64,000 nucleotides of DNA from contig OY970164.1 in NCBI GenBank assembly GCA_963706555.1, positions 4,966,816 through 5,030,815 of the forward strand. The letters run 5' to 3'. The position numbers were made by a program, and so were the translations under genes. Positions 1-64,000 of the stretch are shown piece after piece. The notes under the pieces were generated by a model. The model did no database searches. It saw only the letters and a program-made list of their open reading frames with translations, and had not been told where the DNA came from. Position 1 is the stretch's first letter, and every line of letters begins with the position of its first letter. Source of the stretch: an uncultured Acidimicrobiaceae bacterium. Its GTDB lineage: Bacteria; Actinomycetota; Acidimicrobiia; Acidimicrobiales; RAAP-2.

Positions 1-240
1 CGTTGAGTCCAGGAACGTCACCCCGGCGATGTCGAGCACGAGGCCACCCGCGAGCTGCTCGTCGGTGAGGGTGGCCAATCGGTCTTGCAGCGGCGGCACC
101 GAGACGCCGTCCAGCTCGCCGGTCAGCGTGACGCACGTTCGACCGTCCCGCTCGCTCACGTCGACCGTTAACTCCGATAATGCATCCGGCTCCGTGATGG
201 CGTCGGCCTCGACCGTTCTCTCAGCTCTGTTCCACAACAT
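1..240 (-). CDS. STAS-domain anti-sigma-factor antagonist (SpoIIAA/RsbV-like), partial; C-terminus lies beyond the left window edge
   Basis: Absent from the ORF track because there is no stop in the window. My minus-strand translation from the ATG at 240: MLWNRAERTVEADAITEPDALSELTVDVSERDGRTCVTLTGELDGVSVPPLQDRLATL..GLVLDIAGVTFLDST, open to base 1. The GELD...TFLDS pattern matches the other two STAS ORFs here. Confidence 0.65.
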   Translation of the reverse strand, partial: MLWNRAERTVEADAITEPDALSELTVDVSERDGRTCVTLTGELDGVSVPPLQDRLATLTDEQLAGGLVLDIAGVTFLDST

Positions 241-682
241 GGCTACGACCTCCCTGCGAATCTCGTACGGCTGTCGCTCCGGGGGCGCCTCTGCCACCCC
301 GCAAGGAGGATTGTACGATCGGGCAAACGCCTATTTCAAGGCCACGGAGTTGCAGCTCGGGTGCTTCGGGACGGCGAGGTGAGCGGGCCGCCAGAGACCA
401 GCCAGCAGTGGTCACATCCCTTCGGCGCGCCAATCACCCTGACGCGCAAAAGGGCCGGAGGAAAGTTGGAAATCCCCGACCCGTTGCGCACTGGACAACC
501 TCACCTTGGAACGCCCAGCGCTCCGAGGTCTACCCCAATGCGAGCAAGTCAATCACTGGGTCGCCGTGGCCGATCGCGCAGAAGCCCGGGGCCTCGTGAG
601 GGGTTCCCGGCGCCTCTGTAGCCGGTTCTCGGGAACCGGGCCGACCGGCTTGTACCCAATGGAGGATTGACCGAACCATGAC

Positions 683-2014
683 TTGTACCGGGGGGGTTAC
701 CCTCGGAAGTCCAACACAAAAGGGCTATCTGCAAAAACATTTCGGCGCAGGCCGGCCCGCACTTTGGGCCTTGGTACCGCTACGATCCGTTGGGTGCCGA
801 CCGTTGCTGGCCAGAGTGCAGAAGACCAGTTGCGTGACCTTCAGGCGGTGACAGATACCGCATTGGGTCGCCTTGGGGTCGATGACCTCCTCGGCGAACT
901 GTTGGATCGCGTCCGGGACATCGCCGCAGCGGACACCGTCGCCGTACTCCTCATGGACGAGGCCACCCAACAGTTAGTCGCCAGAGCGGCACGCGGCATC
1001 GAAGAAGAGGTCCGTGAGGGAGTCCGCATTCCCGTGGGCGTCGGGTTCGCCGGACGAATCGCCCAGCAGAAGCGCCCGGTACTGCTCGATCGAGTCGATG
1101 CGACGACCGTGGCCAACCCCATCCTGTGGCAGAAGGGCATCCGCACGATGCTCGGTGTGCCCCTTTTCGCAGGGAAGCGCGTGATCGGGGTCCTGCATGT
1201 AGGTCGACTCGATCAGCGCCCCTTCGGTACTGAGGACGCTTCACTGCTGCAGGTCGTGGCCGAACGCCTCGCAGGCGCTATACAACGAACACAGTTGGAC
1301 GAAGAACGCGCCGCGGCGACCCTCCTGGAACGTAGCTTGCTGCTGGACAAAATGCCTCACTGTCCTGGGCTTGAGTTTGCCGCTCGCTACCTGACGCCCG
1401 AAGATCGCAGTGTGGGCGGTGACTGGTATGACCTGTTCACCTTGCCCTCGGGCGAGCTATGGATCGTGGTCGGTGATGTCGCGGGGCACGGACTCGCGGC
1501 GGCAGTTGTGATGGGTCGGTTGAGGAGTGCGTTGCGCTCGTACGCCCTCCTGGGCGAATCGCCGGAGAAGGTATTGCAGCTCACTGACCGGAAGGCTCAG
1601 CATTTCGAGATCGGCAAGATTGCGACCATTGTGTGCGCGACGAGCAAGCCACCGTATCGAGACTTCCGCGTCGTCACTGCTGGTCACCCACCCCCGGTCC
1701 TGGTCGTACCAGGGGAGGAACCGTCGCTCTTGGAACTACCCATTGGTCCACCGCTCGGCGTTCGAGATGAGGTTCCCCGATCCGGCACCACCGTTCGCCT
1801 TCCCGACGGCGCTCTCCTCCTCCTTTATACCGACGGACTCATTGAGCGGCGGAATGAGCCACTAGACACTGGGCTGGACCAACTGCGTGCTTCACTTCGC
1901 CCGGATCATCCCGAAGTGGTTTGCAGTCAGGTCTTGCGCGACCTCTTGGGATCGACGCTCCCGAGGGATGACGTCGTCGTCGTCGCAGTTCGAAAAGAGA
2001 GTTCAGGAGGGTAA
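683..2014 (+). CDS. GAF-domain PP2C/SpoIIE-type serine phosphatase (RsbU-like)
   Basis: 443-aa ORF. The N-terminal half is GAF-like (VAVLLMDEATQQLVARAA..GVLHVGRL). The C-terminal half has PP2C motifs (GGDWYD, GDVAGHGLAAAVVMGRLRSALRSYA, LLLYTDGLIERR). TTG start at 683, with an alternative in-frame GTG at 794. Confidence 0.85.
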   Translation: MYRGGYPRKSNTKGLSAKTFRRRPARTLGLGTATIRWVPTVAGQSAEDQLRDLQAVTDTALGRLGVDDLLGELLDRVRDIAAADTVAVLLMDEATQQLVARAARGIEEEVREGVRIPVGVGFAGRIAQQKRPVLLDRVDATTVANPILWQKGIRTMLGVPLFAGKRVIGVLHVGRLDQRPFGTEDASLLQVVAERLAGAIQRTQLDEERAAATLLERSLLLDKMPHCPGLEFAARYLTPEDRSVGGDWYDLFTLPSGELWIVVGDVAGHGLAAAVVMGRLRSALRSYALLGESPEKVLQLTDRKAQHFEIGKIATIVCATSKPPYRDFRVVTAGHPPPVLVVPGEEPSLLELPIGPPLGVRDEVPRSGTTVRLPDGALLLLYTDGLIERRNEPLDTGLDQLRASLRPDHPEVVCSQVLRDLLGSTLPRDDVVVVAVRKESSGG

Positions 2015-2144
2015 AAGGCTTCAGCTAGGGAACCTCTTGTGCGCCGTGAAGCGCGTTACCTCAGGCTGAGGAAGACCTCCGACCTTCTCAAAAGCACATT
2101 GCAGCGAGGAAAGAGCGAAGCCGTTTTCCGTCTGAGCGTGCAAA

Positions 2145-2174
2145 GGGCCGGAGGGTTGAACGGCCCTCCGGCCC
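2145..2174. terminator. GC-rich hairpin between convergent genes (bidirectional terminator candidate)
   Basis: gggccggaggg (2145-2155) pairs perfectly with ccctccggccc (2164-2174) across an 8-nt loop. It lies between the phosphatase stop (2014) and the STAS stop (2244). Confidence 0.6.
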
Positions 2175-2243
2175 CCGGCCCCTGGACTTGCCGCGGTCCA
2201 GATCGCTCCCCTCCTACCCCGGCCCAATGGCTGGCAAACATGA

Positions 2244-2621
2244 TCAGCCGGGCCGCACCGTCAGGACCTTATGAAGCCCCGCTATCTCGAAGAGACGGGT
2301 CGCCCGTGGCGTGGCGGCGCAGATCACCAACGCGTGACCGAACGATTGGAGCTTGTTGTGCTCAGCCACGAAGAGGGCCAGACCGCTAGAGTCGATGAAG
2401 GTCAGCAGTCCGATGTCGAGCATCAGATCGCCCTCTAAGTCCTCGGTGACGTCGATCAGCGCCTCCCGCAGGATGGGCGCAGTGGACATGTCCAGCTCGC
2501 CCTCGACGACCAGGACGACGCCCTCGTCGGATGCACTGACCGAGACGTTAAATGGCGGACCGTGGGAAGCAGGGGCATCGCTGACGATAATCGGCGGGTC
2601 TATTTCCAAGGTCATGGCCAT
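2244..2621 (-). CDS. STAS-domain anti-sigma-factor antagonist
   Basis: 125 aa. VVLVVEGELDMSTAPILREALIDV...LLTFIDSSGLALFVAEHNKL...ATRLFEIAGLHKVL is a typical SpoIIAA/RsbV pattern. Confidence 0.85.
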   Translation of the reverse strand: MAMTLEIDPPIIVSDAPASHGPPFNVSVSASDEGVVLVVEGELDMSTAPILREALIDVTEDLEGDLMLDIGLLTFIDSSGLALFVAEHNKLQSFGHALVICAATPRATRLFEIAGLHKVLTVRPG

Positions 2622-2948
2622 TCCTCCCCATCGGGACTGCCAACTCGGAGTGACGGGCGCTCCTCCATCTCAGCGCCATCCCAGGCCGCTTCTTGACCTG
2701 GTGACTATCAATGATATGGAGCGCTACGGCCCGTTACAAGGGGGCGAAGGCCTGGAGGGAGCCAGGGAGGCGTGGGCGTGGGTGCCTCTCTTTGACGATC
2801 CCACTGACCAGGGTGCGCTACCTGATCGCCCCGGCAAAATATGTGCATACCCGAAGGTTCTCGGCTCGCACCTGGGCGGGAGGGACTGGGTCACATCATG
2901 ACACCGCGGCCGGGATCACCGCCGACAAGGACGACACCGCGTAAGGCC

Positions 2949-3173
2949 CTAGTTGCTTGAGGGTTCATCCTCCACGTAGGGGATGGAACGGCCCGGATCA
3001 AACTCCACCAGGTACTCATTCAACGCCGCCGCTATGAGGTTGTACTCGTGCGCCGTCGGATCGACCGTTCCGTCGAGGATTCCGCTTAGCTCCTCCGACG
3101 TGTTCATGCTGCCGAGCGCGAAGGACCGCCACCACAACTCTTCAACGGATAGGTCGGCGGATCGCCGGTACAT
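2949..3173 (-). CDS. small hypothetical protein
   Basis: The last 74 codons of ORF 2949..3422 (MYRRSADLSVEELWWRSFALGSMNTSEELSGILDGTVDPTAHEYNLIAAALNEYLVEF..) look like a compact helical protein. The upstream part of the ORF is Arg/Pro/Gly-rich and probably non-coding. ATG at 3173. Confidence 0.4.
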   Translation of the reverse strand: MYRRSADLSVEELWWRSFALGSMNTSEELSGILDGTVDPTAHEYNLIAAALNEYLVEFDPGRSIPYVEDEPSSN

Positions 3174-3540
3174 CTCAATGAGTTGGACCTTCGGTTCGGG
3201 ACCGAGCGGCACGGCTTCACCCCCAATGATGGGTTGCGCAACGGTACACCCGAAGTGGGCCGGATGACAGGGCCGGTCTGACACGGGCGATGCAAAGGCG
3301 GGCCGCCCGGACGGCCCGTGTGCTTCGTTGTACGCGCCGCAACGGCGCTGGTTGGCCGGTGGCCGCGGGGAGAACATTCGTGCTCCCGAGCCGGACCCTT
3401 GTTTGTAAACACTCGTTGACACAGTGGCCCCATTCGCTCACTGATGAAGAACTCCGAGTCATTCTGGGAAGCATGGGAGCGAATACGGTCGAGCGCGGAG
3501 CCGCCCGTCGCCGAGTCGAACTGACCGAGCGAGGGTCGCA

Positions 3541-3729
3541 ATGACCACCTCCGTAGAACATCCCAACAGTGCGTTCCCTTTGTTGCACGGGCACTGTTTT
3601 TCCATCACCAAGGCAGAATTTGGCAGCGCCGCCTACTGCGATGAACCGGTGGTCTGGAAGGGCCCTTGGCGCGACGTCAAGGGAGAGGTCTGGACCGTCG
3701 AAGCGTGCGAGATTCACAAGCCCGCCTAA
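3541..3729 (+). CDS. small Cys/His-rich protein (C..C.EP..WKG.W.D.KG..W.VEAC..H family, my own naming)
   Basis: 62 aa. The C-terminal 45 residues align with ORF 30663..30875 (CDEPVVWKGPWRDVKGEVWTVEACEIH vs CHEPPAWKGIWKDRKGKSWYVEACAEH). Confidence 0.5.
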   Translation: MTTSVEHPNSAFPLLHGHCFSITKAEFGSAAYCDEPVVWKGPWRDVKGEVWTVEACEIHKPA

Positions 3730-3965
3730 CAGGCCCGCTTGGCGTCCGCTCTCCGCGCATGAACGATTACTACTGTGCGCATTACCTGACCCCGATCATC
3801 GGCGATGACGCATGGTTCACGGGCCTTCGCCCCGCACACTTGGCACTCGAATTCGATTCTGGCAAGGTTTGACGATGCCACGAACTCACTGATGGCGTTG
3901 CCCAATGGACCAGCGCCAGTTTTCTCCGAGTCATCTCGGCTGATGCTCTCAAATACCTGCATGAA

Positions 3966-4568
3966 TCACGCTCTATACGGCTGATCGACTTCCTCTCGTG
4001 CGCCGTGGGCGGCGAGGGCGTAGACGACGAGGACGCCAAGGCCGATGTAGACGAGTGACCACACCGGATAGTACGGCATTAACCAGATCGAACTGATGGC
4101 GAGGATGGCACCGGCGGTGACGCCCACCCAGCGACCGATCTGCGAACGGTTCGATACGATGGCGAGCGCGGACAGGATGAGAATGGCGGCCACGACGACG
4201 TAGATCCAGCCGTAGGTTTTGAGGCTATGGCCGAAGATTGCGTTCTCAAGATTCTCTGGCAAAACGCCGTGATAACGGAAGGCCCAGATTGCGTCGAAGA
4301 CACGCATGATGCCTGCCACTCCGAGCACTACGGCTGCAAAGACAATCCAACCTTCACCGCGTCGTTCCTCGGTCCTCCAGTTGTTTGGCGAGGGACGGGA
4401 GGATAGAGGAAAAGGGGATAGCTCGCAATCAGTTTTTTGCTCGAGGCCGAGTGGATGCAAAATCGCGCACCGAATAAACGTTTGAATGGCACCCCCGGTT
4501 AGGCCACCGTCGGCTACTAAACGAAACGAGGGAGGACTTCCCCCTACGCCCTTCATTGGTCGACACAT
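3966..4568 (-). CDS. multi-pass membrane protein, paralog of 8457..8885
   Basis: The residues from GEGWIVFAAVVLGVAGIMRVFDAIWAFRYHGVLPENLENAIFGHSLKTYGWIY onward are nearly identical to the 8457 ORF. The conserved part begins near 4386 and has no canonical start codon close upstream, so the 5' end is uncertain. Confidence 0.65.
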   Translation of the reverse strand: MCRPMKGVGGSPPSFRLVADGGLTGGAIQTFIRCAILHPLGLEQKTDCELSPFPLSSRPSPNNWRTEERRGEGWIVFAAVVLGVAGIMRVFDAIWAFRYHGVLPENLENAIFGHSLKTYGWIYVVVAAILILSALAIVSNRSQIGRWVGVTAGAILAISSIWLMPYYPVWSLVYIGLGVLVVYALAAHGAREEVDQPYRA

Positions 4569-4620
4569 GCGAGGGCGACGCTAGGTCGAATCGCGAACAA
4601 CGTGCGGCTATCTTCGTCTG

Positions 4621-4662
4621 ATGGATCGCATGCCCGAGCCCGGCGACCCGGTCCCGTACTGG
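4621..4662. repeat. 42-bp direct repeat, copy 1 (duplicated 5' end of the small Cys/His gene)
   Basis: atggatcgcatgcccgagcccggcgacccggtcccgtactgg matches atggaccgcatgcccgaacccggcgacccggtcccttactcg at 5039-5080 at 38 of 42 positions. Confidence 0.8.
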
Positions 4663-4678
4663 CTACGCCCCGTGTGGC

Positions 4679-4891
4679 TCAGATCCCGTTCCAGTAATCG
4701 ACCAGAGCCCTAAACGCAATGTCCTCGCTGTGATCGAAGCACCACATCTCGAATGTGGAGAGAGCGCCAGGGTTGTCCGCCTGCAAATCGGCGACCAACC
4801 TGCGGAGGGCGTTGTTGAGGGCGTCCGGCTCGATCACGGTCCAACCTCGATTCGATGCGTAGGCGGACCCTTTGTTCAGAGTCATCCCCAC
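4679..4891 (-). CDS. small protein, 'DYWNGI' family (my own naming); paralogs at 31031..31243 and the C-terminus of 54395..54799
   Basis: 70 aa ending ..LRRLVADLQADNPGALSTFEMWCFDHSEDIAFRALVDYWNGI, with roughly 85% nucleotide identity (my by-eye estimate) to the 31-kb copy. GTG start at 4891 or ATG at 4885. Confidence 0.6.
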   Translation of the reverse strand: MGMTLNKGSAYASNRGWTVIEPDALNNALRRLVADLQADNPGALSTFEMWCFDHSEDIAFRALVDYWNGI

Positions 4892-5038
4892 CTTGCCACA
4901 CTCCGACGTGCCGACGTTTTCAATAGACGTCCCATGGGTACTGACCCAATGCGGTCGCTCTCTACTCCACCAGCGGCCGTCGCCCCCGGCAAGCAGCGGT
5001 CGGGGGCACTGTTGACACCCCAGGGCTACGGTCGCTCA

Positions 5039-5165
5039 ATGGACCGCATGCCCGAACCCGGCGACCCGGTCCCTTACTCGTTCACGGCCATGCCGGGCCG
5101 CTGTCTGAGGCTCATCTACTCGCCACAGCTCCAGGCGACCCACTGCCATGGACCGCCGAGGCGAG
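5039..5165 (+). pseudogene. degenerate copy of the small Cys/His gene (internal deletion)
   Basis: MDRMPEPGDPVPYSFTAMPGRCLRLIYSPQLQATHCHGPP follows copy 30875..30663 closely, then loses the WKG..VEAC..H part. Confidence 0.45.
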
Positions 5166-5524
5166 CACGCCAAGAAGAGAGCGGCCAAGTCTTTGCACGT
5201 ACCGTTTGTAATCGATGGGCAATAGCGCGGACCCAGAACCGCCGTGCCATAGATGGCCATTTCTTGTTGGCCATCTATGACCCCCCATCCTTGCGAGTTC
5301 GCATTACGCGAACGGCCGGGCAGGAGGTACGTAAATCTCAGGCTGGGCCAAAGTGGATAATGCATTTGGGATTGGCGCGATTGCTTAAGGTGGGTCTAAC
5401 TCGCCGCACGATCGGTTGGCTGTAGCCGGATAACACTCACGCATAACCGGGTGTCCTCGTCGCCCAGTCACTTCTCTGGCTGATCGCGACCGGTAATCGG
5501 CATACTGGTGCTCTTCGCGCTCCC

Positions 5525-6811
5525 TTAACCCGTCCTCTGCCCTACGCCCTTAACCGATGCTCCTATGGATCTTGTCAAGCCCCTTGAAGGATTTTCGGGA
5601 GAAAGACAGCGGACAGACCAATGATGGGCCACTCGACTTGGAGGGCAAGCTCTTATCAGGTCACGCGTCTTTGTGATCTGGTTGAACCCGGGCCACGGAC
5701 CGGCAAATCGGTTACAAGTCAGCCTCGAAGGACGACAGGCGTTTAGTGAGCCAGGTCCATGGCCCGGGGATCTAGCCGCGGGCAAGTAGCGGTATACCTC
5801 GCGGGCGACGTAGCGCTTGAGCATCCGAATGGCCTCGCGCTTGGAACGACCGTCTTTGACCCGGCGCTCGACGTAGGCCTGCGTATCGGGATCAGACGCC
5901 AGCCTCGTGATCACGATGTGCCACAGCGCCCGATTGGCCTGTCGATCTCCGCCGCGGTTGAGCCGATGGCGCGTCACTTTGCCCGAAGAGGCCTGAAGTG
6001 GTGAGACGCCGCACAGGTGGGCCCACGCCGCTTCTGAATGCAGACGTTCGGGATTGTCGCCGGCGGCGACGAGCAGCGTGGCCGCGGTGTCGATCCCCAC
6101 GCCGTAAACGGCGAGGAGATCTGGTGCGGTGGCTTCGAGAAGTGGGGTGATCCGGTCATCGAGCTCTTTGATCTCCTGTTCGAGGTCGGCCGCTCGGTGA
6201 GCCAACGATGACAACGAGGCCTTGGTGGCCGCGGTCACGGTGTCAGCCGGTCGCGACGGTCGCAGATTCTGGGCGGTCGCGATGAACTGCGCGATGGGAA
6301 GTCCTTGAGACGGCTTTGCAGCTGGTCAGGGGCGCTGTAGGTGAGTTGGCGCATCTGAGCGAGGGCCTCGACGCGGGAAGAGCGCGCCGAGCGCTTGGCC
6401 ACAGTCAGGACCCGGATGGCCTCGACCGAACCGTCTCTGCTCTTTGCCTGTCCGCGTGGCTCGTCCCGACAAGGCGGCACGGGCGGCCTCGACGGCGTCA
6501 AGAGGATCGGTTTTGCCACTGAAGCGGCGGGCCTGCCGGTTCTGCCGGTCTACTTCGACGACCTCGACGCCAGCTCGAGCGAGGAAACGGGCCACGCCTG
6601 CCCCATACGATCCCGTACCCTCCACGCCCACCCTGGTGACGTTTCCAAAGCCACGCAACCAGGAGAACAGGGCTGCATAGCCGCCCGGATTGGCTTCGAA
6701 CGATTCGGACCCAAGCAGGCCACCGACCTCGTCCAAGGCGGCGGCCACATGAGTCTCGCTATGAGTATCGATGCCACCGGTGATGGTGCGCGTTGCTTCT
6801 ACGATGGTCAT
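5525..6811 (-). pseudogene. IS110-family transposase, disrupted by two frameshifts
   Basis: N-terminus MTIVEATRTITGGIDTHSETHVAAALD..GVEGTGSYGAG (ATG at 6811). The middle part (EAIRVLTVAKRSARSSRVEALAQMRQL) is in a second frame. The C-terminus (LLAVYGVGIDTAATLLVAAGDNPERL..NRGGDRQANRALWHIV..LKRYVAREVYRYL) is in a third frame. The shifts are near 6470 and 6296. Confidence 0.85.
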
Positions 6812-7075
6812 GCCATCCCTTCCTTTCCTTAAGCGGTTGAGGGATGGCACGGCCGTCCCGTCAGGAGTGACGGTGTGGGTCGATCTGCTGCGAACAGACC
6901 GGCCTATCACCCCTCTGGAACGGGGCGCGCCGCGCCTCGTATGTGTTTGCCGGGAGCGCCGGTCGACAGCGTGCAGACACGATCACATGTCCACGTGATC
7001 TTGAGTCAGACCGGTGACCCCGGTGCTCCCGAAATTACAGAGGACCAACCTTTCGATGGTGGACCCTCATGGGAG

Positions 7076-7495
7076 TCAATGAACAACATCATTGGCGTTT
7101 TGATGATCCTGAGTGCCGTTTGCCACGAGTATCTTCACACTTGAATGAGCAACGGTCGACGTGGTCGTTGATACCGGGTGTAGGGAAGTGCTCGTCGTGC
7201 TGGAGGTCGATGCGGTCTTGAAGTGAGGGCCGACCACCGATCCAATAAATCCCGCGACTGCAAGTGCTCCCAGGCAGACGATGGTGATGCCGATATATCC
7301 CGCCCAAGATGTCTGCCTGTCGGCGTGGAGAGGACTCACGAAGTAGATACTAGGGAGCGCGACGTGGCATGCGCCCGATCCTGCCGATTCTCGGGATACG
7401 GTCGCGCCGGGGTTCGGCCGAGATATTGGACAGCGCCAACTCCGCTGGAAATGGTATCGACGAAAGTGCCACCTGGCTCCTATCAGCGATTCCAT
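7076..7495 (-). pseudogene. possible membrane-anchored LytR_C-like gene remnant, truncated next to the IS110
   Basis: TM segment WAGYIGITIVCLGALAVAGFIGSVVG, a Ser/Thr-rich linker, then VKILVANGTQ (LytR_C-like beginning) followed by a premature stop. Alternative frames downstream still read protein-like. Confidence 0.3.
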
Positions 7496-7977
7496 AACAA
7501 CCCCCGATCTTGCTGCGCACTGGATGCCTCAGTACATTGACGGCAGATTGGAGATTCATCTGTCTTCCTCGGAAGGTGAAACTGACGCGGATCTGGAACA
7601 GATCGACGAAGAACTCGTCGCCCTCGGATTGAAGCCCGAGCGAAATGCCGAGGCGATGTGCTATCCGGGGGGCGTCCCGGTTGGCCCAATGCAGTCGGAG
7701 GAGCGCTGCATCATGGAGACGCTGCACAAACCGCCGCCTCGGACGCTCCATCGCAATAACGGGAAGTTGTCGTCACCCCCCACCCGCCCAAGCCACTGGT
7801 GGAGAGGACGCAGTCCCAACGTGTCCGCTCATTCCAGCTTCGCGCACGCCTCGCCCTGGCTGAGGGTTAGCGAGTGAAGGGTGATCGAGTGGACGAAATT
7901 TTCCAGCTGAGTTCTGATCTGATAAGCACACAGAGACGACCCAGCCAACAGGGTGGGGCGAAGATTAGGAGACAGCC

Positions 7978-8304
7978 ATGGCCAATGAAACGCCGGTGCT
8001 CGACACAGTCGCTGCGATGACCCTGGAATCAGTCGCGCGTTGTGGCCTAGATCCTCACTCGTTGCTTTTGGTCCGCATTGCTGCTTTGGCCGCGGTCGAT
8101 GCAACGCCTGTTTCTTACCTGTTGCATGTTGGCCCTGCCTTGGAGACTGGGGTGACGATCGATCAGGTCCAAGACGTGCTGGTGGCTGTCGCACCGATCG
8201 TGGGGACAGCAAGAGTGACGTCTGCGGCCCTCGCGATCACAGAGGCATTGGGTGTGGCCATCGCGGTCATCGAGGCTGAGACCGACGCTGAACTCGATTC
8301 ATAA
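7978..8304 (+). CDS. carboxymuconolactone-decarboxylase (CMD)-like family protein
   Basis: 108 aa with RBS aggag upstream. LLLVRIAALAAVDATPVSYLLHVGPALETGVTIDQVQDVLVAVAPIVGTARV. Paralog at 40467..40793. Confidence 0.65.
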   Translation: MANETPVLDTVAAMTLESVARCGLDPHSLLLVRIAALAAVDATPVSYLLHVGPALETGVTIDQVQDVLVAVAPIVGTARVTSAALAITEALGVAIAVIEAETDAELDS

Positions 8305-8456
8305 AATGAGCTGAGTTCGGGGCGTCGAGTCACCACGCCCAGGAGCCGGCTCAATCATGACGCCAGTGTCAGCCGTCAAAACCCATTGCCTTCAGTCTTC
8401 ACATGCTCTATCTTTCGATGCCGTAAGGGATCATCTAACGAAGAGGGGGCGGACCC

Positions 8457-8885
8457 GTGGAACAACGCGGTGAAGGTTGGATTGTCTTTGCGGCGGTCGT
8501 GCTCGGAACCGCTGGCATCATGCGTGTCTTCGACGCAATCTGGGCCTTCCGTTACCACGGTGTCTTGCCAGAGAATCTTGAGAATGCCATCTTCGGCCAT
8601 AGCCTGAAGACGTATGGGTGGATCTACATCGTGGTGGCTGCCATCCTCATCCTGTCGGCACTCGTCATCGTGATGAACCGTTCACAGGTCGGCCGCTGGG
8701 TGGGCGTCGCCGCCGGTGCCATCCTCGCCATCAGCTCGATCTGGTTGATGCCCTACTACCCGATCTGGTCGCTCACCTACATCGGCATTGGCGTCCTCGT
8801 CGTCTACGCCCTCGCGGCGCACGGCGGGCGTGACGAGATCACGGTTCAAGAGCAAGTCCGTTACGAAAGTGTTCGCGAGGTCTAG
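8457..8885 (+). CDS. multi-pass membrane protein, paralog of 3966..4568
   Basis: 142 aa with a GTG start. Four hydrophobic segments, and near-identical to the inverted copy at about 4 kb. Confidence 0.75.
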   Translation: MEQRGEGWIVFAAVVLGTAGIMRVFDAIWAFRYHGVLPENLENAIFGHSLKTYGWIYIVVAAILILSALVIVMNRSQVGRWVGVAAGAILAISSIWLMPYYPIWSLTYIGIGVLVVYALAAHGGRDEITVQEQVRYESVREV

Positions 8886-9145
8886 GGAACAAGTCGGTCA
8901 AAGCACGCCCCCCGCCTGAGTCAACTGAAGGGGTTGCGGCGACGACCGCGAATCAAACCCTGACGCGCAGCGAGGCGCCGGAATGCCCGCATCCCACCCC
9001 TCGACGCCTTGAAATCCTCTCAGCGGCAGGGGCGGTATCGGTGTCGGACGGTTGTCTATCGGTTGCCCTAACACGAAGGGAGGGTCTCGATCTTCCCTAT
9101 CGCCCCGCCAGGAACCTGTCGGTGCCGAGAACCCATCCGCCCAGT

Positions 9146-9918
9146 TCAGGCAACTATCCGGTACTCGTGGATGAGGCCGCCCAGACGATCGGTTGTTCGT
9201 AGCCTGGCGAGGTCGACGTCGCCGATCAGCGCAAGAGCCGTGTCGAGCGCGGACGGCGCACGCTGGTTGAGGGAACGGTGGGGACGATGCGAGTTGTAGT
9301 GCTCGACGTACTCGGCGAGCACGGTCTCCAGATGGCGGCGGCCGAGGATGAGCGTCCGGTCGAGGCACTCGCGCCGCAAGGTCCTGATCACACGCGCACA
9401 GCCCTTCGCCTGTGCAGAGAGGAACTCCGTCCAAGTCGGTCCGGATCGCCGCGGCGACGGCTCGACGCCGTGACGCTTCAGGATCGCCCAGACGCTCGAG
9501 GCGGCGATGACAATGCCCATGGTGCGAGCTCACCGTGGATGCGGCGGTAGCCCCACTGTGGATTCTCCTTCGCCAACCGGAGGACAAACGCCGTGGTTCC
9601 CTTCGCGATGCCCGGTCGACCGGGTCGGCCGTGCGGGTACGTCGAGCGCTTGGCGACGAGGTCCCGGTGCCAGCGCAGCAGGGTTGCTGGCTGAACGAAG
9701 AAGCGCCCGAGTCGTCGGCGCGGGAGCAGTCGTGCGAGCCCCGCCAGAACCGCCCGATCCGCCGGCTCCAACGCCGGTCGCTGGACCTGGGGTCTGAGCA
9801 CCGACACCTCGTGGCGCAGCAGGACGACCTCGATGGCGAGGTCCGTATCGCTGTGACACAAGAGCCAAACCAGCTGGAGGAGACGGCCGAACGCTCGGTA
9901 GAGGAATGAGAGGGTCAC
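9146..9918 (-). pseudogene. rve (integrase-core) DDE transposase relic: N-terminal and C-terminal parts present, catalytic core deleted, plus a frameshift
   Basis: VTLSFLYRAFGRLLQLVWLLCHSDTDLAIEVVLLRHEVSVLRPQV..ENPQWGYRRIHGEL reads in one frame. A frameshift follows, then GIVIAASSVWAILKRHGVEPSPRRSGPTWTEFLSAQAKG is joined directly to [53 protein letters not shown]. Confidence 0.8.
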
Positions 9919-10193
9919 TGCCGCATGCTCGCCGCGCGAGAGTCTGGACGTCAAAGCCCAGTTCACAGCCAATGGATGGCATTTTCGGCACCGACAGGAT
10001 GTTGATCGGTCCTCCAGTGTGGCGTCGACCCCCTGGTCGATACGCCCGCTGTCGACACCTGTCCGACTTTTCGCTTGGCGGTTGCCTGCCCGTCGCTGAT
10101 CCTCGGTGCTGCGTCGCCTACGACGCCACCACCTTGGCGAACTACAATCCTGGTCAAGCGCAGCATGCTGAGACCACAGCCTGGCCGATCTTG

Positions 10194-10249
10194 TCGTCAA
10201 GCTCCCTACCAATCCTCGTCGTCGTCAAGCTCCCTACCAATCCTCGTCG
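10194..10249. repeat. perfect 28-bp tandem duplication (2 units)
   Basis: tcgtcaagctccctaccaatcctcgtcg occurs at 10194-10221 and again at 10222-10249. The second unit contains the last codons and the stop of the DUF302-like gene. Confidence 0.95.
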
Positions 10250-10569
10250 ATCTCTTTCGATCCCAATGAAGCAAAGAGACTCGACGGACGGTCATAGGAG
10301 ACATCGGCGCGGCCGACCTGGTCGGCGAACACCGCCACCCCGAAGGGAGCGTACAGCGCAGCTGCCGGATCGGCGTTGAGAACCCGCCACGCGAGATGCG
10401 GATTGCCCACCAGGTAGCGGGTCGCTCCGAGTGGTTCGCCGTTCAGGCTCAAAAGAGCACCTTGATCGAGGCGTGCCAGTGCCACGAACCCGGTCGGCCC
10501 GAGGTACACGGCAACCGTAGATTCCACGTCAGCCCACGAGACGTCTCGCAGGACAAGGTCGAAAGACAC
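10234..10569 (-). CDS. DUF302-like protein
   Basis: 111 aa. ..RYLVGNPHLAWRVLNADPAAALYAPFGVAVFADQVG resembles the DUF302 core. Assigned from memory. Confidence 0.55.
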   Translation of the reverse strand: MSFDLVLRDVSWADVESTVAVYLGPTGFVALARLDQGALLSLNGEPLGATRYLVGNPHLAWRVLNADPAAALYAPFGVAVFADQVGRADVSYDRPSSLFASLGSKEIDEDW

Positions 10570-10733
10570 GTGGGGGTCGAGAAGCGGGATCTGCTCGTCG
10601 AGGCGGGGCCCTGGTGGTCTAAAAGTCGTAGCTGCTCTTGTACGTGATTCGGAGGGTGTACTGCTCGGTGTCGGTGTGCATTGGCGCTGCCGTCCGATCC
10701 GGGAGGTAAGCGTTCTTCTGGCGGTTTGCGCCG

Positions 10734-11649
10734 TTACCCATTATCAGTTGCTTTTTTGATCAGTTCAGCCACGGTTTCGGGCTGGTTCCACTGGGGCCAG
10801 TGTGAGGCGTTTTTCACTAGGTGAAGCGACGGTTCCCTGAACAGCCGGGCTATCTCGGCCGCAAGGGTCGGGTTCAGATAGCGATCCGCCTCGCCAAAGA
10901 TGAGCGAGACCGGAACCTCAAGGCGTTGGAGTACTCCGCCGTCGATGAGCCGCGTCCTGGCTGACCAATGCGTTAAACAGACCTGCGGTCCAGGCGCGGA
11001 TAGCTGCGAGGGCATCAGACTGGGCCGCGTCGCCGAAGAACTGCGGGAGGATTGACTGTACGGCCAGGCTGTCGGGGTCGACGGCATCCAACCCCCACTG
11101 GTCGGCGGTGTGCTGGAGCAGCCAGAGACGCTGGCCCTCGTCATTGAACATGGCGTCGGCGAGTGGTATGAGTGCCGGATCGGCGAGCAACCGGATCATC
11201 TCAGGCAGGTGCAGTGCGGGCTGGTGCCCAAACATAGTGTTGAGCAGAACCAGATGGGCTACTCGCTGGGGATGGGCGACGGCGAACGCAACCGCGTCCG
11301 GCCCGGAGGCGTCGTGACCGACAAGTACGGCACGGCTAATGCCGAGCTGGTCGAGCACAGCCGCCAGTTCGGACCCATGCTCATCGAGGGAGAATCCGGC
11401 GGCATCGGCGCGATCGGACCGACCGTATCCGAGCCAATCGAAGGCCACGGCCCGTCTGGGGGACAGCCACGGAAAGAGTTTGTCGTAGATCCGGTGATCA
11501 TCGGGAAAACCGTGCATCAGGATGATCGGGGGATCGTCACCGGATGTATCGCGCACGAAGACGCTGCCATGGGGCGTCTTGACTCGTCGCTCGCTGTAGA
11601 ACGCAACCGGTCCGGGCATAACTTCTATCGATTCATCCTGCGTTGTCAT
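10734..11649 (-). pseudogene. alpha/beta-fold hydrolase with one frameshift
   Basis: ORF 10918..11649 carries PPIILMHGFPDDHRIY..VLVGHDASGPDAV (nucleophile-elbow-like). The C-terminal part (SLIFGEADRYLNP..VKNASHWPQWNQPETV) lies in ORF 10734..11144 in a different frame. The shift is near 10930-10990. Confidence 0.75.
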
Positions 11650-11848
11650 TGCCGTCTCCCCTTTTGTCGATCAATCTGTGCTTGCTGTTCTTCGATTCAG
11701 TGAAGGCTGATTTCTTTTTCCATCGGCGCCAGCACATCTGCGCAAACTGTTCCGATGGACGGCAGTTCGGTTTGCGGTGGGACGTCCTCGCGGGTTTGCT
11801 GTAGGACGCGTCCAACGGCCGGCCCGTCGTCAGAACCACAGGAATGCA

Positions 11849-12637
11849 TCAACTAGCCGATCGGACGAACGCACCGCGTCGCACTCCCAAGGTGCCATCG
11901 GCGAGCGCTGCAGCGAAGTTGAGCACCCGAGCGAAGCCCTCCTCCAAGAGAATTGGCAGGGTGGGGCTCGAGGGAGGCCCATCGGCGAACGTCGTGTCGA
12001 ACCATGAGGTGGCCCACGCGGACTCGTCGACCCATTCGACCAGTTCGAAGCCCCCTTCGAGGATGGCGTCGCGCAGGTCATCAGAGGTGGCAAGGTGGCT
12101 GTCACTCCCATCCATCGACCACGGCAAGGGCCATGAAAGCTCCGCTCCCGACGTGCGGCAGACCTCCCACACAGCGAATCTGGCGCCAGGCGCAAACCGC
12201 TGCGCGATCTCGGCGAACCACTGCCGCTTTGTTTCAATATTCATCTGGACGTGCATGGTGTACCCGGCGTCAAACGGCCGCTTGAGCGCGAGGTCGGCGA
12301 TATCGCTATGGACGAAGCGGACACGATCCGACAGCCCGCAGCGGTCGGTCAGTTCGACGGCCGCCTCGACGTAGGCCTCGGTGATGTCCACGCCAGTCAC
12401 CCGGCAGCCCGAGGCCATGGCCACCTGGCGGGCCGGACCGCCGAGACCCGACCCGATGTCGAGGACGATGTCCCACGACGACGGCATCAGGGTGACCAGT
12501 AAGCGCTCGACAGCCTGGGAACCTCCCACGTGGTATTGGTCGAGGTACTGCAGTCCCTCGGTTGTCGTCCCATCGGTCACGCCTTCGGGCACGAGGTGGT
12601 CGATGGTGCTGATTAGGTCTTTCTCGGTATAAGTCAT
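11849..12637 (-). CDS. class I SAM-dependent methyltransferase
   Basis: 262 aa with motif I VLDIGSGLGGPARQVA and post-I VTGVDIT. Confidence 0.8.
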   Translation of the reverse strand: MTYTEKDLISTIDHLVPEGVTDGTTTEGLQYLDQYHVGGSQAVERLLVTLMPSSWDIVLDIGSGLGGPARQVAMASGCRVTGVDITEAYVEAAVELTDRCGLSDRVRFVHSDIADLALKRPFDAGYTMHVQMNIETKRQWFAEIAQRFAPGARFAVWEVCRTSGAELSWPLPWSMDGSDSHLATSDDLRDAILEGGFELVEWVDESAWATSWFDTTFADGPPSSPTLPILLEEGFARVLNFAAALADGTLGVRRGAFVRSAS

Positions 12638-12720
12638 GTCGCTCCTAAATCGATCGGGGTGTCGCGTGGTTGGCAGGCGCTGTGGAGAGTCGTGTGCAGT
12701 CAGGATGGAGCAGTCGGGCG

Positions 12721-14421
12721 TCAGCCAGCTTCACGGGCGCCCCGGTCGACGAAGACAGCAGCGGCATCGTCGAACTTGGCCATCGGTGGCTCACTGGCGA
12801 CCGCTGACGTAGCGCTTCTTGGCGCTGGTTGGGCTCCCAAAGACGAGCGCATGGCTCCAAGGTGATCGGTTTGATCCGCGATGTCCCCCGGTTGTCTCGG
12901 TCGGGCCGGTAGGAACGCAATGGCGACGACTACCCCGACGACGGTGACGGCTCCGACAACCCGGCAACCGCCCGCCAAGCTGTGGAGGAATGCATTGGTG
13001 GCTGAGTGGGCGAGCTCATGTGCCGTCTGGCCAAACCCGAGCTTGGCGAGCTCGTGCGAGGCGATGATCGCTCCTCCGACGGAGCCCTTTGCGCCCGCGA
13101 CGGCTCGCCCAGGGATTCCCGGCGGCAACTCCGACGCCAGTCGCCTCGTGTACAGGGACGTGGCCACGCTGCCAATGACCGCCACCCCGAGCGTCCCGCC
13201 GAAGAGACGGGTGGCATCGTTGACGGCGGATCCCACTCCCGCCTTGGCCGCTGGTACCGCACCCATGATCGCCTCGGTGGCCGGAGCGCTGGTAAGACCC
13301 ATCCCTGAACCGAGGAACAGCATCTGACCGACGATGACAAGGTAGGTGGTGGATGCAGAAGCCGTCGATGACCACAAGAGTCCGGTCGCGAACAACAACA
13401 ACCCGGCTCCGACGATCAGCTTGTTTCCCACGCGAACGGCGAGTTTCGTGCCCAGCACCGATGTCACTGCCACGGAACCGGCGACAGGTAGAAGACGGAC
13501 CCCGGTCCCGAGTGGCGTGTATCCCTTCACGATTTGGAAGTACTGGACAACGAGGAAGATGAAACCCGAGAGAGCGAAGAAGGAGATGGCGACCGAGCCA
13601 CTGGCTGCCGTGAACCCAGGATTGCGAAAGAGGCCCACGTCAAGCATGGGGTGCTCCGTCCGCTGCTCGACCAGGAAAAAAATGATGAGTAGCGCCAGGC
13701 CGCCAACGATGCATCCCAAGGCGGCCGAAGATCTCCACCCCCAGTCCGGTCCTTCGATCACGCCGAAGATCAACACCGCCATACCTGCCGCCGACAGCAC
13801 CAGACCCCGCCAGTCGAACGGAGGGGTACTCGGATCCCGCGAGCCCGGCACCGAAACTGCGACGAGGACCGCTACACCCGCGGCGGCGACGGCCATGAAG
13901 GCAAAGATGCTGCCCCACCAGTAGCGCTCCAGGAGCCACCCACCGACGATTGGACCAGTCGCGATGCCGATCCCGGTCGTCGCACCCCACAGACCGATCG
14001 CCATGGCGCGTTCGCCGCGTTCAGTGAACACATTGACGAGCAAGGAGAGCGTCGAGGGGAACATGAGAGCCGCTCCAAGACCCATGAAAGCGCGGGAAGC
14101 CATGAGTTCGGCGATGGTCCCGGAAAGTGCTCCGGTCAGGCTGCCAACGGCGAATACGGCCAACCCAATAAGTAGAACGCCTTTACGGCCCAGACGGTCG
14201 CTCAGACTTCCCGCCGCCAAGACCAAGGCGGCGAATACCAGGCTGTAGGCGTCGACGATCCACTGGAGCTGCGTCGTAGATGCCCCGAGCCGCCACACCA
14301 GCGTCGGCAGGGCCACGTTGACGATCGTCACGTCCACGCTGATGATGAAGGCTGCGAGACACAGCGCCACGAGGACGGCCGCCCGACTTCGCCGCGCAAG
14401 TGCGTGAGAACGGACGGTCAT
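12721..14421 (-). CDS. MFS transporter, DHA2 (EmrB/QacA-like, 14-TMS type)
   Basis: The ORF runs to 14466; the likely start is M16 (MTVRSHALARRSRAAVLVALCLAAFIISVDVTIVNVALPTL). GSLSDRLGRKGVLL motif and many TM segments. Confidence 0.85.
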   Translation of the reverse strand: MTVRSHALARRSRAAVLVALCLAAFIISVDVTIVNVALPTLVWRLGASTTQLQWIVDAYSLVFAALVLAAGSLSDRLGRKGVLLIGLAVFAVGSLTGALSGTIAELMASRAFMGLGAALMFPSTLSLLVNVFTERGERAMAIGLWGATTGIGIATGPIVGGWLLERYWWGSIFAFMAVAAAGVAVLVAVSVPGSRDPSTPPFDWRGLVLSAAGMAVLIFGVIEGPDWGWRSSAALGCIVGGLALLIIFFLVEQRTEHPMLDVGLFRNPGFTAASGSVAISFFALSGFIFLVVQYFQIVKGYTPLGTGVRLLPVAGSVAVTSVLGTKLAVRVGNKLIVGAGLLLFATGLLWSSTASASTTYLVIVGQMLFLGSGMGLTSAPATEAIMGAVPAAKAGVGSAVNDATRLFGGTLGVAVIGSVATSLYTRRLASELPPGIPGRAVAGAKGSVGGAIIASHELAKLGFGQTAHELAHSATNAFLHSLAGGCRVVGAVTVVGVVVAIAFLPARPRQPGDIADQTDHLGAMRSSLGAQPAPRSATSAVASEPPMAKFDDAAAVFVDRGAREAG

Positions 14422-14671
14422 GATGTTCTCCTTTGGAGTCGACTGTTGGGGTTGTCGTAGGTACAACGCGCCGACGGGAGGCGAGGACCAGCGAGCCGTG
14501 ACTTCTTTGATCCGGCCTTGTCTCTGCTCGTTCGCACTGCTCTGGAATCGACTCGGGCACGGTGTGTGCGTCGGGATCCTTCGGCTTCTGCAAGCCGACT
14601 ACGGACCCGCTCCGCGGCCAGCGCCTCGAGTTGGCTGTTAGTGGTGCATGACGTCCCCTTTCTAGGGTGAG

Positions 14672-14688
14672 ACTTTATAATCTAAAGT
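14672..14688. promoter_or_regulatory. inverted repeat in the AT-rich divergent intergenic region (candidate HxlR operator)
   Basis: ACTTTA-taatc-TAAAGT lies within the only strongly AT-rich stretch here (14650-14740), between the divergent MFS and HxlR genes. Confidence 0.35.
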
Positions 14689-14742
14689 ACAAAGCACAAT
14701 GTAGTCAAGTAGAAATCCTAAACATTTTCAAGCACAGGTGAT

Positions 14743-15390
14743 ATGATGAGAGGAATGCGTTCCTATGACCAGTACTGCGCCGTGGCCAGAGCTCTCGACG
14801 TCGTAGGTGACCGTTGGACCCTGCTCATCGTCCGCGAGCTGCTCATACAGCCCTGTCGCTATGGCGAGTTGCAGGACGGGCTTCCCGGCGTGGCGACCAA
14901 TCTTTTGGCCGAGCGCTTGCGCCATCTCGATGAGAGCGGCGTGGTTACCCGCGACGAGCAGGGCCGCTACGAACTGACGGCTTGGGGAAAGAGACTCGCC
15001 ACCCCCGTGCGCGAGCTCGTTCGTTGGGCCGCTCCGCTTATGACCGAGAAGCAGAGTGGCGATTCCTTTCGGAGCCGCTGGCTGGAGATTCCGCTGGACT
15101 TGATGTTCGGAGGACTCGACCCGAACCGACCTGACCTCGAGGTCGAAGTCCGAGCCGGAGGTGAGGAAGCGGTGACGCTCGTGTCGAGAAATGGCGAAGT
15201 TGGTTCCCATTCGGGGCCCGCTGACTCGCCAGATGTCGTGGTGTCCGGCCCAGCGGACACGATCATCGGTCTCTTGGCTGGACGTCTCGACAAAGACGCC
15301 GCCGCTGAGGGGGGTGTGAGCATCCTCGGAGACTTCGCGCAGGTTGCGCGACTGCGTCAGCCCGACTGGCTCAGTGAACCGTCCTCGTAG
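14743..15390 (+). CDS. HxlR-family winged-helix transcriptional regulator with a C-terminal extension
   Basis: CAVARALDVVGDRWTLLIVRELLIQPCRYGELQDGLPGVATNLLAERLRHLDESGVV is the canonical HxlR pattern. Confidence 0.85.
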   Translation: MMRGMRSYDQYCAVARALDVVGDRWTLLIVRELLIQPCRYGELQDGLPGVATNLLAERLRHLDESGVVTRDEQGRYELTAWGKRLATPVRELVRWAAPLMTEKQSGDSFRSRWLEIPLDLMFGGLDPNRPDLEVEVRAGGEEAVTLVSRNGEVGSHSGPADSPDVVVSGPADTIIGLLAGRLDKDAAAEGGVSILGDFAQVARLRQPDWLSEPSS

Positions 15391-16070
15391 GCCCTCTGTC
15401 AGTGTGTCGCGTCCTAGGTTTCTCGACCCTACGTCCGTCGACGGTGATTTCTGTCTGAATGAATAGCGCAGTGGTCGTGCGAGTCTCAGGAAATTATTTC
15501 AAATCCTCAGAATCATTGAGCTCTGGACGTTTCCCGCCCAGAGCTCTCGCACAGACATCGTAGATTTAGGCCGGCCCTGCAGCGCCCACACCAATGCTTA
15601 TCGCCCGCATGAGGAACGGCATGCTGCATTCGTCGGACGGCTCGGGCTGGGCAAACTGGTCGTCAGATGGCGATCCATCAACGGGGCGCCGCTGATGGGA
15701 GCAGTGGTCGAAGCGTCGACTGTCTCATCTGGTTGTCCGAGGATGCGCCTCATGAAGAACTGCCCCGCAGGCACTGGCGAGCTTCCTCTCAAAGGTCCCT
15801 CGAGTTCGCCAAGGGGTGCCGTCGCGTACGACCGGTATTGACCCGTTATCCGTTTGAATTGTTCGAAGACATCATGGGGGAAGCCGACCTCTGCTTTTCG
15901 TTCATCCGTCCTGCAGGCCTGCACCTATGACGACAGGGGGCGCGGTATTAGCTACCGCGAAGTCAATAGTCCTACGGTTCGAGGCCATCGTTGTCGACCC
16001 GGGCTCAAAACGCGAGCACCGTTGCCCTACTTTCTTCGAGGGAAACTAGCTAAAGTCATGGACGCAGCAT

Positions 16071-18782
16071 ATGAGTGACTTTCTTCCCTTCGTCGTCATC
16101 GGTGTAACGACGGGATCGGTGTACGGGCTGGCGGGGATGGGTCTTGTGCTGACCTACCGGACCTCGGGAATCTTCAACTTCGCGTTCGGCTCGATGGCCT
16201 CCGTAGCGGTCCTGCTCTTCTACGCGCTCGTTAGTAGGGCCGATGTGCCGTGGCAGCTCGCCGCCGTGCTCGCGATTTTGGGAATCGGTCCGGCTCTGGG
16301 CGTCGCCTTCGAGAGGCTGGCGCGCCGGCTAACGCCGTTGGCGACGAGTGACAAGGTGCTGGCGACAATTGGCCTTGTTCTGCTCATCGAAGGTGCGACC
16401 ACCCTGTGGGGATCCGACGCCTATGGACCCGGTCTGGTGGTCTCCCACCCGTCACTTCCTGGCACTGCCGTGAGAATCCTCGGCGTGAACGTTGGTGTCG
16501 ACCAGATCATCATCGTGGCGGTAGGTCTGGTCATGGCCGCGGTGCTGCACCTGGTTCTCGAGCACACCAGGATCGGTTGTTCCATGCGAGCGGTCGTCGA
16601 CAACCCGGACCTCCTTGCGATGACGGGGGTCAACCCGACGCGAGCACAACAAGCGGGTTGGGCGCTCGGGATCGGGTTCGTGACCCTGTCGGGCATGCTG
16701 TTGGTGCTGTCGCCGAACTACAACGTGACCGTGGCCACGCTGTTCCTTCTCTTTGTGCAGTCGTTCGGTGCGGCGGCCATCGGCGGGTTCTCCAACCTTC
16801 CTCTCACATACCTCGGGGGCATCGTGGTCGGCGTCATCGCCGCCCTCACAACCAAATACGTCACCACGATCAGCGTCCTCGGCGGACTGCCGACGAGCAT
16901 TCCCTTTCTGGTCCTGCTCATCGTGTTCGTACTCCCAAACCACCTGGCACCCGAACGGTCATCGATCGACCGGCCCCCGACCCGTCGGGTGCTGACAGTT
17001 CCCCGCTGGTGGCGCTGGCCGCTTCTGGCGGCCGCCGCGTCGGCGCTCTTACTCGTACCGCTGTCGAAGAACATGCATCTCGTCGACGTCTCGAACGAGG
17101 GGTTGTCCTACGCCATTCTCTTTCTCGGTTTGGCCCTTCTGGTGCGGACATCGGGTCAGGTGTCGCTGTGCCAAATGGGGCTGGCGGCGATCGGTGCGAC
17201 GACCTTCGCGCATCTGTCGGCGACGTTCGGGGTCCCCTGGTTCGCGGCGTTGTTCATCGGCGGCCTTGCCGGCGCAGCCGTGGGCGCGCTGGTTGCCGTC
17301 CCCGCCATCCGGGTGGTCGGCATCTATCTGGCCATTGCGACGTTTGGCTTCGGTATCGTGCTGGAGTACCTCGGGTATCCGACCAAACTGATGTTCGGAG
17401 AGGGCCTGATGACGGTACCGCGTCCGGTGATCGGTCCCTTCAACGCTGCCGACGATGTGACCTTCTACGTCGTCGTGCTCGCAGTGTTCCTCTGTGCCTT
17501 GTTGATGACCTCCGGCATACGACGAGCACGCCTCGGCCGGCTTCTGCGGGCGCTCGGAGACTCTCCTCGGGCACTTCAAGCACAGGGAATCTCCCTCAAC
17601 GTCACCAAAGTGGCCGTGTTCGCCATCGCCGCGTTCCTCGCCGGGGTGGGTGGAGCGCTTCTCGTTTCGCAGAACCAGTTCTTGACCGATGGGCCGTTTG
17701 ACCCGGTCAATTCGCTGACCGTGGTCGTGGTCGTCCTCATTCTGCGCATGGGCCAGCCACTCACCTCATTGCTGGCCGCCGGCGCGTACGTCGTCGTCCC
17801 TTCGTACCTCGGCGCACAGGGGCAGATCTGGTGGCTCTATGTGGGCTTTGGCGCGGCCGCTGTGCTGAGCGCAGTCATGGGATCGTTCGGATGGATCCCA
17901 CGTCTCCAGTGGGCGGCGCGTCCGGTGCCGCGCCATGTCGCCACCCGACAATCGGCGGGCTCTCCATCGGAACATCCGTCGGCTCTCCTTCGAAGGGATA
18001 GGGGTTCCGAGGGTCAGGTGGCGTCGACCAGGGGGCTCGACATTGACCACGTCACCGTGCGCTTCGGTGGGGTCCTCGCGGTTGATGACCTCTCCCTTCG
18101 TGCCCCCGTTGGTCGCATCACGGGCTTGATCGGGCCCAACGGGGCGGGCAAGACAACGACCTTCAACGTCTGCTCGGGCCTTGTGGGGCCGACGTCCGGC
18201 CGCGTGTTGCTCGCAGGCCACGACATCTCCAAGCTCGACACGTCAGCCCGGGCGCGACGAGGACTCGGACGGTCGTTTCAGATGGCCCACCTGTTTTGGT
18301 CCATGACGGTCCGACAGAATGTGGAGCTGGGGCGCGAGGGCTCCCTGGCCGGCAAGCGCGTCCTGTCGCATTTCGTGGCTGCCCCAGGGCAGGCCGCGCA
18401 GGTTCGGGCAGCAGCCTCGGAGGCCATGGAGCTGGTCGGCATCGCGCCGATCGCAGACCGTGAGATCGCGACTCTTTCGACAGCTGAACGTCGGTTGGTG
18501 GAACTGGCCCGATGCCTCGCCGGTCGGTTCGACGTATTGTTGCTAGACGAGCCTTCTGCGGGTCTGGACCATGCGGAGGCTCGAAGGTTCGCGACCGTCC
18601 TCACCGAGGTCGTCGATGCCCGAGGAGTCGGCGTGTTGCTGGTCGAGCACAACATGTCAATGGTTATGGACATCTGCGACCCGGTCAACGTGCTCGACTT
18701 CGGGCGCCTCATCTTTTCGGGTCCACCAGCGGATGTGGCGAACAGTGAGGTGGTCCGTGCCGCGTACCTCGGCATCGAGTAA
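16071..18782 (+). CDS. fused branched-chain amino-acid-type ABC transporter: LivH-like permease + LivM-like permease + LivG-like ATPase in one 903-aa polypeptide
   Basis: N-terminus FVVIGVTTGSVYGLAGMGLVLTYRTSGIFNFAFG (LivH). The middle part has about 10 further TMS (LivM-like). C-terminus GLIGPNGAGKTTTFNVCSG..LSTAERRLVELARCL..LLLDEPSAGL (ABC ATPase). Confidence 0.85.
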   Translation: MSDFLPFVVIGVTTGSVYGLAGMGLVLTYRTSGIFNFAFGSMASVAVLLFYALVSRADVPWQLAAVLAILGIGPALGVAFERLARRLTPLATSDKVLATIGLVLLIEGATTLWGSDAYGPGLVVSHPSLPGTAVRILGVNVGVDQIIIVAVGLVMAAVLHLVLEHTRIGCSMRAVVDNPDLLAMTGVNPTRAQQAGWALGIGFVTLSGMLLVLSPNYNVTVATLFLLFVQSFGAAAIGGFSNLPLTYLGGIVVGVIAALTTKYVTTISVLGGLPTSIPFLVLLIVFVLPNHLAPERSSIDRPPTRRVLTVPRWWRWPLLAAAASALLLVPLSKNMHLVDVSNEGLSYAILFLGLALLVRTSGQVSLCQMGLAAIGATTFAHLSATFGVPWFAALFIGGLAGAAVGALVAVPAIRVVGIYLAIATFGFGIVLEYLGYPTKLMFGEGLMTVPRPVIGPFNAADDVTFYVVVLAVFLCALLMTSGIRRARLGRLLRALGDSPRALQAQGISLNVTKVAVFAIAAFLAGVGGALLVSQNQFLTDGPFDPVNSLTVVVVVLILRMGQPLTSLLAAGAYVVVPSYLGAQGQIWWLYVGFGAAAVLSAVMGSFGWIPRLQWAARPVPRHVATRQSAGSPSEHPSALLRRDRGSEGQVASTRGLDIDHVTVRFGGVLAVDDLSLRAPVGRITGLIGPNGAGKTTTFNVCSGLVGPTSGRVLLAGHDISKLDTSARARRGLGRSFQMAHLFWSMTVRQNVELGREGSLAGKRVLSHFVAAPGQAAQVRAAASEAMELVGIAPIADREIATLSTAERRLVELARCLAGRFDVLLLDEPSAGLDHAEARRFATVLTEVVDARGVGVLLVEHNMSMVMDICDPVNVLDFGRLIFSGPPADVANSEVVRAAYLGIE

Positions 18783-18887
18783 GGCCGGGCGACGACGCTG
18801 GTGCCGAAGCTGGCCGATCCCCAGTGACCCATCCTCAAGTGGTCACGATTGTCCTCGCCCAGCGGGGTTCACGCTCCCACTGAACCG

Positions 18888-19808
18888 CTAAGGCTCCTGC
18901 CGAGGCGGGCGCTGCACGCCGCCGACCTGCATCCATTCGCAGAATGTCTCCCGCGTCACCTTCCACTGTCCGTCCACCAGAATCGCCCGGCCGGGCCGAT
19001 CGGCAAGGGTGATGTTGAGCGAGCCCGTGATGCGGGCCGTATATGACACGACCGCCTCGTGGTCATTGACGAAGCGGACGGCGTCGACCGCAAACACGAC
19101 AGTTACTTGTGGGACTTGACCACCGAATCGTGCGCGCGCGATCTCCGCCGCTTGCTCACGACATTTGCCCAGTCCGGCGCTGCCCTCCACCGATGGGACG
19201 GTGTCGTTCTCCTCGTCGACCTCTCCCATGTCGGCGAAGGCCTCCCCTACGGCAGCTCGTGCTCCGGCCTCATCATTGGGCGGGGGACCGCTCTGTTCCG
19301 CTCTGGGCGCCCCCCTACGGCGACGGGGAGGGCGCTGTTGCGTCGAAGCAGCAGGTTCAGGTGCTTCGTCTCGGCGCAACGCGCGCAGCGAGGCCGCGTG
19401 TTCGGCGGTAATCCCCCGGGCCCGTTGTTCGACCGCCTCGCGAGCGCTCAATCCGGCGCCTATCCAGTCCGCGAACTCGTCGAAGGGGATGCCGGCAGTC
19501 CACCACTCGCGCACGACGTCTCCAACTGTGCGACCGAGCAGCTCCAAGCGTCCGGCCTCGGCGGGGGTGAGCCCGAGTTCGTGCCACATGTAGGCGTCGT
19601 TCGCATCAATGCCTCGCCTCGCCCAAGGCAACGCAGATTCGTCCATCCACTGATGCTGCGCGTAGGAATGGATGATTCTGGGATCAACTCCTGCTTCGTG
19701 GAGTCCACGCATGGAACCAAACGAACCCGGCGCCGGCAGACCCGGCCCGCAAGAGCCGCTGGGTTGCCCCAGCTGCCGGTTGGGCCTGGGCCTGCGCGTA
19801 CGCCTCAT
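18888..19808 (-). CDS. hypothetical protein: Trp-rich repeats + Pro/Arg linker + C-terminal NTF2/SnoaL-like-looking domain
   Basis: 306-aa ORF. The probable start is the ATG at 19712 (MRGLHEAGVDPRII). Repeats such as LPWARRGIDANDAYMW and VREWWTAGIPFDEFADW. C-terminus ..VDAVRFVNDHEAVVSYTARITG..AILVDGQWKVTRETFCEWM. Confidence 0.55.
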   Translation of the reverse strand: MRRTRRPRPNRQLGQPSGSCGPGLPAPGSFGSMRGLHEAGVDPRIIHSYAQHQWMDESALPWARRGIDANDAYMWHELGLTPAEAGRLELLGRTVGDVVREWWTAGIPFDEFADWIGAGLSAREAVEQRARGITAEHAASLRALRRDEAPEPAASTQQRPPRRRRGAPRAEQSGPPPNDEAGARAAVGEAFADMGEVDEENDTVPSVEGSAGLGKCREQAAEIARARFGGQVPQVTVVFAVDAVRFVNDHEAVVSYTARITGSLNITLADRPGRAILVDGQWKVTRETFCEWMQVGGVQRPPRQEP

Positions 19809-20142
19809 CCGGACTGTGGCCTTTCGCCTTCTCGGTTCGAGCGGCCTCGAACCCGTAGCCGAACTCGTGCCAACGCACCGCTTCGTTCGCCTCTATTCCC
19901 ACGGCGCGCCACTCCTGGACGGTGTCAGGGGCAACGCCGCCCGTCGACCACTGAGCAGCGCGCAATCCGTCGTCTATCCCCGCTGCGACCCAGGCTCGAG
20001 CTCGGCTGATCGAGAACCGCCATTGGCGCCAGACGTCGGCGATCTCGGCATTGAAACCCGCGGCCAGCCACTCAGCGAGCTCCTCGGGCTCGCGGTCCTC
20101 TGGTTCCCCCGCATCGATTCGGGTCTGCATCACGCACCCCAC
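19684..20142 (-). CDS. hypothetical Trp-rich repeat protein
   Basis: 152 aa. AEWLAAGFNAEIADVW / ARAWVAAGIDDGLRAAQW / VQEWRAVGIEANEAVRW. It starts 8 nt after the VWA gene stop. Its 3' end overlaps the next ORF in another frame, so the two may be one gene with a frameshift. Confidence 0.5.
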   Translation of the reverse strand: MGCVMQTRIDAGEPEDREPEELAEWLAAGFNAEIADVWRQWRFSISRARAWVAAGIDDGLRAAQWSTGGVAPDTVQEWRAVGIEANEAVRWHEFGYGFEAARTEKAKGHSPDEAYAQAQAQPAAGATQRLLRAGSAGAGFVWFHAWTPRSRS

Positions 20143-20152
20143 CGCGTGCGCC

Positions 20153-21451
20153 TCAGGCCGCGCCCGGCAGGTTGATCGAGACGGTCCTTGCCCACTCTGG
20201 GACGCGGCCCGAGGAGTCCATCAAACCCACGATCACCCGAATGCCCCGGGGTGGTTCGGTTGGCCAAGGAGTGTGCCCGTCCGTGAGTACGACGATCAGA
20301 TCCGGCCTTGGACGCAGCTCAGCGGCCTTGGCCAATCCTGCCCCCATGTCCGCTCCCCCGCCGCCGAGGAGTTCGACATCACGAGCACGCATGACTTTCT
20401 GTGCTTCGAACGCCTTGGCGTCACAACACACGATCTTGAGATGACGTCGCCCGACGCCCAGGCTCAACAACACACCCTGGACCTCCGCCAGAGACTGGGC
20501 CAACAGATGGTCATCCATGCTTCCCGAAGTATCGAGGACCATGGCGATCTTGGGCAGGGGTTGACGGAGGCTGGGCAGAATCACATCGCCGGCCACGGAG
20601 GAACGGCGAGAGGGTTTGCGATAGCTGAAATCGACGCGCCCCGCGACGTCGGCGACTCCTCGACGAATTGCCGAAGCAAAGAGTCGTTGCCAACTGACCG
20701 TGGGCTCTAGAATCTCCGAGGCCCAGCGCCTCCAGCCAGCAGGCGTCGTTCCGTAGTGGCGCTGATGTTCCTCGATTCGCCGGGCCACGTCGCGCTCGAG
20801 CAGCTTCTGCCCCGTCGGACCCAGACCCGGTTGCCCGCTATCCCACGGGCGCGGCAGGCCATCACAGCCGCTGCCGCAGTCATGGGCCCGATCACCGGAT
20901 TCGGGGGCGCGATGTGCTGCTTCCGCGCTACCGCCGAGGGCGTCCCAATACTGTTCGGCAGTCCAGGAGTCGGGCAACCCGAGCGACGTCGGCGTGACCG
21001 CACCTTGAGGCCGGGCCGTGCCTCCGGCAACGAGGTCGTCGTTGATCTCCGCGTCGGCCGCCACGTTCCCCCGCTGTTCATCTCTGCTCTGGACGAACGT
21101 CTTAGGAACGACGCCGATCGGTTTCTGCGCCGGCGATCGCTCGGCATGGTGCCGCAGAAGATGGCTCACCTGGTGGACCAACCAGAAACCGATAGTCGGC
21201 ACGGACAGGTCGATCAAAACGTCGGGATCCAAATAGACGTGCCACTGTTGATCGACCGGCAGTGCCCCGAGATCGAGGAGGCGGGATTCGGGGTCGCCGG
21301 ACTGATCGACCACCACCGGATCTAAGGCGAGGAGGGCGTTCGCCATGTACGGAGCTTGGTGGGCGGCCCAGACCCGCGCCGCAGCCCAGGCGCGCCGCTG
21401 TTCTGTGCCGAGAGACTCAAGCGGACGGAGTATCACCTTGACCAGTTCCAC
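20153..21451 (-). CDS. VWA-domain protein with an N-terminal metallopeptidase-like domain (DUF2201_N + VWA-like architecture)
   Basis: 432 aa. WLVHQVSHLLRHH and AADAEINDDL in the N-terminal half. MIDAS IAMVLDTSGSMDD and ..GGGGADMGAGL..IVVLTDGHTPWP in the C-terminal half. Overlaps the ATPase stop by 35 nt. Confidence 0.75.
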   Translation of the reverse strand: MELVKVILRPLESLGTEQRRAWAAARVWAAHQAPYMANALLALDPVVVDQSGDPESRLLDLGALPVDQQWHVYLDPDVLIDLSVPTIGFWLVHQVSHLLRHHAERSPAQKPIGVVPKTFVQSRDEQRGNVAADAEINDDLVAGGTARPQGAVTPTSLGLPDSWTAEQYWDALGGSAEAAHRAPESGDRAHDCGSGCDGLPRPWDSGQPGLGPTGQKLLERDVARRIEEHQRHYGTTPAGWRRWASEILEPTVSWQRLFASAIRRGVADVAGRVDFSYRKPSRRSSVAGDVILPSLRQPLPKIAMVLDTSGSMDDHLLAQSLAEVQGVLLSLGVGRRHLKIVCCDAKAFEAQKVMRARDVELLGGGGADMGAGLAKAAELRPRPDLIVVLTDGHTPWPTEPPRGIRVIVGLMDSSGRVPEWARTVSINLPGAA

Positions 21452-22556
21452 CCATCAGACCGGCCGAGCGAAGCACCGGAGCAATCTGCAAGAGACCACT
21501 CGGCAACTCTGCACCCGGCGGACGCGCTCCCGCCAGAGTCCGTGCGGCCAGCGCGGCGACATCGGGAGCACGATCGGCGACCCGGGCGACTACCCGCCAT
21601 GCCGCCGTCCATGATGCGTCGTCTCCGTGTGCGACCGCGACAGCGGCCACCGCGGTCAGGACGGCGAAGGCTCGATCGCTACGTTCGGGCAGTTCGAAGC
21701 CGTCGGGGTCCGCCAACACCTCGTCGGGATTGGGGAGATCCATATTGGCGAGCCAGGACAAGAACTCGATACCCGCTCCGTCGCCGACCGTGCCGAGCAC
21801 CAGAAGCGTCCGGGCTTCATCCGACGCACCCACAGCGTCACAGGCCGCCAGCAGGCGGGCCACCGACTCCCAGCTCCTTGGACTCGGCCACGCTCTCCCC
21901 GCCTGATCCGCCACGCTCGAGACGGCCAGCACGACCGCTGGTCGTACCTCGAGGAATGCGCCCACGGTGGCCCGGGCGCTGAGTGATTGGGCATCGGTGG
22001 GTGCATGATCGCTAAAGCGAGGTGGGGTCGGGAAACCCAAAGCAATTCCCTGTGAGACCGACTTCGCATCAACCGGCCAGTCGAGGTGAACAAGGCGATT
22101 GGCCAGCGGGGCCGAAAGTTGCCACCCGTCCGCGGCCTCTTCGGGCGGATTGGCAGCAGCCACCACGCGGACGGACTCAGGCAGAGCGAGATCACCCACC
22201 ACTCGTTCCAGCACGACCCGGAGCATCGCCGCCTGCACCGCCGGTGGTGCTGTCGTCAACTCGTCGAGGAAGAGCAGACCGTGACCGGCAGCCGAGAGCC
22301 GCCTGGCCCACAGCGGTGGTGCCATCTGCACTGCTCCATCGATGACAACGGGGAGCCCGGCAAAGTCGGCCGGTTCACGGATCGATCCAATGACCACTTC
22401 CGTCGGCCATCCGAGGCTTTCCCCGAGAGCACGTACGACTGAGGTCTTGCCAGTTCCGGGGCTCCCCCATAGGAGAACGGGGACACCGGCCTGCACTGAG
22501 ATCGACAGAGCCTCACTCACCGATTCGATGTTGATGGCCACTACCTCCTCTCCCAT
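21417..22556 (-). CDS. MoxR-like AAA+ ATPase (AAA_5 type)
   Basis: Walker A LLWGSPGTGKTS and Walker B GLLFLDELT, then VRVVAAANPPEE..APLANRLVHLDW. The ORF is open to 22613; the likely start is the ATG at 22556 (MGEEVVAINIESV). Confidence 0.85.
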   Translation of the reverse strand: MGEEVVAINIESVSEALSISVQAGVPVLLWGSPGTGKTSVVRALGESLGWPTEVVIGSIREPADFAGLPVVIDGAVQMAPPLWARRLSAAGHGLLFLDELTTAPPAVQAAMLRVVLERVVGDLALPESVRVVAAANPPEEAADGWQLSAPLANRLVHLDWPVDAKSVSQGIALGFPTPPRFSDHAPTDAQSLSARATVGAFLEVRPAVVLAVSSVADQAGRAWPSPRSWESVARLLAACDAVGASDEARTLLVLGTVGDGAGIEFLSWLANMDLPNPDEVLADPDGFELPERSDRAFAVLTAVAAVAVAHGDDASWTAAWRVVARVADRAPDVAALAARTLAGARPPGAELPSGLLQIAPVLRSAGLMGGTGQGDTPSA

Positions 22557-22772
22557 TGTCTCAGATCCGAACGCTCCGCCAATCCGGCCTCCAGCCGGTC
22601 GAAAGCGCCGCACCGACGTCCCGGACCGTCCTTGGGGGTGGATTGGGCGAGTGCCACAAGCCGATCTTCTTGCGGCGAGGACACCCAGATCGGATCGATC
22701 CTAGGAGACCGGCTTAGGCCGGTGCCGATAACCGGGTATTCCCCGGACCGGCCAACCCCAAGGAGGTGCGTC

Positions 22773-23387
22773 ATGACGGCGCTTCTCATCGGATACGCCC
22801 GAGTGTCCACTGATCAGCAGGACCTGACATCCCAACGCGACGGTCTCGCCGCTCTTGGGGTAGCGGCAAACCGGATCTATGTTGATCAGGGATTGACGGG
22901 AACTAACCGCGAACGTCCTGGCCTCCGTGAGGCTCTGGCGGCTTGCCGTGAGGGCGACACCCTGGTGGTGACCAAACTCGATCGGTTGGCCCGCTCCCTC
23001 CCCGACGCGCGGGCGATCGCCGACGAACTCACAATCCGACAGGTGAGTCTCAACCTGGGCGGTTCCGTCTACAACCCCAATGACCCCATTGGACGCCTCC
23101 TCTTCAATGTCCTGGCCATGGTGGCTGAGTTCGAATCAGATCTCATCCGGTTGCGAACCCGAGAAGGGATGAAGGTGGCCAAAGCGAAGGGCCATCTCCG
23201 AGGCAAGCAACCCAAACTCAATCATCGTCAAGAAGCGCATCTGGTTTCGTTATTGGAGACCGGCGAGTACACAACGGCCGATCTGGCTGATCGGTTCGGC
23301 GTGGCCCGTTCCACGGTCTATCGGGCCGTCGAGAGAGAGCGGATCCTGCACGAGGCAACGGTGAGCACACCTCCGCCAGGGATCTGA
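22773..23387 (+). CDS. serine recombinase (resolvase/invertase family) with a C-terminal HTH
   Basis: RBS aggagg at 22761-22766. MTALLIGYARVSTDQQDLTSQ..LVVTKLDRLARSL..MVAEFESDLIRLRTREGM..ADRFGVARSTVYRAV. Confidence 0.9.
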   Translation: MTALLIGYARVSTDQQDLTSQRDGLAALGVAANRIYVDQGLTGTNRERPGLREALAACREGDTLVVTKLDRLARSLPDARAIADELTIRQVSLNLGGSVYNPNDPIGRLLFNVLAMVAEFESDLIRLRTREGMKVAKAKGHLRGKQPKLNHRQEAHLVSLLETGEYTTADLADRFGVARSTVYRAVERERILHEATVSTPPPGI

Positions 23388-23406
23388 GGCCTCACCTCGG
23401 TGCGGT

Positions 23407-23439
23407 GGTGTCCCATAGGGCCGACCTCTGTGGGATACC
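23407..23439. terminator. hairpin between the convergent recombinase and FtsX genes
   Basis: ggtgtcccata pairs with tgtgggatacc: an 11-bp stem including two G-U pairs, with an 11-nt loop. Confidence 0.3.
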
Positions 23440-23597
23440 GCCGCGCCTCTCGGGTATGGAGTTGGACGAACTCATAAGTCGTTCGGCTTAGGACACGCCC
23501 ACGACTCCAGAACCGTCCCCCCTCATCCGTGGCGCGATCAATGGGAAAGAAACCCTACGTGTTGCTCAAGGGGAACAGTGCCATACGCCGCGCTCGT

Positions 23598-25832
23598 TCA
23601 GTCGTTTCGTGCGACTTCGGGCCCGGTCATCCGGTTCAAGAGGGGGAACGTCGAGGCGATGATTGCGAGCGAAGCTGCGAGTCCGCCCACCACGGTCGCC
23701 CAGTACGCGATCCCAGGTATACGGAAAGCAATGTCGACCTGGGAGTGGAGATACAGGGCGGCTGACACTAGGCCGACCACGATCGACACGGCAGCGACAA
23801 GGACGAGTGGAAGGGCACTCTCCAACGCGACGACGCGATGCAGAAGCTTGGTGGGGGCACCGGTGAGCCTGAGGAGGCTGAACGGGCGCCTACGCTCGCC
23901 CAACCCGGCGACGATGTTCACCGCGAGACTGCAGGCGGCGATGATGAGGCTTGCCACGATGATGATGTCTGTCATGTCCTCGATCATCTTAAGAAGGCGC
24001 GCATTCGACGGATCGAGCGATTCGACTCCGAGCGGCTGTCCCTGGAAGGGAAACGCCCGTTCGAGCGTAGTCCTCACTCGTTCGAGCGACCTCGCGGACC
24101 CGTCGGTGGCGACGACTACCGCGTCAACGGGAAGACGCGCGGCCTTCGCCGCCGATAGGTGCGCCGACGGCCAGGCCGTCGTCGAGGCGTGCGAGTTGTG
24201 CCCAAGGATGTTCGAAAGGAAGTAGCCGATACTCGCCACCGTCGCTCCTCGAGCGCACGTCCCGATCGCCGGCGTCTTCTCCAGCTGGGTGCACGCGACA
24301 ACCCCAGCGGGGCCGCCCCAGCTCGCCTGCTGACCGACTTGGTGAACCACCGCTACGCCACGCACGCCCGGCGTGGCGTGGAGATCGGCAAGCACCTGGG
24401 CTGGGACCGAAGGTACCTTGGCGGAAGCGGGACAGTTCGATGTCGAGAAGCTGCAGAACAGTTCGGCGAGGGTGTCTTTTCCGGCGGTTCCTCCTCCAGA
24501 GCTGCTGACGACGCCAATGGAGCTGAGCGCCCCGATCAGGGCGCTCGCAACGAAAAGGGCGATCACGAGCCCACTGATGAACCGGAAGGCCGCTTTGGGA
24601 TTGTCGAGCAGCCTGCGGCCGGCGATGAGCGTGGCGGGGCGACTGGCCCGCTTCGCCATGAGTCGGGAACCAGCGGTCGTGAACCACGGTCCAGCGAGCA
24701 CCAGCCCCACAACAAGGAGTACGAATCCCACGAGCAGTTCGAGAAGCTGGCCACCATTGCTGCCCGGCTTGCCGTGTGCGTCGAAGTAGGCGAGTACCGC
24801 GATGCCAGCGAGGAGCGGGATGATTCGTACGATCCGCGGTGGGCGTGACGACGCTCGCCGGTTTACGCTGAGCGGCGATATCTGGACCCGACGGAGCGCT
24901 ACCAGCGCGGACACGACTGCGGCGATCGGGACGCCGATCAGGACCAGTACGATGTCGATCCAGTGCAGTGAGAGGTCTCCTGGCGCGAAAGGCGCTCCGG
25001 TGAACGGCACGTGGTAGAGCAGCGGCCGGAAGCCGATGAAGAGTGCGAAGCCGACGGCGACGCCCGCCAGCGCCGCGACCACCGCCTCGACTGCGGAGAC
25101 CACAGAAATCTGACGCGGCGTGGCGCCGACGAGCCGCATGGCGGCCAAGCGTTCCTCGCGCCGCGCCGCCGACAGCCGGCTCGCCGTGGCGATCAAGATG
25201 AGCACCGGCAGCAGCAGGAAGACGGCTCCGCCAGCCAGGATCCACTGCAGATCAGGCCCGCTCCCGATTGGGTTCTGGCAGGCGTAGCAGCTGGCCGGCG
25301 TGCGCTGGATGGCTCCCACCTCGAGCGCACCAGGTGCCCGCGAGAGCTGGCTTGCGGAGTGGCCGATGACGATGATCAGCGAGTTCGGGGACGGCAGCGC
25401 CGCTGCGCCGATGGTCCCAATTTGGCGCCCCGGAAACCGGTCACGAAGCTCGTCGGCAGGCACCGACTTCAGAAGCGAGGAAAGCGCCGGTGAGGCGTAA
25501 TACTGACCTGGCCCCGGGAGGTGGGCAATCCCCGGCGGGACCGGAGCGTTCGGTCCGGCGGCGGCAATGTCGACTCGGTCAATCGCCTGGCTGCCGAACT
25601 GATCGACGCTCGACAGCCACCACAGCCGGTCCGTTGTCGACGTCGGTCGTGATGCCTGCGCCGCCGAGTCCAGCCACGCACCACGGTTGGTCTGAGCGTT
25701 CAGACCGTTGCCACCGGCTAGGGCAGCCAGCAGCAGTCCGACGCCGAGGGCAACTGCTGCCCCGGTCACAATGACGCGAACTACGGCCTCTTTGCCTCCG
25801 TTCAAGCTGAGGCGAAGCCCGAGTCGAATCAT
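23598..25832 (-). CDS. ABC transporter permease, FtsX/MacB-like with two FtsX domains
   Basis: 744 aa. N-terminus MIRLGLRLSLNGGKEAVVRVIVTGAAVALGVGLLLAA. There are two blocks of 4 TMS separated by large loops. Its ATG overlaps the stop of the upstream ATPase gene. Confidence 0.85.
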   Translation of the reverse strand: MIRLGLRLSLNGGKEAVVRVIVTGAAVALGVGLLLAALAGGNGLNAQTNRGAWLDSAAQASRPTSTTDRLWWLSSVDQFGSQAIDRVDIAAAGPNAPVPPGIAHLPGPGQYYASPALSSLLKSVPADELRDRFPGRQIGTIGAAALPSPNSLIIVIGHSASQLSRAPGALEVGAIQRTPASCYACQNPIGSGPDLQWILAGGAVFLLLPVLILIATASRLSAARREERLAAMRLVGATPRQISVVSAVEAVVAALAGVAVGFALFIGFRPLLYHVPFTGAPFAPGDLSLHWIDIVLVLIGVPIAAVVSALVALRRVQISPLSVNRRASSRPPRIVRIIPLLAGIAVLAYFDAHGKPGSNGGQLLELLVGFVLLVVGLVLAGPWFTTAGSRLMAKRASRPATLIAGRRLLDNPKAAFRFISGLVIALFVASALIGALSSIGVVSSSGGGTAGKDTLAELFCSFSTSNCPASAKVPSVPAQVLADLHATPGVRGVAVVHQVGQQASWGGPAGVVACTQLEKTPAIGTCARGATVASIGYFLSNILGHNSHASTTAWPSAHLSAAKAARLPVDAVVVATDGSARSLERVRTTLERAFPFQGQPLGVESLDPSNARLLKMIEDMTDIIIVASLIIAACSLAVNIVAGLGERRRPFSLLRLTGAPTKLLHRVVALESALPLVLVAAVSIVVGLVSAALYLHSQVDIAFRIPGIAYWATVVGGLAASLAIIASTFPLLNRMTGPEVARND

Positions 25833-26545
25833 CCGAGCATCTCCTCGGTCGAAGTCACGACACCGTCGCGCAGTATCACCTCGCGGTCCGCGTAGGCGGC
25901 GACGCGCGCCTCATGGGTGACGAGGACGACCGTCGTTCCCTCCTCTCTGGCCACCGAGGTCATGAGCTCCATGACGATCTCTCCGGTCAGCGAATCCAGC
26001 GATCCCGTCGGTTCGTCGGCAAAGAGCACCTCAGGCTGGGCGACCATTCCACGCGCTAGCGCCACACGCTGCGCCTGTCCGCCGGACATCTCTCCGGCAC
26101 GGTGAAGTTCCAAGCCGTCGAGTTGCAGTCGTTCAAACCAGGTCCGAGCGACGCGGAGAGCCTCGTGGCGGCGAGCTCCCCCAAGAAGGAGCGGTAGGGC
26201 GACATTCTCCTCCGCCGTGAGTTCGGGCACCAGTTGGCCGAACTGAAAGACAAAACCGAAACGGTCTCGTCGCATCGCACTCCGTTGCTTCTCGCTCATC
26301 GTGTCGAGGCGCTCGCCGTCGACGTAAATCTCGCCCGAGTCGGGGACGAGGATGCCCGCCAAGCAGTGGAGCATCGTCGACTTGCCCGAGCCGCTCGGCC
26401 CCATCATCGCCAGGACCTCGCCCTTTTTCACCGCAAGATTCGCTCCACGAAGCGCTGGCGTTTCCCCGAACGAGAGGACGAGGTTCCGAGCCTCGAGGAC
26501 CGTACCGCGCGCGAGCATCACTTCAGAATCGGTCGCCGTACTCAC
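25829..26545 (-). CDS. ABC transporter ATP-binding protein (MacB/LolD-like)
   Basis: GPSGSGKSTMLHCLAGIL, LSGGQAQRVALARGM and LFADEPTGSLD. The likely GTG start at 26545 forms a GTGA overlap with the PadR stop; the alternative is an ATG at 26518. Confidence 0.85.
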   Translation of the reverse strand: MSTATDSEVMLARGTVLEARNLVLSFGETPALRGANLAVKKGEVLAMMGPSGSGKSTMLHCLAGILVPDSGEIYVDGERLDTMSEKQRSAMRRDRFGFVFQFGQLVPELTAEENVALPLLLGGARRHEALRVARTWFERLQLDGLELHRAGEMSGGQAQRVALARGMVAQPEVLFADEPTGSLDSLTGEIVMELMTSVAREEGTTVVLVTHEARVAAYADREVILRDGVVTSTEEMLG

Positions 26546-27063
26546 GACACCACCTCGGCCAATGCTGGTAGGCGAGCCGCAGTCATGTCGATCCACCGCA
26601 GATCGGCCTCGAGGTGGAAGAGGCCATGATCGGCCAAAAGTGCGTCGACGAGGTCGCCCTCACGCTTGAGCGCGGTCAGCTCCCGCATCCTGCGCAGATG
26701 GGCCGCCCGTTGGGTGTCGAGGTAGCGCTCGGCGGAACGGCCCAACATGAGGGTGAAGACCACCTTGACGAAGAGATCGGTCTGGAGGCGCGGCGCCGGC
26801 TCGATGGGCTGGCTCAGCCAGGCCTCGAACTCGTGCTTTCCACCCTCGGTTATGGCGTAGAGCTTTCGATCGGGTCCCCCTCCAGCCTCTACCTCTCCTG
26901 GCACGACCTTCCCATCGCGAGTGAGGCGGCCCAAGGTGGCGTAGACCTGGCCAAAATCGAGTGGCTTGCCCCGACCGAAGTAGGCGTCGTAGTCGCGCTT
27001 GAGGTCGTAGCCGTAGCTCGGTTCACGCTCGAGGAGGCCAAGTAGGGCAAGGGGAACGCTCAT
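26542..27063 (-). CDS. PadR-family transcriptional regulator
   Basis: MSVPLALLGLLEREPSYGYDLKRDYDAYF..FGQVYATLGRLTRDGKV..RKLYAITEGGKHEF. Confidence 0.9.
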   Translation of the reverse strand: MSVPLALLGLLEREPSYGYDLKRDYDAYFGRGKPLDFGQVYATLGRLTRDGKVVPGEVEAGGGPDRKLYAITEGGKHEFEAWLSQPIEPAPRLQTDLFVKVVFTLMLGRSAERYLDTQRAAHLRRMRELTALKREGDLVDALLADHGLFHLEADLRWIDMTAARLPALAEVVS

Positions 27064-27073
27064 CCAGCAAGAC

Positions 27074-27094
27074 TAGACTGAGTCTACAGTCTAC
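27074..27094. promoter_or_regulatory. palindrome plus 7-bp direct repeat just upstream of the PadR operon (operator candidate)
   Basis: TAGAC-tga-GTCTA at 27074-27086, overlapping agtctac-agtctac at 27081-27094, about 10-30 nt upstream of the PadR start. Confidence 0.35.
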
Positions 27095-28140
27095 GTCAAT
27101 AGGTCAGCGGTTCTCGGTTGTCGGCGAAGGCCCGAGGAACGAATGGGCCGTTGACTGTGCCAACTGCCGTAATCGGTGACCCGTTCGTGTTTTCCGCGTT
27201 GACCAAACCATCCGAACGCATCTCACTGCTCTCCGATCGAAGTGTCCTTCGCCGTTCCAAGATACGGATCGGCTTGCGGGAATCGTTTGGGGCTTGGTGG
27301 CCGGCGAGTGGAGCGGCGGTTCTGCTCGCGAGAGGCAGCCATTCCGGCAATCGAACTGGGAAGAAGCGTCGCGAGACCGGCGATCTGGGGCACCCTCAAG
27401 ACCAAACCCCGGATCCGTCTCTGTGCGCTAATACGTAAGGCGTGGCGAACCCGTTCGTGCAGAGCATGGCCCGCAATTTCGAGGAAGCGCTGCGGCTGAT
27501 GGAGGCGGCGCTCACGGATTGTCCTCAAGACCTGTGGGAGAAGGACCTGTGGCCGGACGAAGCGCCCACGGCTCCGACGCCGCATGGGGGGCTTCACGGG
27601 TCGAGGCGGTCGTCCTGGGGCACTGCTCGAAGGTTTAGCTGCCAACGGACCGCCAGCAGTATCGGACAGATCGTGGTCTGGCGAGAGGGACATGGAAACG
27701 TCTTCACACCGGTGGGTGGCTGAAACACCCATCTGTGATACTTGGCTCTCGCCTAACGGGCAGAGGGACGATGGGGCGCCTCTTTCGGGGGGCGCTTCGT
27801 CGCGTGTGCGGCGTCCGTCAACCCCGCGACAGGTGCCTGAGTCATCGCAACGGATCCTGTCGGCTTTGAGCCTCTTGCACCGCCGCGACGAAATGAAGGT
27901 GGGCTTGTAGCCAGGCTTCCTTTGCCGCGGCGTAGTCCTTCACAAGGTCCGCATCAAGCTCGATCGGTCCGATGCCATGCCACCTACATCCCAATTAGCG
28001 AGGGGCTCATCCTTGTAGACAACCGCCTCCCTGATAGGGAGTCGTACCGGACCCAAACCCTCATGGTGACCCCCCTGCTGGCGACATCGTCGGCTACTCC
28101 CCTACAAAAGTCGACGTCATAGCCGCAGCTCCAGGTTGGC

Positions 28141-28314
28141 CTGACGGAAATCGCCGACATGTTCGGCGTCTCCCGTCAGTACGCCGACCGGCTGGTCCGC
28201 CAGACCGGTTTTCCGGTGCCGGAGGCGGTCATCACTGCTGGCCGGATCTGGCATCGCGACGCGATCGAGAAGTGGGCCAAGGCGACGGGCCGGACCATCT
28301 TGGGGAATGACTGA
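28141..28314 (+). CDS. excisionase/AlpA-type HTH protein (possibly 5'-truncated)
   Basis: Not in the track. My translation LTEIADMFGVSRQYADRLVRQTGFPVPEAVITAGRIWHRDAIEKWAKATGRTILGND* aligns with residues 28-80 of ORF 54395..54799. There is a stop at 28120-28122 and no canonical start before the HTH (in-frame ATG only at 28159). Confidence 0.45.
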   Translation: MTEIADMFGVSRQYADRLVRQTGFPVPEAVITAGRIWHRDAIEKWAKATGRTILGND

Positions 28315-28407
28315 TGCCCCATCCCCAAGCGCGCAATAGGGGATTTCGGCCCTAGTTTCCCGGAATTCGGATCTTCAAAATAATCAGTTCGGGGGAAGGG
28401 AGGACTG

Positions 28408-28575
28408 ATGGCCAAGACCATCGATTCCGTGCACATGTCCGAGCAGGCTGGCTGCGTCCAGTGCGGTGAGTTCTTTGGAGACGCTGCGGTGAAAGAGATC
28501 GACCAATGGATCGTCGAGGACGACGGGGTTCTGATCTGCCCGGGTTGCAAGCTCGAAACCTATGCCTACGGCTGA
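28408..28575 (+). CDS. 55-aa zinc-ribbon protein (type 1: CxxC..W..ICPxC)
   Basis: Not in the track because it is under 60 aa. RBS ggaagggagga, then ATG at 28408: MAKTIDSVHMSEQAGCVQCGEFFGDAAVKEIDQWIVEDDGVLICPGCKLETYAYG*. Followed by a strong hairpin. Confidence 0.5.
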   Translation: MAKTIDSVHMSEQAGCVQCGEFFGDAAVKEIDQWIVEDDGVLICPGCKLETYAYG

Positions 28576-28596
28576 TGGCAAACCGTCATCGGACGC

Positions 28597-28641
28597 GAAC
28601 AAGCCCTCGGTACAGCTGGGGGGCTTTATGAGGGCTTGTTC
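28597..28641. terminator. 12-bp perfect stem hairpin after the zinc-ribbon ORF
   Basis: gaacaagccctc (28597-28608) pairs with gagggcttgttc (28630-28641). Confidence 0.5.
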
Positions 28642-28700
28642 CGTCGCCACCGCTGCCAAGTGACTGAGTAGAGCGGCGACAATTCGGAGCGTACCCACTA

Positions 28701-29823
28701 GTGCATCCTCGCGATAATAACACTGATGTGGTTTCATGGAGGTATGCGACTTCCTCCACTCAAACTTCGTCGAGGTGACCGTGCCCAACTTGAAGCGCGC
28801 GTGCGGTCCAACACCATCGAGGCGCGGGCAGCCAAGCGGGCGCGCATGATCTTGCTCATGGCCGACGGCGAGTCGAATCGCACCATTGGTGAGCTGGTCG
28901 ATCTGCACTACAACCAGGTAGGTCTGTGGCGGAAGCGCTACGAGGAGTTCGGTCTCGCCGGCCTCGAAGACGAAGACCGTCCAGGTCGTCCCGTCGTCTA
29001 TGACCACGACGACGTGTTGCTCTTGGTCAAGCTGGTGACCGAGGACCCGCCCGAGGGAGCCACCCGCTGGAGCATGGAGGCGTTGGCCGAGGCTATGGCT
29101 CAGCACGGAGTGCCGATCTCGGCTTCGCAGGCCTGGAGGATCTGTAAGTCCTTGGACCTAAAACCCTGGCAGGTGGAGTCCTGGATGACCAGCCACGACC
29201 CCGACTTTTGGGCCAAGGCCTCCGATGTCTGTGGTCTCTACCTCAACCCGCCGCAGAACGCCGTGGTGTGGAGCGTGGATGAGAAGTCGGGCATGCAGGC
29301 CACGTCACGTATCAACCCGACCAAGCCGGCCGTCCCGGGCAAGCCCGTGCGAAGGGAGTTCGAGTACAAGCGCAACGGCACCGCGGTCCTCTTCGCCGCT
29401 CTCGACGTCCACGACGGCGGCATCGCCGGCTGGGTCACCGATTCCACGCGCTCGGAGAACTTTGTCGACTTCTTGGCTGATCTGGTGCGCCAGACCCCCA
29501 AGGGACTCGACCTGCATTGCATCGCCGACAACCTCAGCGCACACAAGACTGGAGCCGTTGCTACCTTCTTGGAGAAGAACCCCCATGTGCACCTCCACTA
29601 CACGCCCACCCATGCCAGCTGGCTCAATCAGGTTGAGCTGTTCTTCTCCATCCTCGAACGCCGACTGCTTCGACGCGGCGAGTTCGCCTCGGTCGACGAA
29701 CTGGCCGATCGCATCATCGCCTTCATCAAGGACTACAACAGACGAGCGGCACCGTTTCGGTGGACCTACGATGGCAAGCCCCTACGAGTCGCGTAAGTCA
29801 CAATGATTTACGCGCGGCGCCAC
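28701..29823 (+). mobile_element. IS630-family insertion sequence (about 1.1 kb) flanked by TA
   Basis: Intact DDE transposase inside. The ends gtgcatcctcgcgataataa (left) and the reverse complement of the right end, gtggcgccgcgcgtaaatca, match at 13 of 20 positions. TA at 28699-28700 and at 29824-29825, the usual IS630 target duplication. Confidence 0.6.
28744..29796 (+). CDS. IS630-family DDE transposase
   Basis: ARMILLMADGESNRTIGELVDLHYNQVGLWRKRYEEFGLAGLED (HTH), WSVDEKSGMQA, and the DDE_3 core ..HCIADNLSAHKT..HYTPTHASWLNQVELFFSIL. Alternative ATG at 28726. Confidence 0.9.
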   Translation: MRLPPLKLRRGDRAQLEARVRSNTIEARAAKRARMILLMADGESNRTIGELVDLHYNQVGLWRKRYEEFGLAGLEDEDRPGRPVVYDHDDVLLLVKLVTEDPPEGATRWSMEALAEAMAQHGVPISASQAWRICKSLDLKPWQVESWMTSHDPDFWAKASDVCGLYLNPPQNAVVWSVDEKSGMQATSRINPTKPAVPGKPVRREFEYKRNGTAVLFAALDVHDGGIAGWVTDSTRSENFVDFLADLVRQTPKGLDLHCIADNLSAHKTGAVATFLEKNPHVHLHYTPTHASWLNQVELFFSILERRLLRRGEFASVDELADRIIAFIKDYNRRAAPFRWTYDGKPLRVA

Positions 29824-29881
29824 TAGCCGCCTGGAGCCGTACACCCTCGAATTGGATGCTGAAGCAAGGTAGCTTTTCTGC

Positions 29882-30217
29882 GTGGACAAAGCGGGCGTGC
29901 TGGAAATGTTCAACCGTGAGCGGAGGTGGAAGCTTGTCTCCGTCGGGACTGGCGTGTTGGCCGGGATGCTCACCAAGAAGCTCATGAGGGCCGTGTATCA
30001 GGCCGTCAGCAAGAACTCAGGCCGCAAAACGCCGTTCGATCCCGCGAACCCCCGATTCTCCTGGCTCGACGCCCTGATGTGGGCACCTGCAGCGGGCGTC
30101 GGACTCGGCATCGCCAAGATCGTGAGCGCGCGCATCGCCGCTTTCGGCTGGGAGACCGCAACGGGCACCCTCCCGCCAGGAGTCGCCGAGGAGCCAGCTC
30201 CCGACGACCCCGGCTGA
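29882..30217 (+). CDS. DUF4235-like protein
   Basis: 111 aa. KLVSVGTGVLAGMLTKKLMRAVYQAV...FSWLDALMWAPAAGVGLGIAKIVSARIAAFGWETATGTLPP. GTG start. Confidence 0.6.
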   Translation: MDKAGVLEMFNRERRWKLVSVGTGVLAGMLTKKLMRAVYQAVSKNSGRKTPFDPANPRFSWLDALMWAPAAGVGLGIAKIVSARIAAFGWETATGTLPPGVAEEPAPDDPG

Positions 30218-30368
30218 TGCCCCGAAGAGCAACACGGTGGCCGGGCAAGTGATGCGGGTCTTTAGCGTCTAAGACGCCAACAGCGCAGGGCGACCGCTTT
30301 GGGGATCAGCCACCCTGCGCTTGCCCAGAAACGTAACAACGGGAGCGAGTTCTATTCGGCCAGTGGGA

Positions 30369-30509
30369 TCAGCGCGACTCCGGATACCACGCTTCTCCGC
30401 AACCCTTCGGGGGTCTGCAAATCCTCAGGCGAAGGTCGACCTGGTCCGGCGCCCATTCGGTATCTTCGTTCCGACATCTTGGATTGGGGCATGGGTAGCT
30501 ATCGTCCAT
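30369..30509 (-). CDS. 46-aa zinc-ribbon protein (type 2: CP..C.N..TEWA....C....C...W)
   Basis: MDDSYPCPNPRCRNEDTEWAPDQVDLRLRICRPPKGCGEAWYPESR. Same pattern as ORF 53256..53390. Confidence 0.4.
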   Translation of the reverse strand: MDDSYPCPNPRCRNEDTEWAPDQVDLRLRICRPPKGCGEAWYPESR

Positions 30510-30662
30510 CAGGCCACGATATGTGGGCTCCCGAAAGTCCCGACACGCCGATGGGCAGGTAATGCGGACGTTCTCAGAAGTGAAGAGGCCCCCGGACACC
30601 TACCGGGGCATACGAGGGCCTAAGAGCGCTTCGCGGCAATACCCAGGGCCGCCGCGAGCTAA

Positions 30663-30875
30663 TCATCCGACTTCCCTCACCTTCGGCGCATGTTCCGCGC
30701 ACGCCTCGACGTACCAACTCTTCCCCTTGCGGTCCTTCCAGATGCCTTTCCACGCTGGCGGCTCGTGGCAATGGGTCGCCTGCAGCTGGGGTGAGTAGAT
30801 CAGCCGTAGGCAGCGCCCAGGCACAGCGTGAATGAGTAGGGGACCGGATCGCCGGGTTCGGGCATTCCGGTCCAT
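30663..30875 (-). CDS. small Cys/His-rich protein, paralog of 3541..3729
   Basis: From the ATG at 30875: MDRNARTRRSGPLLIHAVPGRCLRLIYSPQLQATHCHEPPAWKGIWKDRKGKSWYVEACAEHAPKVREVG. Confidence 0.5.
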   Translation of the reverse strand: MDRNARTRRSGPLLIHAVPGRCLRLIYSPQLQATHCHEPPAWKGIWKDRKGKSWYVEACAEHAPKVREVG

Positions 30876-31030
30876 TGAGCGACCGTAGTCCTGGGGTGTA
30901 ATCAGTGCCCCCGACGCGCTGCACGCCGGGGCGACGGCCGCTTGCGGTGAGCCACTGAAGCGACCGCACTGCGTCACTACCCATGCCATGCCCGTTCAAA
31001 ACATCGTCTGGCCTCCGGAGTGTGGCAAGG

Positions 31031-31243
31031 TTGGGGTTGACTCTAAAAGCAGGGTCCGCCTACGTCTTGAATCGAGGTCGGACCGTGATCGAGCCGGACG
31101 GTCTCAACCACGCTCTCCGCAGGTTGGTCGCCGATCTGCAAGCGGACAGCGCTGCCGCTCTTGCCACATTCGAGCAATGGTGCTCCGATCACAGCGAGGA
31201 CATTGCGTTCAGGGCTCTCGTCGATTACTGGAACGGGATCTGA
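31031..31243 (+). CDS. 'DYWNGI'-family small protein, paralog of 4679..4891
   Basis: LGLTLKAGSAYVLNRGRTVIEPDGLNHALRRLVADLQADSAAALATFEQWCSDHSEDIAFRALVDYWNGI. A TTG at 31031 aligns with the start of the 4.8-kb copy; the ORF is open from 30983. Confidence 0.55.
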   Translation: MGLTLKAGSAYVLNRGRTVIEPDGLNHALRRLVADLQADSAAALATFEQWCSDHSEDIAFRALVDYWNGI

Positions 31244-31306
31244 GCCGTCCGTGCAGCAGGGTGATTTTCGGAGTTTCACATAAGTTGAATCGGGTACGAG
31301 GGCGTC

Positions 31307-31507
31307 ATGCGAATACTGGCATTCCTGCTCGTTCTCTGGTTCATCATCGGGGCGCTCGCGGGCCTCCAAAGGCACTACTACAGCGGCTCAGACGCAAGCT
31401 GTGCGAAGGCAGGAACTATCGCAGTGACCATCCTCGCCGGTCCTCTGAACTACGTCGGCGCGAATCCCAAAATAACGGATTGCAATGTGCCACAGCCAAG
31501 TTCGTAA
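31307..31507 (+). CDS. small secreted/membrane protein
   Basis: 66 aa. N-terminal TM MRILAFLLVLWFIIGALAG, then ..SDASCAKAGTIAVTILAGPLNYVGANPKITDC with two Cys. Confidence 0.5.
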   Translation: MRILAFLLVLWFIIGALAGLQRHYYSGSDASCAKAGTIAVTILAGPLNYVGANPKITDCNVPQPSS

Positions 31508-31984
31508 TGCGGGAAAGCGCACTCCGTCCGGCGAGTCGTAGCGGCTTGAACGCCTTGTGCCAGTGCCCCCTCGCCCCAAGGCAGCAGATGGACGACGGGG
31601 CCGTCTGGGGCGCCTTGTCGCGTATCGATGCAGCCGCTTGATTCAGCGCATGTGTTCAGGAATGGCGGAGCTGTCTTCGGCCACTTTCGATGGCGATGTT
31701 TCTATTGCCGAATTCTCAAGATCCGACGCGTGGCGATCCCGGCTAGGGTTGCACCCCGGATAGACATCAGGCTATACCTGGTACCTGACCTGAATCGCTG
31801 GCGTCAGCGATTCTCAGCCAGCGCCTGTTCCGCTTGGGCCGGAGCACGGTGCCAGGGTCTCACGCTCTACATCGTCGGTGACTTTTCGGATAACCAGTTG
31901 AGGGAGCGGGCCACGACGCAACAGGAAACATCGCCCGCTGGGGTGTAGTTCCCGCTGGGGTGTGCTTAGAGCCGGGACCGGCGG

Positions 31985-32551
31985 CTACGCGCCCTTGACG
32001 GCGTCGCGTGCCTTGTCGAAGAGCGCGGCCATTGGTCCCATGATCAGGTTACCCGGAGGTGTGTCAGGAGCGTGCGGGTGAGGGTGTGTTGGGGCCTTCG
32101 CCTTCGCTTGCACATATCGTCCTCCCAGGGCCCTGAGCGACTCGGCGTCCTCGGATTGCTCCAGGATCGGGAACGTGCTGGCTTCTTCGGACGCGGCATG
32201 GTCAAGGACGGATTGCCGCAAGGTGGTGAACGTCGTGGCGAATTCCGACGTCGAGATATCTAGCTTCTCCATTTCGGCGAGAAGGCCCTCAGCCTTGGAT
32301 TGTTCGGCAATGCGAGTCTCTGCCTCCTCCTCTCCCCCGGGCGCGGCCCGACGGATTATGGGATAGGCGACATGTTCTTCGGCTACCTCATGGCGCACGA
32401 GCACGGTGACAACCTCGCAGAAGTAGTCGGCCCGCTCACCTGGCGCGATCTGTTCGAACCGACATAGCAGGGACTTCGCCTCCTCATGGTCGGCGAGGAG
32501 AAGGTCAACCACGTCCGTAGTAGATGAGGTGGTCATTGGTCGATCAGCCAT
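31985..32551 (-). CDS. hemerythrin (HHE cation-binding) domain protein
   Basis: 188 aa. VVDLLLADHEEAKSLL..VRHEVAEEHVAYP..VLDHAASEEASTFP shows repeated H/E metal-ligand motifs. Confidence 0.8.
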   Translation of the reverse strand: MADRPMTTSSTTDVVDLLLADHEEAKSLLCRFEQIAPGERADYFCEVVTVLVRHEVAEEHVAYPIIRRAAPGGEEEAETRIAEQSKAEGLLAEMEKLDISTSEFATTFTTLRQSVLDHAASEEASTFPILEQSEDAESLRALGGRYVQAKAKAPTHPHPHAPDTPPGNLIMGPMAALFDKARDAVKGA

Positions 32552-32940
32552 ACGTCACTCCTGTCGGCTCGATGATGGAGGTCTCCTTTGGGCCTCGTGC
32601 CTGACATACCCGGACCTGACGCTCTGTAACGTCTCGTGTTCGAACCAGGTACGTCATCGACCAACTCTGGCAGCGGCATTACGGAGGCAGCCATGTGCCT
32701 CGAAAGTCTTGACGCCGTCGTCATCACCGACGGAATAGGCAACGTTCGATGGAACTACAGGAGGCCACCTGCGGTGGTCTCGGCACCAGGGGTCGACAGC
32801 GTGAGATCGTTGACAGACGGGACCTGGCTGACTGAGAAGAATCATTTTCCAACCTCTCTGAATCCGCGACTGGCGAAGTTTACGTGCCGACGAACGGGTT
32901 ATATCTCTCGTGCTGCCGCTGCCGTGAAACGGAGGTTAAT

Positions 32941-33164
32941 ATGCCGACAAAACGCCCCACCGTCAAGAACGAAAGGCAATATGAAGCGTTGAAGGAGAAG
33001 GGCATGTCTAAGCAGCGGGCTGCCCGGATCGCAAACTCTCCAAATGCTTCGAGCAATGGAGGAAACGCTCAGGGTCGGGTGGCAACCCTAAGCAGGGTGG
33101 AACAACGGCCCAACACAAGACGGCAGGTCGAAAGGGCGGCAAAGCCACTGCAGCTAAGTCGTAG
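32941..33164 (+). pseudogene. small basic conserved actinobacterial protein with a 1-nt frameshift
   Basis: MPTKRPTVKNERQYEALKEKGMSKQRAARIANSPNASSNGG reads in one frame, and the expected tail RSGSGGNPKQGGTTAQHKTAGRKGGKATAAKS* in another. The span is 224 nt (3n+2), consistent with one base lost around the ggaggaaacgc segment (about 33058). Confidence 0.6.
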
Positions 33165-34048
33165 CTTTCTTTGGAGATGTCGCTCCGGCCAGAATGGGGG
33201 AGGGACTGGATCAGGTCACTTCTTCCTGTCTGCCGAGCAATCGGTACCAACTTTGACGATGTGACTCGATGATACTCGGATTGGTTCGAAGACCCACACG
33301 GCGGGTAATCAGTTGATATGACAACTGATGCCAGGAACCCTACATCGAAAGAAGCACAAGCGGCGGACAAGGAGCCGACGGATCCACCCATCTATCGTGA
33401 GGCACCAACCCCTGAAGAGATTGATGAGCCTCAAGTGAACAAGGGCTAGCAAAGAAGCATCCCGGGTTGTTCAGCCAGTTTTGATAGACGGGAAGTGACC
33501 CCGAGCACCCTGGGAATACCCTTAGTCCCGATCTGCGTCAAGCGTTGCGACCGCCGCCGCCGAGCGGATGGAACGCCGCCGGGCGTATCTGAGTCCTACT
33601 GCGGCAGGTCGAAGTTGCGCCCTCTTCTACTCTGTCAAGCACAAACGCAACATTGTCAGTGATCGTTTGAGACGCCCTCAGGTCGGGTACCACGCCACGG
33701 GAGGACACGATTTTGGCACACTTATGACTGGGCAAGCAGAAGGTGACACATTCCGCAGGAAAGCCTCGGGCTGTTGTGTGCGCCCCGTCCCCGTTGCTCG
33801 AGACCATCCTCGAAGACACAGATGCCGGACCGCGATGCACCTTCACGCGGCAGGGGGCTTTTGGATTGCCCGGCTTCTCCATACGCTCGGCCTCCACGTG
33901 ACCATCTGTGCCTCCTTTCGGCGGGGTGACCGGAACGGTGCTGCGCCCGCTCATGAATCCATGGTCGGCCCGGGTGCGCGAGGTGGATTCGATCGCAATC
34001 AATGGCTCCTTGGTAATCGATGGACGTGGTGACTCAGTGGTAGAGGTG

Positions 34049-34395
34049 TTTCACAGCCAAGCAGCTCCATTCACCCTCTACGTGTTGTTCTTCATCGAGA
34101 TCGACACTCGAAGGATCTACGTCGCTAGCATCACCGCGAACCCAGCAGGGGGTGGGTCACTCAGCAGGCGCGCAACCTCATCTTCGATCTTCTCGAGCGC
34201 TCCCGACCAGTGAAGTTCCTCATCCGGGACCGAGACACGAAATTCACCGCCAGTTTCGACGAGGTGTTCCGCACCGAGGGCATCAGAGTCATCAAGACGC
34301 CCATTCAATCCCCTCGCGCCAATGCGTTCGCCGAGCGTTTCGTAGGCAGCGTCCGCCGACTCGGCGGTCTCATTCACGAGTACCGACTCGCGGCA
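34049..34395 (+). pseudogene. rve (integrase-core) transposase relic: catalytic core only
   Basis: [34 protein letters not shown], a frameshift, then [49 protein letters not shown] joined directly to [12 protein letters not shown]. Confidence 0.75.
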
Positions 34396-34483
34396 CGAGC
34401 TGCTCGGATGGGATTTTCGGCACGAACACCGTCCTGCGCCACAACCTCTCTATGGACGGTGCTCTCTCGATAGTGTCTGAACC

Positions 34484-36126
34484 ATGAGTCAACCCAACAT
34501 CCTGCTGATCATGACTGACGAGGAGCGCTACGCACCGCCCTACGAGCCCGATTCGGTCAGGTCGTTTCGTACGTCCCAGCTCACCGCCCGTGAGTCGATC
34601 CGGAACCGGGGCCTGGAGTTTCACCGGCACTACGCAGGCTCGACGGCATGCGTCCCCAGCCGGGCCACGCTGTTCACCGGCCAGTACCCGTCACTGCACG
34701 GGGTGACATCCACCGACGGCACAGCCAAGCAGAACACCGACCCGGGCATGCGGTGGCTCGATCCGAACACGGTGCCTACCCTGGGGGACTGGTTCCGGGC
34801 CGGCGGCTACCGAACCCACTACCGGGGCAAGTGGCACGTCTCGTTCGCCGACCTCACAATCCCGGGGTCGCACGAGGGGCTGAAGGCCTCGGACAACGAC
34901 GGCAGGCCGCTGCCTGAGGCGGTCGCGGCCTACCGCAAAGCCGACCGGCTCGATCCGTTCGGATTCTCAGGATGGATCGGCCGTGAGCCCCACGGCGCCG
35001 ATCGGTCCGACTGCGGCACCGTGCGCGACGGCGTCTTCGCAGAGCAGGTCGTCGAACTCTTCGGCGACCTCGCCGCATCCCGCGCAGACGGCCCGTGGCT
35101 GACGGTGGCCTCCTTCGTGAACCCCCACGACATCGCCTTCTCGGGCTTCGGCTGGGAGCAAATGCTGCATTTCGGGCCGCCCGATGACACGGTGCCCGAC
35201 GTACCCGAAGCGCCGTCCCAGTCGGATCCGTTCACCGGCCGACCCGCGTGTCAGGAAGCGTTCAAGGCGATTTGGCCCAAGATGATCTTCGAGACCGCCA
35301 CCGATCTCGGCTACCGGAAGCTCTACTACTACCTCTTGAAGTTGGTGGACCAGGCCATCGGCCGCATTCTGGAAGCGCTCGAACAGTCGGGTATGGCTGA
35401 CGACACCATCGTCGTGTTCACCTCCGACCACGGTGATCTACTCGGCGCCCACGGGGGCCTGATCCAGAAGTGGTGTAATGCCTTCGACGAGGCCACCCGC
35501 GTGCCGTTACTGATCGCCGGTCCGGGCATCGAGCCTGGGCGTGGAGGCATCGATGTGCCCACCAGCCACGTCGACCTGATCCCGACACTCCTCGGATTGG
35601 CCGGCATCGACCCTGAGCGGGCGGCCTCTGGCGTCGCCGCCCATCACGACGAGGTGCAGTCCCTGCCTGGACGGGACTTGAGCCCGGTGGTCCTCGGACA
35701 GGTCAACCCAGCTTCGTCTCGCCTCGCCGATCTACTTCATGACCGAGGACGACGTCACCCGGGGAATGACGCAGTGTCAACCTCCTGACCGGGGTTGCGT
35801 TCGATCCGGTTGCACCGCCGATCAACATCGAATCGGTGCTGTCACTGCTCCCAACCGGTGACGGCGGGGCACCCGAGCTTTGGAAGCTGAACCACTACTA
35901 CGAACGGCTCGACGACTGGTACGCCGCACAAGGGGTCCCTCCGAACCCGTTCCTAGGTCCGGCCGCCGAGCCCGACTGGGAGCTGCACAACCTGAGCGTG
36001 GACCCCGAGGAGCGTCACAACCGGGCTTTCGAGGATCTTGCGACTGCATCGAGTATGCGGTCCGTGCTCGAATCGGAGCGTGACGCCAAGCGGCGGATCC
36101 CGAAGCTGCGGAATGCCATCACGTAG
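34484..36126 (+). pseudogene. sulfatase (formylglycine type) with at least two frameshifts near the 3' end
   Basis: NILLIMTDEERY and the CVPSRATLFTGQYP (CxPxR) motif. Frame 1 ends at 35788. PIYFMTEDDVTRGMTQ is in a second frame. NLLTGVAFDPVAPPINIESVLSLLPTGDGGAPELWKLNHYY..HNLSVDPEE is in a third frame and runs to 36126. Confidence 0.8.
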
Positions 36127-36221
36127 ATCCCCGTAGAACACTGCCGCAGTTCGGTGGGAGGGTGCGTGGCGGTGTCGGCCCGTTTCTCTCCACGCGTCTC
36201 TCGCTGTCCCGGGTCAACCGC

Positions 36222-36300
36222 ACTTTCAGCAGACGACGGGATTCGAACCGCGACGCTCACCTTTGGCGAGGTGTCCTCTTACCTGGGCTATTTGGTTACC
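36222..36300 (-). other. tRNA-like relic (D-arm-like, anticodon-arm-like and GGTTCGAATCC T-loop box) that does not fold as an intact tRNA
   Basis: The minus-strand reading ..tagcccaggtaagaggacacctcgccaaaggtgagcgtcgcggttcgaatcccgtcgtctgc has a T-loop box. However, the T-stem pairs at only 2 bp, the anticodon loop has 6 nt, and there is no acceptor pairing or CCA. Confidence 0.25.
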
Positions 36301-36314
36301 TGGGCTATTTGGGT
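36281..36314. repeat. 17-bp tandem duplication
   Basis: acctgggctatttggtt followed by acctgggctatttgggt (16/17 identical). Confidence 0.9.
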
Positions 36315-36330
36315 CAGGTTGGTGGTGGAG

Positions 36331-36355
36331 GTAATGGGACTATGTTCGAACCCCT
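36331..36355. repeat. 25-bp dispersed repeat, copy 1
   Basis: gtaatgggactatgttcgaacccct; the 22-nt core is identical to 36452-36473. Confidence 0.9.
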
Positions 36356-36448
36356 CCTGGCCAGCCGACTTGGGGCTAATCCGGCATGAAGGCCTCAGCT
36401 ACGCGGAATTCGGGTACTGAGGGGCTCGCCGCAAGGTCGGCACCGGAA

Positions 36449-36473
36449 GTGATGGGACTATGTTCGAACCCCT
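36449..36473. repeat. 25-bp dispersed repeat, copy 2
   Basis: gtgatgggactatgttcgaacccct, 118 nt downstream of copy 1. Confidence 0.9.
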
Positions 36474-36817
36474 GCCGGAGCGCCGCTGGGCGTCGACAGT
36501 ATCCGTCGGGCATCCGATCTGGTTGTCCCGCCGCGACACCGGGACTCAGCAAGGTCAGAGAGCTCAACGCGGCGAGTGCTCGCGGTGGTTGCCCACAACG
36601 GCACCTACATGGGGGTCCGCCGCCGAGACTGAGCGTCCAGGGATGCCTGCTTCGGATCGAAGTCCGACAGCGGGGCGTGCGATGTCCGTCACTTCAGAGC
36701 CCGTGTCCGTGTAGACGTTGAACGCGATTTCAAGGTCGGCCACGAACCTGGTTGCAGGTGGAGCTAGTCCGATAGCCCACTTCCCATTCGCACAAGTAGG
36801 TGGTGACTCGGGGGAAT

Positions 36818-37048
36818 TCACCCATCCGTTTCCTGGTCCGGATTGACCGAAACGAGCTCGACTCCGAGTTCTTGGATCTGCTCGATGAGCCCAAGAAGGT
36901 GTGCCTGATCCGCCACGGGTCCGCTCAATACCGTCATGCCGGCCTCGTTGTGCAGTTGCATGCCATCAAAGAGGAATGCAAACGAATCGCCCAGCTCCCC
37001 CCGAAGGACGAGTCGATATCTGCGAGTTTGCGCCTCGTTACCTTCCAT
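36818..37048 (-). CDS. small conserved hypothetical protein (YRL.LRGEL...F..M...........L.GP..DQA.L.G....I..LG.EL.S pattern)
   Basis: 76 aa. RRYRLVLRGELGDSFAFLFDGMQLHNEAGMTVLSGPVADQAHLLGLIEQIQELGVELVSV. I recall this pattern from many actinobacterial small ORFs. Confidence 0.6.
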   Translation of the reverse strand: MEGNEAQTRRYRLVLRGELGDSFAFLFDGMQLHNEAGMTVLSGPVADQAHLLGLIEQIQELGVELVSVNPDQETDG

Positions 37049-37246
37049 CCCAACGCAGCCTTACATTCTGGGAGCTAGCCGTCATCACCTTTGGGGTCGA
37101 TTCACCTAGGGGAGTTCGGCGTCCCGGCCATGTGCGAGACCCGGCCCCGCTTGCCCGCGTGACGTCCAATGACATAGCAACGTGGTAGAGGGCGACGTTC
37201 ACCGCCGTCTACATGGTGGCCTCTGGTGCGGAAGCTCATCCGCTTT

Positions 37247-39611
37247 TTAGAGGATGCCCAGTTCGTGACTACGTTCGAGCGCTTCGGCCCGCGAGCGCAC
37301 CGCCAGCTTGCGGTAGATCGACCTGACGTGGCTGTGGACCGTGCTGTGCGACACAAACAGTGCACGACCGATATCGCGCTCGGACAGGTCGCCGCCCAGG
37401 AGCTTGAGTACCCCTATTTCCCGTTGTGTCAGTTCGCTATCCTCGGACTGGACACGCCGGATCTGCGCCGGACGCTCGAGAGTGGACAGCTTCTCGGCGA
37501 GGATCCCCGGATCGGGGCAGTGGGCGAGGACGGATCTCGCGTCGGTTAACGCAGCTGCGGCCTCCGTGTGCCCACCCCCAGCCCGAACACCGACGCCTGG
37601 CCGAGAAGCACGTGGGCCAACTGGAGTGGCTGGCCAAAGATCCGGGCCATGGCGACGCCGTGCTCGACGAGCGGCACCGCCTCTTTGTGTCTGCCGCGTG
37701 CCGTAAGCGATTCAGCAAGCGCGAGCGGAACTGTGCCGCCTGCCTGCTCCGTGCCGTGGTTCCGTCCGAACTCCGATGCAGACTCGGCCAAAATACGCTG
37801 TTCGTCTCTGCGGCCCCTCTCACCGGCGATGAGCGACCGATAGGCCAGCGACGACGTGCCACACAGCCACTGTGCACCCGCGGGCGCCAGTACCGCTGAT
37901 TCCGCGAACCACTCGTCGGCCGCGTCAGTCTCACCGACGAAATACAGACCCAAGCCGACTGCCCAACAAGCTAAGGGGCGCCAGGGCGACCCAGGACCCT
38001 CAAACTCGACAGCCCGGCGTGCATTTTCGAGCTGCGAGCCGACATCTCCCCAGGGGAAGCCCGCTCGTAGCAGCGTCAAGCTCGCCCGAGCGGAGCTGAA
38101 GCCATCCCGCAGCGGACCGCGACCAGGTCGCCCTGCCCTTCGATCGCAGCGATGGCCTTCGTCGCCTCCACCTGATTCGCAGACAGCGACAGTATCCACG
38201 CCTGCACCAGCAGCAGATGCACTTCCGCTGTCAGCACCGCTTCAGGCAGCTGACGTAGCCACGCCAGCACGGTGTCGTATCTCCAGGTGTTGGCGTACTT
38301 GATCCAATACGTTTCGATGAGCTCAACGACCTCGGCGTAAGCCTTCGCTGCCAGGCCGTGCTGGATCGCATCATCGATGGTCCCGTGATCACGGTGCCAG
38401 GAGTACGCACGATGGTGTAGCGCTGGGGCTAGGCCAGGCTCGCGCCGCTCGAGCTCCACCCGGAGCAGTTGCGCAAAGACAGGGTGAAAACGATACCAGC
38501 CGGCTTCGTTGTCAAGCGGGACAAGAAAGAGGTTGCTCCGGGACAGTGCATCAAGCATCTCCCCTGAATCCTTTTTGTCCATCACGGCATCGCACAGGGC
38601 GCCGGTCAACCGTTCGAGCATCGATGTGCGCAGCATCAGCTCTTGCGCTGGCGGGTCGTGGGCTTCGAGTACTTCGGTCACTAGAAAGTCCACAACGTGC
38701 CGGTTCGATCCGCCAAATGTCTGCACGAAAGCCTGGCGATCGGCGGCAGCCTGCAGCGAAAGTGCTGCGAGATAGAGCCCCGCCGGCCATCCCTCAGTCT
38801 TTGCTACCAGAGCATCGACATCTCTTATTGCAAGGTCGAGGCCGAGTTGACCATTCAGGAATGCGTCGGCTTCTTCGGAGCTGAACCGCAGATCTGCAGC
38901 TCGTAGCTCGAGAAGGTCGCCATGGGCACGCAGATTTGCCACGGGCAAGGTTGGTTCGGTCCTGCTCGCGAGCACGAGATGGAACCCGGCTGGCGCATGT
39001 TCGATGAACCAACGGACACTGGCGCGGGCCGGTTCGCTGGTGATTCGGTGATAGTCATCCAGGATGAGGATGGTCTCCCCTTGGGCGTCCAGCTCGTTGA
39101 CCAAACGAGGCAGAACCAGATCGATCACCGGTGCCACGGCGAATCGCAACGACTTCGACTCAGCGAAGTCGGGGTTCGCGCGGCGGAGGGCTCCGATCGC
39201 ATTTGACCACAAGACGACGGGGTCGTTGTCACCCTCGTCCAGTGTCAGCCACGCAACCCGTCTGTGAGGAGCCTCCGCCTCGTACCAGGCCGCCAAAAGG
39301 GAGGTCTTGCCGTAGCCCGCCGGGCAAGCGACAAGAATAACCCGGCGGTTCGATCCGCTTCGAAGCCGCTCCAGAAGGTGCTTGCGCTCGATTGACTGTT
39401 CGTGCACTGAGGGTGCCCGGAGCTTGGTGCTCACCAAGATCGGCTCCTTGAGGCCCTCGTGTCCCCTGTCGTTCGCTGCGGGATCATGCTGGTCAGAGGG
39501 GTCGTGGCGGCCCTCGGGCAGCAGCTGACGCAGTGAGCGCGTCGGCCCCAGGTCACCGCCGATGGGCTTCCTCGCAGGGCACATGCGACTTAGCTTGCCA
39601 GTCCCGGTCAC
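37247..39611 (-). pseudogene. large LuxR/MalT-type regulator (NTPase + TPR-like + LuxR HTH) broken by at least two frameshifts
   Basis: N-terminus VILVACPAGYGKTSLLAAWY..AWLTLDEGDNDP (ORF 38076..39611). Middle ORF 37546..38199. C-terminal HTH from my translation in a third frame: LTQREIGVLKLLGGDLSERDIGRALFVSHSTVHSHVRSIYRKLAVRSRAEALERSHELGIL*, with the stop at 37247-37249. Confidence 0.8.
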
Positions 39612-39882
39612 CCGGGTCTACGGCCGAAGGTCCCTGCCGACTATGGACGAAGGTCCCTGCCAAGAGCGGCGGTGGGAGCGGAACGGAATCCTCAAGGCCT
39701 ATTTCTTGATTCCAACCGCGAATCAGACCGCTTTCCCCTAGGTGAATCCGGTTGCAGGTGATGACAGCTCACCTACCTGAGTGTGAATCTGCTGGAAGAA
39801 GGGCCGCCTGCCCTTTGTCGATACGAGCAAAGTTGTGCCAGCGGTCTTCCAATGAGCGCACAAGAAGAATGGAGAAAGCGTC

Positions 39883-40392
39883 ATGGCCAAATCTGATCCC
39901 GTGTTTGTCTACGTCGGCACCTACCCGAGTGAAGCGGCTGCCCGAGCCGACTACGAGGTCGTGAAGGACCTCCACGCGGTAGGAGCTGTGGGAACCTACG
40001 ACGCTTCGGTGGTCACCAAGGACGCCGACGGCAAGGTCCACGTCAACAAGGACGAGACCTCCACCCGACATGGGGCCTGGGGCGGAGCAGCGGCCGGAGC
40101 CCTAGTCGGCATCATCTTCCCGCCGTCCATCGTCGTCGGCGCCGCGGTTGGGGCGACGGTGGGTGGGGTGAGTGGTCACCTGTGGAAAGGCATGTCGCGC
40201 TCTGACGTGAAGGAGTTCGGAGACACCATCGACGCTGGGGAGGCCGCCCTGGTCATCGTTGGACAGAGCACGATCGCCGATGCCATCGAGAAGGCCGACC
40301 TCAAGGCCGAGAAGCATGCAGCGAAAGAACTCGACGTGAGCTCTAAGGACATCGACCAGGCCGTTCAGGAGACAGCGAAAGACCTCGCCTGA
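39883..40392 (+). CDS. DUF1269-like membrane protein
   Basis: 169 aa with RBS ggaga. ..GTYDASVVTKDADGKVHVNKDE..GAWGGAAAGALVGIIFPPSIVVGAAVGATVGGVSGHL.. Confidence 0.6.
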   Translation: MAKSDPVFVYVGTYPSEAAARADYEVVKDLHAVGAVGTYDASVVTKDADGKVHVNKDETSTRHGAWGGAAAGALVGIIFPPSIVVGAAVGATVGGVSGHLWKGMSRSDVKEFGDTIDAGEAALVIVGQSTIADAIEKADLKAEKHAAKELDVSSKDIDQAVQETAKDLA

Positions 40393-40466
40393 CCAATTGA
40401 GCAGTGGGGCCGTGGCACCCACGAACCATCAGTTTGAATCAATCTCAAAGAGAAAGGCAGAAACAG

Positions 40467-40793
40467 ATGAGTGAAGACCGACCACTTCTCGACACAGTTC
40501 TCGAGATGACGGCAGCTTCGGTGAGCCGCACAAGCCTTAGCGACCGTGAGCTCATGATCGCCCGGGTCGCCGCACTGACAGCAATCGACGCTCAACCGGC
40601 GTCGTATCTGTTGAATATGGTGGCGGCCAGTGATGTGGGCCTGACGCTTGAAGACGCCCAAAGTTTGCTGATTGCCGTTGCCCCGATCGTCGGAACAGCG
40701 CGAACCGTCTCCGCCGCCACGGCGATCGCCGCGGCGCTCGGGCTGGCCGTGGACATCGAAGACGCCATCGAAGAAAGCCAGGCATCCGCCTGA
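40467..40793 (+). CDS. CMD-like family protein, paralog of 7978..8304
   Basis: MSEDRPLLDTVLEMTAASV..LMIARVAALTAIDAQPASYLLNMVAASDVGLTLEDAQSLLIAVAPIVGTART. Confidence 0.65.
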   Translation: MSEDRPLLDTVLEMTAASVSRTSLSDRELMIARVAALTAIDAQPASYLLNMVAASDVGLTLEDAQSLLIAVAPIVGTARTVSAATAIAAALGLAVDIEDAIEESQASA

Positions 40794-40860
40794 CTTCGAG
40801 GGTTCCTGGCAACAGAAGGACACAGTACAGCGCCCCTAGTGGGCAAGACCTGGAGGAAAC

Positions 40861-41091
40861 GTGTTATTTGCCTATAGCTACCCGTTGCTGAGCGTGTTCT
40901 GGTCCCTGCTCATGTTCGCTGGTCTTGTGCTGTGGATCTTTATCGTCATTTGGTGTTTCATCGACAACTTCCGTCGTCGGGACCATCATGGCCTCGCCAA
41001 AGCCCTGTGGTTCGTCTTCATCGTCTTTGTCCCCTTGATCGGCGTGATCGCATATCTCATCGCCAGGCCGGCCGTTGTCGATTTACTTTGA
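40861..41091 (+). CDS. PLD-nuclease-N-terminal-domain (PLDc_N) small membrane protein
   Basis: 76 aa with two TMS. WCFIDNFRRRDHHGLAKALWFVFIVFVPLIGVIAYLIARP is the typical motif. GTG start. Confidence 0.7.
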   Translation: MLFAYSYPLLSVFWSLLMFAGLVLWIFIVIWCFIDNFRRRDHHGLAKALWFVFIVFVPLIGVIAYLIARPAVVDLL

Positions 41092-41313
41092 CGTGGTCGT
41101 ACTGGTCGGTCTCGGCATCGCCATGGGTGATCCGCCATGCGAACGGGCCTCTCGCCTAAGCGCAAGTCACTCGATAGGAGCGGGCAGCGAGGTGTGCTTC
41201 TAGCGAATGTGGTTTGTAGCGCCCTATTGATATGTGAATTGGTCCTGGGCATCCGGCGGCTGGACGATCTCCACTCTGCCGGTCGTCGCCTCGAATCGAG
41301 AAAGGGAAATTCG

Positions 41314-42757
41314 ATGGTAATGGCAACCAAGGTCGCACACCCGAGCGTCGCCGAACGTCAGTCCGAGGGCAAGGGGGCTCGCGCACGTTCGCCGTTGGCA
41401 GGTCACAGTGGGTGGGCTCCGGCCAGGGACCGCCCTGACCCGGTGTCGTTGCTCGAGGCGCAGAACCTGACCCGTGAGGCCTGACCTGGTTCCGGTCCGC
41501 CACGGCCGGATGATGGTCTCACCGTTCACTTTCTACCGGGGCGCTGCAAAGATCATGGCAACCGACCTCAAGGACACGCCCACGGCGCAACTCGACGTCC
41601 AACTCTGCGGCGATGCGCACCTCTCGAACTTCGGTGGGTTCGCGTCACCTGAGCGGAGCCTTGTTGTTCGACTTGAACGATTTCGATGAGACGTTGCCCG
41701 GTCCTTTCGAATACGACGTCAAACGCTTGGCCGCGAGCTTCACCATCGCGGCGCGCCACAACGGCTTTGGCGGCGAATCCGACGGTCAGAGGTTCAACCC
41801 TCGCTGCGTGAGGCCTACCGGGAGGCCATGGCGGAGTTTGCGGCCATGGGCAACATGGAGATCTGGTACGCACGTCTGACCGAAGAAGGATCATGGCTCC
41901 GTGAGCGTGGCCACCAAAGGAGCGCGGGCACGAAGCAGGACCGGCGACCTCGCCAAGAAGGAACCAAGACGGGTGGCAAAGGCCGCACAGAAGGCTCACG
42001 CCAGCGACAGCTTGTTGGCGTTATCGAAGCTCGCCGAAGTGGTCGACGGCCGCTACCGGATCGTGAGCCAGCCGCCCGTGGTCATCCCGGCTCGTGACCT
42101 CGAGGCCATGTACGGGTACTCGGGAGCCAGATCGAAGACATGATTCACCACCAATTCCGTGGTTATCGGGCGACCCTCCAGGAGGACCGCCGGCACCTCC
42201 TCCAGCGGTTCGAGATCATCGACATGGCCCGCAAGGTGGTGGGCGTGGGTAGTGTGGGCACCCGGGCGTTCATCGTGCTGCTCCAAGGACGTGACGAGCA
42301 CGACCCCCTGTTCCTTCAGGTCAAGGAGGCGACGGCCTCGGTGTACGAGGATCATTTGCCTAAAAGCCGGTTCAAGCAGCATGGGGAGCGGGTCGTGCAA
42401 GGCCAGCGGATCATGCAGGCGGCCAGCGACATCTACTTGGGATGGACCAAGGGTGAGGAGGCCAACCGCTATCTCTATTGGCGCCAGCTGCGCGACATGA
42501 AGGGCTCGGCAGTTGTCGAGACGATGAACCGGGCCGTGCTCGCGCTCTACGGCCGGATTTGTGGCTGGACGCTGGCTCGGGCGCACGCCCGCTCCGGCGA
42601 CGCCGTGGCTCTTGCCGCCTATCTCGGAAAGAGCGACAAGTTCGACCAGTCGATAACCGACTTCTCGGCTCGGTACGCGGACCAGAACGAGCGCGATTAC
42701 GAGTCCTTCACGGCGGCAATCCACTCCGGTCGGTTGCACGCCGTGCAAGGTGTCTGA
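41314..42757 (+). pseudogene. DUF2252-family gene broken by about five frameshifts
   Basis: Conserved blocks lie in alternating frames: VRHGRMMVSPFTFYRGAAKIMA..CGDAHLSNFGGFASPER / LLFDLNDFDETLPGPFEYDVKRLAAS / LREAYREAMAEFAAMGNMEIWYARL / LSKLAEVVDGRYRIVSQPPVV / GVGSVGTRAFIVLLQG..DPLFLQVKEA. The shifts are near 41480, 41650, 41790, 41890 and 42125. Confidence 0.8.
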
Positions 42758-42871
42758 GATGGGGAGTGGTCGCCCGCGGCTCTGCTGGGACCTGGACCTC
42801 AGTGTGACAAAGGGACAGCCTTCCAGAATTGGCGTATTACGCCGACGTGGAGCGGTGGTCCGTTCTCATCC

Positions 42872-43918
42872 ATGAGCCAACTCACCAAGGTGTTCTCGGT
42901 CAACAAGAAGGGATTCAGTCTGCCGGCCGGCGTGGCAATTGGCGGAGTTCTGCTGTTGATCTGGCTCGCCATCGCCCAGCTCGACCAGCAGAAGTATGTC
43001 GTTAGCATCATCTTCGCCGTGCTGACGACTGCCCTAAGCGACCCGGGCGGTGGATACTGGAAACGGGCGCGGGGCATGGGTGCTTTCGCCCTCGGCGGTG
43101 CCGCGGTGACCGCGCTGGCGTTCTTCGTCGGAACTCACGCCTGGGGATTCGTGGTATTCGCACTTTTCATCGTCACGTTGTTGGCCGGGTTGGCGGTGAA
43201 GTTCGGACTGCATCGATTCAGCGTGGGGCTACTGCTCAACATCTGGTTCGTTGTCGCTGTCGTCCTGCCGGTCAGCTACCGAGCCGACCGGATCAAGACC
43301 ACCGGATGGGACCAGGCACTGGCGTGGCTGATCGGATCGGCCGTGTGGATCGCGTTGATGGGCATCGTGTGGTTGGCAAGCAGACGGAAATGGAGGCCTG
43401 GGCCGGTCATCGACCTCCCCGGTGAGCCCTTTGCCCCGGTCGAGCTCACCCGACCGGTGATACTTTTCGCCCTGATACGGGCGCTCGCCCTCGCCGCATC
43501 TGCCGCCATCGCCTTCGGCTCCCATCATCCCAATGCTGATTGGATGGTGATCGCCACGCTGGTCGCCTTGAAGCCGAGCATTGAGCAGTCCACGCAGGTG
43601 GGCCTCCAACGCACCATCGGTGCAGGTGTGGGCGCGGTCATCGCCATACCGATTTTGCTGGTTGTCGACAACAAGGACGCCTTGGTCGTGATTGTCATCC
43701 TCCTGGCCGCCATCGGGGCTTCTATCCACGGTGTGAACTACGCCTACTACACGGCTGCCATCGCCAGTGCGGCCCTTATCGCGGCGGACCTGCCACATCC
43801 CACCAACTATGCGGCTGAAGGTCGTCGGGTGCTCTTCACGTTCATCGGCGTGGCGATCGCGGTCGTGGTCATGTTCGTGGCCGACCGGCTCAAGCAGCGG
43901 GCCGCCCAGCCCGCGTGA
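42872..43918 (+). CDS. FUSC-like integral membrane protein
   Basis: 348 aa with many TMS. HPNADWMVIATLVALKPSIEQSTQVGLQRTIGAGVGAVIA resembles the FUSC core. Confidence 0.65.
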   Translation: MSQLTKVFSVNKKGFSLPAGVAIGGVLLLIWLAIAQLDQQKYVVSIIFAVLTTALSDPGGGYWKRARGMGAFALGGAAVTALAFFVGTHAWGFVVFALFIVTLLAGLAVKFGLHRFSVGLLLNIWFVVAVVLPVSYRADRIKTTGWDQALAWLIGSAVWIALMGIVWLASRRKWRPGPVIDLPGEPFAPVELTRPVILFALIRALALAASAAIAFGSHHPNADWMVIATLVALKPSIEQSTQVGLQRTIGAGVGAVIAIPILLVVDNKDALVVIVILLAAIGASIHGVNYAYYTAAIASAALIAADLPHPTNYAAEGRRVLFTFIGVAIAVVVMFVADRLKQRAAQPA

Positions 43919-43948
43919 TCCTCGGGCGCACAGAGAAGAAGGACCGCC

Positions 43949-44512
43949 ATGTCTGCCGCCGGTACTCCGAATGAAGCTTCGCTCATTGGTGACCTGACCA
44001 AGCAAGGGCGGAGGCGATTGGTGGTTGTCTCAGCCCTGCGCACGATCACCACCGTGGCCATGCTCCTGGTCCTCTACTTCCTCCTGCCCTTGGGGGGTGG
44101 CACGAGTGTGGAGAAGGTCGTCAAACTGACGGTCGGAGCACTGGCGCTCACCTCGATCGTCATTTGGCAGGTCCGCCAGATCATCCGATCGGGTCATCCG
44201 GTTGGTCGGGCGGTCGAAGCTCTGGCGTTCAGTGTCCCGCTCTATGTGCTGCTTTTCGCAACGACGTATTTTGCGATGGCTCACTCGAATCCGGCGGCGT
44301 TCGGGACAGCTGTCAGCCGTACCGACGCGCTGTACTTCTCTTCCACCGTGTTCACGACCGTTGGCTTCGGCGATATCACGGCCAAGAATGAAGCCGCTCG
44401 GCTACTGGTCACCACACAGATGTGGCTGGACTTGGTGTTCTTGGGTCTGGTGTTGCGCGTTGTTACCCAAGCCATCAAATTCAGCCAGCAGCAGCACCGG
44501 AACCTGACGTGA
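43949..44512 (+). CDS. two-TM-type potassium channel protein
   Basis: Selectivity-filter motif FTTVGFGDI, flanked by hydrophobic helices. Confidence 0.8.
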   Translation: MSAAGTPNEASLIGDLTKQGRRRLVVVSALRTITTVAMLLVLYFLLPLGGGTSVEKVVKLTVGALALTSIVIWQVRQIIRSGHPVGRAVEALAFSVPLYVLLFATTYFAMAHSNPAAFGTAVSRTDALYFSSTVFTTVGFGDITAKNEAARLLVTTQMWLDLVFLGLVLRVVTQAIKFSQQQHRNLT

Positions 44513-44650
44513 GAGTGTCCAAGCGCGGACCGTACCCGGACTGCATGACCAACCTAAAAGTTCTTTGGTTCCTGTTGTTTCGATCCACCACGGACACCAG
44601 TTGCGAACGAGAGCTGTCGGTACGGTCCCACTGATGAAACACACAGGAGA

Positions 44651-46294
44651 ATGGTGAGTAACACGGCGACGAAGAAGGGCTCGTTGGCACTCGTCGCATT
44701 GGCGACAGCGCAATTCCTCATGGTGCTGGACCAGTCCGTGATGAATGTTTCCATCGGTGCGCTGGTCCACGACTTCCACACCACGGTCACTACGATCCAG
44801 GCGGTCATCACCCTCTATTGCTTGGTCATGGCCATGCTGATCATGACCGGAGCCAAGATCGGCGACATCATCGGTCGGCGTAAGGCGTTCGTCGTCGGGC
44901 TAATTATCTATGCCTCTGGATCGGCCCTAACCGCAGCCTCTCAGACCGTGGTCCAGCTCGCCCTCGGTTGGTCTGTGCTCGAAGGGATTGGTGCCGGTCT
45001 GGTCTTCCCGGCGCTGGCGGCCCTGATCGCGGGCAACTTCGAGGGATCCAGCCGCAAGTCCGCTTATGCCGTCATCGGAGGCGTCGCCGGTGCGGGGATC
45101 GCGGTCGGCCCCATCGTGGGTGGGTGGGCCACCACCGTGTTGACATGGCGCGTGGTGTTTGTCGGCGAGGTCTTCATCGCCGCCTTCATCCTGCTCATGA
45201 CGCGCAAGGTGGAGGATGCACCGGCTCCAATTCCGAAACCCAAGCTCGACATTGTCGGCTCGATGCTGTCCGCCTCAGGTCTCGGGGTGTTCGTTTATGG
45301 CGTCCTGGAGTCGAGCACGTGGGGATGGGTCAAACCCAAGAACTCCCCGATCACCGTCTTCGGGTTCTCGCTGACGCTGTTCGTCCTGGCCGCTGGCGGA
45401 TTCCTCATCTGGGGGTTCGTTACCTGGCAGCGTCACCGGGAAGAAACGGGCCACGATCCACTCGTCCATCTGTCCTTGGCCCGCATCCCGCCCGTGCGCT
45501 CGGGGCTCGTCGGGATGTTCAGCCAGAACCTGCTGCTTATGGGGATCTTCTTCGTCGTCCCTCTCTATCTCCAATTGGTCCTCGGGCTGAGCGCGCTCGA
45601 AACCGGGATCAAGATGCTTCCCATCTCGATCACCATGTTTGTGACCGCTGCGGTCGGCGCGCGGCTTTCGAACCGTTTCGCTGTGCGGCCGATCGTCCAG
45701 ACGGGCCTGATCGTGACGCTCGCCGGTGCCCTCGTCCTGCTCTGGACGATCAAGCCCACCCTCTCCAATGCCGGGTTCGCGACCGGGATGGCCATCCTGG
45801 GAATCGGCATGGGCCTGATGATTTCCCAACTGGGCAATGTCGTTCAGTCCTCGGTCGATGAGTCGGGCCGAAGCGAAGCGGGTGGGTTGCAGTACACGGG
45901 ACAGCAGCTCGGTTCATCGCTAGGTGTGGCGCTCATCGGCGCGATCGTGCTCATTGGGCTGACGAGCACGTTCATCTCTAATGTCCAGCACGATCCTCGG
46001 ATCAGCTCGGAAGTTTCCGCTCAAGTCGGGGTTGCCGCTGGATCCAATACCAACTTCGTCGCTTCCACGCAGATCGAGAAGGCTGCACATCAGGCCGGCT
46101 TGGATGATGCGACAACGGCGGCACTGGTCGATGACTACGAGTCGGCGCAGCTTCGGTCACTCAAAGCGGGGCTTTTGGCCGCTGCGCTCCTCGCCCTCAT
46201 CTCGCTCGCCTTTACGAGGGAACTTCCTCACGAACGACCGGCCACACGAACGAAAGCTCATCATGCGGCTGCATCGACGGGAGACGAGCAGTAA
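44651..46294 (+). CDS. MFS transporter, DHA2 (EmrB/QacA-like)
   Basis: 547 aa with RBS aggaga. LALVALATAQFLMVLDQSVMNVSI, GAKIGDIIGRRKAF and about 14 TMS. Confidence 0.85.
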   Translation: MVSNTATKKGSLALVALATAQFLMVLDQSVMNVSIGALVHDFHTTVTTIQAVITLYCLVMAMLIMTGAKIGDIIGRRKAFVVGLIIYASGSALTAASQTVVQLALGWSVLEGIGAGLVFPALAALIAGNFEGSSRKSAYAVIGGVAGAGIAVGPIVGGWATTVLTWRVVFVGEVFIAAFILLMTRKVEDAPAPIPKPKLDIVGSMLSASGLGVFVYGVLESSTWGWVKPKNSPITVFGFSLTLFVLAAGGFLIWGFVTWQRHREETGHDPLVHLSLARIPPVRSGLVGMFSQNLLLMGIFFVVPLYLQLVLGLSALETGIKMLPISITMFVTAAVGARLSNRFAVRPIVQTGLIVTLAGALVLLWTIKPTLSNAGFATGMAILGIGMGLMISQLGNVVQSSVDESGRSEAGGLQYTGQQLGSSLGVALIGAIVLIGLTSTFISNVQHDPRISSEVSAQVGVAAGSNTNFVASTQIEKAAHQAGLDDATTAALVDDYESAQLRSLKAGLLAAALLALISLAFTRELPHERPATRTKAHHAAASTGDEQ

Positions 46295-46475
46295 GAGTCC
46301 GCATGCGCGTCTTTGAGCTCACGTCCGTTGGTTTCTTGCGGATAAGCTCGAAGAAGACGTGCACGTAATGGGCCATCGTCCACACGGATCCCGGTCGAAC
46401 GCGTCCTGAGGCGAACTCTAAGAACTCGTCGACCAGTTCGTGCTCATGCGCCCCAGGGAGCCCGGCCCCAACCAA
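46212..46475 (-). pseudogene. possible tyrosine-recombinase N-terminal (SAM-like) fragment
   Basis: ELVDEFLEFASGRVRPGSVWTMAHYVHVFFELIRKKPTDV resembles integrase N-terminal domains. It is truncated and overlaps the end of the MFS gene. Confidence 0.25.
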
Positions 46476-46588
46476 CCACTTTTCTAAGGAGCATCAAATG
46501 GAAGCATTGCATTTTAAGAAGAGGTCGACCGGCCGGAAGCGGGGTAAAACTTCGCCAATCCGCCGATGCTGGTGGGATCGGCACGACG

Positions 46589-47155
46589 ATGTTCGGCCAT
46601 TTCTCGACCTTCGGCGATTGGTATGAGATCGATTCGGCATACGAAGGGCAGTTTTTGGAATCCGTCGCCCCAGGAGCGTTTAAAGCGACGTTCCAAAACG
46701 ACAAGGCCGGAATGCGAGTCCTCTACGACCACGGCTTCGACCCTCAGCTTGGCAACAAGCCATTGGGGCCGATCAGCGTTCTCCGTGAGGACGCAATAGG
46801 CGCCTATTACGAGGTTCCTCTGCTCGATACCGACTACAACCGCAACTTCGTCCTGCCTGCCCTTCGTGGAAAACTCATCGACGGTCGGACGGTCGGCAGC
46901 CAACTAGGCGCATCGTTCCGGTTCATCGTGACTGGCGAATCGTGGAACAGATCGCCAAGCCGGTCGACGCGAAACGTACAAGGTCTTCCCGAACGCACGA
47001 TCACGGGCGCACAAGTCATGGAGTTCGGCCCAGTGACGTTCCCAGCAAGTCCCGGCGCCTCATCTGGCGTGCGAACGTCAATGAGCAAAGCAGAACTCGA
47101 CGACATCAAGCGGATGCAGCGCAAGGCCAAGGTCTGGATGGCGCTCTACGGCTGA
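46589..47155 (+). CDS. HK97-family phage prohead protease (orphan)
   Basis: FGHFSTFGDWYEIDSAYEGQFLESVAPGAFKATF..MRVLYDHGFDPQLGNKPLGPISVLREDAIGAYYEV. An RBS+ATG at 46498 lies in another frame, so the 5' end may be frameshifted. Confidence 0.7.
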   Translation: MFGHFSTFGDWYEIDSAYEGQFLESVAPGAFKATFQNDKAGMRVLYDHGFDPQLGNKPLGPISVLREDAIGAYYEVPLLDTDYNRNFVLPALRGKLIDGRTVGSQLGASFRFIVTGESWNRSPSRSTRNVQGLPERTITGAQVMEFGPVTFPASPGASSGVRTSMSKAELDDIKRMQRKAKVWMALYG

Positions 47156-47316
47156 CGCGACGTAGACCCTCAGGGGCCGCCCTGGGTGGCGGCGACGGAA
47201 GCTGTATGTGGGTTTGGACCCCTACGGCAACGGGTAGCACTTGATCGCCCAGGGGCTTATAGGTGCACCCAACTGGGTTGCAGTGGCCGAGGGGCGCCAA
47301 TCCTGGCCATTGCAGT

Positions 47317-47358
47317 CAAGTACGCCCTTTGCCTACCACAAGGCAAAGGGCGTACTTG
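47317..47358. terminator. 17-18-bp perfect stem hairpin between convergent genes
   Basis: caagtacgccctttgcc(t) pairs with (a)ggcaaagggcgtacttg across a 6-8-nt loop. Confidence 0.6.
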
Positions 47359-47468
47359 CGTCTCGACAGCTATGCACGGATCCATGGCATCCCGGTTCGG
47401 GCACGGTGCGAGGCCAGCAATGGCCTTTACTCCTTCAGGCACCCCCGACAAAGTCTGCCCCGCCGGCG

Positions 47469-47798
47469 CTAACCCACGTCCCACTTGGGATCCCACTCCC
47501 TCACCCAGTCGCCAAGTCCGACGACCTCGAGCGTACGTTGCACGAATGGGTGGGGCCGGGTGAGGATCAAGTCGTCACCTTGGGCCCTCATCTGTTTCTT
47601 GGCGATGACGAGAGCGGAAATGCCAGAACTGTCGAGGAAAGTCAGTTCGGATAGATCGGCCACGACGGTGGAACCGGCGATCTCCATGAGCCAATCGGAG
47701 AGTCCATCCGAGGCCGCCATGTCGAGCTCGCCCCGAAGGACCACCACATGCACATCGCCGACCTGGTTCGCTTCTCGAAAAAAGCCCTCTTGTGGCAC
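47469..47798 (-). CDS. STAS-domain anti-sigma-factor antagonist
   Basis: VVVLRGELDMAASDGLSDWL..LSELTFLDSSGISALVIAKKQMRAQGDDLILT..QRTLEVVGL. Confidence 0.85.
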   Translation of the reverse strand: MPQEGFFREANQVGDVHVVVLRGELDMAASDGLSDWLMEIAGSTVVADLSELTFLDSSGISALVIAKKQMRAQGDDLILTRPHPFVQRTLEVVGLGDWVREWDPKWDVG

Positions 47799-47910
47799 TG
47801 TTCAGTTCCTTGCGCTGACGGGTTCACACCGGGCCACGCTGTTGGACCCGGTCGCTGGGCGGACTCAAGAATATCCTGCGTTCGCACGCTGGTCGACGGC
47901 TGTATGGCCC

Positions 47911-48402
47911 TCAGAAAGAACGGTCCCATGGTCCGGCGATCGCCAGGACGTGGCGCCCCGAGTCGAGAACCACCTGGTCCAATTGGTCGCTGTGACACCG
48001 GCATGCCGTGAGATAGGTCCAACCGGTGGCCTCGAGGCGAAACCAAACTTGCTTCCCGTTCTGAAGGACATTGGTCCCCCAATCGGTAGCGAGCGCGTCG
48101 ACGATGGTCATTCCACGTTTCCCTGGGACGGTCGGGTCACCGGGGGAGAAGACTTGTGGCATTGCGTCGGGATTCCCGTCGGTCACTCCCACTTCAAGGT
48201 ATCCATCGGCGATTGCCGCGGTAACAGAGGGCCCGGTGTGGGCATGCCGAATGGCATTGGTCACGAGTTCGCTCGTGAGGAGACTTGCTGGCTCCGAGAG
48301 CCAAGGAATTTCCCAGTGATCGAGTAAGCCGGCTATCCAGGCGCGTGCGGCTGAGGGAGTCGAGGCTCCTGCCTCGAAGTCCACCCTCGCTATTCGGCAC
48401 AT
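47911..48402 (-). CDS. anti-sigma regulatory factor / Ser-Thr kinase (RsbW/SpoIIAB-like, HATPase_c_2)
   Basis: AARAWIAGLL..LLTSELVTNAIRHA..LEVGVTDGNP..GKRGMTIVDALATDWG..GKQVWFRLE. Confidence 0.8.
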   Translation of the reverse strand: MCRIARVDFEAGASTPSAARAWIAGLLDHWEIPWLSEPASLLTSELVTNAIRHAHTGPSVTAAIADGYLEVGVTDGNPDAMPQVFSPGDPTVPGKRGMTIVDALATDWGTNVLQNGKQVWFRLEATGWTYLTACRCHSDQLDQVVLDSGRHVLAIAGPWDRSF

Positions 48403-48584
48403 GGCTCTCTCCGCTCCTCGGCCCGCGTCAATTTGGGTTTGACTGCATCGGTCCCCCCTATCGACCCGCCGACGAGGCGATCGCAGAGGCCCGGAAATAC
48501 GGTCTTTCCTATGACGCCATCGCCAAGCGGCTGGGTGTCAGCCGGGAGCGCGTCCGACAGATGGCACTGAAGGGTGGTGCGTGA
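48285..48584 (+). CDS. possible small HTH protein (sigma region-4-like C-terminus)
   Basis: C-terminus ADEAIAEARKYGLSYDAIAKRLGVSRERVRQMALKGGA. The only canonical start (48285) overlaps the opposite-strand kinase gene, so the 5' end is doubtful. Confidence 0.3.
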   Translation: MLAPRAKEFPSDRVSRLSRRVRLRESRLLPRSPPSLFGTWLSPLLGPRQFGFDCIGPPYRPADEAIAEARKYGLSYDAIAKRLGVSRERVRQMALKGGA

Positions 48585-48718
48585 TGGGCAAGGTGAAGCA
48601 GGTCACATCGGTCAAGGTTGAGAACAAGTGCCAGTACGCAAAGGTCACGCTGGACACGGGCTACACCATCTTCGTGCCGAACGATCACCCACTCGCCACC
48701 GTTGGAACGACGGTCTAG
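48584..48718 (+). CDS. possible 44-aa ORF coupled to the HTH ORF
   Basis: ATGA stop/start overlap at 48582-48586. MGKVKQVTSVKVENKCQYAKVTLDTGYTIFVPNDHPLATVGTTV*. Confidence 0.25.
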   Translation: MGKVKQVTSVKVENKCQYAKVTLDTGYTIFVPNDHPLATVGTTV

Positions 48719-49644
48719 CCATCCGATGCCCCGCCCCAAGTCCCTCCGCTCCCAGCTCTACCGAGCCGCTCGAGAACGCTACCGATCTCGGCGCCGGGTA
48801 CGCAAGGAGCTCTCGGGTAAACCAGCCCCGCGCGGTCGATCTCCTAAGCGGGGCGGCGGCTACTCAGACAGGCGGCGCACACCCATCCATTGAGAAAGCG
48901 CCAGCCAGATTCAAGGGCTGCGCCCTCGGTTTCGGCGGGCAAGGCAAATGGGGAGTACTCCCCCGGGCCGCTACGCATGCAGACCTTGCAGGCCACCAAA
49001 CCGGAGAGGGCGTACATGCCTCTCGACTACCCGAGTCGGTGCATTGCCAATCCACAGATTTATCCCCACGATGTCCCCAGGTCCCCCGAGCACCGACCCG
49101 CAACCCGTTGTGATGGTCGGCCAAGCGAGGGCCGGTCAGGCGGCCGCCCGACGCGGGACAAGTCCCCACTGGGTCGCCGTTCAGGAAGCTTATTAGCGTC
49201 TCAAGACCCGAAGAACCTCACCACTCCCCCAATGTCCGCAGTTCGACACAGGCGGCACAGCCACTTACAGGCGCTAGATGAGGGACTCTGCCGTGCAGCA
49301 AGACCCGGGCGCCGCCGCCGTCTGGCGCGGGGAGGACGCTTGCGTAGCCGATAAGTCCGCCGTCCGTCTTGCCGCCCTTGCGGTAAAGCGGGATGCCGCC
49401 ATTCTCGGGGGCCCATGCCCCTTGGGCTGCCATGACGATTTCCACTTCCTCTAAGCCTCGATCCACCGAAATTCCCAGCGTGGTTGGGCTGGGCTTGCGA
49501 TTTCGCCCGGCTGAGTGACGACTCATGAGTTCGTTCGTGAGGGCAACGACCGACGGGCGTGCTGAAGCAAGCCCTCATGTGATGCAGGTCTGATGTCGGC
49601 GCCTGATGCCGTCGTCTGCGGTGCGCCGGCCGCGGGGATTGATC

Positions 49645-50980
49645 TCAGAGAGGAACCGGGGGCAAGTTCCGCAAGCGCTCGAGCGCATGGGTGAACGCCT
49701 GAGCCCAGGGCCATGCAATCGGGCCACGCAGGGTTGGGACACCCGAACGGCTGACGAGGCGTCCCGGGACCGAGAAGAACCGGGTGCGCACAGTGCGCGC
49801 CACGGTGAACTGGTCGGCGGGGGTGAGTTCGCCGAGCATGTCGCTCCAGCGGATGAGGTCATGGGCCAATGCGGCGCAGAGCAGCCAGGCCGCGTTGGCG
49901 AAGAACTGCCCGGAGGGCACGTGCTCGAGACCCGCCCCTTCTTTGAGGTCCCGAATGGCCAACTCGACGCAGGCGTGGGCGCGGTGAAAGGCGTCAACGT
50001 CGACGACGTCTCCCTCGAGATCGGTCAAAAAGGCGAAGTGGCGCCACTCGGGCCACAGTGTCGCTTGGCGTCCGACGAGGCGGGTGCGGCGCACAATGAG
50101 GCGTCGTCCCTTGTACGCGCACTCGGCTACTTCAGCCTGGCCGTCTTTGCTGTATTCGATCGGGGTCCAGGCCGATTCGTCGATGGCGGCAACCACCTTG
50201 ACCACGGACTTCACCATGCGCACCCCCATCGTGTAGCCGACGTCGAGCCGTTCGAGGGTGGCGATGGTGGTGTTGGACCAAAAGCCCGAATCAAAACGCA
50301 TGATCAGCTCGCCCGTGGCGCCGGCCCGACGCACCCGGGCGACGAGTTCTTCGACGAAACGGCCCGCACCGCGCTGGGTGTTGGCCGCGCCCTTGCGCAG
50401 GCGGGCGTGGAGCACCTCTCCGGTGCCGGCCCGAGTGGCCAACAAAGGGTGATAGCCGAGCTTCTTGGAGTAGCCGTAGCCGGCACCACCTTTGGCCTTG
50501 CCGCATACCTCGCAGATGGTCGAGTCGACGTCGATGACGAGCTGGTCCGATCCCGGTCCGGCCCCCAATGGCCCAGGCCCGGCGCAGCACCTCGCCGAGC
50601 ACGGCGTCGAGTTGTCGGACGTGACCGAAGGTGAAGGCGCGCAGAAACGTTCCGAGGGTGGACGGCGCCATGACCCGGTGCCCCAGCACTGCCGACGTCG
50701 CCCCCGAACGCAATATGTCAGCGTGGTCGATGTGGCTCGCACCGGCCACCATGGCGTGGACCAAGGTGAGCACTTTGCGTCCCGGATTGGCGCCGCCGAC
50801 TCGTCCCGACACGCGCACCGTGGCGTTGATCAGGCGCTCGAGACCGAGGCGACAAACCAATGTCGCCACCAGCAACAGACCGGCATTGGCCACCAGATTG
50901 GGCTCGTCGAAGGTCACGGCGATCCGGTCGATTCCGCGCGATACTGGCCTCACAGAAAGTGCCTCCTGGTGCTGGGACAA
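49645..50980 (-). pseudogene. IS1380-family transposase with one frameshift
   Basis: N-terminus MSQHQEALSVRPVSRGIDRIAVTFDEPNLVANAGLLLVATL..STLGTFLRAFTFGHVRQLD (ORF 50291..50980). C-terminus LVIDVDSTICEVCGKAKGGAGYGYSKKLGYHPLLA..DSGFWS..HACVELAIRDLKEGAGLEHVPSG (ORF 49645..50742). The shift is near the G-run at about 50575. Confidence 0.85.
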
Positions 50981-51149
50981 CAGCGACTTCGAACACCGCT
51001 ATTTTCCCAAGCAGGGAGGCACTTTCCGCGGATACGCGGCCTCTATTACGCTACCTCATCGGTGGTTCGAGGCTAAGAAAGTGCGTGTGACTTGCACGAG
51101 CGTGAGCACTGACATTTAAGTCCCCGCTTCGACGCACGGGGTCGCCTTG

Positions 51150-51941
51150 CTACTTACATGTATTCGCCGTCCGGACGATCAGCGCAGCGAGCGCCCGTTC
51201 TCCGGTGGCGTTGAGGTGCAGCCCGTCCTTGATGAACCAAGAGCCAGTCTCAGCAGATGGAAGGTGATGTGGCCATGAGAATACTCCCCAGTCAGCAATC
51301 ACCACAGAGTGACCATGTGCAGTCGAAGCTTGTTTCAAGAGTTCATCTCGGATGATCCCTGCCTGTTCGGAATAAATCGATTCCGCGCTGGAAGTCGTTG
51401 GCGAGTAGAAGCTGGGGGTTGGGGTCACAAGCACCACGCACCGAGACTCAGAACTGCCAAGCTTGACGACGTTGCTGATATTGGTCTCGGTACCCGTGAT
51501 TCGTGGCGCCAGCGTGACGAGACTGTCACTGGCGAACACGAGTGAATTCCGGAGTGCATCGTTGGTTCCAAGTTCGATGGCGATCACCGAGGGCCGTGTT
51601 CTTGCTGCGGCAATCACCCGCTTTGCCGCCCAGTTGCCTTGGACGATGTTCAGCGGCCAGTTCCCGTGAGCGTTTTGACCCTCACCCCACCCTGCGCCAG
51701 CTTGAGACGTGATCGACCACGTAACGTCGGGCGGTCCGTTGAAGTCTGGATCATGCAGATCTTCGGCCAGGTGCAGCGCAATGCTGTCACCAATCAATGC
51801 GATGGTCGAATGAGCGGAATGACCGTTTGTCACAGCTTCAGCTTGGAAGGCGCAGGTCGCCAGCAGCACGGCAACCAGAGCGACTCCTGCGACTGCCCCA
51901 CGTCTGCGTGCTCTCATACGCTCCAAGGTTCTGAGCACCAA
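51150..51941 (-). CDS. secreted SGNH/GDSL-family hydrolase
   Basis: Signal-like N-terminus RRRGAVAGVALVAVLLATCAF. Block I IALIGDSIA, ELGTNDAL, and block V KDGLHLNATG. Confidence 0.75.
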   Translation of the reverse strand: MVLRTLERMRARRRGAVAGVALVAVLLATCAFQAEAVTNGHSAHSTIALIGDSIALHLAEDLHDPDFNGPPDVTWSITSQAGAGWGEGQNAHGNWPLNIVQGNWAAKRVIAAARTRPSVIAIELGTNDALRNSLVFASDSLVTLAPRITGTETNISNVVKLGSSESRCVVLVTPTPSFYSPTTSSAESIYSEQAGIIRDELLKQASTAHGHSVVIADWGVFSWPHHLPSAETGSWFIKDGLHLNATGERALAALIVRTANTCK

Positions 51942-52121
51942 TGAAGGATAGTGCCAATCCCGGCAGTCGGACTGGTCGGGGTCGGGCCAGTGGGAACGGA
52001 TCGGATCGTGAATGACCGGGGGGAAGGGTCACCTTGCCAGGCCACTAGCGGACACCGCGGGAGGCTCCAACTCGTGTTCGATATGGGCGTCGAAGAATGC
52101 AGTGTGTTGGGGTTTGAGTCG

Positions 52122-52463
52122 CTACGGACGCCGCCCCAGGGGGCGACCTCGGGGCCGGCGGAGTACGCCTGCTTTTTGCAGTGACACAATCACCTCTTCG
52201 GTCGTCCGGCCGATGACGGCGGCCGCAGCTTCAAGGTCGTCGTGGCGAAGGGCGAAGTAGGGGCCCGATCGGCTGCTCCGACGGAGCCGGATCGAATCCA
52301 CCAACAGAGCCACCATCTCAGCGTCCCGGCCTTGGGCCTCACCAAGCTGGGCCAGATCGATATGGACGTGCGGTCCGACTGCGCGTTTGCGGCCCTTACG
52401 ACCAGATCGGAAAGTTCGCGACCGTCGATGGTGCTCGGGGCAACCGTAGGCGTACACCGGCAC
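52122..52463 (-). CDS. hypothetical protein (Cys/His-rich N-terminus)
   Basis: 113 aa with a GTG start and good third-position GC. YAYGCPEHH..HIDLAQLGEAQGRDAEMVALLVDSIRL..AAAVIGRTTEEVIVSLQKAGVL. Confidence 0.4.
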   Translation of the reverse strand: MPVYAYGCPEHHRRSRTFRSGRKGRKRAVGPHVHIDLAQLGEAQGRDAEMVALLVDSIRLRRSSRSGPYFALRHDDLEAAAAVIGRTTEEVIVSLQKAGVLRRPRGRPLGRRP

Positions 52464-52680
52464 GACGTGGCGGGTGCCACAGATCCGACCGGGGATGACG
52501 TAATCACATGTGACCCCGGCAATAGGAGTTGGGGAAACGTTGATATTGCGTAGACGGGAAAGTGTGCTGCATCACACACTCTGCAGATAAGGGGGCATGC
52601 AACCGCTGGTGCCTCATCGGCAACGCAGCGGGCAGCACCGAGTACGGGCGCTATCCCCTTTACCCGAAAGGCAGAAAGAG

Positions 52681-53127
52681 ATGATAGAGCGGTATCGGGA
52701 AATCAATCGGCAAAAAGCAGCTGGCGAACGAGAAGACGGGTTTACCCTTATCGAGCTCCTCATTGTCATCGTCGTTCTCGGTATTTTGGCCGCGGTCGTC
52801 GTCTTCGCGCTGGGTTCTGTGACTGGTTCCAGTGCACAGTCTGCATGCACGGCTGACGCCAAGACGGTCGAAACGGCCATCGCGGCATTTGAGGCGCAGA
52901 ACCCGGGAACGGCAGTCACGCAAGCCGCCCTGACCGCCGCCTCCACTGCCAACCCTCCAGGAACCCTGAAGAGCTGGCCCTCCAACCCGCAGCACTACAT
53001 CATCGGCCTCGGGCAAGTTGGTGGTTCGCCGTCCGATGAAGTCGATATTGCGCTAGCGGCGACACCAACCGTCTGGGTTACCTACGACGGCGAAGCGACC
53101 AACGCTGGCTGCAACGCAGTGACGTAA
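52681..53127 (+). CDS. type IV pilin-like protein (prepilin N-terminal cleavage/methylation domain)
   Basis: ATG at 52681. The leader ends ..EREDG, followed by FTLIELLIVIVVLGILAAVVVFAL, the class III signal. Two Cys (SACTAD.., ..AGCNAVT). Confidence 0.8.
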   Translation: MIERYREINRQKAAGEREDGFTLIELLIVIVVLGILAAVVVFALGSVTGSSAQSACTADAKTVETAIAAFEAQNPGTAVTQAALTAASTANPPGTLKSWPSNPQHYIIGLGQVGGSPSDEVDIALAATPTVWVTYDGEATNAGCNAVT

Positions 53128-53255
53128 GGCCATCACAGGACCGTGGCCCCATGACGGATGAAGAGCGGATCCGTGGCAGAGGCATCGGTGGATCGCATGC
53201 CCCCACCTAGGGGCCGCCTTCCCATGCGTCGTGCAGATCGATATGTTCGAGCTCT

Positions 53256-53390
53256 GTGGACGACTCCCATCGGTGCCCCGAATGCGGGAACGCTGAGACC
53301 GAGTGGGCGATTGCTCTCCCGAATGTGCGGGTTTGTCGGAAGTGCAACTTGTCTTGGCTGGTGACCGATGACGAAGGCCCTAAAACTTGA
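53256..53390 (+). CDS. 44-aa zinc-ribbon protein (type 2), paralog of 30369..30509
   Basis: Not in the track. GTG at 53256: VDDSHRCPECGNAETEWAIALPNVRVCRKCNLSWLVTDDEGPKT*. Confidence 0.35.
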   Translation: MDDSHRCPECGNAETEWAIALPNVRVCRKCNLSWLVTDDEGPKT

Positions 53391-53482
53391 ATGTCCGCAG
53401 GCGTCGGTCCTTTCTCAGCCGTCTGGACGTTGCCGCCGTCACCAACGGCAGGGCTGAGAGAAGAGCGATTAAGAACGGACCA

Positions 53483-53839
53483 TCAGGTTCCCGCTAGCCC
53501 CCGTTCGTGCCGTTCGCAGATGCTCACGATCCGAAGGTAGGGACCTCGGTGGTCGTCTCGGATACCGATGATGGCGACGTTGAACGCCAACGCGCCGCAG
53601 GGGACGTCCTCACCCAAGCCACAGGTGCGCGTCAGTTCTTGAGGCATCCCGTCAGGGTGGCCGTCCGTTGCGGCAGCTATCACGGCGCGGGCGTCGTGGT
53701 CACAGAGCCACCAGATGCCATTCTCCTCCGGCGTGCGAACCGCGAACCCTGCCACGGCTTGATTACCGCACCCGGCGACGCTGCACGTGTCATTCATGGC
53801 GACCACGCCGAATACCTGGTACTGGGGACTATCCACCAT
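53483..53839 (-). CDS. Cys-rich hypothetical protein
   Basis: MVDSPQYQVFGVVAMNDTCSVAGCGNQAV..WWLCDHDA..TCGLGEDVPCGALAF..YLRIVSICERHERG. The C-terminal C..C..C..H spacing recalls the 3541/30663 family. Confidence 0.45.
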   Translation of the reverse strand: MVDSPQYQVFGVVAMNDTCSVAGCGNQAVAGFAVRTPEENGIWWLCDHDARAVIAAATDGHPDGMPQELTRTCGLGEDVPCGALAFNVAIIGIRDDHRGPYLRIVSICERHERGLAGT

Positions 53840-54075
53840 CGCCCATTCTCCACGAGTTGCGACCCGTGGTCTTCGCCCATTCCTCGATCGCATGACGTGA
53901 CCACGCCCGGCCACTCGGCCGCCCCTCGACCTCGGCTGGTCTCGCCAAAATTGACCCTTGATTGGTCCCCGAGTCCGCGGGTGTGACTCGTTTGCCTGGG
54001 CGATGGAGACGAGCCATTCGGGTCGGTCGGGTCGTCAAGAAGCGGCGGTCACGACCCCGGTCAGCCCAGGGCCAC

Positions 54076-54240
54076 CTAATTCTCACTCGCCTTGGCCCGC
54101 AGCAGAACACACGCCGGACAGATCCATCCGTCCACGCTGAACAGCCACGCTCCAGTGGACGTCAGGGCTTCCTGTTCGTCTGCCGGGGCGGTTAGCTTTT
54201 CCGAGCCGACCCGACCTGGCCGGTAACACACTCTGCACAT
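54076..54240 (-). CDS. 54-aa zinc-ribbon protein (type 1), counterpart of 28408..28575
   Basis: From the ATG at 54240: MCRVCYRPGRVGSEKLTAPADEQEALTSTGAWLFSVDGWICPACVLLRAKASEN. Confidence 0.45.
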   Translation of the reverse strand: MCRVCYRPGRVGSEKLTAPADEQEALTSTGAWLFSVDGWICPACVLLRAKASEN

Positions 54241-54394
54241 GATCAGGCGAGGGCGAGCTGCCACAGTCGCGACGCTACTGGACTCAAGGAGGTCGGCCGA
54301 GTTCGGGCGTGGTCCGTTGGCTGTGGCCACCCTCGATGTGTTGGAACAAAGCTGAACTGGCGCGGGACAACGGCACACAGAACCTCGGCCTCGG

Positions 54395-54799
54395 CTAATC
54401 GAATAGTGCCCTCACTTGCGCATCGTCGCTGTGTTCGACGCACCAGGCTTCGAATCTCCCGAGCGCAGTCGGTCGATGGGCCCTGAGGTCTGCCAGGAGC
54501 CTGCGGATGGCGCTATACAAATCATCCTCTGGGGCGGTTACGGATTCCCCCACGATCGCGCGCCCGGTCGTCGTTGCCCATTGCTCAACTTCGAGACTCC
54601 TCCAGATTCGCCCTGCGGCGATGGTGGCTACGGGCTCAGGGAACGCCTTAGCTGCGGTCAGCTGGTCTACCCTTCGTCGGCTAATGCCGAGCATTTCTGC
54701 GATCTCCGTGATCCCAACGAAGTAGTCAACCATAATCCAAAGAGTACCCACCTCTTTCATTTCCTTCGAGGGAGGGGCTTCGAAACGACCTGCGGCCAC
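54395..54799 (-). CDS. excisionase/AlpA-type HTH protein fused to a C-terminal 'DYWNGI'-family domain
   Basis: ITEIAEMLGISRRRVDQLTAAKAFPEPVATIAAGRIWRSLEVEQWATTTGR (HTH_17-like), then ..AIRRLLADLRAHRPTALGRFEAWCVEHSDDAQVRALFD. Possible starts at 54799, 54760 or 54733. Confidence 0.65.
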   Translation of the reverse strand: MAAGRFEAPPSKEMKEVGTLWIMVDYFVGITEIAEMLGISRRRVDQLTAAKAFPEPVATIAAGRIWRSLEVEQWATTTGRAIVGESVTAPEDDLYSAIRRLLADLRAHRPTALGRFEAWCVEHSDDAQVRALFD

Positions 54800-54899
54800 T
54801 AGAAGTCCCCGAGGATTATGGCCCGTCGCCCTGGTCCATGCCGCTACCCGGTCCCAGTCGACCGCTCAGGACCACCCGGACGCATTCGACCACGTCGCC

Positions 54900-55400
54900 A
54901 TGGCCCTGGCCCTGGCCGGCTCACTATGCTTCTTCGTCCACGCCGTCACCGGCTTCACCAACAAGAGCCTTCGCGGGCAGGTGGCCGGACTCCTCGGCAC
55001 GGACTACACCTCTTCGCAGATGAGTTATGACCTGCGCCGCCTCCGCCTCCATGGATCGATCGAGCGGACGCACGGCACGAACTCCTTCACCGTGACGCCC
55101 GAGGTAATCCGCGTCGCCGTCTTCTACAACAAGCTCCACGGCCGATTGCTCAGGCCGCTTCTCGACGCCAACCAACCTCCAGCGCCGATTGAGCTCCGTC
55201 GCGCCCTTGGCACCATTGAGCACGACTCCATGACTACGTTGCCAACGCACGTCTCGGGACAGCTGCCTGAAACTTGTCACAAAATCCAGAGAGCTGGGTA
55301 CCAAGAAGATCTAGCGGCGCTCTGCTGCGCGCAGCGGGTCGAGGCTGGGGTAAGACTCCTCGGCAGGCTGCCACTAACAGCCTGTGATTGTTTCCCTTGA
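54900..55400 (+). CDS. conserved hypothetical protein fragment (winged-helix-like YDLRRLRLHG motif)
   Basis: ..FTNKSLRGQVAGLLGTDYTSSQMSYDLRRLRLHGSIERTHGTNSFTVT.. recalls a family often seen near mobile DNA. The frame is open upstream to 54726 without a start, so it may be truncated. Confidence 0.35.
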   Translation: MALALAGSLCFFVHAVTGFTNKSLRGQVAGLLGTDYTSSQMSYDLRRLRLHGSIERTHGTNSFTVTPEVIRVAVFYNKLHGRLLRPLLDANQPPAPIELRRALGTIEHDSMTTLPTHVSGQLPETCHKIQRAGYQEDLAALCCAQRVEAGVRLLGRLPLTACDCFP

Positions 55401-56148
55401 GGGCAAGACTGCCGTGGTGACCGGAGCCGGACGGGGCATCGGTCAGGCGGTCGCGGTTGAGCTGGCCGCGGCGGGGATGGCTGTGGCTTTGGTGGCGCGT
55501 TCGGAGGACCAGCTGGCCGACACCGCGCAACAGGTGAAACATCTCGGCGCCGTCGCGGTCGTCGTGCCTGCCGACCTCGCCGATCTGAGCCAGGTGACCG
55601 GGGCGATACATCTGGCCACCGATCAGTTGGGGACGATAGATGTTCTCATCAATGACGCCGCCGTGGTGGGGCCTCTCGGCCCGAGCGTATTGGTCGACCC
55701 GACCGAGTGGGCCCTCACCTTCAACGTCAATGTGGTGGCCGCCGCCGCGCTCAGCTTCGCGGTGCTGCTCGGCATGGTCGAGCGCGGCTGGGGGCGCATC
55801 GTCAACGTGTCCAGCGCGATCGCGGCGCATCCGGGGTCAATGGTCGGCATGAACGCCTACGCGGCGAGCAAGGCGGCCCTCGAAGCCCACACCGTCAATC
55901 TGGCGGCTGAGCTGGCCGGCAGCGGCGTGACGGTCAACGCCTTCCGGCCCGGCTCGGTCGACACGGCTATGCAGGCGGGGATACGGGGCCAGGACCCAAC
56001 GCGTATCGGTGCCACCCTGCACGAGTGGTTCGCCCGCTCCCATGCCGAGGGCGCCATGATCACCCCTGAACAGTCAGCCCGGTCCTTGATCCCGCATCTG
56101 TTCGCCGATGGCACCGGCGAGATCTGGGATGTGTCCAGCCCGAACTGA
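55384..56148 (+). CDS. SDR-family oxidoreductase
   Basis: GKTAVVTGAGRGIGQAVA, NDAAV, and the catalytic Y..K (YAASKAAL). GTG start. Confidence 0.85.
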   Translation: MIVSLEGKTAVVTGAGRGIGQAVAVELAAAGMAVALVARSEDQLADTAQQVKHLGAVAVVVPADLADLSQVTGAIHLATDQLGTIDVLINDAAVVGPLGPSVLVDPTEWALTFNVNVVAAAALSFAVLLGMVERGWGRIVNVSSAIAAHPGSMVGMNAYAASKAALEAHTVNLAAELAGSGVTVNAFRPGSVDTAMQAGIRGQDPTRIGATLHEWFARSHAEGAMITPEQSARSLIPHLFADGTGEIWDVSSPN

Positions 56149-56240
56149 TGACACCGCTAGCCGCTCTGCGGCAAACCCGGCTGATTGCCTTCGCCCGAAC
56201 CGATCCCTACAACGAGCTTCCTACGACAAGGAGATTCACC

Positions 56241-56732
56241 ATGGCACTGTTACATCCGGCTGAGAGGTTCCCTCAAGTCGTCGTCACCCCAACCGACGGG
56301 GGCGCCCTGGAGTTGCCCGACGCCCTCGTCGGCCACTTCGGGGTGGTCCTGTTCTATCGGGGCGCCTGGTGCCCGTACTGCAACGCCCAACTCCGGGCGT
56401 TCCAGCGAGCAGCCGACAGCCTGGCCGAGGTCGACGCCCGAGTCGTCGCCTTGTCGGTGGACGACGAGTCCACCACCCGTGAGCTGGTGGCCAAACTCGG
56501 CTTGACGTTCCCCGTCGGCCACAGCGCCGACGCCCGAGCGATCGCAGAGGCCACCGGGGCGTTCGTCAACCCCGACCCAATGTTCTTGCAGTCCACCGGG
56601 TTCGTGCTCGATCCGACCGGTCGGGTGGTGGTCAGCGTCTACTCCAGCGGGGCCATCGGCCGGCTGGTACCCGAGGACGTCATCGGCATGATCCGCTACA
56701 TCCGCGACCACGCCCAGGCGACCTCGGCATGA
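56241..56732 (+). CDS. AhpC/TSA-family peroxiredoxin-like protein
   Basis: RBS aaggag, then ATG at 56241. VVLFYRGAWCPYCNAQLRAFQ...VVALSVDD. Confidence 0.8.
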   Translation: MALLHPAERFPQVVVTPTDGGALELPDALVGHFGVVLFYRGAWCPYCNAQLRAFQRAADSLAEVDARVVALSVDDESTTRELVAKLGLTFPVGHSADARAIAEATGAFVNPDPMFLQSTGFVLDPTGRVVVSVYSSGAIGRLVPEDVIGMIRYIRDHAQATSA

Positions 56733-57466
56733 CCACCACCACCGAGACGGCGACCTCCGCTGACGTCAACTTTTATTTTGACCCGGTGTGCCCGTTCGCT
56801 TGGATGACCAGCAAATGGCTGCGCATGGTCACCGCCCAGCGGAACTATACGGTGGACTGGAGGTTCATCTCACTGCGGCTGCTCAATGGCGAGGTCGACT
56901 ACGACACTCACTTCCCGCCTGGCTACGAGGACGGGCACACCGCCGGGCTGCGCTTGCTACGGGTCGCGGCCCGCACCAGAGCCGAACACGGCGCAGAGGC
57001 GGTCGGTCGCCTGTATCAGGCGATGGGGACCCGCATCTTCGACACCAACAATCACGGGGACACGATCGATCGGGGTAGCGCCGGGTTCGTCGATCCGATC
57101 TTGACCGAGGTCGGCCTGCCCGCCAACCTGGCGGACGCCTTGGACGATACCTCCCTGGACGTGTTGCTTCGCACCGAGACCGAGGAGGCCTTGGCCTTGA
57201 CCGGAAGAGACGTCGGGACTCCAATCATCCATTTCCAGCCTCCGGCCGGGGTGGCGTTTTTCGGTCCGGTCATCAGCCGGCTGCCGAACCCCGACCAAGC
57301 GGCGGGCCTGTGGGACCACGTCGTCGCCCTCGCGAGTTTCCCGGGCTTCGCCGAGCTGAAACGCAGTCTGCGAGAACGGCCCCAGCTGGCCAGCTTCGGC
57401 GTCGACCCCGACACCATCGGCGTGCAAGAAGACTGGCACGCTGGAAGCCGCCGCACCAAGAAGTAG
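56729..57466 (+). CDS. DsbA-family thioredoxin-fold protein
   Basis: VNFYFDPVCPFAWMTSKWL..GTPIIHFQPPAGVAFFGPVISRLP. The start overlaps the upstream Prx stop (ATGA). Confidence 0.7.
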   Translation: MTTTTETATSADVNFYFDPVCPFAWMTSKWLRMVTAQRNYTVDWRFISLRLLNGEVDYDTHFPPGYEDGHTAGLRLLRVAARTRAEHGAEAVGRLYQAMGTRIFDTNNHGDTIDRGSAGFVDPILTEVGLPANLADALDDTSLDVLLRTETEEALALTGRDVGTPIIHFQPPAGVAFFGPVISRLPNPDQAAGLWDHVVALASFPGFAELKRSLRERPQLASFGVDPDTIGVQEDWHAGSRRTKK

Positions 57467-57581
57467 CCCCTTCCCATCAACATCTGGGGCGCCGCGAATG
57501 TCGACCCGGTGACTAATCGAGAATGTCGCATGACCGCGATAGGCGCCTGAGGGCGTCGGACGAGAAGAAAGGACCGACCCG

Positions 57582-58238
57582 ATGTCGAACGTCAATCCCA
57601 CAGGCGAGCTGACCCGTCAGCTCGCCGAGTTCACCGCCAAGATTCCCGATCCGGTCGCTCTACGGCTTCGGGCCGCGTCCGAGGAGACCACCGAATCTGG
57701 GGTCGCCTCGGGCCTTACCGTCTCCGAGCAGGCGCCGGACTTCATCCTGCCGAACGCGCTCGGTGAGCCCGTCGGGTTGGCTCAACGGCTCACGCAGGGG
57801 CCGGTCGTGATCTCGTTCTACCGTGGTGAGTGGTGCCCCTTCTGCAACCTCGAGCTCCGGGCCCTGCAGGCTGCCCTTCCTCGCTTCCAGGCATACTCCG
57901 CGTCCCTCTTGGCAATCAGCCCTCAGGCCCCCGACCACAGCCTCTCGGCCACCGAGAAAAACGGGCTCACCTTCGACGTGCTGAGCGACATCCACCAAGA
58001 AGTCATCGCCGCCTATCGGGTGCAGTTCACCGTCCCGGCCGATCTGAAGGACCTGCACCTCGAGGTCTTCCACAACGACCTCTCCATTCACACCGCCGAT
58101 GGGAGCTGGGACCTCCCCATCCCCGCCACGTTCGTGATCGACCGCTCCGGCATCGTACGTGCTCGCTACGTAGCAGCCGACTACACGACCCGTATGGACC
58201 CCGACGACATCGAGGCGGCGCTCGCCGCTCTCAAATGA
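57582..58238 (+). CDS. AhpC/TSA-family peroxiredoxin-like protein (second copy)
   Basis: VVISFYRGEWCPFCNLELRALQ..LLAISPQ. Confidence 0.8.
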   Translation: MSNVNPTGELTRQLAEFTAKIPDPVALRLRAASEETTESGVASGLTVSEQAPDFILPNALGEPVGLAQRLTQGPVVISFYRGEWCPFCNLELRALQAALPRFQAYSASLLAISPQAPDHSLSATEKNGLTFDVLSDIHQEVIAAYRVQFTVPADLKDLHLEVFHNDLSIHTADGSWDLPIPATFVIDRSGIVRARYVAADYTTRMDPDDIEAALAALK

Positions 58239-58287
58239 CCCGAAGGCCGCTGCCCGAGACCTGTCATCTACGAAGAAGGAGACTGTC

Positions 58288-58941
58288 ATGGACGCTGTGA
58301 GATTTCACTTCGACCCAATCTGCCCTTGGTGCTACCAGACATCGCGGTGGGCCAAGCGGGTCGAACGGCTCGGCGAGATCGAGCTCGACTGGGGGCTGTT
58401 CTCCCTCGAGGTCGTGAACCTGAAGGACGGGGCCGATCCCCGCGAGCTGCAAGCCCGTTCGGCCCCGCACTGCGGACGGCGACCCTCATCCGAGAGCGGA
58501 AGGGCGGCGCCGCGATCGGACCCTTCTACAGCCGCGCTTGGCAAGAGGATCTGGGAGCAGTCACCGCCCGAGCAGGACATGGCAACCGCGGTGCGCGCTG
58601 CTCTCGAAGAGGTCGGTCTCGATGTCGCGTGGTGCGACGAAGCACTGTCGGATCCGCGGACTTGGGAGGCCGTCCTCTACGAGCACCACGCACTGATCGA
58701 GAGGACGCGCAGCTTCGGAGTACCGACGATCGTCCTCGACGGGGGAACCGGGCCGGCCATCTTCGGACCCGTGATCAGTGAGCTGCCGTCGGACGAGGAC
58801 GCAGTCGACCTGTGGCGACACGTTTCGTGGCTGGCCCGCTACGAAAACTTCGCTGAGCTCAAGCGCGACCGTATCAAGTCCCCTGATCTGCCGGCCATGA
58901 CCTGGTATCAGGCCCAGCGAGAGGCCAATCGATCGACGTGA
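58288..58941 (+). CDS. DsbA-family thioredoxin-fold protein (second copy), carrying an internal out-of-frame stretch
   Basis: RFHFDPICPWCYQTSRWA..GVPTIVLDGGTGPAIFGPVISELP. Residues about 57-81 (RSAPHCGRRPSSESGRAAPRSDPST) look wrong, while the +1 frame reads FGPALRTATLIRERKGGAAIGPFYS and matches the paralog. Confidence 0.7.
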   Translation: MDAVRFHFDPICPWCYQTSRWAKRVERLGEIELDWGLFSLEVVNLKDGADPRELQARSAPHCGRRPSSESGRAAPRSDPSTAALGKRIWEQSPPEQDMATAVRAALEEVGLDVAWCDEALSDPRTWEAVLYEHHALIERTRSFGVPTIVLDGGTGPAIFGPVISELPSDEDAVDLWRHVSWLARYENFAELKRDRIKSPDLPAMTWYQAQREANRST

Positions 58942-59049
58942 GTCTTTGGGTGAGAAGCCTTCGTCGCCCGGCGCGACCGGAGACGAGAGGAGCGCCTTGG
59001 CCCGCAACCGGACTGGTTGGAACCAAGCAAGCGAAAGGAAGGTCCCGCT

Positions 59050-59886
59050 GTGAGCGATGAGTCCGATAGCCCTAGGAGCGAGCCCGAGCCGATCGTCGCG
59101 ATGCTCGTCGAGGAGTGGGCGACGCTAGCGGAACTTCTCGACGGATTGGCTGCCTCGGAATGGCTAACGCCGACAGCACTCCCGGGATGGAGCGTCCACG
59201 ATGTCGTCGCTCACCTCATCGGTACCGAAGGTCGCCTTTCTGGCGACGAGGAGCCTCCCTCGCCCATAGACGTAACCACCCTCGCCCACGTTCGAAACGC
59301 CATCGGCGGGGCGAACGAACACTGGGTCCGAGCACTGCGCTCTGAGCCGCCCGAGGAGATGCGTCTTCGCTTCCGAGATGTCTCCCGACGGCGGGCCGAC
59401 ACGCTCATCGCCATGAGTCGAGGGGACTTTGACGTCCCGACGCAAACGCCGGTCGGGCCAGCACCGTATCGCCGATTCATGGAAATCCGGGTCTTCGACT
59501 GCTGGATGCACGAGCAGGACATCCGCCAGGCGATCGCATGGCCGGGCCACGAGGAAGGTCCGTGCGCCGAGGTCTCCATCGATGAGATAGTGCGGGCCCT
59601 GGGCTTCATCGTCGGGAAACAAGCGGCCGTCCCCGATGGCTCGACCGTCACGTTCGATCTGGTCGGCCCTGTTCACCGGACGATTCATGTCGCAGTAAAC
59701 GGACGAGCCGAAGTCGTTTCTCAACTCGATCGGCCTGCTACCACCACGCTCCGTCTCCCCTCGACGGTCTTTGCCAGGCTCGCCGGTGGGAGAGCCGACG
59801 CCCTGTCAGGACTTAGCACGATCCGCCTCGATGGCGACCCCGCGCTGGGCCGTCGAGTCGTAGAGAACCTGGCGTTCACGATCTGA
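59050..59886 (+). CDS. maleylpyruvate-isomerase-family mycothiol-dependent enzyme (DinB/MDMPI_N fold)
   Basis: RBS aaggaagg, then GTG at 59050. EWATLAELLDGLAASEWLTPTALPGWSVHDVVAHLIGTE. The ORF is open from the TTG at 59017. Confidence 0.75.
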   Translation: MSDESDSPRSEPEPIVAMLVEEWATLAELLDGLAASEWLTPTALPGWSVHDVVAHLIGTEGRLSGDEEPPSPIDVTTLAHVRNAIGGANEHWVRALRSEPPEEMRLRFRDVSRRRADTLIAMSRGDFDVPTQTPVGPAPYRRFMEIRVFDCWMHEQDIRQAIAWPGHEEGPCAEVSIDEIVRALGFIVGKQAAVPDGSTVTFDLVGPVHRTIHVAVNGRAEVVSQLDRPATTTLRLPSTVFARLAGGRADALSGLSTIRLDGDPALGRRVVENLAFTI

Positions 59887-59937
59887 ATATGGCGTCGGGC
59901 CGATCACCTCGGAGCGCCTGATTCGGGCCTCAGGGTG

Positions 59938-60195
59938 CTATTCGGACCGCCAGCGCCGGTAAAGCTCGATGAGATCGTCTCTTGCCTCTGGAGTCAAGTC
60001 CTCCGGCTCCATCGCACCGCTAAGCTGCATCGTCGTCCTGTTCTGCTCCAGGTAGGTGCGGCAATTCGGACATGAACGCAAATGCGACTCGAATCGGCGC
60101 CGGTCACGACGCCCCAGTGCGCCTTCGAGATAGTCGGTAACCAGCTCGACGGCCTGTTGGCATACCAGGTCCCTGGGCAAGAGTCGCACGGTCAC
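59938..60195 (-). CDS. soluble ZAS-type anti-sigma factor (RsrA/RshA-like)
   Basis: 85 aa. VCQQAVELVTDYLEGAL..RRRFESHLRSCPNCRTYLEQ has an early Cys followed by HxxxCxxC, and no TM segment. The GTG start forms a GTGA overlap with the upstream sigma relic. Confidence 0.8.
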   Translation of the reverse strand: MTVRLLPRDLVCQQAVELVTDYLEGALGRRDRRRFESHLRSCPNCRTYLEQNRTTMQLSGAMEPEDLTPEARDDLIELYRRWRSE

Positions 60196-60690
60196 CCTTT
60201 CTGAACCAGGCCATCGAGGACTGAACGAATCCGCGATCGACCCGATGAAGCAACACCCTCTGGTTGGTCTCGCTGTTGGAGAGCATTTCGCACACGTCCC
60301 TACTCGACAGTGCCTTCAACGTGGCTCAAAACTACGACCTGGGATTGCTGATCTGGTGACTATCGATGGGCCGCCGGGCGTAATCGGCCGGGGCAGTGGC
60401 TTCCGGCTCATCATCGAGCGCCTGCATCCCGCATCCGACGGGCGAGGTCCGGGCACCAGCCGTATCGAAGCGGCCCGGCGCGATGACGGGATCGCGTAGG
60501 TCGACGATTAATTTGGGACGCGGTGCTCACGATCACGGTCGAGCGTGCACGATTGGGGCAGATCTGAAACACGAATCCACCGATGAGGGCTGTGACCGCC
60601 TCGGTCGGCCCGGTCCATTCGCCGCAGTCTTGGCAACGGCCTTCGCTGACCTACGGGTCGTTTGGTCCGGACGGGCAACATAGCCCGTCC
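60192..60690 (-). pseudogene. ECF sigma factor relic (multiple frameshifts)
   Basis: Fragments in shifting frames align to the intact sigma at 60994..61605: EAVTALIGGF (vs EAFVALVGRH), QVVVLSHVEG (vs QVVTLRDIEG), SSRDVCEMLSNSETNQRVLLHR (vs DSKEVCQLLEISEVNQRVLLHR), GRSRIRSVLDGLVQKG* (vs GRSRLRQDLETRFGRVH*). Confidence 0.7.
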
Positions 60691-60736
60691 GGAGCGAGCA
60701 TTCCCGGGTGACCAGACATCGGCAAATCAATCGTCG

Positions 60737-60994
60737 TCAACTTGAGCCAATGCGCCACTGGACGTAGAGCCCGACGAGCTCTTCTCTTACTTCGGATGGC
60801 AACTCTTCGGATCTGAGCCGTCCGGTGAGCTGAATTGTGCTCCGCATCTGAGCGAGGTACGCCGTGCAGTGCGGACATGAGGAGAGGTGAGCTTCGAATC
60901 GGCGCCGGTCAGTACGCGACATTGAGCCCTCGATGTAATCGGTGACCAGCTCGACTGCTTGTCGACAGACCAGTGCGTTTTCACGGCGGAACAT
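60737..60994 (-). CDS. soluble ZAS-type anti-sigma factor (RsrA/RshA-like)
   Basis: 85 aa. VCRQAVELVTDYIEGSM..RRRFEAHLSSCPHCTAYLAQ. The ATG shares one base with the sigma stop (TGATG). Confidence 0.85.
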   Translation of the reverse strand: MFRRENALVCRQAVELVTDYIEGSMSRTDRRRFEAHLSSCPHCTAYLAQMRSTIQLTGRLRSEELPSEVREELVGLYVQWRIGSS

Positions 60995-61605
60995 CAGTGG
61001 ACCCTTCCGAACCTGGTTTCAAGATCCTGACGGAGTCGGCTTCGGCCCCGATGCAAGAGAACCCTCTGGTTGACCTCAGAGATTTCCAGTAGTTGACATA
61101 CTTCCTTGCTATCAAGTCCCTCAATATCTCGTAGCGTTACAACCTGGCGCTGACTTCCGGGAAGGTTCTCGAGCGACGAATGGATACTCTCCGACAGCGA
61201 CCTCGCGACGACTCGGTCCTCGGCGTCTTCCATAAAGTACTGTGGTGGGGCTACCCAGTCACCGTTTGTGTCGAATCGGTTCGGGTCGACCGCAGCTTCG
61301 GAACTGCTCAGAGGGAGAGCACGGCTTTCTCGTACACCAGTCGAGCGCGCCCGGTTGATTGCAATTTTTACGAGCCACGTCTTGATCGAGGAACGACCTT
61401 CAAACTTGCTTACGCCTCGCACGACCGCCATCCAGGTGTCCTGGACTACCTCTTCAGCAATCGCATCGCTTGGCACGAACGAGCGGGCCACAAAGAAGAG
61501 AGCATGGTTGTGGCGCCCAACGAGGGCGACGAAGGCTTCCTCGTCGCCTGCTCTTAGGCCTTCGAGAAGCTCACCGTCGCCGACGGGCGTCCGCGCTCTA
61601 TCCAT
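60994..61605 (-). CDS. ECF-type RNA polymerase sigma factor (SigH/SigR-like by context)
   Basis: ATG at 61605. Region 2: FVALVGRHNHALFFVARSFV..AEEVVQDTWMAVV..TWLVKIAINRAR. Region 4: QRQVVTLRDIEGLDSKEVCQLLEISEVNQRVLLHRGRSRL. Confidence 0.85.
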   Translation of the reverse strand: MDRARTPVGDGELLEGLRAGDEEAFVALVGRHNHALFFVARSFVPSDAIAEEVVQDTWMAVVRGVSKFEGRSSIKTWLVKIAINRARSTGVRESRALPLSSSEAAVDPNRFDTNGDWVAPPQYFMEDAEDRVVARSLSESIHSSLENLPGSQRQVVTLRDIEGLDSKEVCQLLEISEVNQRVLLHRGRSRLRQDLETRFGRVH

Positions 61606-62206
61606 TAGCCACCGGGTGCCTGCGTAGGTGTCGCACGAGAGCGAGGACATCACGCGGCATGGAACCGATGGCTCGAAGGATTGACTTGGTGTCGGAGAAG
61701 CCTACAATCGGGAAGAGCCCGCGAATGCGCAGCGTGGTGAGCAAGTCCCAGTTCATGATGTCGATGGCGCCCTTACCTGGCCTTGACACGGGTCCAGCAG
61801 CAGCCTCATGTTGCCGTGAGGGCACATGATCACGGATTATTAGCGGCGACGTTGGTCCGCGTCTTACCGCGCTCTTTCTTTCAGCGACAGATCAGGTCAC
61901 CTGCGAGCCGTGGCATGGTGGTCTGCACCGGTAAGGCGCATACGGGCGACGTTTGGCCTGTGTGGCGAAACTCGACCCCAACCAAGGGTGTCGCGAGTTA
62001 CGAAAACCGACCAGCTGTTCGTCGCCGCCAGTGTTCTTTCGTTGCCCACCGGCTTGACGAGACGGGCCGCATCGGTCACGTGTGTCTCCGTTCGCGCGGG
62101 TTGATCGGATCAACCTGTCCGAGGACTGTAACGCTTTGCCCGTCCACCAGGACAGTGATTGTGTGGGGTAATTCGACCCTGCGAGAAAGCGGAGGTAAGG
62201 ATCAAC

Positions 62207-63424
62207 ATGCGAAAGCGACTACACAAAGCGGCGCGTCTGGGGCTCGGCGCTGCCACTCTCGGTGGCATCGGTCTCATCGGCGCCTTTGGCGCGGGTGCGG
62301 CTGCAGCAGACGGGCCAGGGTTCGGGTCGGGCACGTCTCCGGTCATCGGGCATGTCTATCTCGATGACAATACGACTGGTACGAACACGATCAGCGGTTT
62401 CGACCGCCACCTGGACGGTTCCCTCACGCCGCTTGCGCGGTCTCCCTTCGTGGCCGGCGGCGCAGGCACAGGCGCAGCCGGTGGACTGGCATCGCAGGGC
62501 GCGGTCGCGGTGACCGACGATGGCCGTTTTCTGATTGCGGTGGATGCGGGCAGCAACCAGCTGTCGGTTCTACGCATCAACTTCAACGGCAGTCTCCAGC
62601 TGGTGCCCAATGGAGTGGTTTCCTCGGATGGTCCGACACCGGTCAGCGTTGCGGTGCATGACGGACTCGTCTACGTCGCCAACGCCGCTACGGTAGGACC
62701 GAACTACACCGGGTTCACGCTGTCCCCCTCCGGACGGCTTCAGCCACTGGCCAACTCGACTGTTTCCCTTCCGAATGGCTCGCAGCCCGGCGATGTCCTC
62801 TTCAACTCGACTGGTACCAACCTGGTCGGGACCCGGGTGGGAACCTCGCAGATCGACAGCTTTTCCGTTGGGAGAAACCGGCTTTTGACCGAGGCTGCTG
62901 GCGCGCCCTTCACAGCTCAGGGGCTTGGGCCTTTCGGCAGTGAGTTTCGGCCGACCAATCCCCAGCAGCTGTTTGTCTCCAATGCCCACAATGTCGGAGC
63001 CGGCAGCGGAACGGTCTCCGCTTACAGCGTCGCCTTCAACGGGTCACTCACCTCTATTGGAGCCAGTCCGGTCCCAGATGACCAGACCGCGCCTTGCTGG
63101 GTCGCCATCACCCCCAACGGCAGGTATCTGTTCGCAGTGAACACTGGTTCGGGTGATATCTCTAGCTACCAGATCGCCTTCAACGGGTCCTTGACACTCA
63201 TTGGCAGCACGGTTGTCAGCAACACCGCCGGGGTCGGCGCGACTGACCCCAGCGTGAGCCCTGACGGACGCACGCTGTATGTGAACGAGAGCCGGGTTGG
63301 TACTGTGGGCGCCTTCGCCATCAACAATGGCGGGACGCTCACTGAGCTTCCTAGCTCTCCCGTGTCGGTTCCGGCGGGTGCCCACCCCGCCGGCATCGTG
63401 ACCACCGGGTTTGGCGGCTTCTAG
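62207..63424 (+). CDS. secreted beta-propeller-fold lactonase-family protein
   Basis: RBS ggaggtaagg. Signal-like MRKRLHKAARLGLGAATLGGIGLIGAFGAGAAAADG. Repeated ..F..DGSL/NGSLT.. blades (ISGFDRHLDGSLTPL, LRINFNGSLQLV, YSVAFNGSLTSI, YQIAFNGSLTLI). Confidence 0.7.
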   Translation: MRKRLHKAARLGLGAATLGGIGLIGAFGAGAAAADGPGFGSGTSPVIGHVYLDDNTTGTNTISGFDRHLDGSLTPLARSPFVAGGAGTGAAGGLASQGAVAVTDDGRFLIAVDAGSNQLSVLRINFNGSLQLVPNGVVSSDGPTPVSVAVHDGLVYVANAATVGPNYTGFTLSPSGRLQPLANSTVSLPNGSQPGDVLFNSTGTNLVGTRVGTSQIDSFSVGRNRLLTEAAGAPFTAQGLGPFGSEFRPTNPQQLFVSNAHNVGAGSGTVSAYSVAFNGSLTSIGASPVPDDQTAPCWVAITPNGRYLFAVNTGSGDISSYQIAFNGSLTLIGSTVVSNTAGVGATDPSVSPDGRTLYVNESRVGTVGAFAINNGGTLTELPSSPVSVPAGAHPAGIVTTGFGGF

Positions 63425-63444
63425 TCGAAAGCTTTCCCCATGGT

Positions 63445-63486
63445 GCGAAGGCCGGGAGCATATTGCTCCCGGCCTTCGCATGTTTT
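63445..63486 (+). terminator. Rho-independent terminator
   Basis: gcgaaggccgggagc-atatt-gctcccggccttcgc is a 15-bp perfect stem, followed by atgtttt. It lies 20 nt after the lactonase stop. Confidence 0.8.
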
Positions 63487-63656
63487 GGGGGGTCCATGAC
63501 GAGCGGAGCGTCGGACAGAACCTTTCGTGTCACGTTGTTGATGGCAGATGTGATCGGCGTCGAATGCGTGCCGCGCTCCCAAGGTCCATGCCGTGAAAGC
63601 AACACCGAGGCCGACGCCGAGCTTGGCATGGCGGGATGGTTGCGGCATGACTTAGG

Positions 63657-63960
63657 ATGAAGGTCCGCCAGTCGAGAGCATTCTGGGCCAGAACCGTGGC
63701 CGCCATTGCCGCTGCAGCCAGGCGTTGTTTCCACCCGGGTGGCTACGCAGGTGGCCAGGTAGCCAATGCCACCTACCGGAATCATGGACCCCATACCGAA
63801 GCGATTGAGATCACGTTCAACCCCGAGCAGACCTCTTATCGTTGACTCTTGGAGTTCTCTTCCAGATCCATGACCCGACCACCCCGAACCGGCAGGGAAA
63901 TCTTTCCTACGTCCGACGGGCGTTGTCGCACCAGAGCGACGCCGTCGCGTCGTAGAGGGC
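63657..63960 (+). pseudogene. msrA: peptide methionine sulfoxide reductase A relic (several frameshifts)
   Basis: [35 protein letters not shown] reads in one frame and LLEFSFQIHDPTTPNRQGN in the next. The FW(G)PE / PGVVSTRV pieces of the catalytic N-terminus are in other frames around 63670-63740. Confidence 0.55.
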
Positions 63961-64000
63961 AAGCGTGCGGCACATCCGCCATAGATGTCGCGATCTAACG

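Follow-up and report, generated by a model that had tools for sequence, protein, structure and literature searches.

An operon of three genes, conserved across Actinomycetota, lies on the minus strand of the window (by which we mean the whole 64,000-nucleotide stretch analysed here, from an uncultured Acidimicrobiaceae bacterium); in order, these encode a MoxR-type AAA+ ATPase (gene 1, 21417..22556), a DUF2201_N/DUF2201 protein with zincin-like and VWA domains (gene 2, 20153..21436) and a Trp-repeat protein (gene 3, 18888..20142). The preliminary description had counted four tightly packed genes, and whilst the open reading frames (ORFs), their coordinates and their packing are all borne out, the count is not: there are three genes, one of which is frameshifted in the window. 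The open frame of gene 1 reaches a GTG at 22613; its likely start is the ATG at 22556, giving 379 amino acids, because DNA homology with an intact relative (locus L001) begins at 22570. That of gene 2 reaches 21451, with the GTG at 21436 as the likely start, since this yields a product of 427 amino acids, as in the 100%-identical homologue P0121. The likely start codon of gene 3 is one of two, at 20130 (ATG) or at 20142 (GTG). With these corrections, the overlap of the ATPase and VWA genes, previously put at 35 nt, shrinks to about 20 nt, and the gap that follows, previously 8 nt, becomes 10 nt (GTG 20142) or 22 nt (ATG 20130).

A frameshift in gene 3

The two ORFs formerly read as separate Trp-repeat genes, ORF3 (20142..19684) and ORF4 (19808..18888), are one gene. 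DNA alignment places a +1 insertion at 19719..19721 (minus strand), where the window has TTT and intact L001 has TT, and removing one T from this run restores a frame of 417 amino acids; this leaves three genes in the operon and accounts for the supposed overlap of its last two ORFs as a frameshift within one of them. Homologues of gene 3 are single proteins of 408-434 amino acids, with P0001 being 91% identical. The extra T could have arisen by genuine mutation or as an indel during assembly.

As the insertion interrupts gene 3, the system may be inactive in this window, unless the extra base is an assembly error. The operon could then be a decaying remnant, with gene 3, and possibly the entire system, non-functional in this genome, a reading that would fit with the split itself, with the transposase genes in the window and with a cassette context unlike that of the closest relative. 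We regard this as rather unlikely, however: genes 1 and 2 are undamaged and retain every motif, the remainder of gene 3 is ~94% identical to the intact copy in L011 and carries no further lesion, and the insertion falls in a T run, a typical site for assembly indels (in L006, a MAG among the relatives, gyrA is split in a similar way; it is intact in L007).

Domain composition of the three proteins

Gene 1 encodes a MoxR-class AAA+ ATPase whose motifs for nucleotide binding are intact. The Walker A (GSPGTGKT) and Walker B (LLFLDE) motifs first described are present, and Pfam scores exceed the gathering cut-offs for AAA_5 (34.2 bits against 22), Sigma54_activat (35.7) and AAA_3 (28.7). WGSPGTGKTS is kept in 63 of 64 loci, LLFLDELT is conserved, and residues 25-364 match the ‘ATPase’ family phrog_1297 (3e-53). 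The AAA+ core spans approximately residues 6-165 of the 379-residue protein (25-184 of the 398-residue ORF), with the AAA modules of midasin and PspF as its top PDB sequence matches; it is followed by a family-specific helical domain (residues ~170-370). A stand-alone protein of 209 residues, whose gene lies upstream of that for the VWA protein on the Rhodococcus plasmid pRHL2, shares 38% identity with this helical domain (E 7e-31).

The product of gene 2 matches DUF2201_N (2.2e-40), the VWA-like DUF2201 (8.5e-17) and phrog_1314 (2.3e-40), such that the AAA_5/DUF2201 architecture originally assigned to the pair is upheld by the Pfam matches of both proteins. Its C-terminal VWA domain has a complete MIDAS (DTSGS...T...TDG), of which DTSGS had been reported first. 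The peptidase-like N-terminal domain is also present, but its motif is HQVSHLLRHH rather than HExxH, a Gln occupying the position of the catalytic Glu. These His and Gln residues (H, Q, H, H) and those of the MIDAS are invariant or nearly so in our alignments, and HQxxH occurs in 67 of 68 trio loci; the catalytic Glu has thus been lost clade-wide with all three His ligands kept, whereas HExxH is retained in phage N4-type (HELMH) and Rhodococcus plasmid (HEVGH) relatives. In zincins generally, exchange of this Glu for Gln abolishes or greatly reduces hydrolysis, and on the strength of this general chemistry we infer that the domain is non-hydrolytic. An HQxxH zincin could keep some activity. 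A second motif, DCGSGCDG..RPWD, is also specific to the clade. The AlphaFold2 (AF2) model of gene 2 is of moderate confidence (mean pLDDT 78), neither fold nor profile searches recovered a relative in the PDB, and no solved structure was found for the AAA_5/DUF2201 pair.

Gene 3 combines an acidic (pI about 5) Trp-repeat α-solenoid, a basic disordered linker (residues ~260-290) and a C-terminal NTF2-like domain, as seen in the confident AF2 model of P0001 (mean pLDDT 87). In this model, the first block of repeats (residues ~22-120; 19783..20079, minus strand) comprises eight helices of ~9 residues joined by 4-residue turns, giving a 13-residue period, with Trp25, Trp41, Trp51, Trp65, Trp78 and Trp91 invariant. 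The second (residues ~138-259; 19365..19731, minus strand) comprises nine short helices, with Trp165, Trp173, Trp186, Trp213, Trp214, Glu195, Glu222, Glu235, Arg253, Leu255 and Arg256 invariant, and ends in the highly conserved RARGITAEHAASLRALR. The earlier remark that the repeat could not be placed in any family was well founded: neither ORF3 nor ORF4 matched any Pfam, NCBIfam, PHROG or PADLOC family, and a Foldseek search of the PDB with the solenoid returned only designed α/α toroids (E 3e-4, TM about 0.2) and no natural analogue. The Trp repeat is previously undescribed; it also makes up the part of some Ser/Thr kinases that is not catalytic, and occurs in kinase-UvrD fusions.

The C-terminal 115 residues (α+β; 18924..19271, minus strand) match Mtb12_C (PF26580), both by fold, with Foldseek returning MTB12 (8z9b_A, E 4e-3, prob 1.00) and NTF2-like enzymes, and by precomputed Pfam assignments on homologues. 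MTB12 is a secreted antigen; a hydropathy scan of gene 3 found no hydrophobic N-terminal segment. Unlike MTB12, gene 3 joins this domain to Trp repeats, and paralogues join it to Clp_N. It is found only in the gene 3 proteins of Acidimicrobiia, and is absent from the ~250-residue versions in other orders.

Conservation and genomic context

The preliminary description had proposed a single unit, to be refuted if the downstream ORFs never occurred with the ATPase/VWA pair; the two are in fact associated in some 90% of the informative loci, whichever side the search starts from. Searching from the gene 3 side, the trio is colinear in 71/79 informative loci (68 full, three cut by a contig end), and likewise in all 3/3 loci approached from the VWA gene. 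The genes lie close together, overlapping by 4 nt in L006, and the window and L001 are 94.5% identical in DNA over a stretch that coincides exactly with the three genes. As to which part of gene 3 goes with the pair, a repeat-only form that lacks Mtb12_C (P0111) also sits in a trio, and the Clp_N-Mtb12_C relative does not adjoin the pair. Eight loci have a Trp-repeat gene but no pair, and in five of these the gene precedes those for Lnt and a GT2 glycosyltransferase; it follows that the repeat protein can work independently. The sole apparent fusion of genes 2 and 3 (P0416) was rejected as a frameshift artefact.

Flanking genes are syntenic within Nonomuraea, Solirubrobacterales and Pseudonocardiaceae, and the operon therefore reads as vertically inherited in Actinomycetota. 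Between families the neighbourhoods differ, no conserved client gene adjoins the trio in any lineage, and the neighbours are mostly ordinary chromosomal or housekeeping genes. The suggested link to the adjacent serine recombinase finds no support, with no homologue of that gene in any of 95 fetched loci.

We also considered whether the operon might be an accessory defence or conflict module, as had been suggested. Such a module would be NTP-dependent and of the vWA-MoxR type, detecting an invader via the repeat protein and setting off a response. The combination of MoxR, vWA and a repeat-bearing third protein does resemble the logic of the ternary systems (Kaur et al. 2020) and of the Esr pathway, the ATPase scores narrowly above the bpMoxR gathering threshold (28.6 against 27), the Trp repeat is shared with kinases, a few loci adjoin toxin-antitoxin (PIN/PhdYeFM) genes, Fic genes or rve transposases, and the window and L001 cassettes sit in unrelated contexts despite their near-identity. 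Against this, PADLOC gave only generic AAA matches and no specific one; the three proteins carry no effector domain (nuclease, TIR, caspase or pore-former), the sole enzyme-like domain being the one without its catalytic Glu; no copy was found among 2.9 million viral contigs; and the ATPase, at 60-85% identity across classes, is unusually conserved for a defence gene. Together with the syntenic flanks and housekeeping neighbours, nothing found marks the operon as a mobile anti-phage system, and we judge the defence reading to be unsupported and improbable. A signalling or conflict role retains some likelihood, in view of the repeat in Ser/Thr kinases and of the few loci beside toxin-antitoxin genes or transposases.

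Comparison with known systems

No experimentally defined role was found for the AAA_5/DUF2201 pair, in line with the preliminary description, the sole literature mention found being a comparative note by Iyer et al. 2021 (PMC7824862) on a phage version. This phage MoxR ATPase and metallopeptidase-vWA pair (N4 gp25-like in Schitoviridae; group 2.2 jumbo phages such as PA5oct; PHROGs 1297/1314) is homologous over the full length of both proteins and shares the order of zincin-like then VWA domain, with the Presley ATPase being 25% identical to gene 1 over both of its domains. Identity is nonetheless only 22-26%, the phage motif is HExxH rather than the HQxxH of the trio clade, phage loci have no Trp-repeat gene, and the role proposed for the phage proteins is in virion assembly, whereas the operon here is chromosomal. 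Also related is a plasmid DUF2201 clade of Rhodococcus, Mycobacterium and Streptomyces, in which the VWA-like protein of pRHL2 (RHA1_RS41175) shares 40% identity across 92% of its length, and is immediately preceded by the gene for the homologue of the ATPase C-terminal domain. There, however, HExxH is intact, that homologue is not fused to an AAA+ core (a nearby AAA gene is unrelated), no Trp-repeat gene is present, and the locus lies on a plasmid among IS elements.

With the ternary conflict systems (Kaur, Burroughs, Iyer and Aravind 2020) and the Esr pathway, the operon shares, beyond its three-part make-up, a link to Ser/Thr kinase signalling; but its third component is not of the VMAP, β-propeller or FtsH type, and it has no effector, kinase, phosphatase or FHA genes. 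The passages of Kaur et al. 2020 on metallopeptidases and zincins describe peptidase domains fused to vWA components as often catalytically inactive, as that of gene 2 would be; the DUF2201 architecture was not found in these passages.

The cellular couples NorQ/NorD, CoxD/CoxE, CbbQ/CbbO and RavA/ViaA likewise place an AAA_5-type ATPase beside a MIDAS-bearing VWA protein in tightly coupled genes, and provide a general working model of a hexamer with a docked VWA protein acting upon acidic client surfaces; NorQ is a hexamer, the NorD VWA domain plugs its pore and carboxylates on the surface of the client are required. The operon differs from these in the N-terminal zincin-like domain of its VWA protein, in the C-terminal domain of its ATPase and in having a conserved third, repeat-containing gene and in the absence of an adjacent client enzyme gene.

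Discussion

The pair might be a dedicated maturation chaperone for a specific enzyme, as are NorQ/NorD, CoxD/CoxE and CbbQ/CbbO, inserting or repairing its metal centre with gene 3 as an accessory. Maturation is the role best documented for MoxR/VWA couples, and both the chromosomal, stable inheritance of the operon and the conserved His/Cys motifs of gene 2 (HQxxHx4H, DCGSGCDG), which could bind metal, are in keeping with it; but no client enzyme gene accompanies the trio amongst its varied neighbourhoods, NCBIfam gave no equivalog match to known MoxR/VWA maturation systems, and we think it a poor prospect. Less probable still is proteolytic processing, whereby the ATPase would unfold the solenoid protein for cleavage by the zincin-like domain, releasing Mtb12_C or a peptide, since, for all that jumbo-phage analysis has proposed a chaperone and peptidolytic processing role (of virion proteins) for the phage pair (PMC7824862), that HExxH is intact in the phage and plasmid relatives and that the long basic linker of gene 3 could be a cleavage site, the trio clade has Gln for the catalytic Glu and most trios outside Acidimicrobiia have neither linker nor C-terminal domain to release.

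The HQxxH motif of the trio clade, the solenoid of gene 3 and the repeat that it shares with kinases are new findings. Synthesising these observations, the explanation that we tentatively prefer, whilst giving it slightly less than an even chance, is that the operon encodes a single MoxR/VWA-type machine, which would use ATP to remodel proteins or to signal. The lack of a conserved client gene, the eight Trp-repeat loci without the pair, and a gene 2 model that has only moderate confidence and no structural match all count against it. By analogy with NorQ/NorD and the other MoxR/VWA couples, the ATPase would form a hexamer, on which the gene 2 protein might dock through its own VWA domain and the C-terminal domain of the ATPase; the zincin-like domain, which would be non-hydrolytic, may then serve together with the MIDAS to hold a partner rather than to cut it, with the Trp solenoid as the presumed partner. 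The solenoid could act as a specificity adaptor that recruits a client or ligand, in Acidimicrobiia via the NTF2-like Mtb12_C domain, or may itself be the client that is remodelled.

Gene content and conservation of the operon

With its domain content, motif states, conserved gene order and coupling observed directly, the trio, comprising in order a MoxR-type ATPase (gene 1), a DUF2201_N/DUF2201 VWA protein (gene 2) and a Trp-repeat protein (gene 3), is a so far uncharacterised MoxR/VWA variant. The ORFs listed in the preliminary description are all present on the minus strand (18888-22613), and the operon they were said to form stands; the count of four genes does not, as the two downstream ORFs (ORF3, 20142..19684; ORF4, 19808..18888) form one frame, leaving three. 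Searches with ORF4 return homologues of 408-434 amino acids that also cover ORF3, the protein P0001 being 91% identical, and an uninterrupted frame of 417 amino acids, colinear with P0001, opens once a TTT run is shortened by one T. Alignment of the DNA at this point with L001, the closest relative, pairs TTCGTTTGG in the window with TTCG-TTGC, and on the strength of this alignment and the restored frame we attribute the apparent ‘overlap’ of ORF3 and ORF4 to a +1 frameshift at 19719-19721.

The extra T may be genuine or may have arisen in assembly. A genuine mutation would fit a rival reading, in which the operon has decayed locally in this genome; the remainder of the window gene 3 is free of damage. 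Elsewhere, gyrA is likewise split in the long-contig MAG L006 (2538-5004), into calls of 336 and 488 amino acids, whereas L007 (2540-5146), another assembly of a near-identical region, has it as one gene of 868 amino acids, which suggests that some of these assemblies carry indel errors and bears on how the gene-3 frameshift is to be seen. As for start sites, all on the minus strand, the ATPase likely begins at ATG 22556, since homology with L001 starts at 22570; gene 2 likely begins at GTG 21436, which yields the 427 amino acids of the 100%-identical P0121; and gene 3 at either ATG 20130 or GTG 20142.

When 185,579 species-representative genomes were scanned with the gene-3 alignment, 89 loci came up, and the 80 best of them were searched by tblastn with the window ATPase and VWA proteins. 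In 68 of these 80 the ATPase, VWA and gene-3 genes are adjacent on one strand; three more fit the trio but end at a contig edge, eight carry the Trp-repeat gene alone, without the pair, and one is uninformative. The records are mostly titled Actinomycetota (other phylum labels sit on a few MAGs), and the lineages include Acidimicrobiaceae, Streptosporangiaceae (Nonomuraea, Actinomadura), Pseudonocardiaceae, Solirubrobacterales and Actinoplanes, among others. Approached from the VWA side, all three of the three proteins examined from the clade sharing the window’s variant zincin motif (51-61% identical) have the ATPase upstream and the Trp-repeat gene downstream (E 5e-49 to 2e-117), and the gene junctions of the trio are often 4-nt overlaps. 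The trio is thus recovered from both sides; far from never standing beside the pair, the downstream gene accompanies it in other genomes, and the proposal of a single operon holds.

The ATPase and its VWA partner

Both the Walker A (GSPGTGKT) and Walker B (LLFLDE) motifs read earlier in the ATPase are there, and they are invariant or nearly so across 64-66 loci. Pfam assigns AAA_5 (34.2 bits, cut-off 22) and AAA_3 (28.7, cut-off 27), both above threshold; Sigma54_activat passes as well and, at 35.7 bits, slightly outscores them, so that the subfamily assignment is a loose one. bpMoxR clears its cut-off narrowly (28.6 against 27), on residues where AAA_5 and Sigma54_activat both score higher. 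Among PDB sequences, those of the midasin and PspF AAA modules come closest. The ATPase gene adjoins and overlaps that for the DUF2201 VWA protein with its DTSGS motif, a pairing kept in 68 loci. The C-terminal domain of the ATPase is also found in the phage ATPase and, on Rhodococcus plasmids, as a separate gene adjoining the VWA gene, which together argue that this domain is the predicted VWA-docking part.

Gene 2 had been described as a peptidase-like N-terminal domain followed by a VWA domain with the MIDAS sequence DTSGS, and Pfam bears this out, with DUF2201_N (PF13203; 139.4 bits, cut-off 23.2, 2e-40) preceding VWA-like DUF2201 (PF09967; 61.9 bits, cut-off 26.4, 8.5e-17). The MIDAS is complete (DxSxS ... 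T ... D), DTSGS being invariant and the GGGGTD and TDG residues conserved, as is a clade-specific DCGSGCDG..RPWD motif. The two families are labelled ‘predicted metal-dependent peptidase’, but the catalytic HExxH of zincins is replaced in the window by HQVSHLLRHH; HQxxH is found in 67 of 68 trio loci, and clade alignments give H-Q-V-[ST]-H-L-L-R-x-H, so that the histidines are retained and the catalytic glutamate lost. HExxH is intact in relatives, namely the phage N4 gp25-type proteins (HELMH) and those of Rhodococcus plasmids (HEVGH). Judged from its sequence, gene 2 therefore belongs with this family on grounds of homology, although it is probably inactive as a peptidase, and general zincin chemistry suggests that the HQxxH domain would bind without efficient hydrolysis. 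This motif state counts against a rival reading of the trio as a processing system.

The AF2 model of gene 2 reached a pLDDT of 78, and a Foldseek search with it against the PDB gave no match (best E 0.09); PDB sequence searches, with single sequences and with profiles, likewise returned nothing for genes 2 and 3, and we found no functional study in the literature on DUF2201, PF09967, PF13203 or COG3864. One apparent fusion of DUF2201_N with the Trp repeat, P0416 (419 amino acids), was rejected as a frameshifted read-through of adjacent genes, the two parts being separated by an Arg/His-rich out-of-frame stretch.

Relationship to phage, plasmid and ternary systems

Both the ATPase and VWA proteins strongly match a phage pair (PHROGs 1297 and 1314) carried by N4-like phages and PA5oct-type jumbo phages, the copies of which are only 22-26% identical to them. 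This MoxR and metallopeptidase-vWA pair has been noted in jumbo phages, with a proposed role in virion assembly and processing (Iyer et al. 2021, PMC7824862). Our search of the literature on gp25 of N4 gave nothing useful. With phage matches at or below 26% identity and no phage genes in its flanks, the operon does not occupy a phage-borne location of the N4 gp25 type. For the phage DUF2201 homologues (L091, 3800-5005; N4 gp25-like, PHROG 1314), ‘HNH endonuclease’ or ‘homing endonuclease’ is a widespread annotation; because they align as zincin-like plus VWA proteins, the ‘HNH endonuclease’ label is probably wrong and looks like a propagated mis-annotation.

On plasmid pRHL2 of Rhodococcus jostii RHA1 (L092, 6306-10941), the DUF2201 clade is ~40% identical and keeps an intact HEVGH, and upstream a separate gene of 209 amino acids encodes a homologue of the window ATPase’s C-terminal domain. 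A nearby ‘AAA family ATPase’ on pRHL2 proved unrelated, and the hypothetical proteins of this plasmid locus are not Trp-repeat proteins. The vWA-MoxR ternary systems of Kaur et al. 2020 have as third component a VMAP, beta-propeller or FtsH-like protein and come with effector domains, whereas gene 3 matches no Pfam family and is modelled by AF2 as an alpha-solenoid.

The Trp-repeat protein

The repeat was said to fit no family, and indeed neither ORF3 nor ORF4 has a match in Pfam, NCBIfam, PHROGs or PADLOC. Each repeat spans 13 residues, approximately W-x3-G-[FIV]-x-P-x-[ED]-A-x2, with invariant Trp positions, and the repeat module is acidic (pI ~5). In the AF2 model (73-sequence alignment, mean pLDDT 87), short helices of ~9 residues, each with a 4-residue turn, are grouped into a block of eight and a block of nine, after which come a disordered basic linker and an alpha+beta domain. 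For the repeats, Foldseek found designed alpha/alpha toroids only (TM ~0.2), and the model had no better than E 0.08 against BFVD; for the C-terminal domain it returned MTB12 and other NTF2-like folds (8z9b_A, E 4e-3, prob 1.00, TM 0.48), where Mtb12_C (PF26580) has no match with our local copy of Pfam and precomputed matches on homologues are partly marked ‘weak’.

A repeat-only form of gene 3 (~250 amino acids, e.g. P0111) is found in trios, and a relative with Clp_N and the C-terminal domain, without Trp repeats, is not; we take the repeat module, therefore, to be the part tied to the ATPase/VWA pair. In these Acidimicrobiia paralogues (L010, 6001-7209; P0077, P0083, P0092), which do not adjoin the pair, two Clp_N repeats stand where gene 3 has Trp repeats, and the linker and Mtb12_C domain that follow match its C-terminal half at up to 68% identity, such that two different all-alpha N-terminal modules are swapped onto one C-terminal domain.

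Outside the operon, an exhaustive profile search (E <= 1e-3) finds the Trp repeat in 1,344 cluster representatives, including proteins of 400-1,600 amino acids built largely of it. Among 44 large Trp-repeat proteins, eight have an N-terminal Ser/Thr kinase domain, two a kinase plus UvrD helicase and two S1 domains, which makes the repeat a candidate general cytoplasmic interaction or sensor scaffold. P0371, P0378, P0404 and P0417 are Hanks-type Ser/Thr kinases whose non-catalytic region consists of the Trp repeat (P0404 also has C-terminal TM segments and an amino-acid composition of low-GC type), and in two proteins of ~1,600 amino acids the repeat lies between kinase and UvrD helicase. Five standalone paralogues (L036, L038, L039, L041 and L052; ~5950-6740 in each) lie upstream of Lnt and a GT2 glycosyltransferase, in the order DUF488, a 201-amino-acid ORF on the opposite strand, Trp-repeat gene, Lnt (LNT_N + CN_hydrolase) and GT2; some MAGs hold both a standalone copy and a trio.

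Genomic setting

The suggestion of an accessory, possibly defence-type module is not borne out. PADLOC-DB 2.0 gave only generic AAA matches for the ATPase (RtcR/PspF, IetA, mad8, TRIP13; E 1e-7 to 4e-3) and none for the VWA protein or either gene-3 ORF, and PADLOC, NCBIfam and PHROGs, run on all ORFs, returned no specific system. The flanks of the trio are syntenic within Nonomuraea, two Solirubrobacterales groups and Pseudonocardiaceae groups, with ordinary chromosomal neighbours elsewhere (e.g. GlgE/TreS/Maf, gyrase/PspA, Pirin/RsgA). We found no effector domains in the operon or its conserved flanks, no gene-3 relatives in 2.9 million viral contigs (IMG/VR) and only short, chance-level direct or inverted repeats around 18888-22570; the window as a whole has neither tRNA genes nor Rfam matches. 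Against this stand two points in favour of a conflict or signalling system: DNA homology between the window and L001 (94.5% identity) is confined to the three genes, 22570..18887, and in two genomes (L093, 1933-2576 and 9047-9464; L095, 802-2397 and 6542-7639) PIN/PhdYeFM and Fic/RHH toxin-antitoxin genes, or else rve transposases, flank the trio. A DUF4132 protein also adjoins the trio in L093.

The small serine recombinase (Resolvase + HTH_7; 22632-23387, plus strand), divergent and ~60 nt from the operon, had been linked to it; a homologue is absent from all 95 fetched loci and the window holds no second copy, so the adjacency looks coincidental. A DDE_3/IS630-like transposase (28726-29796, plus strand) lies ~6 kb away. 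On the other side, a single plus-strand ORF of 903 amino acids (16071-18782) joins two branched-chain-amino-acid-type permease domains (BPD_transp_2, in two stretches) to an ABC ATPase with a BCA_ABC_TP_C tail; as the permease and ATPase parts of such transporters usually lie on separate genes, this is an unusual fusion.

A proposed model and its implications

MoxR/VWA couples are widespread, and to our knowledge only a handful have a known client. By analogy with NorQ/NorD and related couples, we suggest that the ATPase would form a hexamer onto which the gene-2 protein may dock, and that the non-hydrolytic zincin cleft, along with the MIDAS site, could hold an acidic partner; this would be the Trp solenoid, serving as adaptor to a client or ligand if it is not itself the client. 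A rival reading takes the trio for an enzyme-maturation chaperone. A further-reaching proposal, which we consider unlikely, is that the Trp repeat constitutes a new class of cytoplasmic sensor/interaction domain (in MoxR/VWA operons, Hanks-type kinases and kinase-UvrD fusions) and the trio a new ATP-dependent sensing pathway, the pseudo-peptidase-VWA protein keeping the solenoid ‘off’ until, on a ligand or stress signal, the AAA+ ring can remodel it; the whole would then derive, within cells, from a phage assembly chaperone that took on a signalling role.

We could find no earlier description of either the clade-wide HQxxH pseudo-zincin or the 13-residue Trp-repeat solenoid. The annotation of the locus is corrected to three genes, with the recombinase unrelated, and as cultured carriers exist (Nonomuraea, Actinomadura, Actinoplanes, Amycolatopsis anabasis, Actinocrispum), the function of the trio is testable. 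The operon adds a conserved and well-delimited ternary version to the MoxR/VWA couples, one whose zincin-like domain systematically lacks the catalytic glutamate; it brings with it a confidently modelled, unnamed Trp-repeat family (~1,300 cluster representatives) that could be defined as a new domain, and provides a clear evolutionary link between the phage pair of the N4 gp25 type and a chromosomal actinobacterial system.
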